From NCBI GenBank assembly GCA_944389575.1, contig CALXMX010000211.1, positions 1 to 44,483 of the forward strand: a DNA stretch of 44,483 bases, given 5' to 3'. The DNA comes from an uncultured Opitutales bacterium (GTDB lineage Bacteria > Verrucomicrobiota > Verrucomicrobiia > Opitutales > Intestinicryptomonadaceae). Positions 1 to 44,483 of this stretch are shown here, in pieces. The position numbers and the translations under genes were made by a program. How positions within the stretch are numbered: position 1 is the first letter of the stretch; each line of letters starts with the position of its first letter. The notes beneath the pieces are model-generated. The model made no database searches and was not told the origin of the DNA. It was given only the letters and a program-made list of their open reading frames with translations.

Positions 1-837
1 CCCCTGTGGCGCGGGAAGCCGGTCGAGACGCTCGACTGCTCTACGCTCCAGGACTGCGTAATAGAGGCAAAATTGTTCGGAACCCAGGGGAATGCGTCCA
101 TTCCGGGCGCGCTGGAAGCTGCTGGAGACGGAATCGTCTATCTCGACGCCATGGGGCTGATAGGAAAGCCGCTCCAGTTAAAGCTTCTAAAATTCATGCG
201 CGACGGAACGTTCAAAAGGGTGGGAGGCGACGAGGAACTGCGCGGCTCCGCCCGCATAATAGCGTCGACTTCGGGAGATTTGGAATCGCGCGTGGGCGAC
301 GGAATCGTCAGGCAGGACTTCTACTACTTTTTCGCCGGCTCCACGATTTTCATACCTCCGCTGCGAAAGCGGCGGCGAGACATTCCCGCCTTAGCCAGAC
401 ACTTCATGCGCAAGCACGCCTCCCTCCGGCAAAAGAAGGTGACCGACATCTCCGAGGGCGCAATGAACATGCTCTGCGCATACCACTGGCCGAGCAACGT
501 GCGCGAACTGGAAAACTGCATGGAGCGCGCCGTAATCATCGCGGCCTCCCACACGATCGCCGAGAGCGACCTTCCGCCGTCGCTTCAGACGCCCCAATCG
601 ACAAACACCTCCAAATTCCGCAACGAAGGCTCAATAGACTTCGCAAAAATGGTGGGCGAATTCGAGCGCGACTTGATTGTGGAGGCGCTCGCCGCAAACG
701 GCGGTAACTCCGCCGCGGCCGCGCGTTCGCTTTCGGTTTCGCGTCGGATACTCAATTACAGGATAGACAAGCTCGGCATCTCTCCGAAATCGTACAAGGC
801 GCGCTCCGCAAAATCCGCGCGCAAGGGCGGCGCATAG
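1..837 (+). CDS. Sigma-54-activator-like (bEBP) AAA+ domain with C-terminal Fis-type HTH; degenerate ATPase; 5'-truncated by the window edge
   Basis: Frame is open from base 1 (PLWRGKPVETLDCSTLQDCVIEAKLFG...). It contains QLKLLKF, RVGG, RIIAST, IPPLRKRRRDIP, sensor II WPSNVRELEN and the HTH GNSAAAARSLSVSRRILNYRIDKLG. Confidence 0.88.
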   Translation, partial: PLWRGKPVETLDCSTLQDCVIEAKLFGTQGNASIPGALEAAGDGIVYLDAMGLIGKPLQLKLLKFMRDGTFKRVGGDEELRGSARIIASTSGDLESRVGDGIVRQDFYYFFAGSTIFIPPLRKRRRDIPALARHFMRKHASLRQKKVTDISEGAMNMLCAYHWPSNVRELENCMERAVIIAASHTIAESDLPPSLQTPQSTNTSKFRNEGSIDFAKMVGEFERDLIVEALAANGGNSAAAARSLSVSRRILNYRIDKLGISPKSYKARSAKSARKGGA

Positions 838-941
838 GCGCATTGCGCACAGCGCGGCTTTTAGCAAATAAACACATGTGAAATCCGGGAATATAAAAAT
901 ATTTTCTTTATAACGCCCCTTGATGCGCTACAAATTCGAGT

Positions 942-1415
942 ATGAGCGAAAAGACCAATGTCGCCAGAATATTTGACAACCTGGGATTGAAATACGCATT
1001 CCACACGTACGAAGGCGACGGAAGCTTGACCGCCTCGGAGGTCGCAAAACTGGTGGGCGCGGACAGCGCTCGCGTATTTAAAACGCTTGTGACGGTCGGC
1101 AAGAGCGGAAGGAATTACGTCTTTGCGATTCCCGCCCCGAACGAGCTCGACCTGAAAAAGGCCGCCTAGGCCGCCGGGGAAAAATCCGTCGAGATGCTGA
1201 AGCTAAAAGACCTCCTGCCCACAACGGGATACGTCCACGGAGGGTGCTCTCCGGTGGGAATGAAGAAGCGTTTTCCAACATTTCTTCACGAGAGCGCGCG
1301 AAATTTTGAGTCGATACTGCTAAGCGCGGGAAGAATCGGAGCGCAGGTTGAAATTTCTCCGGACGAGCTCGCAAAAGCCGTAAGCTATTCCTTTGCGGAT
1401 TTAGTGTCGGACTGA
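942..1415 (+). pseudogene. ybaK: YbaK/EbsC Cys-tRNA(Pro) deacylase interrupted by one in-frame TAG (1167-1169)
   Basis: ORFs 942..1169 and 1194..1415 are in the same frame. Reading through gives KTNVARI...VFKTLV...ELDLKKAA*AAGEKSVEM...GYVHGGCSPVGMKK...SAGRIG, a full-length YbaK of 157 codons. Confidence 0.85.
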
Positions 1416-2212
1416 TTCCGGCGCGAATGGAAAAGCCTTGCGGCGTCGGGATTTTCCCGCGCAAGGCGCAAAATTAAATCGGTATATTTTGCTTGGAAAC
1501 GGCAGCCCGGCGCCTCCGCCGATTTTCCTTATTCCCCACAAGCTCGGCGCATTTTTTTAAATACAGGGCAAAAAAAGCGGCGCGCAAATTTTTTCAAAGC
1601 GCGCGCCTTAAGAAATCCTTTCCGCGCTTCCGTCCGCCGCACCCAAAAAAAATTTCCGCTTTGTCCGAATGCGGGGAAAAATCGGGTTTTAGCGGACAAG
1701 AAAAAAGCCATGCGCAATCCGGCGAACTTCAACACGGCACGCGCCTCACTTTCATGCGCGTTCGCGGCATCCCGCCGGTGCGCAAGAGCGCGACTTCAGA
1801 CGCGCAAATCGAAGCGCCGCCGCAACGGCCCATTGTGGAAATGCGGATAAACCGGCGGCGCGGCGGAAACTTCCCCGCGGCCTTTTTATTTCCAGACGAC
1901 TGCGCGCGCCCCTTCCGCCTCTCCCCTCTTCAGTCGAAGAAAGAAGCGGCGGGCGCCTTTGCAATGAGCATCGAACGCGCGCCGCAAAAAGAACGTCGCG
2001 TAAAAAACGCTGTCTTCTCGCGCGCGGCGCGGCTGCGACAAATCGCCATTTCAAAAAAGTCCAGCTTCAAATGCGGCAAAAACTTCCCCTCCCCTCTCAA
2101 CCGCGGAGCTTTTAAATTGACGAAAACATTTTTTAAAATTAGGAATTGTCCGCGTTGAAGGCGCCCTATTTTAAAGTTTGCGCGCCGAATTTCAACGCGG
2201 ACTAAATGCGGA

Positions 2213-4423
2213 TTGGGGAAAGCGATGGGAAAGGGAATATTTTATATTTTTGCGTCGGCATGCACGCTGGTTGCCGGCTTGCAGGCCGGCGCGCAGGTGG
2301 CGGACAAGATAGACCGCAAGGCGCTGGTGAGCCGACACAACATAACGCTCAACCAAGTGCGCCCGGAATCTCCGTCGCAGGTCGGCAACGGGGAGTTCGC
2401 CTACGGGTTCGACATAACCGGAATGCAGACTTTTATAAAATTCAACACAATGGCGCACTGGGCCTGGCACAGCGAGCCGATGCCGGAGGGAATGAAGAGC
2501 GAGGCGGATTTCAAAGGATTAGAAATAAAAGCCGACGGAAGGAAAATCCGGCTTCCCATATCGGAAAATTCGGTGCGCGGAATGTCCAAGTCGTTCAGGC
2601 GAGACAATCCCGAAAACGTCACTTCGGACGAACAAAAGAAGATAGCGGCGTATTTGGCGTCCAACCCCCATGCCGCGCCGCTCGGACGAATAGGGTTAGA
2701 CCTGCGAAAGGCGGACGGCTCCCGCCCGCGGCTGTCGGACTTCAAGCGGTACGACTGTACGCAATACATAAACCTATGGACGGGCGTCGCCGACAGCCAA
2801 TTCAAGCTCGACGGAAAAGATGTGAACGTCAAAACCCTCTGCCGCCAGGATTCGGACGTCCTCGCCTTCCGGATAAGCTCCGACATACTGGGGGACGGAA
2901 GAATCAAAATAGCATTCGAGTTCCCCTACCCCTCGACCTGCGAGAGAAAAACGACGCTCGGCGACTATTCCAAGCCCGGCGCGCATTCATCGAAGGCCGA
3001 AGCCGAAAAGAACCGCGCTACAATATCGCGCCGCGCGGACGACTTAATATACAGCCTTGAAATATCGTGGAACGGCCCGGCCGAATTTTCTCCGGACGAA
3101 TCCAATCCGCACAAATTTTATCTGGCTCCGAAATCGGACTCCATTGAGCTGGTCTGCCGATTTGCTAAAGGCGGCGCAAGAAAAGCGGAGCCGATGCCGA
3201 CATTTGAAGAGTCTCTCGAAGAATGTAAAGCCGCGTGGAAAAAGTATTGGGAAAGCGGCGCGGCGATCGACTTTTCCGGCAGCATAGACCCGCGCGCGAG
3301 GGAGCTCGAGCGGCGCGCGGTGCTCTCGCAATACCTGATGAAGGTCAACGAGGCCGGAAGCCTGCCGCCGCAGGAGAGCGGTCTTGTGAACAACTCGTGG
3401 GCGGGCAGGTTCCACTATGAGATGATATGGTGGCATGTCGTCCACTTCTCGCAGTGGGGCAGGCCGGAGCTCGCCGAAAAACAGCTTTCAATATTTCGCA
3501 AATACCTCCCCGACGCAATCGAGCGCGCAAAAGCCCAGGGAAACTCCGGCGCGCGCTGGCCGAAATGCACGGGCGACACCTTCCGCGAATGGCCGCACAT
3601 AATCCACTACACGCTGATATGGCAGCAGCCGCACCCGATATATTTCGCCCAGCAGCAGTACAGGATAAACCCGTCGAAAGCCACGCTGGGAAAGTGGAAA
3701 GACGTCGTTTTCCAAACCGCGGAATTTCTCGCCGACCTCCCCGTGCACAACGACGCAACCGGATTTTACGACCTCCGCCCGCCGCTCACCGTGGTATCCG
3801 AAAATACGGATCCGCTCACGACGAAAAATCCGACATTTGAACTCAGCTACTTCCGCTACGGACTGCGCACGGCGCTGGAATGGAAGCGCATGCTGGGCGA
3901 GCCCGCGCCGGAAAAGTGGGAGCGCGTGCTCAAAAACCTCGCGCCGCTTCCCGTCGAAAACGGGCTGTACGTCCTGCACGAGGGCGTTGAAGACATGTGG
4001 ACGCGCTACGCGTACGAACACCCCGCGTTCATAGGGGTGTACGGAATGCTTCCGGGCGACGGGGCCGACAGAAAGACCGCCAAAGACACTTTGGCCAAAG
4101 TTTCGCAGACGTGGAGGTTCGACGGCATGTGGGGGTGGGACTTCCCCATGCTCGCCATGGCCGCCGCGCGAACGGGGAACAGGGAGCTCGCCGTATCGTA
4201 CCTATCGCATCTATCGGAAAAATTCCGCTTTGACGAACACGCGTTAGTAAACTGGAACGGCCTAATATACTTTCCCGCAAACGGCGGCTTTTTGAGCGCG
4301 CTGGCAATGCTTGCCGGCGGCTGGGACAACGCGACGGACGAAGACTTCGATCCGGTGTTTCTCGGATTCCCAAAAGACGGAAACTGGAAGGTTCGCGCAG
4401 AGGGATTCAATAGGTACGAGTAA
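2213..4423 (+). CDS. Secreted six-hairpin (alpha/alpha)6 glycosidase-like protein (GH65/GH95-like, family uncertain)
   Basis: 736 aa with an N-terminal signal peptide. Motifs IDRKALVSRHN, VGNGEFA, ELERRAVLSQYL, PPQESGL, GARWPK, LIWQQPHPIY, WGWDFP and YFPANGG resemble Bacteroidota-type six-hairpin glycosidases (recognised from memory). Confidence 0.65.
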   Translation: MGKAMGKGIFYIFASACTLVAGLQAGAQVADKIDRKALVSRHNITLNQVRPESPSQVGNGEFAYGFDITGMQTFIKFNTMAHWAWHSEPMPEGMKSEADFKGLEIKADGRKIRLPISENSVRGMSKSFRRDNPENVTSDEQKKIAAYLASNPHAAPLGRIGLDLRKADGSRPRLSDFKRYDCTQYINLWTGVADSQFKLDGKDVNVKTLCRQDSDVLAFRISSDILGDGRIKIAFEFPYPSTCERKTTLGDYSKPGAHSSKAEAEKNRATISRRADDLIYSLEISWNGPAEFSPDESNPHKFYLAPKSDSIELVCRFAKGGARKAEPMPTFEESLEECKAAWKKYWESGAAIDFSGSIDPRARELERRAVLSQYLMKVNEAGSLPPQESGLVNNSWAGRFHYEMIWWHVVHFSQWGRPELAEKQLSIFRKYLPDAIERAKAQGNSGARWPKCTGDTFREWPHIIHYTLIWQQPHPIYFAQQQYRINPSKATLGKWKDVVFQTAEFLADLPVHNDATGFYDLRPPLTVVSENTDPLTTKNPTFELSYFRYGLRTALEWKRMLGEPAPEKWERVLKNLAPLPVENGLYVLHEGVEDMWTRYAYEHPAFIGVYGMLPGDGADRKTAKDTLAKVSQTWRFDGMWGWDFPMLAMAAARTGNRELAVSYLSHLSEKFRFDEHALVNWNGLIYFPANGGFLSALAMLAGGWDNATDEDFDPVFLGFPKDGNWKVRAEGFNRYE

Positions 4424-4727
4424 TTTTAAACTCCCAAAAAACTCTCATATTATCTCCCCCAAAAAACTCTCCCACTGACGCGGGCAACTTTTTGGGTTTT
4501 GAAAAATTTGGACGCCTTCGGCGGCGCGCCGCAGTCCGTTTGAGTTTTGCACATATAAATTCCCGAATCTCTCCCGCGCGGTCGAATTTCGCAAAAAATG
4601 CCGCGCGGTCGCTTAAAAAAAATTCCCGCGGCAGCGCGCCCGAGTCCAGCCCATGCAAAGCCGCAAGTTTCATTCGGCCGCAATTTTTCCGAAAGCAATT
4701 CCCCTTCCGGCGCGAGACCGCAGTTTC

Positions 4728-4807
4728 GCGGGCAACCTCAAACGGGAACCTCCCGCCGGCGGCTTTTGCGGGCAACCTCAAACGGGAACCTCCCGCCGGC
4801 GGCTTTT
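4728..4807. repeat. Perfect 40-bp tandem duplication
   Basis: gcgggcaacctcaaacgggaacctcccgccggcggctttt at 4728-4767 and 4768-4807. Confidence 0.95.
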
Positions 4808-5041
4808 TTCGGAATCGTCCCCCGCGATACAGCCGCGCGACACCCCCGCCCGCGTGCGATCCGCCGTCGACATTCGACGCGGAAACTGCGGCGTTCAGGC
4901 GCGGTCGCCTTCCGAATAGCCGCTCAAATTAAAGCCACTAAGGGCGGGGAAAATCTCTCGCGCAATTCTTCACATTTTGCGCTCATGCCGCCCGCTGCGG
5001 GGCTTCCGCGCCCGCGCGTTTTCGCGCGCGCCAAGTAATGT

Positions 5042-5069
5042 TTGACACCCCGTTTCATATCCATATCAA
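5042..5069 (+). promoter_or_regulatory. Candidate sigma-70 promoter with near-leaderless geometry
   Basis: TTGACA (5042-5047), 16-bp spacer, TATCAA (5064-5069), then ATG 8 nt further at 5078; no SD sequence. Confidence 0.4.
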
Positions 5070-5077
5070 CATTTAAT

Positions 5078-6715
5078 ATGCGCAATGTAATCGACATGGG
5101 ATTCGACACTTTCGAGAGGAATGACGCCCTGCGCCGCTCGCTGGCGTGGTCGCTTGCCGACGGGCTAAAAAATGTCGGGGACTCTCCGCTGTTGTGCGAT
5201 TACGGACTCGGAAACAAAACCTATTCTGGCTTTGAAATTTTGTCGCAATCCCTTGCGCTGTCCGAATGCCTGCGCGGCTGCGGCGCGGCAAACGGCAGGC
5301 TGGGGATAGCCATTCCCCCGTCGTTTCCGGGGGCGGTTGCAAATTACGCGGCCATATTCGCCGGCTTAAAACCGGTAAACCTCAATTTCACGCTGGGCGA
5401 AAAGGCGGCGGCGAGCTGCTTTAGAACCGGGGGCATACAAACCGTCCTCACCGCGCGAATTTTTCGCGAAAAAATAACGAAGGCCAATCCGCATTTCCCG
5501 TGGCCGGACGACACTAAAGACTTTTTTGAAATCATGTCGGAAATTCCGGCCGGGCGAATCGGTCAGATAGATTCCCTCGCCCGCGCGGACTTCGCCGCGC
5601 TCGCGGAAAGCTTCGGCATTGAGAAATACGCGGACAACGCCGCAGAGGCCACCCTCGTATTCACAAGCGGAAGCGAGGGCAACCCCAAAGCCGCCGTTCT
5701 GACCGAGCGAAACCTAATAGCAAACTGCCTGCAAACCAAGCTCTGCGGCCTGTTTGAGGAGGGCGACGTATTCATGGCCAACCTTCCGATTTTTCACAGT
5801 TTCGGCCAGCTGTTTGAGGTCTGGTACATGGCGCTCCACGGGCAGTACACGGTCACTTTATCCAATCCGCTCGACATAAAAAACAACATCAGGGCGATAC
5901 GCGAAAACCGGGTGAGCATAATGATAGGCAGCCCGACCTTCCTGCGCCCGTACTTGAAATACGCCTCGCCGGAGGACATGGAAAGCATGCGCAAGGCCGT
6001 GTCGGGGGCGGAAAAGACTCCGAACGGATTTGCGGAGCTTTGGGACTCGCGCTTCGGGGAGTCTTACCACGAGGGATACGGCCTGACGGAGGCCTCCCCC
6101 GTAGTAGGCGTAAATCTGCCGGAGCGCGATTTCGGCTGGTATTCCACGGGGACGCGCAAGGGCTCGATAGGAAAAATATTCCCCGGAATGCAGGCTAAAA
6201 TTCTCGACGCCGACACTCTGGAGGAACTTCCGCTCGGCGAACAGGGGCTGTTGTCGCTGCGCGGGGCGAACGTATTTGCGGGGTATCTGGACAATCCGGA
6301 AGCCACGTCGAAGGCGCTCGCGGGAGAGTGGCTCGTCACCGGAGACCTCGCGCGCCTCGACAAAGACGGGTTTCTCTATGTCGACGGGCGCATTTCGCGC
6401 TTCTCAAAAATCGGCGGGGAAATGGTGCCGCATGCGACGGTGGAGTCCGCCCTGGTAAGGCAGCTGGGATTCGGAGATTCGGAAATTCCGATGCTCGCCG
6501 TATCCTCCCGCCTCGACGAATCGAAGGGCGAGGCTCTCGTGCTGCTCTCCGCCGCCGACATCTCGCTTCCCGAAGTCAAGAAGGCCGCGCGCGAAGCCGG
6601 GTTGAGCAATCTTTGGCACCCAAAACACATTGTGCGCGTAGATAAAATTCCCGTTCTTCCGACGGGAAAATTAGACTTGAGAGAAATCGCCGCAATAGCC
6701 GCCAAGCCGCTCTGA
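5078..6715 (+). CDS. AMP-binding enzyme; stand-alone Aas-type acyl-ACP synthetase domain
   Basis: Motifs LNFTLG, LVFTSGSEGNPK, LPIFHSFG, GSPTFLRPY, SGAEK, EGYGLTEASPV, TGDLA, GRISRFSKIGGEMVP and PTGKLD. Start could instead be ATG 5096. Confidence 0.85.
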   Translation: MRNVIDMGFDTFERNDALRRSLAWSLADGLKNVGDSPLLCDYGLGNKTYSGFEILSQSLALSECLRGCGAANGRLGIAIPPSFPGAVANYAAIFAGLKPVNLNFTLGEKAAASCFRTGGIQTVLTARIFREKITKANPHFPWPDDTKDFFEIMSEIPAGRIGQIDSLARADFAALAESFGIEKYADNAAEATLVFTSGSEGNPKAAVLTERNLIANCLQTKLCGLFEEGDVFMANLPIFHSFGQLFEVWYMALHGQYTVTLSNPLDIKNNIRAIRENRVSIMIGSPTFLRPYLKYASPEDMESMRKAVSGAEKTPNGFAELWDSRFGESYHEGYGLTEASPVVGVNLPERDFGWYSTGTRKGSIGKIFPGMQAKILDADTLEELPLGEQGLLSLRGANVFAGYLDNPEATSKALAGEWLVTGDLARLDKDGFLYVDGRISRFSKIGGEMVPHATVESALVRQLGFGDSEIPMLAVSSRLDESKGEALVLLSAADISLPEVKKAAREAGLSNLWHPKHIVRVDKIPVLPTGKLDLREIAAIAAKPL

Positions 6716-6719
6716 TGCG

Positions 6720-6920
6720 CTTCGGAGCTTTGGAACTCCGAAACTTTGCCCATTCCGCTATTCCGACATTTCTACGCTCCGAAATTCCGAAATTCCGATA
6801 CTCCGGCGTTACGGCACTTTGACGTTCCGGCGCTTCAAGGTTTCGGCATTCCGGCATTTCGACATTCCCGCTCCCCGGCGTTTCCGCACTCCGCCGTTCC
6901 GGCGTCTCTACGCCTCCCGC
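6720..6920. repeat. Degenerate 8-bp periodic tandem array (~25 units, consensus ~RTTCCGRC)
   Basis: cttcggag ctttggaa ctccgaaa ctttgccc attccgct attccgac atttctac gctccgaa attccgaa attccgat actccggc gttacggc actttgac gttccggc ... A weaker second patch lies at ~7115-7220. Confidence 0.8.
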
Positions 6921-7254
6921 ACCCGGCGGCCGCCATTTTGAAACGCCTCTGCCCAAACGCTCCCAATATCCCGAAAGCGTTGGGCCGATTCCTTCCGGAG
7001 CTTCCAAGCTTTGAGCCTTATTCTGCCCGCGCCGCCCGCAGCCGCTCCTTAGCCGCGGCCGTCCGGCGTTGCGAACCTCAATATCTCCCCCGCGGCGCCG
7101 ACGCCGTTTCCTACGCTTCGGATTTTTCCAGTTCCGCGTTTCGGCAGTTCGCCATTTCTACAATTCAGAATTTTGGCGATTCAAAATTCCGCATCCGGTT
7201 CCCGGGAGTTTCGACATTCTTTGCGCGCGGCGGCACAAAACGCCGCTTCGCCCT

Positions 7255-7635
7255 CTATTTGACGGTTATTATGAAGCGGCGCGTATCCACGCCTTTTTTT
7301 TCCCACGGGCGCTTGTAGGTGAGCTCCAGCTGCGCCTTTCCCCTCTGAACGGCGACAAACTCAATGCGCTCCTCCCCGCCCGCGCCCACCGCCGCCGAGC
7401 CGTCGGCGGAATCGGGAACGTATATCTGACGCACGAACGACGTTGTCGGGCTACCGTCGCTCACGAGCGTCCAGCCGTATCCGGTGGTTTTGTTGGATTT
7501 TAGGCGTATCTCAAAAGCCTCGCCCTTTTCGACTACAGCCGATGTGGCGTCGGGCCCCAAGACCGCCCTTCCCCCGGCGCAGCCGGCGCACAGCAGCATA
7601 GCGGCCGCCGCCGCAATTCTAAAAAAATTTTCCAT
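7255..7635 (-). CDS. Chagasin-family (I42) cysteine protease inhibitor, predicted lipoprotein
   Basis: 126 aa from ATG 7635 with a GGAGG SD upstream. Lipobox-like LLCAG/C, and the three chagasin loops SNKTTGYGW (cf. NPTTGYxW), VGAGG and YKRPWE. Confidence 0.85.
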   Translation of the reverse strand: MENFFRIAAAAAMLLCAGCAGGRAVLGPDATSAVVEKGEAFEIRLKSNKTTGYGWTLVSDGSPTTSFVRQIYVPDSADGSAAVGAGGEERIEFVAVQRGKAQLELTYKRPWEKKGVDTRRFIITVK

Positions 7636-7682
7636 ATCTGCGATTCCTCCCGTTAGACAAATTCCCCAAAAATTTCCCGAAC

Positions 7683-10235
7683 TCACGCTTTCGGCGCGGG
7701 CTTTTGCTCCGCGGAATTTTTCTCCGCGCGCTTCGCCCTCTTGGCTTCGGCGGCCTTTTTTTGCGCCCGAACCTTCGGCGACACCTCCGACACCCACGCC
7801 CACTGCCTCTTCTTAAAATCGTCCATTTGCTCCTTTGAGGCAACTACAAAATCGACCGGCGGAATCTTGCATATGTCGATGAAGTCGCGCTTCGCCCGCC
7901 CCCTGAATACGAGCGAGAACTTCCCCTTCGCGCCCGGCTTTATTTTCGCCGCGTCGCGCTCAAGCTCGACATACACCATTCTGTTCGGGCCGTCCGTATA
8001 TGCGCGCACTATTTTCAGCCCGTCCACATTTTCCAAGAACGCCGCCGCAATGGGCTTGTTCGCCGACCCCTTCATCTGCCCAACCGCGACGCGGACGCTC
8101 CCACTTTCGGGAACGCACACCGGCTGGACGATTTTTTCCGGCATGAACCTCAAGTGCGAATATCCCCGCGCAAATCCGCTGGGCGCGTTGACCGAGAGCG
8201 ACATTTCGGAACACGGCACAAGGTGCATATAGTAGAACGCCTGCATCATGTCCTGGCAGGGAACGGCCATGCGCTTGAGCGTCCTCGCTCCGACTTTTGC
8301 GCGCCCCGCGATTTTTATGTTGCGAATCCGCGGCGATATTTTGTCGGGCGCGGCAAGCATCAGTTGCGCGGAATCCTCGCCCCGGGCAATCTCGCCGTTG
8401 TAAACCTTAAATCCATTAGGCAGGCCTTCGACCGAAAGTTCGATAGGCTCGTCCATTCCGTTCTTTCTGAACGCCACAACCCGCACCGAGACTATCTCTC
8501 CCGGGCGTATGTTGATATTGGCGGGCTCCGCCCTCAGCTTGAAATCCGGAGACGGCCTGCCGACCTTCAGCCTGTAAGAGTGCGAGGGCGAGCCCTCCCC
8601 GCGCGCGTCGCACACCCGGAGCGAATACTGCCCGGACTCCTTCGGCTCAAACACCAAACGCGAATCCGCATGGTGTGTCACCAACCCGCACGATGGATCC
8701 TCGAAATCGTCGGCCGTCGCCACAATCTTTCCGGACGAGTCGCGCAACTCCAAAGCCGAATCCAGCGGAGAATCAAGGCGGCGCGCAAAAATCTCCATCT
8801 CCACCTTCTCGCCTTCGGAGAGGTAAAACTTGTAGTAGTCCGACGCCCCCGCCGCCGCTATGCGGCCGTCCACGAGCGCGGGAAGCTTCAGCCGCTGCGG
8901 ATTCTCCGCCGTACTCCCCTTCCCCCCGGAGGTTTCCGACATCGACATCGCCGTTCCCATGCCGCGCCCCGAAAGCGGAATATTTTTTGAAAAACAACCG
9001 TCCGCAGAAAATTCGAGGCTGCCGAATTTGCCCCCCTTGAGAACGACGCTCTTTCTGTCGAGGTTGACGCCGTGCATCTCAAACGCGCCCTCCGGCGCCC
9101 CGCCGCCGGACGCATTTTCCGACGCGTTCGCAATGTTGAATCCGAGCGGGAAAACCGACTCCACGAACGGAACCTCGCCGAGCAGTATCCTATAAACGAA
9201 GTCCTCGCGGCTGCGGTATATCGCGTCGCGTATTTCCAAAACGTACTTCCCGTCGGCCGGAATCTCGGCGACGATGAGCGAATCCGGGCGGTGGCCGAAA
9301 TCGTCGTTGTACGCAATCTCCGCGCCCTTTTCGTCGCGCAGAATAAGGACCGTCTGAAACCAGCCCGGAACGGCGTCGGATATGTACGGAATGAGCGACT
9401 GCGCCCAGACGGCGGCCACGATTTTCTGACCCTTTTTCGCCTTGAAGCGGTAGAAGTCGGTCTTTCCCTCCACGATTTGCCCGTTGACGAAAGCCGGAAT
9501 TTCCACGTCGAATATCTCCGGGGCGTCCGGGACGATAAAATTTGTGTCCTTCCAAGTTTTCAGGTTGTTGCCACTCCAATATTGGGGCTGTTTGACGCGC
9601 TCGCGGGCGTCCTCGCGCAGGCTCTTTTTGGAAAACTCCGGAAGGCTGCCGATGTGGAATTTCATGGAATTTGAAAGCCCGGCGGGCGTCAGAATCTTTA
9701 TGTCGCGCTCGCCCAATTTGGCGTCCCCGGAAATGTCCAGTTCAATTTCGACAGTCTCGGCCATCGGCTCGGAGGACACGTAGCGAAGGTAGTATGACTC
9801 CGACGCCTCGCGAAAGCTCCGCACGTTTTCCGGAATGCTCATGAAACCCTCGCGTATCTTTTTGCGCACCTTCCAAAGCGCGCCCGGAACGTCAGATTCC
9901 GACGCCTTCTTAAGCTCCTCGCCTATCTCCGGGTTGTCCTCGATGTACTTTTTCTCAAACTGATTCCGGAGCGACACGAGCTTCCCGTTATCCTCCGGAA
10001 TCGTTATGCGCGTTATTTTCGCGCTCACGCCTTCCCCGCTTACAAACGCCGCCGAAGCGTCCTTAAAATCCTTCCCGCCGAGCAGTATCTTAGTCTTGGC
10101 GCCCCGCTGCGCCCCGCCCGGATAGACGTACGCGATATTCGGAGGCTTGTTCTGCGCAAACGCCGGCGCCGCGGAAAGCGCCGCAAGACACGCCGCCGCA
10201 AAAATTCCAAATCCCGCCCTCAAAAAAATCTTCAC
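7683..10235 (-). CDS. Secreted PPC (pre-peptidase C-terminal) domain protein of the PVC DUF1501/DUF1553 cluster
   Basis: GTG at 10235 overlaps the upstream TGA (GTGA). Signal peptide ending AFA, then YVYPGGAQRG and two PPC-like repeats (DFYRFKAKKGQ...AYNDD...DGKYVLEIRD; DYYKFYLSEGE...RLDSPLDS...ADD...GQYSLRVCD). 850 aa. Confidence 0.75.
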   Translation of the reverse strand: MKIFLRAGFGIFAAACLAALSAAPAFAQNKPPNIAYVYPGGAQRGAKTKILLGGKDFKDASAAFVSGEGVSAKITRITIPEDNGKLVSLRNQFEKKYIEDNPEIGEELKKASESDVPGALWKVRKKIREGFMSIPENVRSFREASESYYLRYVSSEPMAETVEIELDISGDAKLGERDIKILTPAGLSNSMKFHIGSLPEFSKKSLREDARERVKQPQYWSGNNLKTWKDTNFIVPDAPEIFDVEIPAFVNGQIVEGKTDFYRFKAKKGQKIVAAVWAQSLIPYISDAVPGWFQTVLILRDEKGAEIAYNDDFGHRPDSLIVAEIPADGKYVLEIRDAIYRSREDFVYRILLGEVPFVESVFPLGFNIANASENASGGGAPEGAFEMHGVNLDRKSVVLKGGKFGSLEFSADGCFSKNIPLSGRGMGTAMSMSETSGGKGSTAENPQRLKLPALVDGRIAAAGASDYYKFYLSEGEKVEMEIFARRLDSPLDSALELRDSSGKIVATADDFEDPSCGLVTHHADSRLVFEPKESGQYSLRVCDARGEGSPSHSYRLKVGRPSPDFKLRAEPANINIRPGEIVSVRVVAFRKNGMDEPIELSVEGLPNGFKVYNGEIARGEDSAQLMLAAPDKISPRIRNIKIAGRAKVGARTLKRMAVPCQDMMQAFYYMHLVPCSEMSLSVNAPSGFARGYSHLRFMPEKIVQPVCVPESGSVRVAVGQMKGSANKPIAAAFLENVDGLKIVRAYTDGPNRMVYVELERDAAKIKPGAKGKFSLVFRGRAKRDFIDICKIPPVDFVVASKEQMDDFKKRQWAWVSEVSPKVRAQKKAAEAKRAKRAEKNSAEQKPAPKA

Positions 10236-11641
10236 GACATTATTTCCGAAAGTATCCCCGCGCGCTTTGCGCCTTCGTTCTGGCCGGCAAGCACGCTCAC
10301 CCTGTCGCCCTGCGGAGTAATCAGGCCGGCGGACGTGTCTATGCCCAAATTGTAGTAAATGCTTCCGATGATGTCGCACGGATACGCGGGACGCTCGACG
10401 ACCTGCTCGCCCCTTTCGTCCGTCGCGCCGAGCACGCTCGCGCCCTTGAATCCCCCGCCGGCAAGCATGTGCGAAAACGCGTCGCCCCAATGGTGGCGCC
10501 CGCCGGAATACGGGGGCTTCCAGTCGATCTTCGGAGTGCGGCCGAACTCGCCGACCCACCAGACTATTGTGGAGTCCAAGAGTCCGCGCGCCGAGAGGTC
10601 GGCAATTAGCGCGGCGACCGCCCTGTCCGTGGGGGGAAGAAGCTTGTTCATCTCCTTGAAGTGGTCCTTGTGCGTGTCCCAGCCGCCGTAGTTTATCGTG
10701 ACGTACGGAACCCCGACCTCCACGAGCTTGCGAGCTATGAGGCATTCGTTTCCGAATCGGTTGTTGCCGTAGGCCTCGCGCACTTCGCGCGGTTCGGACG
10801 AAACGTCAAAGACCTTGCCCGCCTCGCCCAGCACGAGGTTGTAGGCCTGCTCCAAAGCCCGCTCGGAAGTTTGCAGGTAACCGGAATTGCGGAGGGTTTT
10901 TTTGAAAGTGTCCATGTCGTCGAGAAGCCGCCTGCGCGACTTCTGGCGCGCCACGGTCAAATCGCGCGCGACAATCCCCTCCACCTGAAACGGCGTTTTG
11001 GCGGGGTCCCCGCCCGTGGCAAACGGCTTGTAGCGCAGGCCGAGAAACCCGGACTCCGAAAACCTCCCCTGCGGCTGCGTCATCACAATGTACGGCGGAA
11101 TGTCGCCCTTGTATCCGGCGTCGTACCCCTTGAATTTCGACACGACCGCCCCCGCGCACGGAAATACAAACCTCCCCGGCTCGCGCCCCGTCTGGACGAG
11201 ATACGAAGCGGTCTCGTGCGCGTTCAAGCCGTGAGTGGCGCCGCGCACGACCGCGTATTTGTCCGCGCACTTTGCCAGATTCGGCATCAGCTGGCCTATT
11301 ATCAGGCCGTCCACATTCGTCTTGCAATACGACGTCAGCGGGCCGCAGTAGTCGTAGCCAAGCGACGGCTTTGGGTCCCAAGTGTCGGTGTGCGCGGGGC
11401 CTCCCCAAAACCAAATTTGAATTACGGACTTCGCCCTGCCGAAAGTCCTCGGGCCGGCGCCTCCCGACGCGGGCGAGTTCGCCGCCGAAGCCGCCTGCGC
11501 CTGCGAAGCCTGCGACCCGCTTGCTCCGCCGGCGCCCGACGCTCCGGCGCCCTCCGCCCGGAGCCTGCACGTCACCGCGCCGCAAGCCGCAAGACACGCC
11601 GCGTCTTGCAAAAATTTGCGTCTGGTTATTGCGCGTCTCAT
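10232..11641 (-). CDS. DUF1501 domain protein with Tat signal peptide
   Basis: MRRAITRRKFLQ twin-arginine motif; AKSVIQIWFWGGPAHTDTWDPKP, ARKLVEVGV, GWDTH, GEFGRTP, GRHHW and LAGGG. 469 aa. Confidence 0.88.
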   Translation of the reverse strand: MRRAITRRKFLQDAACLAACGAVTCRLRAEGAGASGAGGASGSQASQAQAASAANSPASGGAGPRTFGRAKSVIQIWFWGGPAHTDTWDPKPSLGYDYCGPLTSYCKTNVDGLIIGQLMPNLAKCADKYAVVRGATHGLNAHETASYLVQTGREPGRFVFPCAGAVVSKFKGYDAGYKGDIPPYIVMTQPQGRFSESGFLGLRYKPFATGGDPAKTPFQVEGIVARDLTVARQKSRRRLLDDMDTFKKTLRNSGYLQTSERALEQAYNLVLGEAGKVFDVSSEPREVREAYGNNRFGNECLIARKLVEVGVPYVTINYGGWDTHKDHFKEMNKLLPPTDRAVAALIADLSARGLLDSTIVWWVGEFGRTPKIDWKPPYSGGRHHWGDAFSHMLAGGGFKGASVLGATDERGEQVVERPAYPCDIIGSIYYNLGIDTSAGLITPQGDRVSVLAGQNEGAKRAGILSEIMS

Positions 11642-11649
11642 ATCTATTA

Positions 11650-13707
11650 TCAGTGGCTGTTGATAAATTCCTCGGTGTTTACAAGCGCCCACGCAAGGTC
11701 GTTGACCCTGTTCCAATCCGGCTTGGCCTTCAGATAGGCCGCGGCCTCCGCGCGCGTGGGCTCGCGCGAAAGTATTGAAAGATAAAGCGTCCTGAACGCC
11801 TGCGGAGCCGGCAGCTTGAAAATTGCCCGCAACTTCGGCGAGCGCGACAGCTTGGACCTTATATGCGTGGAATTTACCATGTGCAGCTTCTGCGACGAAT
11901 TCGCCGCGTTGACGCGCTCCGCCGCCGTGCCCGTGTCGCGGGCGGGCTTCCCGAACAGCTCCAAAAACGACGTGGTTATGCTGCCGTCCGGCAGGGCGAT
12001 CGCGCGCGCGTAGTTCGGAAGCGTGGTGTACGGCTCGGGAGTAGTGCTCGAATATATCTCCGTGCTGCCGGTCAGCGCGCACAGGGCGTCTATTATCACC
12101 TCCGCGTCGAGCCTCTGCACGGGATAGACCGCAAAAAACTTGCGCGCGGCCCCGGGCTCGGAACGCGGTATGAACGACTGCGAATACGTATTCGACATCG
12201 CTATAAGCTTGAACAGCTTTCGCACGTCGAAATTCTGCGACTGAAAGTACTCGCCGAGAAAATCCAGAAGCTCCGCGCAAACCGGGGGGTTGTCCGCGAA
12301 CATGTCGTCCACCGGCGAAACTATCGGCTGGCCGAAAATCCAGGCCCACGCCCTGTTGGCGAAGGCGCGCGAAAAGTACGGATTGCCCTTGGCCGTCAGC
12401 CAGCCGGCGAATATCGCGCGCAAGTCGGCCTCCTCTCCGACGTCGACCTCCCAGCCGTCGGGGAGAACCCCCTTGAACGGTGCGCGCTTGGAAATGTCGT
12501 TGACGACGACCTCCTCCTTCCACTCCTTCGTGGACTTCAACAGCACGCGCGAAAAAAAGGCCGACATTTGGTCGCGCTTTTCCCGCGGAAGCTTCTCGAA
12601 CCTCATTCCCATGAACGTGAGCGCCGCGCTCGACGCCATTGAGGGGGCGTCGCGGCTCTGCATCGCCCTGTAAAAATTCACCTCCCCGACCCTGAAGTTG
12701 CTGCCGGAAGCGCACAGCATGCGCCGCGCCATTTCGCCGTAGGAGACGTTGCGCATTATGCACTCGCGTATGAACCTGTCGTACGCCTGCGCGGCGTTCG
12801 GCCACAGATTGACGGGGAACTCGGCCTTCACCCTAAATATGTCGCCGAATTTGAGCGCCCAGTAATCGACGAAATTGTCCGACGCCATAAGAGCGTCGAT
12901 TAGGCGTTCGCGCTTGTCGGCGGAGGCGTCGTCGAGATACGCGCGCAGCTGTTCGACCGTCGGCAAAGTTCCCGTCAGGCCGAGGTATAGCCGCCGGCAA
13001 AGCACCGCGTCGGAAGCCTGGTTTGCGGGCGCGAGCGAATGCGATTTGTGCAGGGAGCGCACGATTACGTCTATGTGGTTGGCCGGAGCTTGCGCCGGGG
13101 CGCCGGTCTCGTACGGCGAGGCGTCGGAAAGCTTGAGAGCCTTCCATTCCGGCCTTTTGAGGATTTCTGCGGACTTGTCCGCGGAAGGCGCTTTTTTTGA
13201 ATTTGAAGCCTTGCCCTTTGGAGAAGTTTTTTTCGCGCCCGAGCCCTTGTCCACCCCGGAGATTTTTTTCCCTCCCGAAATTCCGCCCGCAACCGAGACT
13301 TTTTTTGCCTTCGCCGTCCCGTCCGCCGTCCCGTCCGCCGTCCTGTCCGCCGCCCCGGGAACCCTGTCCGCCGCCAAGGCTCCGCCGGCGCCCGAAGGCT
13401 TGCCCGCATTTAAAACTTTGCTCGCGCCGGAAACTTTTTCGGAAGCGGAAGTTTTGCCGTCAGCGCGCGCCTTGCCCGCCGCGGGAGTTTCGCCGGCATC
13501 GGAAGTTTTCTTTTTGGCAGAAACTGTGGCCGATTCCGAAGCTTTCATCTGGCGGTTTTCCGGAAGAGCCCGCGCGGAGACCGAAGAGGCGGCCCCCTCT
13601 TTCACCGCCCCTGCGGAATCCGCCTGCGCGCCTGCGGATTGCGCGCGCAGACACATAGGATACGCAATCAATGCGCACATCAAAAACCTGAAAAAAACCC
13701 CCGGCAT
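11650..13707 (-). CDS. Secreted DUF1549/DUF1553 (PSD1-type) protein with low-complexity N-terminal stalk; no CxxCH motif
   Basis: Signal peptide; NHID, SDAVLCRRLYLGLTGTLPT, KRERLIDALM, NPYFSRAFANRAWAWIFG, PVDDM, ELLDFL, FDVRKLFKLIAMSNTYSQS, RLDAEVIIDA, FLELFGKP and LYLSILSREP...DLAWALVNTEEF. Confidence 0.85.
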   Translation of the reverse strand: MPGVFFRFLMCALIAYPMCLRAQSAGAQADSAGAVKEGAASSVSARALPENRQMKASESATVSAKKKTSDAGETPAAGKARADGKTSASEKVSGASKVLNAGKPSGAGGALAADRVPGAADRTADGTADGTAKAKKVSVAGGISGGKKISGVDKGSGAKKTSPKGKASNSKKAPSADKSAEILKRPEWKALKLSDASPYETGAPAQAPANHIDVIVRSLHKSHSLAPANQASDAVLCRRLYLGLTGTLPTVEQLRAYLDDASADKRERLIDALMASDNFVDYWALKFGDIFRVKAEFPVNLWPNAAQAYDRFIRECIMRNVSYGEMARRMLCASGSNFRVGEVNFYRAMQSRDAPSMASSAALTFMGMRFEKLPREKRDQMSAFFSRVLLKSTKEWKEEVVVNDISKRAPFKGVLPDGWEVDVGEEADLRAIFAGWLTAKGNPYFSRAFANRAWAWIFGQPIVSPVDDMFADNPPVCAELLDFLGEYFQSQNFDVRKLFKLIAMSNTYSQSFIPRSEPGAARKFFAVYPVQRLDAEVIIDALCALTGSTEIYSSTTPEPYTTLPNYARAIALPDGSITTSFLELFGKPARDTGTAAERVNAANSSQKLHMVNSTHIRSKLSRSPKLRAIFKLPAPQAFRTLYLSILSREPTRAEAAAYLKAKPDWNRVNDLAWALVNTEEFINSH

Positions 13708-14177
13708 ACGACAGCCACCTTCGTCTATAATTATTCTATACTTTTGGGAAAACTCGCAAGAAAATTTTTAGCAAGGCCGGCGCGCGCACGCCCGCGCGCT
13801 CCGGTTATTTCGCGGCCTAAAAAACAAGCAATTCCGCGCGCGTTGAAATTCGCGCGAAAAAAACGGGAGAGCAAAATCTTGAAACCCTCGCTACCCCCCC
13901 GGACGCCTCCGCGCGCCATGCCGCGCTAAAGCGCCAGCCCCGCGCTCTTAGTTCTAAAAAAACATTTGAAAATTTTTACAAAGAGAACAAATCGTTATGC
14001 AAACCGGGCGCGCTCTCTCCGCGGCCGTCCGGCGGCGGGCGGAAAAAAACTCTTTGCAGGCCCGGCCTTTAATCTCATTTTCCTTCCGCATGGGGCGGCG
14101 GAGCGCAAGATTAAGACGTTATCCCGCGGGTAGCGCCCGGCGCCTCCGCGCGGAAGGATTCGGCAAAAATTTTCGGA

Positions 14178-15020
14178 ATGAAATCGGCATTAGTTTTGGA
14201 GGGGGGCGGAATGCGCGGCACATTCACAAGCGGCGCGCTCGACTGCCTGCTCGACCACAAGATTTACTTTCCCTACGTAATTGGGGTTTCGGCGGGAGGC
14301 TCGAACGGACTGTCGTACGCCTCGCGCCAGCGCGGAAGGGCGAGGGCCTGCAATATAGACGAGCTGCGCAAACGCCGCTACATAGGCCTGCGCTACCTGT
14401 TCACGCAGCGATGTATAATGGATTACGACTACCTCTTCGGCGAACTGCCGCGCAACGTGCGCCCGTACGATTTTGCGGCGTACTTAGCCGCGGGCAAATT
14501 TATATTGGTCGCCACAAACTGCCTCACCGGAGAACCCGCCTACTTCGACACCCCGCAGACTATGGACGACCTGCTGTCCGTCTGCCGCGCCTCGTGCAGC
14601 ATACCCTACGCCTCTCCCGCCGTCCGCATAGGCTCCGTACCCTACCTCGACGGCGGCATTTCCGACGCAATACCCCTGCGGCGCGCGGAATCCGACGGCT
14701 GCGATAAAAACGTCGTCATACTCACCCGCAACGCGGGATACAGGAAGGGCAACATGGCGGGCCCCCTCACGCGGATATTTTACCGGCGCTATCCAAAACT
14801 CGTCGAGCGCCTCAAGAAGGCGCATGAGGACTACAACGCCTCCCTGGAATACGTCGAAAACCTCGAGCGGCAGAATAAAATAATTGTCATACGCCCGCAA
14901 GAGCCCCTAAAAGTAAACAGGCTTGAGCGCGATCCGACGCGGCTTGAAGATTTGTACAAACAAGGCTATGCCGAAGCCGAAAAGCTCGCCGAAAAGATAC
15001 GCGGCTTCTGCAACTTGTAG
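14178..15020 (+). CDS. Patatin-like phospholipase (YjjU/DUF6363 type)
   Basis: LVLEGGGMRG, nucleophile GVSAG and YLDGG. Confidence 0.92.
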   Translation: MKSALVLEGGGMRGTFTSGALDCLLDHKIYFPYVIGVSAGGSNGLSYASRQRGRARACNIDELRKRRYIGLRYLFTQRCIMDYDYLFGELPRNVRPYDFAAYLAAGKFILVATNCLTGEPAYFDTPQTMDDLLSVCRASCSIPYASPAVRIGSVPYLDGGISDAIPLRRAESDGCDKNVVILTRNAGYRKGNMAGPLTRIFYRRYPKLVERLKKAHEDYNASLEYVENLERQNKIIVIRPQEPLKVNRLERDPTRLEDLYKQGYAEAEKLAEKIRGFCNL

Positions 15021-15168
15021 CCCGGGGCAAAAATAAAATATCGAGGCAAAAAATAGGGCAAAAAAAATGCCCGCGCGCCGCTAAAGGCGCAACGGACATA
15101 CGGCAACATTCCGCAGGCGGGCGGCGCGTACGGTCGCGCGAACCCCGCGAAAGTCAAATTGCCGGCAA

Positions 15169-16500
<1,332 letters not shown>

Positions 16501-16665
16501 CTAAATGACAACAAGCAAAACCCGAAATCCAAAACTGTCAAAAAAAAAATATGTTGAAAGATTCGCGCGGAACGCTAAAAAGATTCGACGTAAAAAATCT
16601 TCGGGCATTCTCCCGCGCGTTCCGGGAGCGTTTGATTTATATAGAATACCAAAAAAAGGAAAATT

Positions 16666-17853
16666 ATGTCACAAAGACCTCTAAACGTTGGACTCATTGG
16701 AGGCGGTTGCGGGGCGTTCATCGCCCAGCCGCATCAAAAGGCGATTCACTCCGACGGGACAAGGCGCGTCGTCGCCGGAGCCCTGCACCCGAATCCGGAA
16801 ATCGCGATGAAGGAAGCCGAAAACTGGCCCTACCCCATCAAAGGATACGCCTCATACGTCGACATGATTGCCGACCAGAAGAATCTTCCGGAAGACCAGC
16901 GCCTCGACTACGTTCTCATAGTCACGCCCAACTTCGTCCACTTCGACCCCGCGATGAAGGCGATAGAGGCCGGCATTCCGGTGATGTGCGAAAAGCCCCT
17001 CACCGTAAACCTTGAGGAGGCCGACAAGCTGGTGGCGGCCGCCACTGCAAAAGGCCTGCCGTTCGCGGTGGCGCACACGTATCTCGGGCACTGGAGCTCT
17101 TGGTTCTCGCGCTTCGTGGTCACGAGCGGGCTGCTCGGCGAAATACGCTGGGTTGACTCCGCCTACATTCAGGGGTGGCTGGCAAAACAGATCGAAAAGC
17201 AGGGCGGCGAAGGCGGCGCAGACTGGCGCACGGATCCGAAGCGCTCCGGAGGCTCCCTCTGCGGTGGGGACATCGGGACGCACGCGCTCATGCAGCTGCG
17301 CTTCGTCACCGGCCTCGACGTCACGCGGGTGAGCGCGCATCTCGAAACCTTCGTCAAGAGCCGCCTGCTCGACGACCACTTCACAACCTATTGCGAGCTC
17401 TCGAACGGAGGCAAGGCGCTGGTGCGCGCATCGCAAATATGCATCGGCCACAAGAACGACATGTCCCTCGAAGTCGTCGGCACGAAGGGCACTTTGGTAT
17501 GGAGGCAGGAGGAGCCAGAAAAAGTCGTCATCATGACGTCCGGCCAGCCCGACAGGGTGTACTGGCGCGGAGACGTCCAGCCCAACGACGGCTTCCTCGG
17601 CGACGTCCCCGAATGGCTACTCAAAGAGCCGCGCATTCCGTCCGGCCACCCGGAGGGATTCCACGACGCCTACGCCCGCCTGCACCGCGAATTTGAAAAG
17701 GACATTCGCGCGTGGAAGAAGGGCGAGAAGTTCTCCTACGACCACACCCGCTACGCCACCGTGCTCGACGGAAGAATGGGCCTGGCCTTTATCGACGCCG
17801 CACTCAAAAGCAACGCGAAAGACGGAGCCTGGGAGCAAGTTAAGCTCTCATAA
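16666..17853 (+). CDS. Gfo/Idh/MocA family NAD(P)-dependent oxidoreductase
   Basis: VGLIGGG, IVTPNFVH, CEKPL, YIQGWL, WRTDPKRSG and DIGTHA. Confidence 0.92.
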   Translation: MSQRPLNVGLIGGGCGAFIAQPHQKAIHSDGTRRVVAGALHPNPEIAMKEAENWPYPIKGYASYVDMIADQKNLPEDQRLDYVLIVTPNFVHFDPAMKAIEAGIPVMCEKPLTVNLEEADKLVAAATAKGLPFAVAHTYLGHWSSWFSRFVVTSGLLGEIRWVDSAYIQGWLAKQIEKQGGEGGADWRTDPKRSGGSLCGGDIGTHALMQLRFVTGLDVTRVSAHLETFVKSRLLDDHFTTYCELSNGGKALVRASQICIGHKNDMSLEVVGTKGTLVWRQEEPEKVVIMTSGQPDRVYWRGDVQPNDGFLGDVPEWLLKEPRIPSGHPEGFHDAYARLHREFEKDIRAWKKGEKFSYDHTRYATVLDGRMGLAFIDAALKSNAKDGAWEQVKLS

Positions 17854-18050
17854 CCCGCTGTGTGCGCGCGTCCGAATGCGCGTCCGAATGCGCGTCCCGC
17901 ACAGCGGGGCGCGCGCGGGCGCGGAGGCTCTTAAGCGGCTTGCCGAAAGCTTTTGCCGCCGCTCTTGCGGCGCAGACAAATTCGGCGGTTGCGGACAGGA
18001 AGCAGCTGCGGGTTGAAAGCGGCCGCGGGCAGGAAAAAGCGAATTGACGA

Positions 18051-18084
18051 AAGGCGACCCGCCGGAAAGCGGGGCGCTTTTTTT
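18051..18084 (+). terminator. Candidate intrinsic terminator downstream of the oxidoreductase
   Basis: AAGGCG-A-CCCGC/cggaaa/GCGGG-G-CGCTTT stem followed by a T run. Confidence 0.55.
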
Positions 18085-18497
18085 GTTTTCGGCGCTTTTT
18101 GTTCGCAAGCCCAAAGAGTCCGCGCGCAAAAAATAAATGCAAAAATAGCCTTCGCGCCGCCCACATGCGCGAACTTTCGCAAATAGCAAAAAGCTAAGCG
18201 CCCCAACGCATCGAAAGCGGGGAATATCGGCCGCAGAAAGAAAGCCGCGCAGATAAAAAGACGCCAAAGCCCCGCCGAAGAGAAAATAAATTCCGGAAAT
18301 AAAGATTCAGCCTCCGCCCCAAAGAAAAATTAGAGGTCGCAGGCGGCACCTTCCGGCGCCCCGCAAAAAATCAAACGCCCGAAAAAACGCCCGCCGAATC
18401 TCATAAGCCTTGACTAATCAAAAGCGTCGAACAAAAATCGCCCTCCCTTCATAAAACGGAGAGCGCGCTAAGAAGCGCGCATCAACACGATAGACCG

Positions 18498-20210
18498 ATG
18501 AAAAAACTACTGCTGATTCTCGCAATGGCCCTTCCCGCCGCCGACCTCCTCGCATGGGGCGCCGGCCACGACGTTCAAGTCGCGCAAACATTCCGGAGGC
18601 TTCCCCTGCAAATACGGGAAAACATATCCGACCAAAATCAAAAGGCCATGCTGCGCTGGGCGCACTATCCGGACGGGCACAAGAAGCCGTCGTCCAACGC
18701 GGAAGTCGTAAAGGCGTTGGGCGAGAGCGAGGCGAAATGGTTAGACGGCTTCATTCCGGTCCAATACGCCTTCCACTCAACAAACGGCAAGTGCGCCGCG
18801 TTTATGATGCTGGCAAAGTCGTTCCGCGAGAAAAGATACGACGCCGCGACTTTCTACATGGGCGCGCTCATGCACTCCATAGCCGATCCGAGCGCCTTCA
18901 ACCACGGGCCGCTGACGCACATGCTGACGTACTTTCGCTACAACAACGCCGCCTTCCCCAAGTGCAACTTGGACCTGATTGTTTACGACAACTCCCCGGA
19001 AATCCGCAAGCGCACCGAAGAGCTTCTCGAAGGATTCAAGCCCGACATGTCGGAGAGGAAGCTCGACGACGTTCTCACGGAATTGCAGATTCAAAGCTGG
19101 AAGGCCGCCGCATTTATGTCGTCGATAGAAAGCGGGCTGTACGTTCCGCCGGCCGCCGGGCAAAACTATTCCAAGGAATACGTAGAGACCATGGCGCAGA
19201 CGGCGAACCGCCAAATACGCGAGGGGGTGAACCTCGTCTGCGCCGCATGGGCAATAGCTAATTCCGGCCAGAAAATAGACATCGGGAATTCGGAATTTAC
19301 CAAGTCCGCAAAGGCGAAGATTCCGCGCCCGATAGCCGAGCGCGGCGAAAAGGCCATAGCCGAATTTGTAAAGGCGAAAAAACTTTCGGACGATTCTATA
19401 TACGCCGGCATTGCCGATGGAGCCGGGCCGCTTCCGGCCATAGGCGTCGTGGCCGAGCCGTCTATGGAAATGGGGATAGCCAAGCTCGGCTTTTCGAGCA
19501 GGTTCTTAGCAACGCTCTGCGCCAGGACTCTCAAGGCCGAGGGCAAGAGCTTCAGGCTCGTGAGTCTGTTCGACATCGAAAAGGGCGTCCCGAATCCGAA
19601 GGACATTCCCATTCTGATAATACCCACGCGGGCGGCGTTCCCCAACGCGAAGGAATTGAACAAGTATGTGGAAAGCGGCGGGAAGCTCCTCATAATCGGC
19701 GGAACGAACGCAAAAATAGCGAACTTGGGGGGATATTTTGCAAAGCGCCCGAACAATGAGACTCCGGTCTCGCCCGTGTACGGAACGGCAAATACAGAGG
19801 AAATAAAAGACATGAAAATCGAGTTCGACGGCTCGCTCGCGGAGGTCTCGAAGAAAAAAGTCGCCCCCTTTGCGGCAAACCCCAACACGCCGGCCGGCTG
19901 GGGCAAGCCCGTCGCAAATCTCGAAATCAAGATTCTCGACGACAAGGTCGTCCCGCTGGCCTGGCTCCAATACGGAAAGCACCAAACAAAATACTGCGTG
20001 TGCGCGGCGTTTAAAAATTCCGGCGGAGAAATATTCGCAATATGGCTTCCGCAATACCTAATCATGCCCATGTTGTTCACGCCCGAAAAGGAGCGCATGC
20101 CCGACTGGAGCAATCCGCAGCTCGACAGTTTCGCAAAGCCCATATTCGCGGAGTGCGTAAAGCTTCTCGAAAAACGGCAGGCCAAAGGCGATTCGGGCGG
20201 AAAAAATTAA
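18498..20210 (+). CDS. Secreted zinc-dependent phospholipase C / S1-P1 nuclease-like protein with an extra C-terminal domain
   Basis: Signal peptide ends LLA, leaving mature N-terminal WGAGH. HYPD, YAFH, LMHSIADP and FNH match the W-H-D-H-H-D-H metal-ligand pattern. The C-terminal LNKYVESGGKLLIIGG resembles a GATase-like/trimerisation domain. Confidence 0.6.
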   Translation: MKKLLLILAMALPAADLLAWGAGHDVQVAQTFRRLPLQIRENISDQNQKAMLRWAHYPDGHKKPSSNAEVVKALGESEAKWLDGFIPVQYAFHSTNGKCAAFMMLAKSFREKRYDAATFYMGALMHSIADPSAFNHGPLTHMLTYFRYNNAAFPKCNLDLIVYDNSPEIRKRTEELLEGFKPDMSERKLDDVLTELQIQSWKAAAFMSSIESGLYVPPAAGQNYSKEYVETMAQTANRQIREGVNLVCAAWAIANSGQKIDIGNSEFTKSAKAKIPRPIAERGEKAIAEFVKAKKLSDDSIYAGIADGAGPLPAIGVVAEPSMEMGIAKLGFSSRFLATLCARTLKAEGKSFRLVSLFDIEKGVPNPKDIPILIIPTRAAFPNAKELNKYVESGGKLLIIGGTNAKIANLGGYFAKRPNNETPVSPVYGTANTEEIKDMKIEFDGSLAEVSKKKVAPFAANPNTPAGWGKPVANLEIKILDDKVVPLAWLQYGKHQTKYCVCAAFKNSGGEIFAIWLPQYLIMPMLFTPEKERMPDWSNPQLDSFAKPIFAECVKLLEKRQAKGDSGGKN

Positions 20211-20641
20211 GCCGCGCTTCCTCCGTAAGAATAAGGCGAATAAGGCCGCAAAATTAAACAAGCGCGCGATTGATTGTAGCGCGCGCATTTTCAGTATTTA
20301 GCGGGCAATAAGCGCCTATCGCCCGCGCGCGGCTTTGGAGCCGCAAAACGGCGCTCTTCTTAAAAAAAATTCGCAAAAAAACCGCAGTTTTTTAAATTTT
20401 TAAAACAGACTATTATTAAAACGGACTATTCGCGCGCGGCGCCTGTTAGCGATTGCGTGTTGGCTTTGCGCCGCGCAATCGCGCTAATTCCGCTATTTAA
20501 AATCGCCGCGCAAATCGCATCGAAAAACCGAAGCACACCCTCCCCAATTCCGCCGTAAAAAACGCGTAGATTTCCACAATCCACAAGCTCTGCCGGAATC
20601 AGCCGCCACCAATTCGCAACGCGCAAATTGCGGCGGCGGCC

Positions 20642-20678
20642 AAAAAAACAGACAGTGAGATTTTCACTCTCACTGCCC
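20642..20678 (-). terminator. Intrinsic terminator for the GDSL gene
   Basis: Minus strand reads GGGCAGTGAGA-gtgaaaa-TCTCACTGTCT-G-TTTTTTT. Confidence 0.7.
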
Positions 20679-20786
20679 GCTTAGTTTGGAATCAAATTTA
20701 GCTTAAAATAAAACAACCAAGCAACAGGCAACCGCGCCGAAATACCGCGCCCGCATAGCGGCTCCCGGCGGAAGGGGGGGGAGACG

Positions 20787-21455
20787 TCACTTCGCGGATT
20801 TTTCGGCCTTCAAATCCTCCAGAATTTTTTTTGCGGCAGCCTCGGCCATTGCGCGCGCACCGTCGGCGTTGGGGTGGAGCTTGTCGGGGAAAAACTGCGG
20901 ACGGTCGGAAAGCGCGGTGTGCATATCTATCACGGGCAACCCGCGCTCGCGAGCGACTTTTCTGATAATGGGAATCACCCCGTTGAAAATCCTGTCCTCA
21001 TTTATGCCGCGCCCGTCGAGCTGGTAGAACGGACACGGATAGCACAGGTAGATTTTCGGCTTGGTCTCCAAGTTGGAGAACGCGTCTATCATGGCGTTGA
21101 GGTCCTTTTCAAACTCGCCGGCATGCTTCCAATTTTGCGGCTTGGTGTCGTTGGTGCCGAGCTTTATAATCACGATATTCGGATTGAACGCAAGCGCGTT
21201 GCGGTAGGCCGACGTCTTTATATAGGGGTGGTCGCCCTTTGAGAGCAGGGTCGTGCCGCTGACGCCGAAATTGCGCACGTCGAAGCCGCCGCCCAAAACG
21301 GCCCCCAGCTGCTGCGGATATTTTTGCTCCGCTTCTTTAATTCCGTGCCCGAAAGTGATGCTGTCGCCGACACATGATATTCTCGTCTTATCGGGCGCGG
21401 CAAAACACACACATGCCGCAAAAACCGAAACCGCCGCAATAATAGCCTTCTTCAT
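20787..21455 (-). CDS. Secreted SGNH/GDSL hydrolase (acetyl esterase-like)
   Basis: MKKAIIAA signal peptide; CVGDSIT, NFGVSG, LGTND and DKLHP blocks. 222 aa. Confidence 0.92.
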   Translation of the reverse strand: MKKAIIAAVSVFAACVCFAAPDKTRISCVGDSITFGHGIKEAEQKYPQQLGAVLGGGFDVRNFGVSGTTLLSKGDHPYIKTSAYRNALAFNPNIVIIKLGTNDTKPQNWKHAGEFEKDLNAMIDAFSNLETKPKIYLCYPCPFYQLDGRGINEDRIFNGVIPIIRKVARERGLPVIDMHTALSDRPQFFPDKLHPNADGARAMAEAAAKKILEDLKAEKSAK

Positions 21456-21464
21456 ACGCCCGAA

Positions 21465-21494
21465 ACAATAAGGCCGGCCGCGGGAAATTGTCAA
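21465..21494 (-). promoter_or_regulatory. Candidate sigma-70 promoter with near-leaderless geometry
   Basis: Minus strand TTGACA, N18, TATTGT, N9, ATG (21455); no SD. Confidence 0.5.
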
Positions 21495-21646
21495 CATAAG
21501 ACCAAAAGCTCAACCAAAAGCGCGGGAAAAAGCGCCAGATAAAAGCGCGAGAAAAAACGCGCATGCGGATTCGCGCGCAAAAAATGCGGCGAGATTTCCG
21601 ATTTTACTGGAAAATCCGGCGCCCCGGCCTATCCTTTTGCGGCGAA

Positions 21647-22147
21647 ATGAAAAAAGGGCAGACAGACAAGGTAATATTTTTGTGCACGGGCAACATCTGC
21701 CGTTCCCCCATGGCGGAGGCGCTCTTTAAACACGCGACGGCCGCGCTTCCCGAAGACAACCCGGTGCGCTCGCTTACGGCGCTGTCGGCGGGGACGTCGG
21801 CAATCGACGGGTTGCCGATTAGCCCCAATTCCGAAAAGGCTCTGGAATCCGTCGGGGTGCGCCTGCCGGGGCACGGGTCGAAACAGCTGACGGCGGAAAT
21901 GCTCGGCGAGTGTTTCGCGCTGTTTGCTATGGAGCAATCCCACCTGCAACTGGCCAGGCTGCAATTTGGAAAGCTGCCGGAGCGCAGTTTCGCCATGCTC
22001 GAATTTGTCAAGGGCTCCCCCGGAAGGGACATTGCCGACCCCTACGGATACGGCATCGACGTTTACGAGCGCACGCGCGACGAAATAGCGCAGTGCATTC
22101 CGCCTATTCTAAAATATCTCGAGAATGAACTTGCAAAAAACTCTTAG
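21647..22147 (+). CDS. Low-molecular-weight protein tyrosine/arginine phosphatase (YwlE/PtpB-like)
   Basis: P-loop FLCTGNICRSPMAE, SAGT and DIADPYG. Confidence 0.93.
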   Translation: MKKGQTDKVIFLCTGNICRSPMAEALFKHATAALPEDNPVRSLTALSAGTSAIDGLPISPNSEKALESVGVRLPGHGSKQLTAEMLGECFALFAMEQSHLQLARLQFGKLPERSFAMLEFVKGSPGRDIADPYGYGIDVYERTRDEIAQCIPPILKYLENELAKNS

Positions 22148-22577
22148 CATAGGCTCCGACCACGGCGGTTTCGCGCTGAAGGAGGAACTTAAAAAGCGCC
22201 TGTCGCAAAGCGGCTTCGCCTGCGAGGACGAGGGCTGCTTTTCGGCGGATTCGGTCGATTATCCGGACATCGCAAAGCTGGTGTGTTCCGACGTCGCGCG
22301 CGGAAAGTGCGGATTCGGCATACTGATATGCACGTCCGGGATAGGAATGAGCATGGCCGCGAACAAGGCCGACGGCATACGCGCCGCGCTCTGCCTTTCG
22401 GAGGACGCCGCAAAATTTTCGCGCATGCACAACGACGCCAACGTCCTCTGCCTCGGCGCGAAGTACCTCGACGCCGACCTCGCCGAGCGCATAGCGCTCC
22501 TGTTCGCCGAAACCGGATTCGACGGCGGGCGCCACGAGCGCCGCGTCAAAAAGATAATGTCCATTCAAAACGGCTGA
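22125..22577 (+). CDS. rpiB: Ribose 5-phosphate isomerase B
   Basis: IGSDHGG, VDYPD, ICTSGIGMSMAANK, RMHNDANVL and GGRHERR. Confidence 0.96.
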   Translation: MNLQKTLSIGSDHGGFALKEELKKRLSQSGFACEDEGCFSADSVDYPDIAKLVCSDVARGKCGFGILICTSGIGMSMAANKADGIRAALCLSEDAAKFSRMHNDANVLCLGAKYLDADLAERIALLFAETGFDGGRHERRVKKIMSIQNG

Positions 22578-22722
22578 AAATATCTCGGCAGTATACCAAA
22601 TTTTTGTTTGCCAAGAGGTGAAAAATTTGGGGTTATTCAAAAATCGAAAGCCCCGCCCCGGCGGGGGGCGCAAAGCCGCTTGAAAGACATCGAATCCAAA
22701 AAACATTTACCAGCAATTCGAC

Positions 22723-23982
22723 ATGAACAAACCCATCGCAAAAGGAAATCTCAAAGACATCGACCGCGCCGTATTCGACGCAATCAATGCCGAAACAAAC
22801 CGCCAGCAGACGCATATCGAGCTGATAGCCTCCGAAAATTTCGTCATGCCGGCCGTCATGGAGGCCATGGGCTCCACGCTGACGAACAAATACGCGGAAG
22901 GCTATCCCGGCAAGCGCTACTACGGCGGCTGCGAATTTGTGGACGTCGTGGAGCAGCTGGCGATAGACAGGGCGAAGGAGCTGTTCGGCGCGGAGCATGC
23001 GAACGTGCAGCCGCACTCGGGCTCGCAGGCGAACGTCGCCGTATATGTCGCGATGCTCAAGCCGGGCGACAAGATTCTCACAATGTCGCTCGAGCACGGC
23101 GGTCACCTTTCGCACGGGCACCCGAAGAACGTGTCGGGGCTGCTCTACAACGTAGTAAGCTACGGAGTGGACACCGAGACCGGATTTATAGACTACGACA
23201 AGCTTGAGGCGCAAGCGATTGCGGAAAGGCCGAAGCTGATAACGGTGGGTGCGTCGGCGTATCCGCGCGAGATAGACTTTGAGCGCATGGGAAAAATCGC
23301 CAAGAAGTGCGGGGCGCTTCTGATGGCGGACATCGCGCACATTGCGGGGCTTGTCGCGGCGGGGCTGCACCAGTCGCCCGTGGCGCATTGCGACTTTGTG
23401 ACGAGCACCACGCACAAGACGCTGCGCGGCCCGCGCGGAGGCCTGATAATGTGCAAGCAGGAATACGCCAAGGCGATAGATTCGGCAATATTTCCCGGAA
23501 CGCAAGGCGGGCCGCTCATGCACGTCATCGCGGCCAAGGCCGTCTGCTTTGGCGAGGCCCTCAAGCCGGAATTCAAGGAATACCAGGCGCAGATAGCCGC
23601 CAACGCGAAGGCGCTTGCGTCGGCCCTTTCGGAGCTGGGATTCGGCTTAGTGTCGGGCGGAACGGACAATCACTTAATACTTATCGACCTGCGCAAGAAC
23701 CTTCCCGAACTCACCGGCAAGGCCGCGCAAATCGCGCTCGACAAGGCTAACATCACCACGAACAAGAACACCGTTCCCGGAGAGACGCGCTCGCCGTTCC
23801 AGGCAAGCGGCATACGCCTCGGCACGCCCGCCGTCACAAGCCGCGGCATGAACGAAGGCGACATGCGGACAATCGCCGGGGCAATCGCCACGGTGCTGAA
23901 CAATCCGGAGGACGAAGCGAAAATCGCAGAGGCCAAGGCCGTGGCGCAGGAGCTGTGCGCCAAGTATCCGCTTCCCTACTGA
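22723..23982 (+). CDS. glyA: Serine hydroxymethyltransferase
   Basis: [33 protein letters not shown] and the PLP lysine motif [13 protein letters not shown]. Confidence 0.99.
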
Positions 23983-23998
23983 TTGGATTTCAAACGGG

Positions 23999-24029
23999 CG
24001 GGGGGATCGTAAATCTCCCCGTTTTTTTT
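23999..24029 (+). terminator. Intrinsic terminator after glyA
   Basis: CGGGGGGAT-cgtaa-ATCTCCCCG stem followed by T8. Confidence 0.8.
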
Positions 24030-24094
24030 CAAATTGATGCGGCAAAAAGCGCGCCGCGCAAACGCGCAAACATATACAATCCCACAACAAGCCC

Positions 24095-26044
24095 ATGAAC
24101 TGCGAAAACAAATCCGCAAAACTGTCCGAACTGATAAAAAAGGCCTCGGCCGAAAGCGCGCTGATGGATTGCGCGGCAAAAAACCTGCAAGACTGGCTCG
24201 ACGCGAAATTCCTTCCGGAGTGGGCGCTGGACTCGCTGTTGGAGCTTTTCGACTCCGGTCTCTACGAGGAAATCAATGACAGATTTTTCCGCCTGCTGGC
24301 CTTTGGCACGGGGGGAATGCGCGGGAAGACGATAGCAAAAAATCCCGCCAAGTCGGAGCTCGGGGCGGTGTCGGAACAGGGCACGCCCGAACACGCGGCG
24401 GTGGGGGCCAACAATATGAACGACTTTAACGTCGTCCGCGCCACGATAGGGCTTTTCAACTATTGCAAGGCCTATTTAGACGCGAAGGGAGGGGGCGCGC
24501 CGAAGCTCGCAATCGCGTACGACGTCCGCCACTTCTCAAAGCGCTTCGGGGAGCTTGCGGCGTCCACATGGACAAAACTCGGAGGGCGGGCGAGCATATT
24601 CGACTCGCCCCGCTCCACTCCGCAGCTCTCATACACCGTGCGCCGGCTGAAGGCGACCGCCGGCATAGTCATAACCGCAAGCCACAACCCAGCCTCGGAC
24701 AACGGCTACAAGGTGTACTTCAGCGACGGCGCGCAGGCGACCGACCCACACGCCAAAGGCATAGTGCTCGAAGTCGAAAAGGTGCCGTGGGGCGAAGTTA
24801 AGGATTTTCTCGCCCTTGATTTGTCGCGCGTAGAATACGTGTCGAAATCCGACGAGGACGCCTACGTGTCGTCGATAGAAAACTGCGTGATAGACCGCGG
24901 CGTCATGAAGGACAACAAGCCCAAAGTTGTATTTACGCCGGTGCACGGGACCGGCGCGGCGATGTGCCCGACGATAATGCGGCACTTCGGGCTGTCCCCG
25001 ATTTTGGTGGAGGAGCAGATGAAGATGGATCCGCGCTTTCCGACGGTAAAGCAGCCGAATCCGGAATACGCCGAAACGCTCACCATGGGCATCGAGACAA
25101 TGCGCAAGTCGGGGGCGGACTGCCTCATGGCGACCGATCCCGACGCCGACAGAATGGGCGTCGCAATCCGCGCGCGCAGCGGGGAGATACGCCTGCTTAC
25201 GGGGAACATGATAGGCTCGCTGCTGGCCGAATATAGGCTTACGCAGATGTCGGCCAAATCAATCATGACGCGGCCGGAGAGGTGCGCAATCATCAAGACG
25301 TTCGTCACAACGCCCCTCCAGGACGCCATAGCGGCCGCGCACGGGGTGAAGTGCATAAACACGCTCACCGGATTCAAATGGATCGGGAGCCGCCTCACGC
25401 GCTACGAAAATATTTTGGAGAAGGCAATCGGGAAAAGTTCCGACGCCCTGCCCTACCTCGAGCGCGCAAAGCTCATGCAGGAGCATTCCACGTTTTTCAT
25501 ATTCGGCGGAGAGGAGAGCTACGGATACCTGGGAACGGACTCCGTGCGCGACAAGGACGCAAACGCCGCCGTAATCATGTTCTGCGAAATGTTCGCATGG
25601 CTGAAGTCGCAGGGCAAGACGGTTGACGAGTATCTCGACGAAATATACCTCAAGCGCGGCTACTATCTGGAGGACCTCAAGAGCATTTACCGCGAAGGCG
25701 CCGCCGGCGCGCAGGCAATCCAGAATTTCCTAAAGCGCCTCGACGAACGCCCGTTCGAGACGGTCGGAGGCGCGCGGGTTTTAAAGTCCGTAAACTTCGC
25801 AAAGGACGACATAACCGACGCCGACGGCTGCCCCGTTCCGAAGGAAAAATTCTTCTTCTACACACTTGAAAACGGCTGCAGTTTCGCCATACGCGCCAGC
25901 GGGACGGAGCCGAAGATAAAGTTTTACGCCTTTGCAAGGGAGGACGCAAAAACGCCCGAAGAATTAAAAGGCGCCAAAGCGGACGCGAGAAAAAAGCTCG
26001 ACACAATGCTTGCGGCCCTTGAAGCGGAGTTCGACAACGCCTGA
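24095..26044 (+). CDS. Phospho-sugar mutase (phosphoglucomutase/phosphomannomutase)
   Basis: FGTGGMRG, catalytic ITASHNP, metal loop TDPDADR, GGEESYG and RASGTEPKIKFY. Confidence 0.95.
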   Translation: MNCENKSAKLSELIKKASAESALMDCAAKNLQDWLDAKFLPEWALDSLLELFDSGLYEEINDRFFRLLAFGTGGMRGKTIAKNPAKSELGAVSEQGTPEHAAVGANNMNDFNVVRATIGLFNYCKAYLDAKGGGAPKLAIAYDVRHFSKRFGELAASTWTKLGGRASIFDSPRSTPQLSYTVRRLKATAGIVITASHNPASDNGYKVYFSDGAQATDPHAKGIVLEVEKVPWGEVKDFLALDLSRVEYVSKSDEDAYVSSIENCVIDRGVMKDNKPKVVFTPVHGTGAAMCPTIMRHFGLSPILVEEQMKMDPRFPTVKQPNPEYAETLTMGIETMRKSGADCLMATDPDADRMGVAIRARSGEIRLLTGNMIGSLLAEYRLTQMSAKSIMTRPERCAIIKTFVTTPLQDAIAAAHGVKCINTLTGFKWIGSRLTRYENILEKAIGKSSDALPYLERAKLMQEHSTFFIFGGEESYGYLGTDSVRDKDANAAVIMFCEMFAWLKSQGKTVDEYLDEIYLKRGYYLEDLKSIYREGAAGAQAIQNFLKRLDERPFETVGGARVLKSVNFAKDDITDADGCPVPKEKFFFYTLENGCSFAIRASGTEPKIKFYAFAREDAKTPEELKGAKADARKKLDTMLAALEAEFDNA

Positions 26045-26344
26045 ATCGCAAAAAAAACAAATCGCGCCGAGACGTGCCGCGGCGCCGTGCTGTGAAATTG
26101 CCGGAAGGCGAAATGCCGCATAAACTTCTGCCGGCGCGCTTATCTTGCGGCGCGCATGTATCCCAAAACTAAAAATGCGCACACAACCACGGACGTGTGT
26201 GCTTCACATTGCAACGCTCACACACCCTCGCCACTCCGCGCGCTAAAAGCCCTGCGGCCATGCGTGCTTCACAGCCCTGTAATCACGTATGCTCCACAAC
26301 CCCGCGCGCCGCGCAACTCGCGGTGGCGCGACACACATAGACCG

Positions 26345-28042
26345 ATGCCCAACGCCGTTAAAGTAATACTCTCAATCGCAGCACTCGCATGCTGCGCCGG
26401 ACTGTTCGGGCAGCAGCCGAAAATTTTGTCGGAAGAAAAAATCTCCGCGGCGGAATTTGTGGAGAGAAATCGAGATTTAAAAAAGGCGGCCGAGTCGCTG
26501 GTAAATTCGGCGGTCGCGGAATACGAAAGCCGCGGGGGAGATTTGGGACTGGCGGAGGAAAAGCTGTGGTACGGAAAATTTCTTGCGCATTTGGACAAAT
26601 CCGGCGCGAAATTTCCGGATCCGCTCCTGGAGCTGTTCGCAAACGACGCCGGCTTGACGGTGGAATTCGCGCGCACTCTTTCCCCGCTGGACAACATTCC
26701 CGTTGCATTCAAAATTCTTTGCGACATTTACGCCGACTCCTCCGCGGACTTCGCCGAATTTTCCCGCCTCGCCTGCGCAATCGCCGTAGTTTTCGACACC
26801 CCCGCTCCGAAATCGTGGCCGCACTCGCAAGTCAGCCCGAAAGTCTTGAAGCGCGACATGGGCGACCCCGTCAAAGCCTTCAAAACGCACATCGACAGCC
26901 GGCGTCGCGGAAAATTTTTGCTCAAGACCGAAAAGTTAGAAATAGAGGAGCTAAAATATCTGGTCGCCTCGCTCGCCGACGACGCCGACCGCGATTGGGT
27001 TTTCAAAAATGTGACATTTACCATAAACACCCTGCCCAAGCTCTATTCCTCCGTCGAATACAGCCACGGCAGAATCAACGCAAAGCAATTCGACTGGCCG
27101 GGAACGGACTATTCCCTAAAGAGCATAAAGAAGGAGGGCGGAATATGCGTCGACCAGGCCTACTACACGGCCGAGGCCGCAAAAATACGCGGCCTACCGG
27201 CGTTCATATTCTCCGGGGCCGGCAGCGACGGCTTTCACGCGTGGGTGGCGTACATGCAAAAATCGGGAAAGTGGAATTTCGACGTCGGCAGATACGCCAG
27301 CGCTAAATTCGTCACCGGCCACACGCTCGATCCGCAGACGTGGAAGCCGGCCTCCGACCACGCGCTAAACTCCATGCGCGAGGCGTTCCGCGAGAGCCAA
27401 AAATACCGGACAAACCTAATCCATGCCGCATTTGCAAAATTGTATGCCGGCTCCGGCGACTTCGCAAAATCCGAAAAGGCCGCGCGCGCCGCAATAGCCT
27501 CTGACCCACGCAATGCGGAGGCGTGGGACGCGCTAATACTCGCGCTCGAAAAGTCCGGCGCCGGCAGGAAGGCGCTAATAGACGCCTATCAAAGCGCCGT
27601 AAAAGCCTTCGGCCGCTATCCGGACGTAGAGGCGCAGTACAGGCGCAGGCTCATAAAGCTCATCGAGGGCGACGATCCGGCATTGGCAAGGAGAATATCC
27701 ACGCAGATGATTTCAAAGACAAAGACGCAGCGCCCCGACATAGCGATGGAATTCGCCCGCAGAGCCGTAGAAAAGGACATAGAATCCGACAACCTCGACA
27801 GGCTCGACACCAATTACAAAACTCTCCTGGGAATGTTTAAGGGCAACGCCGCCATAGCCGTAAACGGGATAACGATGCCCGTGCTAAACAAGCTAATAAA
27901 AGAAGACAAAATGCAAAAGTGCGACGCCATAATAAAGGCCACGCGCCAAGTCCTGAAAGCCAAGGGCGACTCGAACGTCGGCGCCGCCTTGGACTCGATA
28001 GAATCCCAACTGGAGGCAATCAGATCACGGCTTCAAAAGTAG
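26345..28042 (+). CDS. Secreted hypothetical protein with a transglutaminase-like Cys-His-Asp core and TPR-like helical C-terminus
   Basis: Signal-like MPNAVKVILSIAALACCAGLFG; GGICVDQAYY, GFHAWVAY and WNFD in transglutaminase-like order; TPR-like AKLYAGSGDFAKSEKAARAAIASDPRNAEAW. Confidence 0.6.
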   Translation: MPNAVKVILSIAALACCAGLFGQQPKILSEEKISAAEFVERNRDLKKAAESLVNSAVAEYESRGGDLGLAEEKLWYGKFLAHLDKSGAKFPDPLLELFANDAGLTVEFARTLSPLDNIPVAFKILCDIYADSSADFAEFSRLACAIAVVFDTPAPKSWPHSQVSPKVLKRDMGDPVKAFKTHIDSRRRGKFLLKTEKLEIEELKYLVASLADDADRDWVFKNVTFTINTLPKLYSSVEYSHGRINAKQFDWPGTDYSLKSIKKEGGICVDQAYYTAEAAKIRGLPAFIFSGAGSDGFHAWVAYMQKSGKWNFDVGRYASAKFVTGHTLDPQTWKPASDHALNSMREAFRESQKYRTNLIHAAFAKLYAGSGDFAKSEKAARAAIASDPRNAEAWDALILALEKSGAGRKALIDAYQSAVKAFGRYPDVEAQYRRRLIKLIEGDDPALARRISTQMISKTKTQRPDIAMEFARRAVEKDIESDNLDRLDTNYKTLLGMFKGNAAIAVNGITMPVLNKLIKEDKMQKCDAIIKATRQVLKAKGDSNVGAALDSIESQLEAIRSRLQK

Positions 28043-28795
28043 CCCCCACCTATCCGCTTTAATTCGCAATCCTCTATAGTCCGAGTTTTCGCCCGTCCGC
28101 GCGCCGAACTAAAAACATGCGCGAATATGCGCGAAAAAAAATGGCGACGCATTTTTGCGCCAACCCCCGGCCAAACGACATCGGAAAGATTCCACGCCCC
28201 GCGCGCCCGGCAAAACGCCGCGCCAAACGGCGCGCGGACACGGACACAGACACGAACGCGGGCGCAGCGCGCAGGCAACGCACACGGAACGCATGCGAAG
28301 CGGATATGAAACGCGCAGACAGCGTACGGAGCGCGCGCAATGCCGCTCCCTTAAACTTTCTTAAAAAAATCGCGCAGCAGATAAAACCGCGCGACATATT
28401 TTTTCCGCCGACATAAATTGAACAATCCCTTGCCAAAACGCGCGAAAAAACGACGCGCAAATTCTTCGCGCATTTTCCAAAGGCCTCTCTACCAATCTGG
28501 CGAATTGGAATTTTCAAAGTTGGGCTTGCAATCAATACCGCGGCAAAGGCGCGCACCGGCAAACCACGTCTTTTCCGCAAGGCGGCACTCTCCTCGCAAG
28601 CGCGCGAAGTGTTCCGCACGCGCGCCGCAACGCGCACTACAAATTTTTTTCCGGCGCGCCCGGCCCGGATTTTTTTAGCAAACGAATTTGCCGGGCGGAT
28701 TTATCCGACAAGACTTGCCGCGCTAAAAAAACGAAAGAGAGTCCGAAACTGCCGCGCATTGCTGCCGCGCATTGCCGCCGCGCGCTAAAATTTAA

Positions 28796-30100
28796 TCAAT
28801 GCGCCTTTCGGGAATCCCTAAGCAGCTGCCTGCGGCCGATGTCGCGGCGGAAGTGCGCGCCGGCAAACCCCGTCTTTTCAGCGAGGCTATAGGCCTTATC
28901 AAGCGCACCGGCAAGCGTGTCTGCGCGCGCGGTAAGCCCGAGCACGCGGCCGCCGTCGGACAGAATTTTTCCCCCGGACGATTTCGTGCCCGCATGGATT
29001 ATCCACGCTCCCTCCGGAATGTCCGAATCCTGCGGAAGCGAAATTTCAATCCCCTTTTTGTAAGAGCCCGGATAGCCCGCCGCGCACATCACCACGACCG
29101 CCGCATAGCCGTCGGAAATCTTCACGCCCGAATTGTCCAATTTTCCGCGCGCGATGCCGTACATCAACTCGAGCGGATCGCTCTCTATGAGCGGCATCAA
29201 AACCTGGCACTCCGGATCGCCGAAGCGCACGTTAAACTCCACGACCTTCGCCCCCCGGGCGGTTATCATTATTCCAACATACAGCGTGCCGCGATAATCT
29301 ATGCCTTCGGCGGCAAGCCCCTTCAAGGTCGGCTCGACAATATTCCTGCGAACGTCGCCGAGCACGGACTCGTCCGCGACGGCTGCGGGAGCGTACGCGC
29401 CCATGCCGCCGGTGTTCGGCCCGGTATCGCCCTCGCCGACGCGCTTGTGGTCCTGGCTGGCCGGAAGCATCACGTAATCGCGCCCGCACACCATGAGCAT
29501 TATGCTGGCCTCCTCTCCCTCCATTTTCTCCTCGACCACAATTTCCCTTCCGCTGTCTCCGAAAGTTCCGCCCTCGAGCATCTCGCGCGCCGCCTCAACC
29601 GCCTGTTCCCTGCTTTCGGGAATCACAACTCCCTTGCCCGCGGCCAGGCCGCTCGCCTTTATAACAACGTCGAACGGTGCCGACTCTATGTAGGCCTTCG
29701 CCGCCGCAAAGTCCCTAAAGCTCTCCCCCTCGGCGGTGGGTATGCCGTACTTTTACAAAAAAAACTTTGAAAACGCCTTGCTCGCCTCCAGTCTGGCGCC
29801 GTCCCTGCCCGGGCCGTAAACCGGAATCCCGCAGGCCCGAAGCCTGTCGGCAAGCCCCATCGACAGCGGAACCTCCGGCCCGCATATGACGAAGTTAAAG
29901 CCTCCGCCCGCGGCCAGTTCGACCAGCGCGTCAATGTCCTCGGCGCCCACATTTCCAAACGTTTCGCAGTCGCGCGATATTCCGCCGTTGCCGGGCGCGC
30001 ACGCCAGCCTCGCCAGTCTCGGCGACCTCTTCACCGCCTTGACAATCGCATGTTCCCTGCCGCCGCCGCCGACGACCAAAACCTTCAAATCTCTCTCCAT
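28796..30100 (-). pseudogene. purD: Phosphoribosylamine-glycine ligase interrupted by one in-frame TAA (29753-29755)
   Basis: A continuous frame reads KVLVVGGGGREHA...APGNGG...GPEVPL...LEASKAFSKFFL*KYGIPTA...VIKASGLAAGKGV...QDHKRVGEGDTGPNTGGMGAY...EFNVRFGDPE...GGRVL...FRRDIG. The two ORF-track pieces are in frame. Confidence 0.9.
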
Positions 30101-30152
30101 GTCGTTTTCCCCAAAAAGTTTCAACTAATCCGCCTAAAAAACCAGCGCCGCG

Positions 30153-31265
30153 CTATGTCGCCTTGCGGTAGAGCGACAGCGCAAACGCGAACATCGCCAC
30201 CACCGGAATAACCGAAGCGGCAAGCGGAGATATTATCCCCCTGCCGCCCATCGCCGCCATTATGTTGTCGATTATGTAATACAAAAAGAACAGCCCGAAA
30301 GTTTTTGAGACGCCGACCATCGGATTTGTGCGCACCCCGGATACGGAAAACGGAATCGCTATCGCAACGACAATCAGGCACACGAAGGAGCTTGTCCAAA
30401 TCGAATACCACCGCACGAGATACGGAAGCGACTCGCGCGCGGACTCCCCGCCGAAAGAATCCAGCAGCGCCTTCGTCTCAAAGAGGGACAAGTCCTTAGC
30501 CCTGCGCATAGAGAGCGCCATTATCCGCGGCTCCTCGTTAAAATCCTCAAACCTCCGCCTGTCGAAAGACGACTCATGGGCGATCGTTCCGCCTTCGGCA
30601 AACTCCATAAATTTGCCGTTGTAAAACTCCCAGCAGCCCGCGGCGTCGTCGTAGACGGCCTTTGAAGCCATCACTTTGGATTTCTCCGCCCCGTCGGCGT
30701 CCATCACCGACACGCTCACTCCGCGACCCTCGTTCGTGGCCTGGCTAAACGAGTTCATGAACCAGAGCCTGCCCTGCTTTCTGTCGTTAAAGCACAGCGG
30801 CGCGAGCACCCCGACCGCTCCGGCGTCCTTTGCGCTTTTTAGCTGCTGCTCGAAATTGACCGAATCGTAAATCGCGCGCGAGCGTTCAATACAGACCGGT
30901 ATGGCGTCGGCATTCAGCCAGAGCATCAGCCCCGAGAGCGCCAGCCCCGCCAGCCACAGCGTGCGCGTAATCGAAAACACGTTCATTCCCGCCGAACGCA
31001 TCGCCGTAATTTCATTGTTTCTATGCAGCGCGCCGAGCACGTATATCAGCGATATCAGCAGGCTTATCGGAAGAACCACCGGTATGAGCGTGGGCGCGAG
31101 AAGCGCGTAGAACAGCGATATCTCGCGCAAGGAGGCTCCCCAGTTTATAAGCTTGCCGAGATTGCTGTACATGTCGTGCATTATGAGTATGCCCAGCGTG
31201 ACGCCCAAGGCTATGGCAAAAACCTTCAGCCATTCGACAAAAACGTATCTGTCAAGCAGTCTCAT
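30153..31265 (-). CDS. LptF/LptG family LPS export permease
   Basis: MRLLDRYV, VLPISLL, RNNEITAMRSAGM; 3+3 transmembrane layout around a periplasmic domain. 370 aa. Confidence 0.9.
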   Translation of the reverse strand: MRLLDRYVFVEWLKVFAIALGVTLGILIMHDMYSNLGKLINWGASLREISLFYALLAPTLIPVVLPISLLISLIYVLGALHRNNEITAMRSAGMNVFSITRTLWLAGLALSGLMLWLNADAIPVCIERSRAIYDSVNFEQQLKSAKDAGAVGVLAPLCFNDRKQGRLWFMNSFSQATNEGRGVSVSVMDADGAEKSKVMASKAVYDDAAGCWEFYNGKFMEFAEGGTIAHESSFDRRRFEDFNEEPRIMALSMRRAKDLSLFETKALLDSFGGESARESLPYLVRWYSIWTSSFVCLIVVAIAIPFSVSGVRTNPMVGVSKTFGLFFLYYIIDNIMAAMGGRGIISPLAASVIPVVAMFAFALSLYRKAT

Positions 31266-31315
31266 AATGATAATGCGCGCGATTGTTTTTTGCGGTCTCC
31301 GCGGCGCGGGGTTCG

Positions 31316-32353
31316 TCAGAAAAACACTTTGAGCCTCAGCGTCCAAAACATGTGGACGGGGTGTTTTTGCTGGTTGAATTCCGCCGTGCGCAAAGTGTAG
31401 TTCAAGTCCGCCTCAAAGCAGCCGTAGCGCGCCGACACCCCCGCGAGCACCTCCCCTACAAGCCACTTGGGAACGACCCACCTACTGTCGGCAAAAGTGT
31501 TCCCGTCGAGGGCGATGTCGTACGCCACAAATCTTGCAGCGCCCCCGCCGTAAAAATACAGGTGCCAATCCGGACGGCCGCCTTCCGGAATCCACTGAAC
31601 GTCGTTTCCACCGGCGGCGTCTATTCTGTTAGGGTCGAACGAATACGGAACATTGTAGCCGAAGCGCACCAGCGCCCGCAGCTGCCCCTGCGTCTTGACG
31701 TTGCCCAAGTCAGCCCCGATCGAGCCGATAAAATCCGACGCCCACCCGCGATGTCCGCCGAAGCGCAAGAGACGCTCGCTGTGATTGTACCCTATCTCTA
31801 TTCCCGGCTCGTTCTTAACTTGGTCGTGCCAGCCCATCGGCCATGTGGCCCCGATGATGCTGTGAAAAAACTTCTGGGCGTCCTCCGCCAGCGATATGGG
31901 GCCGACAACCCCGAGATTCACCGAGAGCGAATCAAGCCTGTCTTTCGACGCCAAATGCGCCCCCGCACCGACGTACAGCCAGCCGGCGTAAGGCCTGTCC
32001 CACGCCGGGGGATTCGGATCCGATATCTCGCCCGGAACGTACATATTCTGGCCTATGCATGCGGTCTGATACGCCTGCCTCCCGTCGATCAGCGCGCGGA
32101 GAGCCATGAACTGGAGCTTTGAGGCCAGAAAGTCGTCGCCCTCGCCGGTGTACATGATTTTCAGGCCGTTCGTGTAGTATCTGTCGGAAAAGTAAATGTC
32201 GTTTTCGACGTAGAGAGAAATGCTTTGAAGTATCGGCTTTTCGGCGGGCTTTGCCTCAAAATCCGCCGGCCTGCGCGCCGATTCCGCCCGGGCGGCCTGC
32301 GCCGCGCAGAGAAAAAACGCGGCGGCGATTGACAAAATCCGCAAAAATTTCAT
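31316..32353 (-). CDS. LpxR-family lipid A deacylase (DUF2219) outer-membrane barrel
   Basis: Signal peptide; ENDIY, DRYYTNG, GQNMY, DRPYAGWLY, GVVGP, QKFFH, GWHDQ and LDGN; terminal Phe. Confidence 0.85.
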   Translation of the reverse strand: MKFLRILSIAAAFFLCAAQAARAESARRPADFEAKPAEKPILQSISLYVENDIYFSDRYYTNGLKIMYTGEGDDFLASKLQFMALRALIDGRQAYQTACIGQNMYVPGEISDPNPPAWDRPYAGWLYVGAGAHLASKDRLDSLSVNLGVVGPISLAEDAQKFFHSIIGATWPMGWHDQVKNEPGIEIGYNHSERLLRFGGHRGWASDFIGSIGADLGNVKTQGQLRALVRFGYNVPYSFDPNRIDAAGGNDVQWIPEGGRPDWHLYFYGGGAARFVAYDIALDGNTFADSRWVVPKWLVGEVLAGVSARYGCFEADLNYTLRTAEFNQQKHPVHMFWTLRLKVFF

Positions 32354-32390
32354 AAGGTTTAGATAATGCGAATTACATCGGGCAAGGCAA
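32329..32390. promoter_or_regulatory. Candidate overlapping divergent promoters for rsmD and the LpxR-like gene
   Basis: Plus strand TTGACA (32329), N18, TAAGGT, N7, ATG (32366). Minus strand TTGCCT (32390), N16, CATTAT, N9, ATG (32353). Confidence 0.5.
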
Positions 32391-33022
32391 GAGGAATTTC
32401 TCTCAAAGCGCCTCGCGGCGACGCCACGCGGCCGGCCACCGACGCCGCGCGCCAAGCCGTGTTTTCCTCCCTCTCCGGCCTCGTGGAGGACGCGAGCGTG
32501 CTGGACCTCTTCGCCGGAACGGGCTCGTACGGGCTCGAAGCCCTGAGCCGCGGCGCGCAGACCGCCGTGTTCGTCGAGAACTGCCGCGGCGCGATAAAAT
32601 GCCTAAGAATCAACGCCGGCGCCGTCTTGAAGGCTATCGGCACCCAGAGCGGCGGACGGGCGGAAATAATTGAGGCCGACGCATTCAAAAACCCCGCGCT
32701 CTGCGGGCGCAAATTCGACATCGTATTTGCCGACCCGCCCTACTCCATGCTGCTCGACCCCGCATCGGCAGAAAAAATATTCTCCGCCCTCGCCCGCGTC
32801 GCCAACCCCGGCGCCGTATTCGCGCTTGAAGCCCCTGCGGAATTTGAACCGGAGCAAAGCGGATTATGCGGAAAATTCGGGTTTGAACAAATTAGGAGGC
32901 TCGGGAAAAAATCGAGGGGCAAGCCGAGCCAAATTTTGCTGAGAGTCGCCCAACGCGGAGCGGGCGTACAATCGGACGACCTTTTGCAATCAAGGCGGAA
33001 CCCATCTGAAAAAGTTTCCTGA
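32366..33022 (+). CDS. rsmD: RsmD family rRNA methyltransferase
   Basis: MRITSGKARG, TRPATD, VLDLFAGTGSYGLEALSRGA and FDIVFADPPY. Confidence 0.9.
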   Translation: MRITSGKARGISLKAPRGDATRPATDAARQAVFSSLSGLVEDASVLDLFAGTGSYGLEALSRGAQTAVFVENCRGAIKCLRINAGAVLKAIGTQSGGRAEIIEADAFKNPALCGRKFDIVFADPPYSMLLDPASAEKIFSALARVANPGAVFALEAPAEFEPEQSGLCGKFGFEQIRRLGKKSRGKPSQILLRVAQRGAGVQSDDLLQSRRNPSEKVS

Positions 33023-33647
33023 ATCTAACCGCCGTCCGATGGGATTCGGATTCGCGCGCAAATTGCAGCGCAAAAAAATCGGGTCCGAAACGGGATTTTT
33101 TTTGGGAAAGGCGAAGGAATGCGGGCGTTCCGGCATACTTAAGAAACCGCGCGCAGATTGCATTTCAGAAGCCGGGGTTAAAAATATTTTTCACGCGCTC
33201 CGAAACGAAACAAGGTTATGAAGCGCTATTGAACCGCTATTCGCGAGCGAAAAAATTTCAATATTCCAGCCGCGCATCGCAGGCGAAATATCCGTAAAAA
33301 TTTCCCGCGCGCTTCATAAAAAAGAGGAGTCCCGGCCCGCCGCAATTTAAAACCGCCCCATTGCCCCCTCGCGCAGAAAACCGAGCGAAGAAAGAGACAT
33401 TTTCAAGTTTCATTTTTGCGAAATCAAACCTCCTCGCAAATGCCCCCGCGCCGCGCGCAAAGGGCGCGCGCTTCCCAAAAACGCGGCGAGAAAAATGCGC
33501 ATGCCGGGCGGTCGTACATTGCCGGCAAAACACCGTTAGACGCCGCTAAATTTTCAGCCGAATCGCACACCGCAAAGCGCGAAAAAAACGCAAGGCGCGC
33601 GAAAAAGACGCCGCCGCAAAAATCCGCCAAACGCGAAAAGCCGGACA

Positions 33648-34955
33648 TTACAGATCCAGCAAAAACACTTTTGAGTTTCTGCGGGATTCGGAATATTTTT
33701 CAAGGCGCGCGGGAGGAAGGTTGCCGGGGGAAACCTCGCGAAATCCGCAGACGAGAAAAAACGGCGCGTTCTTTGTGCTCAGGGCGAACAGGCGCTGAAA
33801 TCCAGCCTCGCGCGCCCTCATCTTAACGTACTCTACCATTTTGCTTCCAACGCCGCAGCCCTGGCAGAACGGCTGGACGTGAAGCCCCGCCAGCTCCGCC
33901 GCGCCGCCGCCGATGTCCACAAGACTTACGAAAGCCACAATGCTGCCGTCCATCTCATAGACGTAATAGTTCCCTATGCCGCGCTCTATTTCCTCCGCGG
34001 AACGGTAAACCAAATTCTGCGTCTGCGCGGAGATTTTCGACAGGTTGTAAATTGTGGGAACGTCCTCCTGCACGGCCGCGCGTATCTTTTGATACTCGTC
34101 CGCATAAATCATGGTGCCGCAGCCGACCTTGTCGAAAAGCTCGTTCAGCAAGCACGCGAACTGGCGGCCGTCCAAAATGTGCGCGCGCTGCGTCCGCGAC
34201 GACTCCAGTGCGCGTATCGCGTGCACGACCTTTGAAAACACGCGCGGATCAATGTCGTTCTTCCTGCTCTCGCACATCTGTTTGACCTCGCGCAGTGGGA
34301 CGGCGACCGTCTTTTCCGAACCCACGCAAAGCCCGCAAGTCTCGGTGATGAATATCAGCTTCGACGCCCTCAGCCCGACGGCGAGTTCCGCGGCCAGCAA
34401 ATCGGAATTTATCCTGCAAATCCTGCCGTCACGCCTGGTTGCCATCGGGGAGAAAATGGGCGCCATGCCCAAATCCAAAAGATTTTCTATCGTTTTGAAG
34501 TCTATTTTCTCTATGCGGCCCGCGTTGAGATAGTCCACCCCCGATATTATCCCGACCTCCGTCGCCCTGACGGCGTTTGTCGAGACGCACTTCACGTTCT
34601 GGGCGGCAAACTCGTCAACGATACGCTGGAGCACGACCGCCGAAGCCCTGCGCGCCTCGGCAAGCGTGGCGTCGTCAACGGGATTGGAGCCGTAGATGTC
34701 GCTCAATTTCGCCCCGCGCTCGGCGGCGCGGCGCAGCTGAAGCCCTATCCCGTGAACGACGACGACGTTTATCCCGAGGCTTCGCAACACCGCTATGTCC
34801 GTCACGATATTTGCGAAGTTGTCGCAATCTACAATGCTGCCGTCGATGGACAGCACGAAAGTCTGGCCGCGATACAGCGGGACGTATTCCAATATTCCGC
34901 GCAAATCCGAAGCCTTGAAGGGCCCGGCATGGGGAATGTCGCAATGGCTTTCCAT
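33648..34955 (-). CDS. argA: Amino-acid N-acetyltransferase (N-acetylglutamate synthase; AAK plus GNAT domains)
   Basis: YVPLYRGQTFV, VVVHG, RAHILDG, LLNELF..VG.GTMI, GNAT QGCGVG and YSESRRNSKV. Confidence 0.93.
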   Translation of the reverse strand: MESHCDIPHAGPFKASDLRGILEYVPLYRGQTFVLSIDGSIVDCDNFANIVTDIAVLRSLGINVVVVHGIGLQLRRAAERGAKLSDIYGSNPVDDATLAEARRASAVVLQRIVDEFAAQNVKCVSTNAVRATEVGIISGVDYLNAGRIEKIDFKTIENLLDLGMAPIFSPMATRRDGRICRINSDLLAAELAVGLRASKLIFITETCGLCVGSEKTVAVPLREVKQMCESRKNDIDPRVFSKVVHAIRALESSRTQRAHILDGRQFACLLNELFDKVGCGTMIYADEYQKIRAAVQEDVPTIYNLSKISAQTQNLVYRSAEEIERGIGNYYVYEMDGSIVAFVSLVDIGGGAAELAGLHVQPFCQGCGVGSKMVEYVKMRAREAGFQRLFALSTKNAPFFLVCGFREVSPGNLPPARLEKYSESRRNSKVFLLDL

Positions 34956-35014
34956 TTTAGTGCGGGATTTTTTCGCAAGGCGCCGGGCGCCAGATTCCGC
35001 GCAGCCTCGCCGCG

Positions 35015-35572
35015 CTAAGCGCGCCCGAGGTACTCGCCGTCCTCCGTGCGTATCCTCAAGACGTCGCCCTGCTTGATGAACAGGGGAACCTGAACCACCA
35101 CGCCGTTTGCCAGCGTCACGGGCTTCGTCGGCGCGGACGACGTGTCTCCGCGCAGACCCTCCGAGGCCTCCGCAACCGTTATTTCCATGGAATTGGGAAG
35201 CTCCAGCGAAACGGCCTCGTCATTGACAAACAAAATCGTGTACACCACGCCCTCAACAAGCCACTTTACGTCGTCGCCGATGGTGTCCTTCATCAGAATG
35301 AAGTCCTCAAAGGTTTCGGGGTTGATGAAATGGTATTGATCGCCGTCGGCGTAGGAATACTCAAGCTGGTGGTTGGTCGTCTGGCAGAACTCTACGGAGT
35401 CCGTAGAGCGGAACTTCACCGCCGTTGAGGCGTTGTTCGACAGGTTGCGCAAAACGGTCTGCACGAAACCCGCCTGCCTGCCCTGCGTCCTGTGGAGCAT
35501 GCTCATGACGACATGGGGCGTGCCGTTGTACATAATCACTCTGCCCTTGCGAATGTCTGTTGGTGATGCCAT
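35015..35572 (-). CDS. efp: Translation elongation factor P
   Basis: DIRKG, KFRSTD, LEYSYADG, GLRGDT, KPVTL, VQVPLFIKQGD and EYLGRA. 185 aa. Confidence 0.96.
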   Translation of the reverse strand: MASPTDIRKGRVIMYNGTPHVVMSMLHRTQGRQAGFVQTVLRNLSNNASTAVKFRSTDSVEFCQTTNHQLEYSYADGDQYHFINPETFEDFILMKDTIGDDVKWLVEGVVYTILFVNDEAVSLELPNSMEITVAEASEGLRGDTSSAPTKPVTLANGVVVQVPLFIKQGDVLRIRTEDGEYLGRA

Positions 35573-35645
35573 ATGATGGTATTGTCCTTGCTGTACTTCG
35601 TTGTTGTTTTTCTCGAGGCTCGATTGCGGCCCGATTGCGAAAAGT

Positions 35646-36716
35646 TCACACCCAGTCGGAGTCGCGCCAGAGGAGAGCCTTGGCGACGTCGCGCGCAAAA
35701 AACGGCCCGCGGTAAATCATGCCGGTGTATATCTGAACGAGACTCGCGCCGGCATTCATCATTTCGCCCGCGCGCTTTACGTTCGTTATGCCGCCGACCC
35801 CTATGATCGGCAGCTTCCCGCCCGTCGCCTTCGATATGTATCGCACAACCTCTATCGACTTTTCAAAAAGCGGCGCTCCGCTCAGCCCGCCGGCCTTCTC
35901 CATGTACGAAAAACTCTCGCCGCGCTCAACCGTGGTGTTCGTCGCGCAGACGCCGTCGAGCCCGAATTCGTGAAGCACCGAAAGAACAGAGTCGATCTCC
36001 GAGAAGGTCAGATCCGGAGCTATCTTCAAAATCATGGGAATGCGCCTGACCCCGAGCTTCTTCGCCCTGTCGTCGTTCGCCCGCGCCAAAGCCCACAGGA
36101 GATTGGAAAGATACTCGCTCCCCTGGAGCCTGCGGAGCTCCGGAGTGTTGGGGCTGCTGACGTTTACGACAAAGAAATCGGCGTAGTCGGCCAGCGCGTT
36201 AAAGCTGAATAGGTAGTCTTGCGCGGCCTCCTCCAACGGGGTTATTTTGCTCTTGCCGATATTGATTCCAATGGGAACGAGCCTCTTTTTCGCCGCCGAG
36301 CCGACGGTCTTGGAAAGGCGATTGGCAATTTCCTGCGCGCCGTCGTTGGGAAAGCCGCAGCAGTTTACAACGCCTTCGGCCTCGGGATACCTGAAGTAGC
36401 GCGGGCGCGGATTCCCCGGCTGCTTCTGCCTGGAGACCGTCCCTATTTCCACGTGGCCGAATCCGAAGGCGCCCGCCGCGCGGAACGCGAACGCGTCCTT
36501 GTCAAAACCCGCCGCCAAGCCCACGCGGTTGGGAAAGTCCACGCCGAACACGTTAATTTTGTTCGGGGTTTTCACAAGGTTAAGCAGTTCCATAACCTTG
36601 CGAACCGGCGCAACCGCCCCGACCACCTGCATGGCCTTCAGCGCAACATTGTGCGCCATTTCCGGATCTTGGGTGAAAAAGACCGGGCGCACGATTTTTT
36701 CGTAAAGGTAATCCAT
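35646..36716 (-). CDS. pyrD: Quinone-dependent (class 2) dihydroorotate dehydrogenase
   Basis: DPEMAH, GLAAGFDK, QPGNPRPR, GINIGKSK, NVSSPNT, KIAPDL, GGLSG and QIYTG. Confidence 0.96.
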   Translation of the reverse strand: MDYLYEKIVRPVFFTQDPEMAHNVALKAMQVVGAVAPVRKVMELLNLVKTPNKINVFGVDFPNRVGLAAGFDKDAFAFRAAGAFGFGHVEIGTVSRQKQPGNPRPRYFRYPEAEGVVNCCGFPNDGAQEIANRLSKTVGSAAKKRLVPIGINIGKSKITPLEEAAQDYLFSFNALADYADFFVVNVSSPNTPELRRLQGSEYLSNLLWALARANDDRAKKLGVRRIPMILKIAPDLTFSEIDSVLSVLHEFGLDGVCATNTTVERGESFSYMEKAGGLSGAPLFEKSIEVVRYISKATGGKLPIIGVGGITNVKRAGEMMNAGASLVQIYTGMIYRGPFFARDVAKALLWRDSDWV

Positions 36717-36790
36717 TCTTACAACTAAAAATTTATCAAAACGTATATTGAATGGGTTTTCAAACTTCAAGCATTTTAGAACGCGAAGGC

Positions 36791-36832
36791 GGCGCGGCAA
36801 TACCCGCGGACGGCGCGGCAAGAACCGCGGAC
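36791..36832. repeat. 21-bp imperfect tandem duplication in the dtd-pyrD spacer
   Basis: ggcgcggcaatacccgcggac followed by ggcgcggcaagaaccgcggac. Confidence 0.8.
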
Positions 36833-36970
36833 GGCTCAACGCCGCCGCCGCGCTCAAAACGGAGTAAGCCGCGCGCAGCACGACGCAGGCCGAACGCTCA
36901 AAGAGCAGCAACTTTCGAGCGCGGGCGCGCGGCCTATTCTCTTATACTACTGCGGGCGCACACGCCTACT

Positions 36971-37441
36971 TTAAAATCCGCGCTCGCGCGAATCCAGAAT
37001 CAGCGTAACCGGCCCGTCGTTTACGAGCCGCACGTCCATCATCGCGCCAAACTGGCCGCGCGCAACCCTGCCCTGCAAGCGTTCGCCCAACAGCCCGCAA
37101 AATTTTTCGTACAATCCGAGCGCCTCGCCCGGAGGGGCAGACCTGTTGAACGACGGCCTGTTCCCCTTCTTCATGTTTCCGTAAAGCGTGAACTGGCTGA
37201 CGACCAACGCCCACCCGCCGGACTCCTCGAGCGAAAGGTTCATCTTTCCCTCGGAGTCCTCAAATATTCTCATGGCGGCGATTTTTGAAGCAAGCCATTC
37301 CGCGTCCTCCACGCCGTCCCCGACGCTTACGGCGGCGAGCACGAGCACGCCGGTCCCTATTTGCGCGACGCTCTTTGGCGGGTTTCCCTCCTCCAGCACG
37401 TCCACGCCCGCGCGCTTCACCCTCTGAACCACGACTCTCAT
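36971..37441 (-). CDS. dtd: D-aminoacyl-tRNA deacylase
   Basis: MRVVVQRV, RIFED..GKMNLS, VSQFTL, KGNRPSF and NDGPVT. Confidence 0.97.
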   Translation of the reverse strand: MRVVVQRVKRAGVDVLEEGNPPKSVAQIGTGVLVLAAVSVGDGVEDAEWLASKIAAMRIFEDSEGKMNLSLEESGGWALVVSQFTLYGNMKKGNRPSFNRSAPPGEALGLYEKFCGLLGERLQGRVARGQFGAMMDVRLVNDGPVTLILDSRERGF

Positions 37442-37444
37442 AAT

Positions 37445-38368
37445 CTACTCGAGCGAAACCCTCACCGAAAATTCCCCGCGCCCGCCAGGCTCGACAAAGC
37501 GCACCGGCTTGGACGACGACTTCGGCGGCGACATCCACGGCTCCACGCAATAATACGGCGAATCCGGAAATTCCGCCCACGTCACCACGCACGTTCCCGG
37601 CGCCGGCCTGCCCCCGCCGTCTATCGAAACCGTCACGTCCTCTTCGCCGCTCTTAAGGCCGAACTTGACGACGCCCGTCTTAAGCTTTGAAAGAACCCTA
37701 TTGTGAATGTCGGGATCGTCGAATCCGTCCGCGTCTAAACGCCCCGGAAGGATTATCCCCTCTTTGGAGTTGCGCGAGGCTTTGCGGGCGTCGTGCACAA
37801 GCCTGTAATTTGCGCGGCCGAAACCTTCGTGCCACGGAAGCGTAAAATAAAAGTGCGTCCCGGCGCCCCACGGGATTCTGCGCTCGGATTTGTTTTCAAG
37901 CTCAAGCCGGCATGTCAGGGCGAGCTCCTCAAACAGATATTCCACGTAAAAGTCGAAGTCGTACGGATACGCCCGCTTCGACTCATCGCTGGGCAGATAG
38001 CGCGCCCGGAATCCCCGCTCCCCCACGGACACCGCCTCAAAACGCTCCATTGACGCGTATCCGTGAATGTGCATCGGGCGCTCGTCGCCTTCCGGAGTAA
38101 TCCAAACGCCCTCGCGCTCCCCCACAAACGAGCGTCCGGCAAACGGGAACAGAATCGGATTGCCGCCGCGCGCCTCCGAAAAGGCCTCACCGCCGCCTCC
38201 GTTCGGGGCGCGCTCGTCCCAATACAGGACGCTCCTACGCCTTCCCCCCGCAAGCGTCAAATCCCACTTCATCAGGCGCGCCCCCCATTCGACATTCGCC
38301 TCAAACACCGAGGGCCCGACCTTCCATTCGCAAATCTCGTATCCGTCGCTTGTCTTTTTCTTTCTCAC
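37445..38368 (-). CDS. Aldose 1-epimerase / galactose mutarotase-like protein
   Basis: RGGNPILFPFAGR, HGY, YPYDF, GTHFYF and YYCVEPW; GTG start. Confidence 0.85.
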   Translation of the reverse strand: MRKKKTSDGYEICEWKVGPSVFEANVEWGARLMKWDLTLAGGRRRSVLYWDERAPNGGGGEAFSEARGGNPILFPFAGRSFVGEREGVWITPEGDERPMHIHGYASMERFEAVSVGERGFRARYLPSDESKRAYPYDFDFYVEYLFEELALTCRLELENKSERRIPWGAGTHFYFTLPWHEGFGRANYRLVHDARKASRNSKEGIILPGRLDADGFDDPDIHNRVLSKLKTGVVKFGLKSGEEDVTVSIDGGGRPAPGTCVVTWAEFPDSPYYCVEPWMSPPKSSSKPVRFVEPGGRGEFSVRVSLE

Positions 38369-38371
38369 AGC

Positions 38372-39271
38372 CTACGCCTTTCTTCCCAAGAAGGAGTTTG
38401 AGCGCGCATAGCACTCTATTCCGCGCGCGCTCATGCGCGCGAGATTTTCGTCGAAGCGCACGCGCGTCCCGCGCTCAAACAGGGTCACTATGCACGACCC
38501 CCCGAATTTGAAAAGCCCCGCCTGCGCCCCGCGCTCCGCCCGGTCGCCAAGCTCGCCGAAATTCACAATCGTCCCGACGTTCGTCGCGCCGATCTGCACG
38601 AACGCGCACATTCCGAAAACCGGCGAATCTATCAGCTCCAAGACGCGCTTGTTCTCCCACAGAATCGCGAGGCGCTCCTTCAGCGCGATCGAGCTGACGG
38701 AGCACAAGCCGCCGGAAACGCGCTTTCTGGCGCACAGCTGCCCGCCGACCGGATAGCAGTAGCGGTGGTAGTCGAGCGGGCTGAGGCGGGATATGAGCAT
38801 GGGGCCGCCGTCAAAGCGCTCCGCAAGCTTGGCGTCGCCCAAGAAGCCGCCGAGCTCAAAGCGCTGACCCTTCGCGTAAAAGAAGTCGCGCGAGCCGACG
38901 CTTTCGACAAGCAGATGGCGGCCGTCGCACGGGAACGACAACACTTCGCCGTCGCCGGGCTCGGCCGTCGGGCGGGCGCCGGGAAGAAGCTCGCGCGTAA
39001 AAAAGTCGTTCCAGCATTTGAACGCGGAAATCGGCCTGAGGCTCTCGTCCATATTTATGCCGTATTTGAGCACAAATTTTTCGATTCCGCGCGCGCTGAT
39101 TTTCGAGTCCGCCCAAATGCCGAACGCGCGGGAAAAAAACGCCCTCTTAAACATCGCCCATACCGCCATGCGGCCGGGGACGGTGCCGTATAGAAAGCGC
39201 ATAAGACCCTCGGCGCACACGGGCTCCTCGGCGAATTTTCCGCTTGCGATGTCGTATATTTTTATCCCCAT
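38372..39271 (-). CDS. psd: Phosphatidylserine decarboxylase proenzyme
   Basis: NDFFTREL, PCDGR, RLSPLDYHR, ENKR, IGATNVG and cleavage motif FKFGGS. Confidence 0.9.
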   Translation of the reverse strand: MGIKIYDIASGKFAEEPVCAEGLMRFLYGTVPGRMAVWAMFKRAFFSRAFGIWADSKISARGIEKFVLKYGINMDESLRPISAFKCWNDFFTRELLPGARPTAEPGDGEVLSFPCDGRHLLVESVGSRDFFYAKGQRFELGGFLGDAKLAERFDGGPMLISRLSPLDYHRYCYPVGGQLCARKRVSGGLCSVSSIALKERLAILWENKRVLELIDSPVFGMCAFVQIGATNVGTIVNFGELGDRAERGAQAGLFKFGGSCIVTLFERGTRVRFDENLARMSARGIECYARSNSFLGRKA

Positions 39272-41448
39272 TGACGAGCCTCCTCCGGCCGCCTAAGCCG
39301 CTCTGCCAAAAGCGTGTCGCGCGCAGCACTCCTCGAGTTTGAAACCGCCAGCTTCCACGCCCGCGGATCGCCGACTATAAAAACGGCTTTGCGCGCGCGC
39401 GTAATGGCGGTGTACGCAAGATTGCGCTGCAGCATCATAAAATGCTGGCGCAAAAACGGAACCACCACCACGGGAAATTCGCTTCCCTGCGACTTGTGTA
39501 TCGTAATGGCATACGCCTGCTGGACGTCAACCAAATCCGACTTTTGAAGCGCGACCCTTCGCCCGTCGAAATCGACCGCCACCGAATCTCCTATCGAGAC
39601 AATTCTGCCCATGTCGCCGTTGAAAATTTCCAGCTCGTAGTTGTTGCGCGTCTGGATCACCTTATCGCCCACCGAGTACGCCGCCGCCCCGCAGCGCGCC
39701 GCCGGCGCGTTTCCGTTGAGCGCGGACTTCAAAGCCGCGTTGAACGACTGTACCCCCGCCGCCCCCCTGTGCATGGGAGCCAGCAGCTGCACGTCCGATA
39801 CGGAATCGCAGCCGAACAGCTTTGGAATCGTCCCGCACACCAAATCGACGCACGCTTTGAGGCAGTCGGCGGGCTCCGGCGCATACACGAACTGGATATC
39901 CGAATCCGGCGCGACCTCCCCGAGAGCCTTAGGCGGAATTTGCCGAAGGCAGTCGTCGCCCTCCAATATCGCATGGGCAACGGACACTATCGAACTTCTC
40001 TCCCTCTGCCTGAAAACCCTGTCCAACCTGACCACGGGAAACCTTCCCGAATCCGTGATGTCGCGCAAGACGTTTCCCGGGCCGACGCTCGGCAGCTGGT
40101 CGGCGTCGCCCACCAATAACAGGTGAGCCCCGTCGGGCACGGCGGATGCCACCGCCGCCGCAAGGCGCGTATCCAGCATGGAGGCCTCGTCTATTATGAC
40201 GAAATCCGCCGAGACGCGCTCGCCCTTTTTTTGCGCGCGCTTTCCCTCGCCGTATCCGAACATTCTGTGTATCGTCCCAGCCTCGACTCCCGCGCTCTCC
40301 GACATTCGCTGCGCCGCCCTGCCCGTGGGGGCCGCAAGCATTACGGAGCACTTCTTCGCCTTCAAAATGTCGCAAAGCGCGCGCAGTATTGTCGTCTTGC
40401 CCGTTCCGGGGCCGCCGGTGACGACGCAAACTTTGCTCTCCAGCGCGCGCGCAACCGCCGAAGCCTGCGAGCCGGAAAACTCGAAGCCCGCCCTATCCAT
40501 CGCCCACTTCACCGCCGCGCCGACCTTTATCGGAACCAGCCCGCTCGGCGCCGACGCGATTCTCTCCAAATTTTCCGCAACCGCGCGCTCCGCGTAATCC
40601 AGCGCGCCGGACTGCACGCGGCTGCCGCGCGCCTTCAGCTCGCCGCTTGCCAGCATTCGCTCCACGCCCTCCGCGCATTTTGCCGCGTCCGCGCCTAAGA
40701 GGGCGGAGGCCCTCGCAACAAGCTCTCCGCGCGGCACGCAGGTGCTTCCGTCAAGCTCGCACTCGCGCACTATGTGCATGACGCCGGCGTCTATGCGCTC
40801 CGGGCTCTCGTTCGGTATCCCCATGTTCAGCGCGATTCTGTCCGCAGTGGCAAACCCTATGCCGTCTATCTCCCGCGCGAGCCTGTACGGGGACGAGCGG
40901 ACTATCTCCCCGGCCTCGTCGCCAAACCTCCTTATTATCCGAACGCACATCGACATTCCAACTCCGTACGTCCGCAGAAAAATCACAATGTCGCGCAGGT
41001 TTTTTTGCTCCTCCCACGACTTCTTTATCCTGCGCGCGCGCTCTTCCCCGATTCCGCGTATCTCGCGCAGGCGCGCGCTTTCGGAGTCTATTATCCTCAG
41101 CGTGTCCTCGCCGAAGCGCTCCACAATTTTTTTCGCAAACCCGCCGCCGATTCCCTCGACCAGGCCGGACCCCAAAAATTTCTCTATCCCGTAAATCGAC
41201 GACGGCAGGCGGGATTCAAACGACTCCACCTTCAGCTGCATTCCATACGCCCCGCGGGAGACCCAAGTCCCGCTGACGCACAGCGTCTCGCCGCACTGCA
41301 CCGACGGAAGCGTCCCCGCGACGGTTATCGGCCCGGGAGGAAAGCCCTTTGAAGTCGGGCGCATGACGGCGATGCAATAGCAGTTTTCCTCGTTGAAGAA
41401 AACTATGCGCTCCAGCACCCCCTCGACAGTTGTCTTTTCCCCGTCCAT
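39262..41448 (-). CDS. recD2: ATP-dependent RecD-like DNA helicase (RecD2)
   Basis: N-terminal OB/HhH region; TGGPGTGKT, APTGRAA, IDEASM, GDADQLPSVGPG, FRQ, AYAITIHKSQGSE and YTAITRA. Confidence 0.95.
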   Translation of the reverse strand: MDGEKTTVEGVLERIVFFNEENCYCIAVMRPTSKGFPPGPITVAGTLPSVQCGETLCVSGTWVSRGAYGMQLKVESFESRLPSSIYGIEKFLGSGLVEGIGGGFAKKIVERFGEDTLRIIDSESARLREIRGIGEERARRIKKSWEEQKNLRDIVIFLRTYGVGMSMCVRIIRRFGDEAGEIVRSSPYRLAREIDGIGFATADRIALNMGIPNESPERIDAGVMHIVRECELDGSTCVPRGELVARASALLGADAAKCAEGVERMLASGELKARGSRVQSGALDYAERAVAENLERIASAPSGLVPIKVGAAVKWAMDRAGFEFSGSQASAVARALESKVCVVTGGPGTGKTTILRALCDILKAKKCSVMLAAPTGRAAQRMSESAGVEAGTIHRMFGYGEGKRAQKKGERVSADFVIIDEASMLDTRLAAAVASAVPDGAHLLLVGDADQLPSVGPGNVLRDITDSGRFPVVRLDRVFRQRERSSIVSVAHAILEGDDCLRQIPPKALGEVAPDSDIQFVYAPEPADCLKACVDLVCGTIPKLFGCDSVSDVQLLAPMHRGAAGVQSFNAALKSALNGNAPAARCGAAAYSVGDKVIQTRNNYELEIFNGDMGRIVSIGDSVAVDFDGRRVALQKSDLVDVQQAYAITIHKSQGSEFPVVVVPFLRQHFMMLQRNLAYTAITRARKAVFIVGDPRAWKLAVSNSRSAARDTLLAERLRRPEEARQWG

Positions 41449-41477
41449 TTGACCGGCTCAATTTCGCACCTCGACCG

Positions 41478-42146
41478 CTAAATTTCAACGCCAAACACCG
41501 CGCGCCCCAAGCCAGCAAGATCGCCGTACACGCCGACGGCCGACGGGCAGGACGCTCGCAGAGACTCCTCCGAATCCGACCCCGTGGCGACCAGCGCGCA
41601 CGCCGCGCCGACGTTTTCGGCGGATTTCCAGTCATACGGAGAATCCCCCACGAACAGCGACTCTCCCGCCGAAACGCCCATTGATTTCAACGCCGCCATG
41701 CCGAAATCCCTGTCGGGCTTGCGCGGGGAGTTTAGGGTCGTCGCGCAGACGCGCTCCATGAAGCGCGCAAGCCCCAAGCGTTCGAGCACTGCGTCGGCGG
41801 CCTCCACATGCTTGTTCGTAAAGCACGCAATGCGCACGCCGCGCGCCTTGAGCGCGCGCAGCAGCGCGGCCGCTCCGGGAAGCTCCGCAAGCCCGTCAAA
41901 GACGTGCTTGGGATTGGCGAGCATGTAGTATTCGCAAAGCCGTTGCACGTCGGAATCCGGAACGCCGGGCAGGAGCTTCTTCGCCGTCATGAGGACGGAG
42001 CCCCCGACGCTCCTGCGAACCTCCTCCAAAGTCGGCGGCGCAAATCCGAACTTCAAAAACGACTCCTCAAAAGTGCGCCAAATCGCCGTGTAGTTGTCCA
42101 CTAACGTCCCGTCCAAATCGAAGAATGCGGCGGCAAAATTTTTCAT
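41478..42146 (-). CDS. HAD family hydrolase (phosphoglycolate phosphatase-like)
   Basis: FDLDGTLVD, FTNK, RKPD and VGDSPYD. Confidence 0.92.
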   Translation of the reverse strand: MKNFAAAFFDLDGTLVDNYTAIWRTFEESFLKFGFAPPTLEEVRRSVGGSVLMTAKKLLPGVPDSDVQRLCEYYMLANPKHVFDGLAELPGAAALLRALKARGVRIACFTNKHVEAADAVLERLGLARFMERVCATTLNSPRKPDRDFGMAALKSMGVSAGESLFVGDSPYDWKSAENVGAACALVATGSDSEESLRASCPSAVGVYGDLAGLGRAVFGVEI

Positions 42147-42781
42147 CGGCCAACCCTCCCCATTTCAAGAAAGCGCGCCGGCGCAAAATTTTCGGCCAAG
42201 TATTTTTTTAGATACGCGCGCGTCGAATCCTCAATTTCGGCCGGAGCCTGCGGATACGTGTTGTACACCACCCCCCAGAGCTCCAGCCCCCGGTCGCGGC
42301 AATACTCCAAGCTCAGCAGCGCGTGGTTGAGCGACCCCAGGCGCGACGGCACCACCAACGCGAGAGGCAGGGAATGCTCCTCGACGTAGTCCGCCGTCAA
42401 AAGGCCTTCGGCGAGCGGGACAAGCAGGCCGCCCGCGCCCTCGATAAACACCGTCCCGTACTTTTTTTCCAGCATGTCCCCGTCCGCGGCCGCGCGCGAG
42501 TAGTCGACGCTGCGCCCCTCCATGGCGAACGCCAGGTGGGGAGAAGCCGGAAACTTCGCGACGTATCTGCACGTCGTAAAATCTAAATCCTCCGGCAGCA
42601 GCTGTACGCCCATTATGCGGCGGTGCTCGAGTATGTCCTCGGAAATTCCCGAACAGCCGGTCTGGACGAGCTTCTGCGTCGCCGCCGTCCGCCCGGCCTC
42701 AATCTCCATTTTGGCCAGCCAGCCGGTCGCCGCCGTCTTGCCCACGCCGGTGTCAGTTCCGCTAACAAAAATTTTCGCCAT
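42143..42781 (-). CDS. bioD: Dethiobiotin synthase
   Basis: FVSGTDTGVGKT, KLVQTG, SPHLA, IEGAGGLLVPL and LGSLNHALL. Confidence 0.97.
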   Translation of the reverse strand: MAKIFVSGTDTGVGKTAATGWLAKMEIEAGRTAATQKLVQTGCSGISEDILEHRRIMGVQLLPEDLDFTTCRYVAKFPASPHLAFAMEGRSVDYSRAAADGDMLEKKYGTVFIEGAGGLLVPLAEGLLTADYVEEHSLPLALVVPSRLGSLNHALLSLEYCRDRGLELWGVVYNTYPQAPAEIEDSTRAYLKKYLAENFAPARFLEMGRVGR

Positions 42782-42782
42782 T

Positions 42783-44483
42783 TTAAACCTCCTTCGCCGC
42801 CACTACATAGACGGGATTGTAATCCAAAAAAACTCCGCCTCCGGGAGACGGGAAACGCTCGGCGTACCTGCGGAAAAACTCCGCCGCCACCCCCGGAGTC
42901 CAAAACGACTTGAATCCCCCGTTGACGCCTGTGGCCCTTATGTGGCGCAAAACTTCGCGCGGGCTTTCAAACTCCCTTTGAACTAGGCAGTCGCGCGCGA
43001 GCAAAACCGAAAAGCCGCACTCTCCCAGCACGGAAACTATGCGCCCGAAAGGCATGTAGTCCAGCCCGCGCCCGGAGAGTTCCCGCGTCTGGCGAAAATT
43101 TTTCTCCCCGAAGGAAGAAAACGCCAAAAGACCGCCGGGATTCAAAATTCCGAAAAGCTTTGCGTAAAATGCGGGCGAATCCCCTATCCACTGGAAGCAG
43201 GAGGACGACAGTATCAAATCGTACCCGCGCCCCAAATCCGCCGACGCCGCGTCGCCGCAAATTATGCGCGCCCCGGGCAAAAACGACGCCGCGCGCGCGG
43301 CAAGAAGCGCGCTCTCATCGTTCAAAGTCCAATCCGCGCCCGGAAAGCGCGCTGCAAAAATCCTCGTCAAAAGCCCCGTCCCGCAGCCTATCTCCAAAAT
43401 CTTTTTCGGCGCAAAATTTCCGGAATTGCCCGCGCACTCCGCGCCCGACGCGCTCTCCGAACCGACGCGCGCGTCCTCTTGCGCGCGCACGACTTCCGAA
43501 TCGCGTCCGCCAGCAGCAATGCTCTTGTCCGCAACAAGGGGCCCGCCAACGGCCTGCGCGCCCCGCGCAACGCCCCCAAGCCCTGCGCCGCGCGCGAAGA
43601 ACGCGCAATCAGTTTTGCGCAGGCCGCCGGCTTTAGCCCCGCCCTCCGGGCATTCGGCGCGCCCGACGCGTTTCGCGCTCGCAAAGCCGCTCTTTTTTCC
43701 GGCAGTTTTTCCGCTATCGGAGCATTCTGAATTTTCGGCGCATTCTTCGGCATTTCCGGCGCACCCCGCGCGCGAAGAACGAGCAAACGCCGATTCTTCG
43801 CAAGCCAAATCCCCATTTGCGAGAACCTCAAAAAACAGCCTCTCCAACTCGGTACATATCTCCCGCTGGACGGACGCGGAGGAATCGTAGGACGGCGCGC
43901 TCCTTTCAAACTGGCTCGGGGGCCGCATGGCAAGGGCGAAGGCGGCCTCGAACAGGCGAATGTCGAAATGCGCGTCGCCTGCGAGTATCAGGCGGCCGCC
44001 CCACGCGCGCTCTAAATTGCGCGGGTAAAAAATCCTGTCCCTGCGCCCGCCCAGCGCCCACGTCCAATGCGATGCGTCGAAGCTTTTGCCGTCGAGAATG
44101 GAGCCCAAAAATTCCAGCTCGCGGCGGAGCCGCTCCGCCGGGCGCATTCTGCCGGACGCCCCGAACGCGCCGTCAAAGCCGCACACCCGCCGAAAGAATT
44201 TTGCAAGGCCGGCCTCGTCGAGATTGTCCAACGTCTTCCTGAACAGCTCGCGCGATATTCCGCGCTCGTCGTCAATCGGGCACGGGCTGGAGCACAGAGC
44301 CACCTTCACGCCCGCCGCGGACATCAGCCGCGGAAAATGCTCCGCCACCCCCAGGCCGAACGACCACGCGACAATCCCCACGCGCCCGTATCCGTCGGCT
44401 ACGCTTTCCAAATCCAGTTCACATTCGAGGTTTTCGTAGTCGCAGAGCATGAGAACGTCGCAGTCGTCCGGCAGGCGCAGCAG
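42783..44483 (-). CDS. bioC: BioG/DUF452 pimeloyl-ACP methyl ester esterase fused to BioC malonyl-ACP O-methyltransferase; start lies beyond the window
   Basis: Frame is open to the window end (LLRLPDDCDVLMLCDYENL). Esterase part: VAWSFG, PIDDERGI, DRIF, H. BioC part: FERSAPSYD..A.VQ, ILEIGCGTG, SSSCFQW, LNPGG and VLRHIRATGV. Directly upstream of bioD. Confidence 0.85.
   Translation of the reverse strand: MLRLPDDCDVLMLCDYENLECELDLESVADGYGRVGIVAWSFGLGVAEHFPRLMSAAGVKVALCSSPCPIDDERGISRELFRKTLDNLDEAGLAKFFRRVCGFDGAFGASGRMRPAERLRRELEFLGSILDGKSFDASHWTWALGGRRDRIFYPRNLERAWGGRLILAGDAHFDIRLFEAAFALAMRPPSQFERSAPSYDSSASVQREICTELERLFFEVLANGDLACEESAFARSSRAGCAGNAEECAENSECSDSGKTAGKKSGFASAKRVGRAECPEGGAKAGGLRKTDCAFFARGAGLGGVARGAQAVGGPLVADKSIAAGGRDSEVVRAQEDARVGSESASGAECAGNSGNFAPKKILEIGCGTGLLTRIFAARFPGADWTLNDESALLAARAASFLPGARIICGDAASADLGRGYDLILSSSCFQWIGDSPAFYAKLFGILNPGGLLAFSSFGEKNFRQTRELSGRGLDYMPFGRIVSVLGECGFSVLLARDCLVQREFESPREVLRHIRATGVNGGFKSFWTPGVAAEFFRRYAERFPSPGGGVFLDYNPVYVVAAKEV

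What the first reader, a model, noticed from the sequence alone, without database searches (positions are those of the whole stretch)
7255..13707. Four-gene exported system: DUF1549/1553, Tat-DUF1501, PPC protein and chagasin inhibitor
Seen: four co-directional genes with an 8-bp gap, a 4-bp GTGA overlap and a 47-bp gap. All carry export signals of three kinds (Sec, Tat, Sec, lipoprotein). Known: DUF1549/DUF1553, DUF1501 and PPC genes form a recurrent, functionally uncharacterised cluster in Planctomycetota/Verrucomicrobiota. Unusual here are the compact heme-less form and the appended I42 protease inhibitor. Inference: an envelope complex of a folded, probably metal-loaded DUF1501 enzyme (D/H-rich motifs HTD, WDTH, GEFGRTP, RHHW), a helical scaffold and a beta-sandwich adaptor, protected or regulated by the inhibitor. 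This is the best candidate in the window for an undescribed system.
Basis: partly seen in the sequence, partly recalled or inferred. Interest (0 to 1): 0.75.

Follow-up and report, generated by a model that had tools for sequence, protein, structure and literature searches.

The report
DUF1501 enzyme trio plus bystander chagasin
Three of the four genes form a widespread, heme-less version of a gene module described in 2012, predicted to be an exported phosphatase-fold enzyme docked on a helical partner, while the fourth gene, a likely protease inhibitor, sits beside them in only one small branch of this gut bacterial genus and is likely not part of the system.

Summary
The four genes, gaps (8, -4, 47 bp) and domain calls are real; all lie on the minus strand. 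The four-gene system is not supported. DUF1549/1553–DUF1501–PPC travel together in 25 of 25 family loci and 37 of 41 informative metagenome loci, but the chagasin gene is adjacent in only 3 of 20 family genomes that carry both, those three form one clade (100/100), and it is absent from 66 of 66 informative metagenome loci. Where the family has a fourth gene it is WD40, as Kamneva 2012 described. The trio lacks the CxxCH motif (0 of 120 homologs), so the published cytochrome idea does not fit this subfamily. DUF1501 has the alkaline-phosphatase fold (Z 19.5) with an invariant histidine (H142) in the register of the usual Ser/Thr/Cys nucleophile; it is predicted to bind the helical protein away from that site (0.88, best control 0.00). 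Substrate unknown. The scan noted this trio before in other genomes. Value: one copy per small genome makes the module testable.

The parts
11650..13707 (-). Gene A, 685 aa: likely Sec signal, about 170-aa Ala/Lys/Ser/Gly-rich linker, then heme-less DUF1549 (PSCyt2) + DUF1553 (PSD1); predicted mostly helical partner of B
   Evidence: Pfam; linker 22% A, 15% K, 14% S, 13% G; CAQCHDHKFD segment of a canonical relative aligns to a gap; model of residues 195-685 pLDDT 92.5; no clear fold match; predicted complex with B
10232..11641 (-). Gene B, 469 aa: Tat signal + DUF1501; alkaline-phosphatase-superfamily fold with remodelled site (D89, K91, R133, H142, D322, H324, E365, R368, R382, H384)
   Evidence: Pfam; TIGR01409; model pLDDT 94.3; VIA Z 19.5, rmsd 3.4 over 249 to ENPP6 5ege; Foldseek sulfatases E 5e-7; conservation; register
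7683..10235 (-). Gene C, 850 aa: likely Sec signal, PPC-domain (beta-sandwich) protein with an internal repeat and conserved acidic loops; third fixed member of the operon
   Evidence: Pfam; self-match of residues 244-353 and 449-559; conserved residues; weak profile hit to collagenase 5iku E 0.006; follows B in 25 of 25 family loci, directly or after a WD40 gene
7255..7635 (-). Gene D, 126 aa: chagasin-family (I42) lipoprotein, motifs NKTTG / GAGG / RPW; family-wide single-copy gene that sits behind the trio only in one clade
   Evidence: Pfam; PDB hits 2wgn E 1e-10 and chagasin 2h7w E 2e-10; distribution

Best explanation
Genes A, B and C are one conserved heme-less operon, in which the Tat-exported DUF1501 protein is predicted to be an alkaline-phosphatase-fold metalloenzyme that docks on the helical DUF1549/1553 protein and likely cleaves or transfers a phosphate- or sulfate-bearing group outside the inner membrane, while the chagasin gene is a separate, likely protease-inhibiting lipoprotein that joined the end of the operon once in this branch of the genus. 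Shown: gene order and its conservation, loss of the CxxCH segment, the invariant residues of B, the single-clade adjacency of D. Predicted: B's fold and the A-B interface, made by B's helical insert (about residues 221-270) on the C-terminal DUF1553 part of A (about 586-685), clear of the conserved site. Inferred: D322/H324/H384 hold one metal where NPP/AP enzymes hold their leaving-group zinc; H142 takes the place of the Ser/Thr/formylglycine nucleophile and acts either as nucleophile or as a ligand of a second metal with E365; K91, R133, R368 and R382 line an anion pocket; C supplies substrate-binding or anchoring beta-sandwiches; D inhibits foreign papain-type proteases and is probably read from the trio's transcript without being a subunit.
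For: Trio: A upstream and C downstream of B in 25 of 25 family loci (24 fetched plus the window) while flanking genes are unrelated housekeeping genes that change; A and B upstream of C in 37 of 41 metagenome loci with at least 3.5 kb upstream; one copy of each in the own genome. Heme-less: CxxCH in 0 of 120 A homologs and 0 of 47 metagenome A genes. Fold: Z 19.5/19.2/18.9 to ENPP6, ENPP7, Xac NPP, 18.7 to PafA; all 50 listed rows are of this superfamily by their titles. Register: invariant H142 lies 10 residues before the helix-ending Gly in 147 of 149 rows, as the Cys of a sulfatase does and the Thr of NPPs (motifs printed); GEFG aligns to the sulfatase GDHG; the same four elements are present in 20 of 20 further DUF1501 proteins, 10 canonical and 10 distant, 8 of 8 tested upstream partners of the distant ones being DUF1800. 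Complex: score 0.88, best of 3 controls 0.00; that mark was reached by 116 of 157 solved complexes and 2 of 215 mismatched pairs; runs agree in at least 91% of contacts, partner pLDDT at least 89; none of 10 site residues is in the interface; no solved relative of A or B by single-sequence or profile search beyond weak sulfatase hits. D apart: adjacent in 3 of 20, one clade 100/100; both genes in 20 of 37 genomes against 19.5 expected if independent (24 x 30 / 37); 0 of 66 metagenome loci (Pfam on 65 downstream ORFs also none); no C1 peptidase in 46 of 46 family genomes; a Pseudomonas I42 lipoprotein inhibits host papain-like proteases (abstract).
Against: No activity, metal or substrate is shown. 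B lacks the strand-1 Asp (W79; variable column), the Ser/Thr/Cys nucleophile and the His after the second Asp (F366), so ordinary AP/NPP/sulfatase chemistry cannot be assumed. The residue mapping rests on motif register and predicted secondary structure: the fold tools gave no residue pairs, and full-length profile alignments to NPP and sulfatase sets were weak (probability 1.5-11%; a global run failed). B's interface residues are less conserved than the rest (0.46 against 0.55). In G019 D overlaps C's stop by 4 bases and the block A-B-C-D was kept while both flanks changed, which fits selection on the linkage within that clade. The trio is missing from 13 of 37 family genomes searched, so it is dispensable or unassembled there. 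C was neither folded nor docked.
Confidence: 0.6

Rival explanations
1. B is a non-hydrolytic metal- or anion-binding subunit (carrier, sensor or assembly factor) and A-B-C is a binding scaffold of the envelope, in the way YejM/PbgA uses this fold for LPS binding (that comparison is recalled).
For: Three canonical catalytic positions are replaced; PbgA/YejM are among the fold matches (Z 15.6 and 15.2); A weakly resembles the phycobilisome linker scaffold domain in three searches (E 0.084; Z 5.2; top row but E 0.55).
Against: Seven polar residues are invariant in 149 of 149 rows and the pattern holds in subfamilies scoring under 75 bits, which is more typical of catalysis; best fold matches are active NPPs. 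The linker likeness is below every threshold.
Confidence: 0.2
2. The module is a redox/electron-transfer unit, as proposed for PVC DUF1501-PSCyt clusters, with B's His-rich site holding a redox metal.
For: Kamneva 2012 section 22. CxxCH-bearing relatives exist in the same family (4 of 25 loci) and a cytochrome c assembly match is found in 36 of 37 family genomes, in G000 only under the cut-off. Three His plus Asp/Glu could bind Fe, Mn or Cu (inference).
Against: This subfamily has deleted the CxxCH segment yet keeps the same site in B as the heme-bearing forms; A has no conserved Cys pair.
Confidence: 0.12
3. One reading: a four-protein envelope system in which the I42 protein protects or regulates the trio.
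For: 47-bp gap here, 4-bp overlap in G019, block kept across changed flanks in three species; all four products look exported.
Against: 3 of 20, one clade; 0 of 66 metagenome loci; presence of the two genes is uncorrelated across 37 genomes; I42 sits beside unrelated genes in the 15 other I42 loci fetched; none of A, B, C is a papain-type protease.
Confidence: 0.07

Closest known systems
DUF1501 / weak-PPC / PSCyt1-Big_2-PSCyt2-PSD1 / PSCyt1-WD40 four-gene cluster of PVC bacteria (Kamneva et al. 2012, PMC3542564, section 22 read whole)
   Same: Tat-type DUF1501, signal-peptide PPC protein and PSCyt2-PSD1 protein in one cluster; function unknown. A CxxCH- and WD40-bearing version occurs in the same family (L005, L024, L026).
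   Different: No WD40 gene, no PSCyt1 or Big_2 match, CxxCH segment deleted, order A-B-C, one copy per genome in a gut lineage; the I42 gene is no part of the described cluster.
Alkaline phosphatase superfamily: NPPs (ENPP6 5ege, ENPP7 5udy, Xac NPP 7mw8), PafA (5too), S1 sulfatases
   Same: Core fold over about 250 residues (Z 15-19.5); Asp/His/His triad and the second acidic ligand in matching sequence positions.
   Different: His in the nucleophile register; no strand-1 Asp; DxH spacing; EF for DH; no CxPxR/SxPxR; helical insert predicted to bind a partner.
DUF1800-DUF1501 operons (mentioned in PMC5122149, passages read)
   Same: Same four site elements in DUF1501; a large partner gene directly upstream.
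   Different: Partner is DUF1800; its likeness to A is weak (probability 15.6%, E 0.002 over 290 columns); no PPC gene seen in the 10 loci fetched.
Chagasin/ICP family, MEROPS I42 (T. cruzi chagasin, P. aeruginosa ICP 2wgn; P. putida lipoprotein Cpi1, bioRxiv 10.64898/2026.06.02.729523, abstract)
   Same: NxTTG, GxGG and RPW loops, lipoprotein signal, about 126 aa.
   Different: Lys for Pro in NPTTG (Pro is structural and tolerant according to PMC2607524 passages); target unknown; no own C1 protease found.

Membership tests
Kamneva 2012 four-gene DUF1501 cluster | DUF1501 protein, sometimes with twin-arginine signal | tested here: met
Kamneva 2012 four-gene DUF1501 cluster | Signal-peptide protein with weak PPC domains | tested here: met
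   PPC E 4e-8; signal judged by eye
Kamneva 2012 four-gene DUF1501 cluster | PSCyt1/Big_2/PSCyt2/PSD1 protein with cytochrome c motif | tested here: not met
   Only PSCyt2 + PSD1; CxxCH segment deleted
Kamneva 2012 four-gene DUF1501 cluster | PSCyt1/WD40 fourth gene | tested here: not met
   None in the window locus; WD40 gene present in L005, L024, L026
Alkaline phosphatase superfamily (fold level) | AP-like alpha/beta core | tested here: met
   Z 19.5, rmsd 3.4, 249 aligned; Foldseek E 5e-7, on a predicted model
Alkaline phosphatases / NPPs | Ser/Thr nucleophile and strand-1 Asp, Asp-His pair of the second zinc | tested here: not met
   H142, W79, E365-F366 at these positions by motif register
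Alkaline phosphatases / NPPs | Asp, His, His ligands of the first zinc clustered in space | tested here: inconclusive
   D322, H324, H384 invariant and in matching order; coordinates not returned by the tools
S1 sulfatases | C/S-x-P-x-R motif giving formylglycine | tested here: not met
   B reads HETASYLVQTG at this register
Alkaline phosphatase superfamily (function) | Metal-dependent phospho- or sulfo-ester cleavage/transfer | not testable with these tools
   needs assay
Chagasin / I42 | Profile match and NPTTG, GxGG, RPW loops | tested here: met
   E 3e-22; alignments; NKTTG variant; motifs as defined in PMC2607524
Chagasin / I42 | Inhibition of papain-family proteases | not testable with these tools
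   needs assay
Proposed four-gene system with I42 | I42 gene conserved beside the trio | tested here: not met
   3 of 20 family genomes, one clade; 0 of 66 metagenome loci

The most novel reading that the evidence does not exclude
DUF1501 is an undescribed catalytic class of the alkaline phosphatase superfamily that uses a histidine (H142) as nucleophile and works only when clamped by a helical partner (DUF1549/1553 or its possible distant relative DUF1800); the heme-less trio is its minimal form, showing that cytochrome domains are optional add-ons, and a single-copy gut Verrucomicrobiota is the place to find the substrate.
Probability: 0.2. Interest if true: 0.72.

Novelty: new variant of a known kind. 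Interest (0 to 1): 0.33.

Why it matters
DUF1501 modules are large, unexplained gene families of PVC bacteria (41 copies each of the PSD1 and PSC2 domains in R. baltica, PMC2754498 passage; up to 25 DUF1501 matches in one genome). A heme-less, single-copy version in 2-Mb gut genomes removes paralog redundancy and argues that electron transfer is not the core job. The predicted A-B complex and the H142/D322/H324/H384 site give concrete mutants to test.

Tried and rejected
Single-sequence PDB search with B: 0 hits. Fold searches of A: no match at E<=0.001, best Z 5.6; this does not show a new fold. Global hhalign of B against NPP sets failed; local runs were weak. ESM Atlas gave no answer for C or for a stored homologue, so C's architecture beyond Pfam and a weak collagenase hit is open. 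No RNA holder listed for the region: co-transcription untested. Promoter and terminator scans were at chance level and hairpins at the C/D gap, after D and before A were not better than shuffles (z -0.2 to 1.2). Idea that heme loss follows loss of cytochrome c maturation: rejected, the assembly protein is found in most family genomes. Search for a recurring fourth gene downstream of C in metagenomes: 65 mechanically picked ORFs gave only clusters of 2-3 and scattered Pfam families. No sulfatase or NPP family match in the own, 87% complete genome. The I42 tree is a quick, unfinished search; the three adjacent copies group with support 80 only. Literature searches listed no paper that tests DUF1501 function or describes the heme-less trio; subscription papers and supplements (Kamneva Fig. 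S14, PMC5615132 Text S1/Fig. S7) were not seen and may bear on this.

Full report
Observation. Pfam gives DUF1549 + DUF1553, DUF1501, PPC and Inhibitor_I42. B's Tat signal passes TIGR01409. The signals of A and C were judged by eye; D's lipoprotein Cys is kept in 18 of 18 homologs. The flanks are a divergent patatin gene and a convergent AMP-binding gene. The genome (2.08 Mb, 87% complete) has one match each for DUF1501, PSD1 and I42. The nearest named records are Opitutales such as Candidatus Merdousia and CAG:312 (titles).

What travels together. Among 37 genomes of the family (own included), DUF1501 is found in 24 and I42 in 30; both in 20, I42 alone in 10, DUF1501 alone in 4, neither in 3. 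Independence would give 19.5 with both. I fetched all 24 DUF1501 loci of the relatives and 15 of their unlinked I42 loci. A precedes and C follows B in 25 of 25 loci including the window; the genes around the trio are changing housekeeping genes. I42 follows C only in G000, G008 and G019, which form one clade nested in the genus in the DUF1501 tree (100/100). In the 15 other I42 loci the neighbours are unrelated. In a metagenome scan with C's alignment (553 confirmed, best 80 kept), A and B lie upstream in 37 of 41 loci with at least 3.5 kb upstream, and my I42 profile, built from family members, found no I42 in any of the 80, 66 of which have at least 600 bp downstream; Pfam on 65 mechanically picked downstream ORFs found none either. 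Against this reading: in G019 D overlaps C's stop by four bases and the four-gene block was kept while both flanks changed, so D is probably co-transcribed in this clade. Where the family does have a fourth gene inside the cluster, it is a WD40 gene between B and C (L005, L024, L026).

Known module. Kamneva et al. 2012 (PMC3542564; passages, section 22 whole) describe a four-gene cluster of DUF1501, a weak-PPC signal-peptide protein, a PSCyt1/Big_2/PSCyt2/PSD1 protein and a PSCyt1/WD40 protein, and suggest electron transfer. PMC5615132 (passages) says nothing is known of their function; PMC4960237 (passage) notes that Akkermansia muciniphila lacks the module. The window's form differs: the CAQCHDHKFD segment of a canonical relative aligns to a gap in A, CxxCH is in 0 of 120 closest homologs and 0 of 47 metagenome A genes, and in 4 of 25 family loci, which form their own clade. 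The heme-less form is common: 7,763 of 8,000 scored candidates passed for A and 1,392 of 7,996 for C, with source names from Planctomycetes, Verrucomicrobia, Armatimonadota, Hydrogenedentes and Acidobacteria. Heme loss is not due to missing maturation genes. Earlier notes of this scan record the same trio in other genomes.

Protein B. The model (149 rows, pLDDT 94.3) matches the alkaline phosphatase superfamily: Z 19.5, rmsd 3.4 over 249 residues to ENPP6, then ENPP7, Xac NPP, ENPP4, PafA and sulfatases; Foldseek gives sulfatases at E 5e-7. That Pfam already files DUF1501 in the alkaline phosphatase clan is recalled, not from a call. Invariant polar residues in 149 of 149 rows are D89, K91, R133, H142, D322, H324 and H384 (full-length numbers), with E365, R368 and R382 nearly so. 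H142 opens the predicted helix that ends in TG, 10 residues before the Gly in 147 of 149 rows; the Cys of a sulfatase and the Thr of NPPs (motifs printed) stand in the same register. GEFG aligns to the sulfatase GDHG, and W79 to the Asp of the NPP first strand in a weak alignment. So one Asp/His/His set is kept and the nucleophile side is remodelled. The same elements are in 20 of 20 further DUF1501 proteins from other families of the order, 10 canonical and 10 distant (one spurious 13-bit hit dropped), the distant ones lying behind DUF1800 genes in 8 of 8 tested. This mapping is by register and secondary structure; the tools returned no residue pairs and whole-profile alignments were weak.

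Protein A and the complex. Residues 195-685 fold with pLDDT 92.5 into a mostly helical domain without a clear match; a weak likeness to the phycobilisome linker domain recurs below threshold, and PMC12981691 (passage) reports a likeness of DUF1800 to ApcE; A against eight DUF1800 proteins gives probability 15.6%. A with B scored 0.88, best of three controls 0.00; that mark was reached by 116 of 157 solved complexes and 2 of 215 mismatched pairs, counts that hold only roughly with my own alignments; runs agreed in at least 91% of contacts and partner pLDDT was at least 89. The interface joins B's helical insert to A's C-terminal part and contains none of ten site residues; it is slightly more conserved than the rest in A (0.73 against 0.67) and less in B (0.46 against 0.55). 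This supports binding but does not show it.

Proteins C and D. C has one PPC match, an internal repeat and many conserved acidic residues and a weak hit to collagenase 5iku (E 0.006); it was not folded or docked. D aligns to P. aeruginosa ICP and chagasin with NKTTG, GAGG and RPW; PMC2607524 (passages) gives the Pro a structural role. No C1 peptidase was found in 46 of 46 family genomes, some incomplete, so the targets are likely foreign, as reported for the Pseudomonas lipoprotein Cpi1 (abstract).

Verdict. What remains is a heme-less, WD40-less three-gene variant of a known but unexplained module, most likely an exported AP-fold metalloenzyme on a helical partner with a beta-sandwich third subunit, plus an I42 lipoprotein gene that joined once. 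Substrate, metal, role of C and co-transcription are open. Searches for a functional study of DUF1501 listed none in the held library. Interest 0.33.

Noticed in passing
window 6718-6910: Degenerate 8-bp tandem repeat (TTCCGGCA-like) in the gap between the AMP-binding gene and D; a genome-wide scan shows many short tandem repeats of all periods, so likely ordinary here.
   Followed up: partly
L005, L022, L024, L026: A second, CxxCH-bearing subfamily of the module in the same family (own clade, 100/98); three carry a WD40 gene between DUF1501 and PPC; G033 holds both types.
   Followed up: partly
L016:3015-4861: In G020 the DUF1549/1553 gene reads in two frames (break near residue 270-282 of the query); assembly error or broken gene.
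   Followed up: no
L013:6178-8328 and L016:6197-8410: Shorter PPC proteins (716 and 737 aa) that lack the stretch matching about residues 362-441 of C.
   Followed up: no
window 13126-13638: Low-complexity Ala/Lys/Ser/Gly linker of A, of variable length among relatives and largely absent from the environmental homologs (median length 532 aa).
   Followed up: partly
window 42783-44450 (-): BioG-like esterase fused to a methyltransferase (BioC-like) upstream of a dethiobiotin-synthase-like gene.
   Followed up: no
window 31316-32455 (-): LpxR-family outer membrane protein directly upstream of an LptF/G permease gene.
   Followed up: no
window 18498-20210 (+), 2213-4423 (+), 28799-29770 (+): Long ORFs with no Pfam family over cut-off (2213-4423 has only a weak GH95 hit, E 0.0015).
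   Followed up: no
L154 group (L152, L154-L169, L174): Phosphodiesterase-family proteins of the order that also read SEYG where NPPs have SDHG, like the EF of DUF1501.
   Followed up: no
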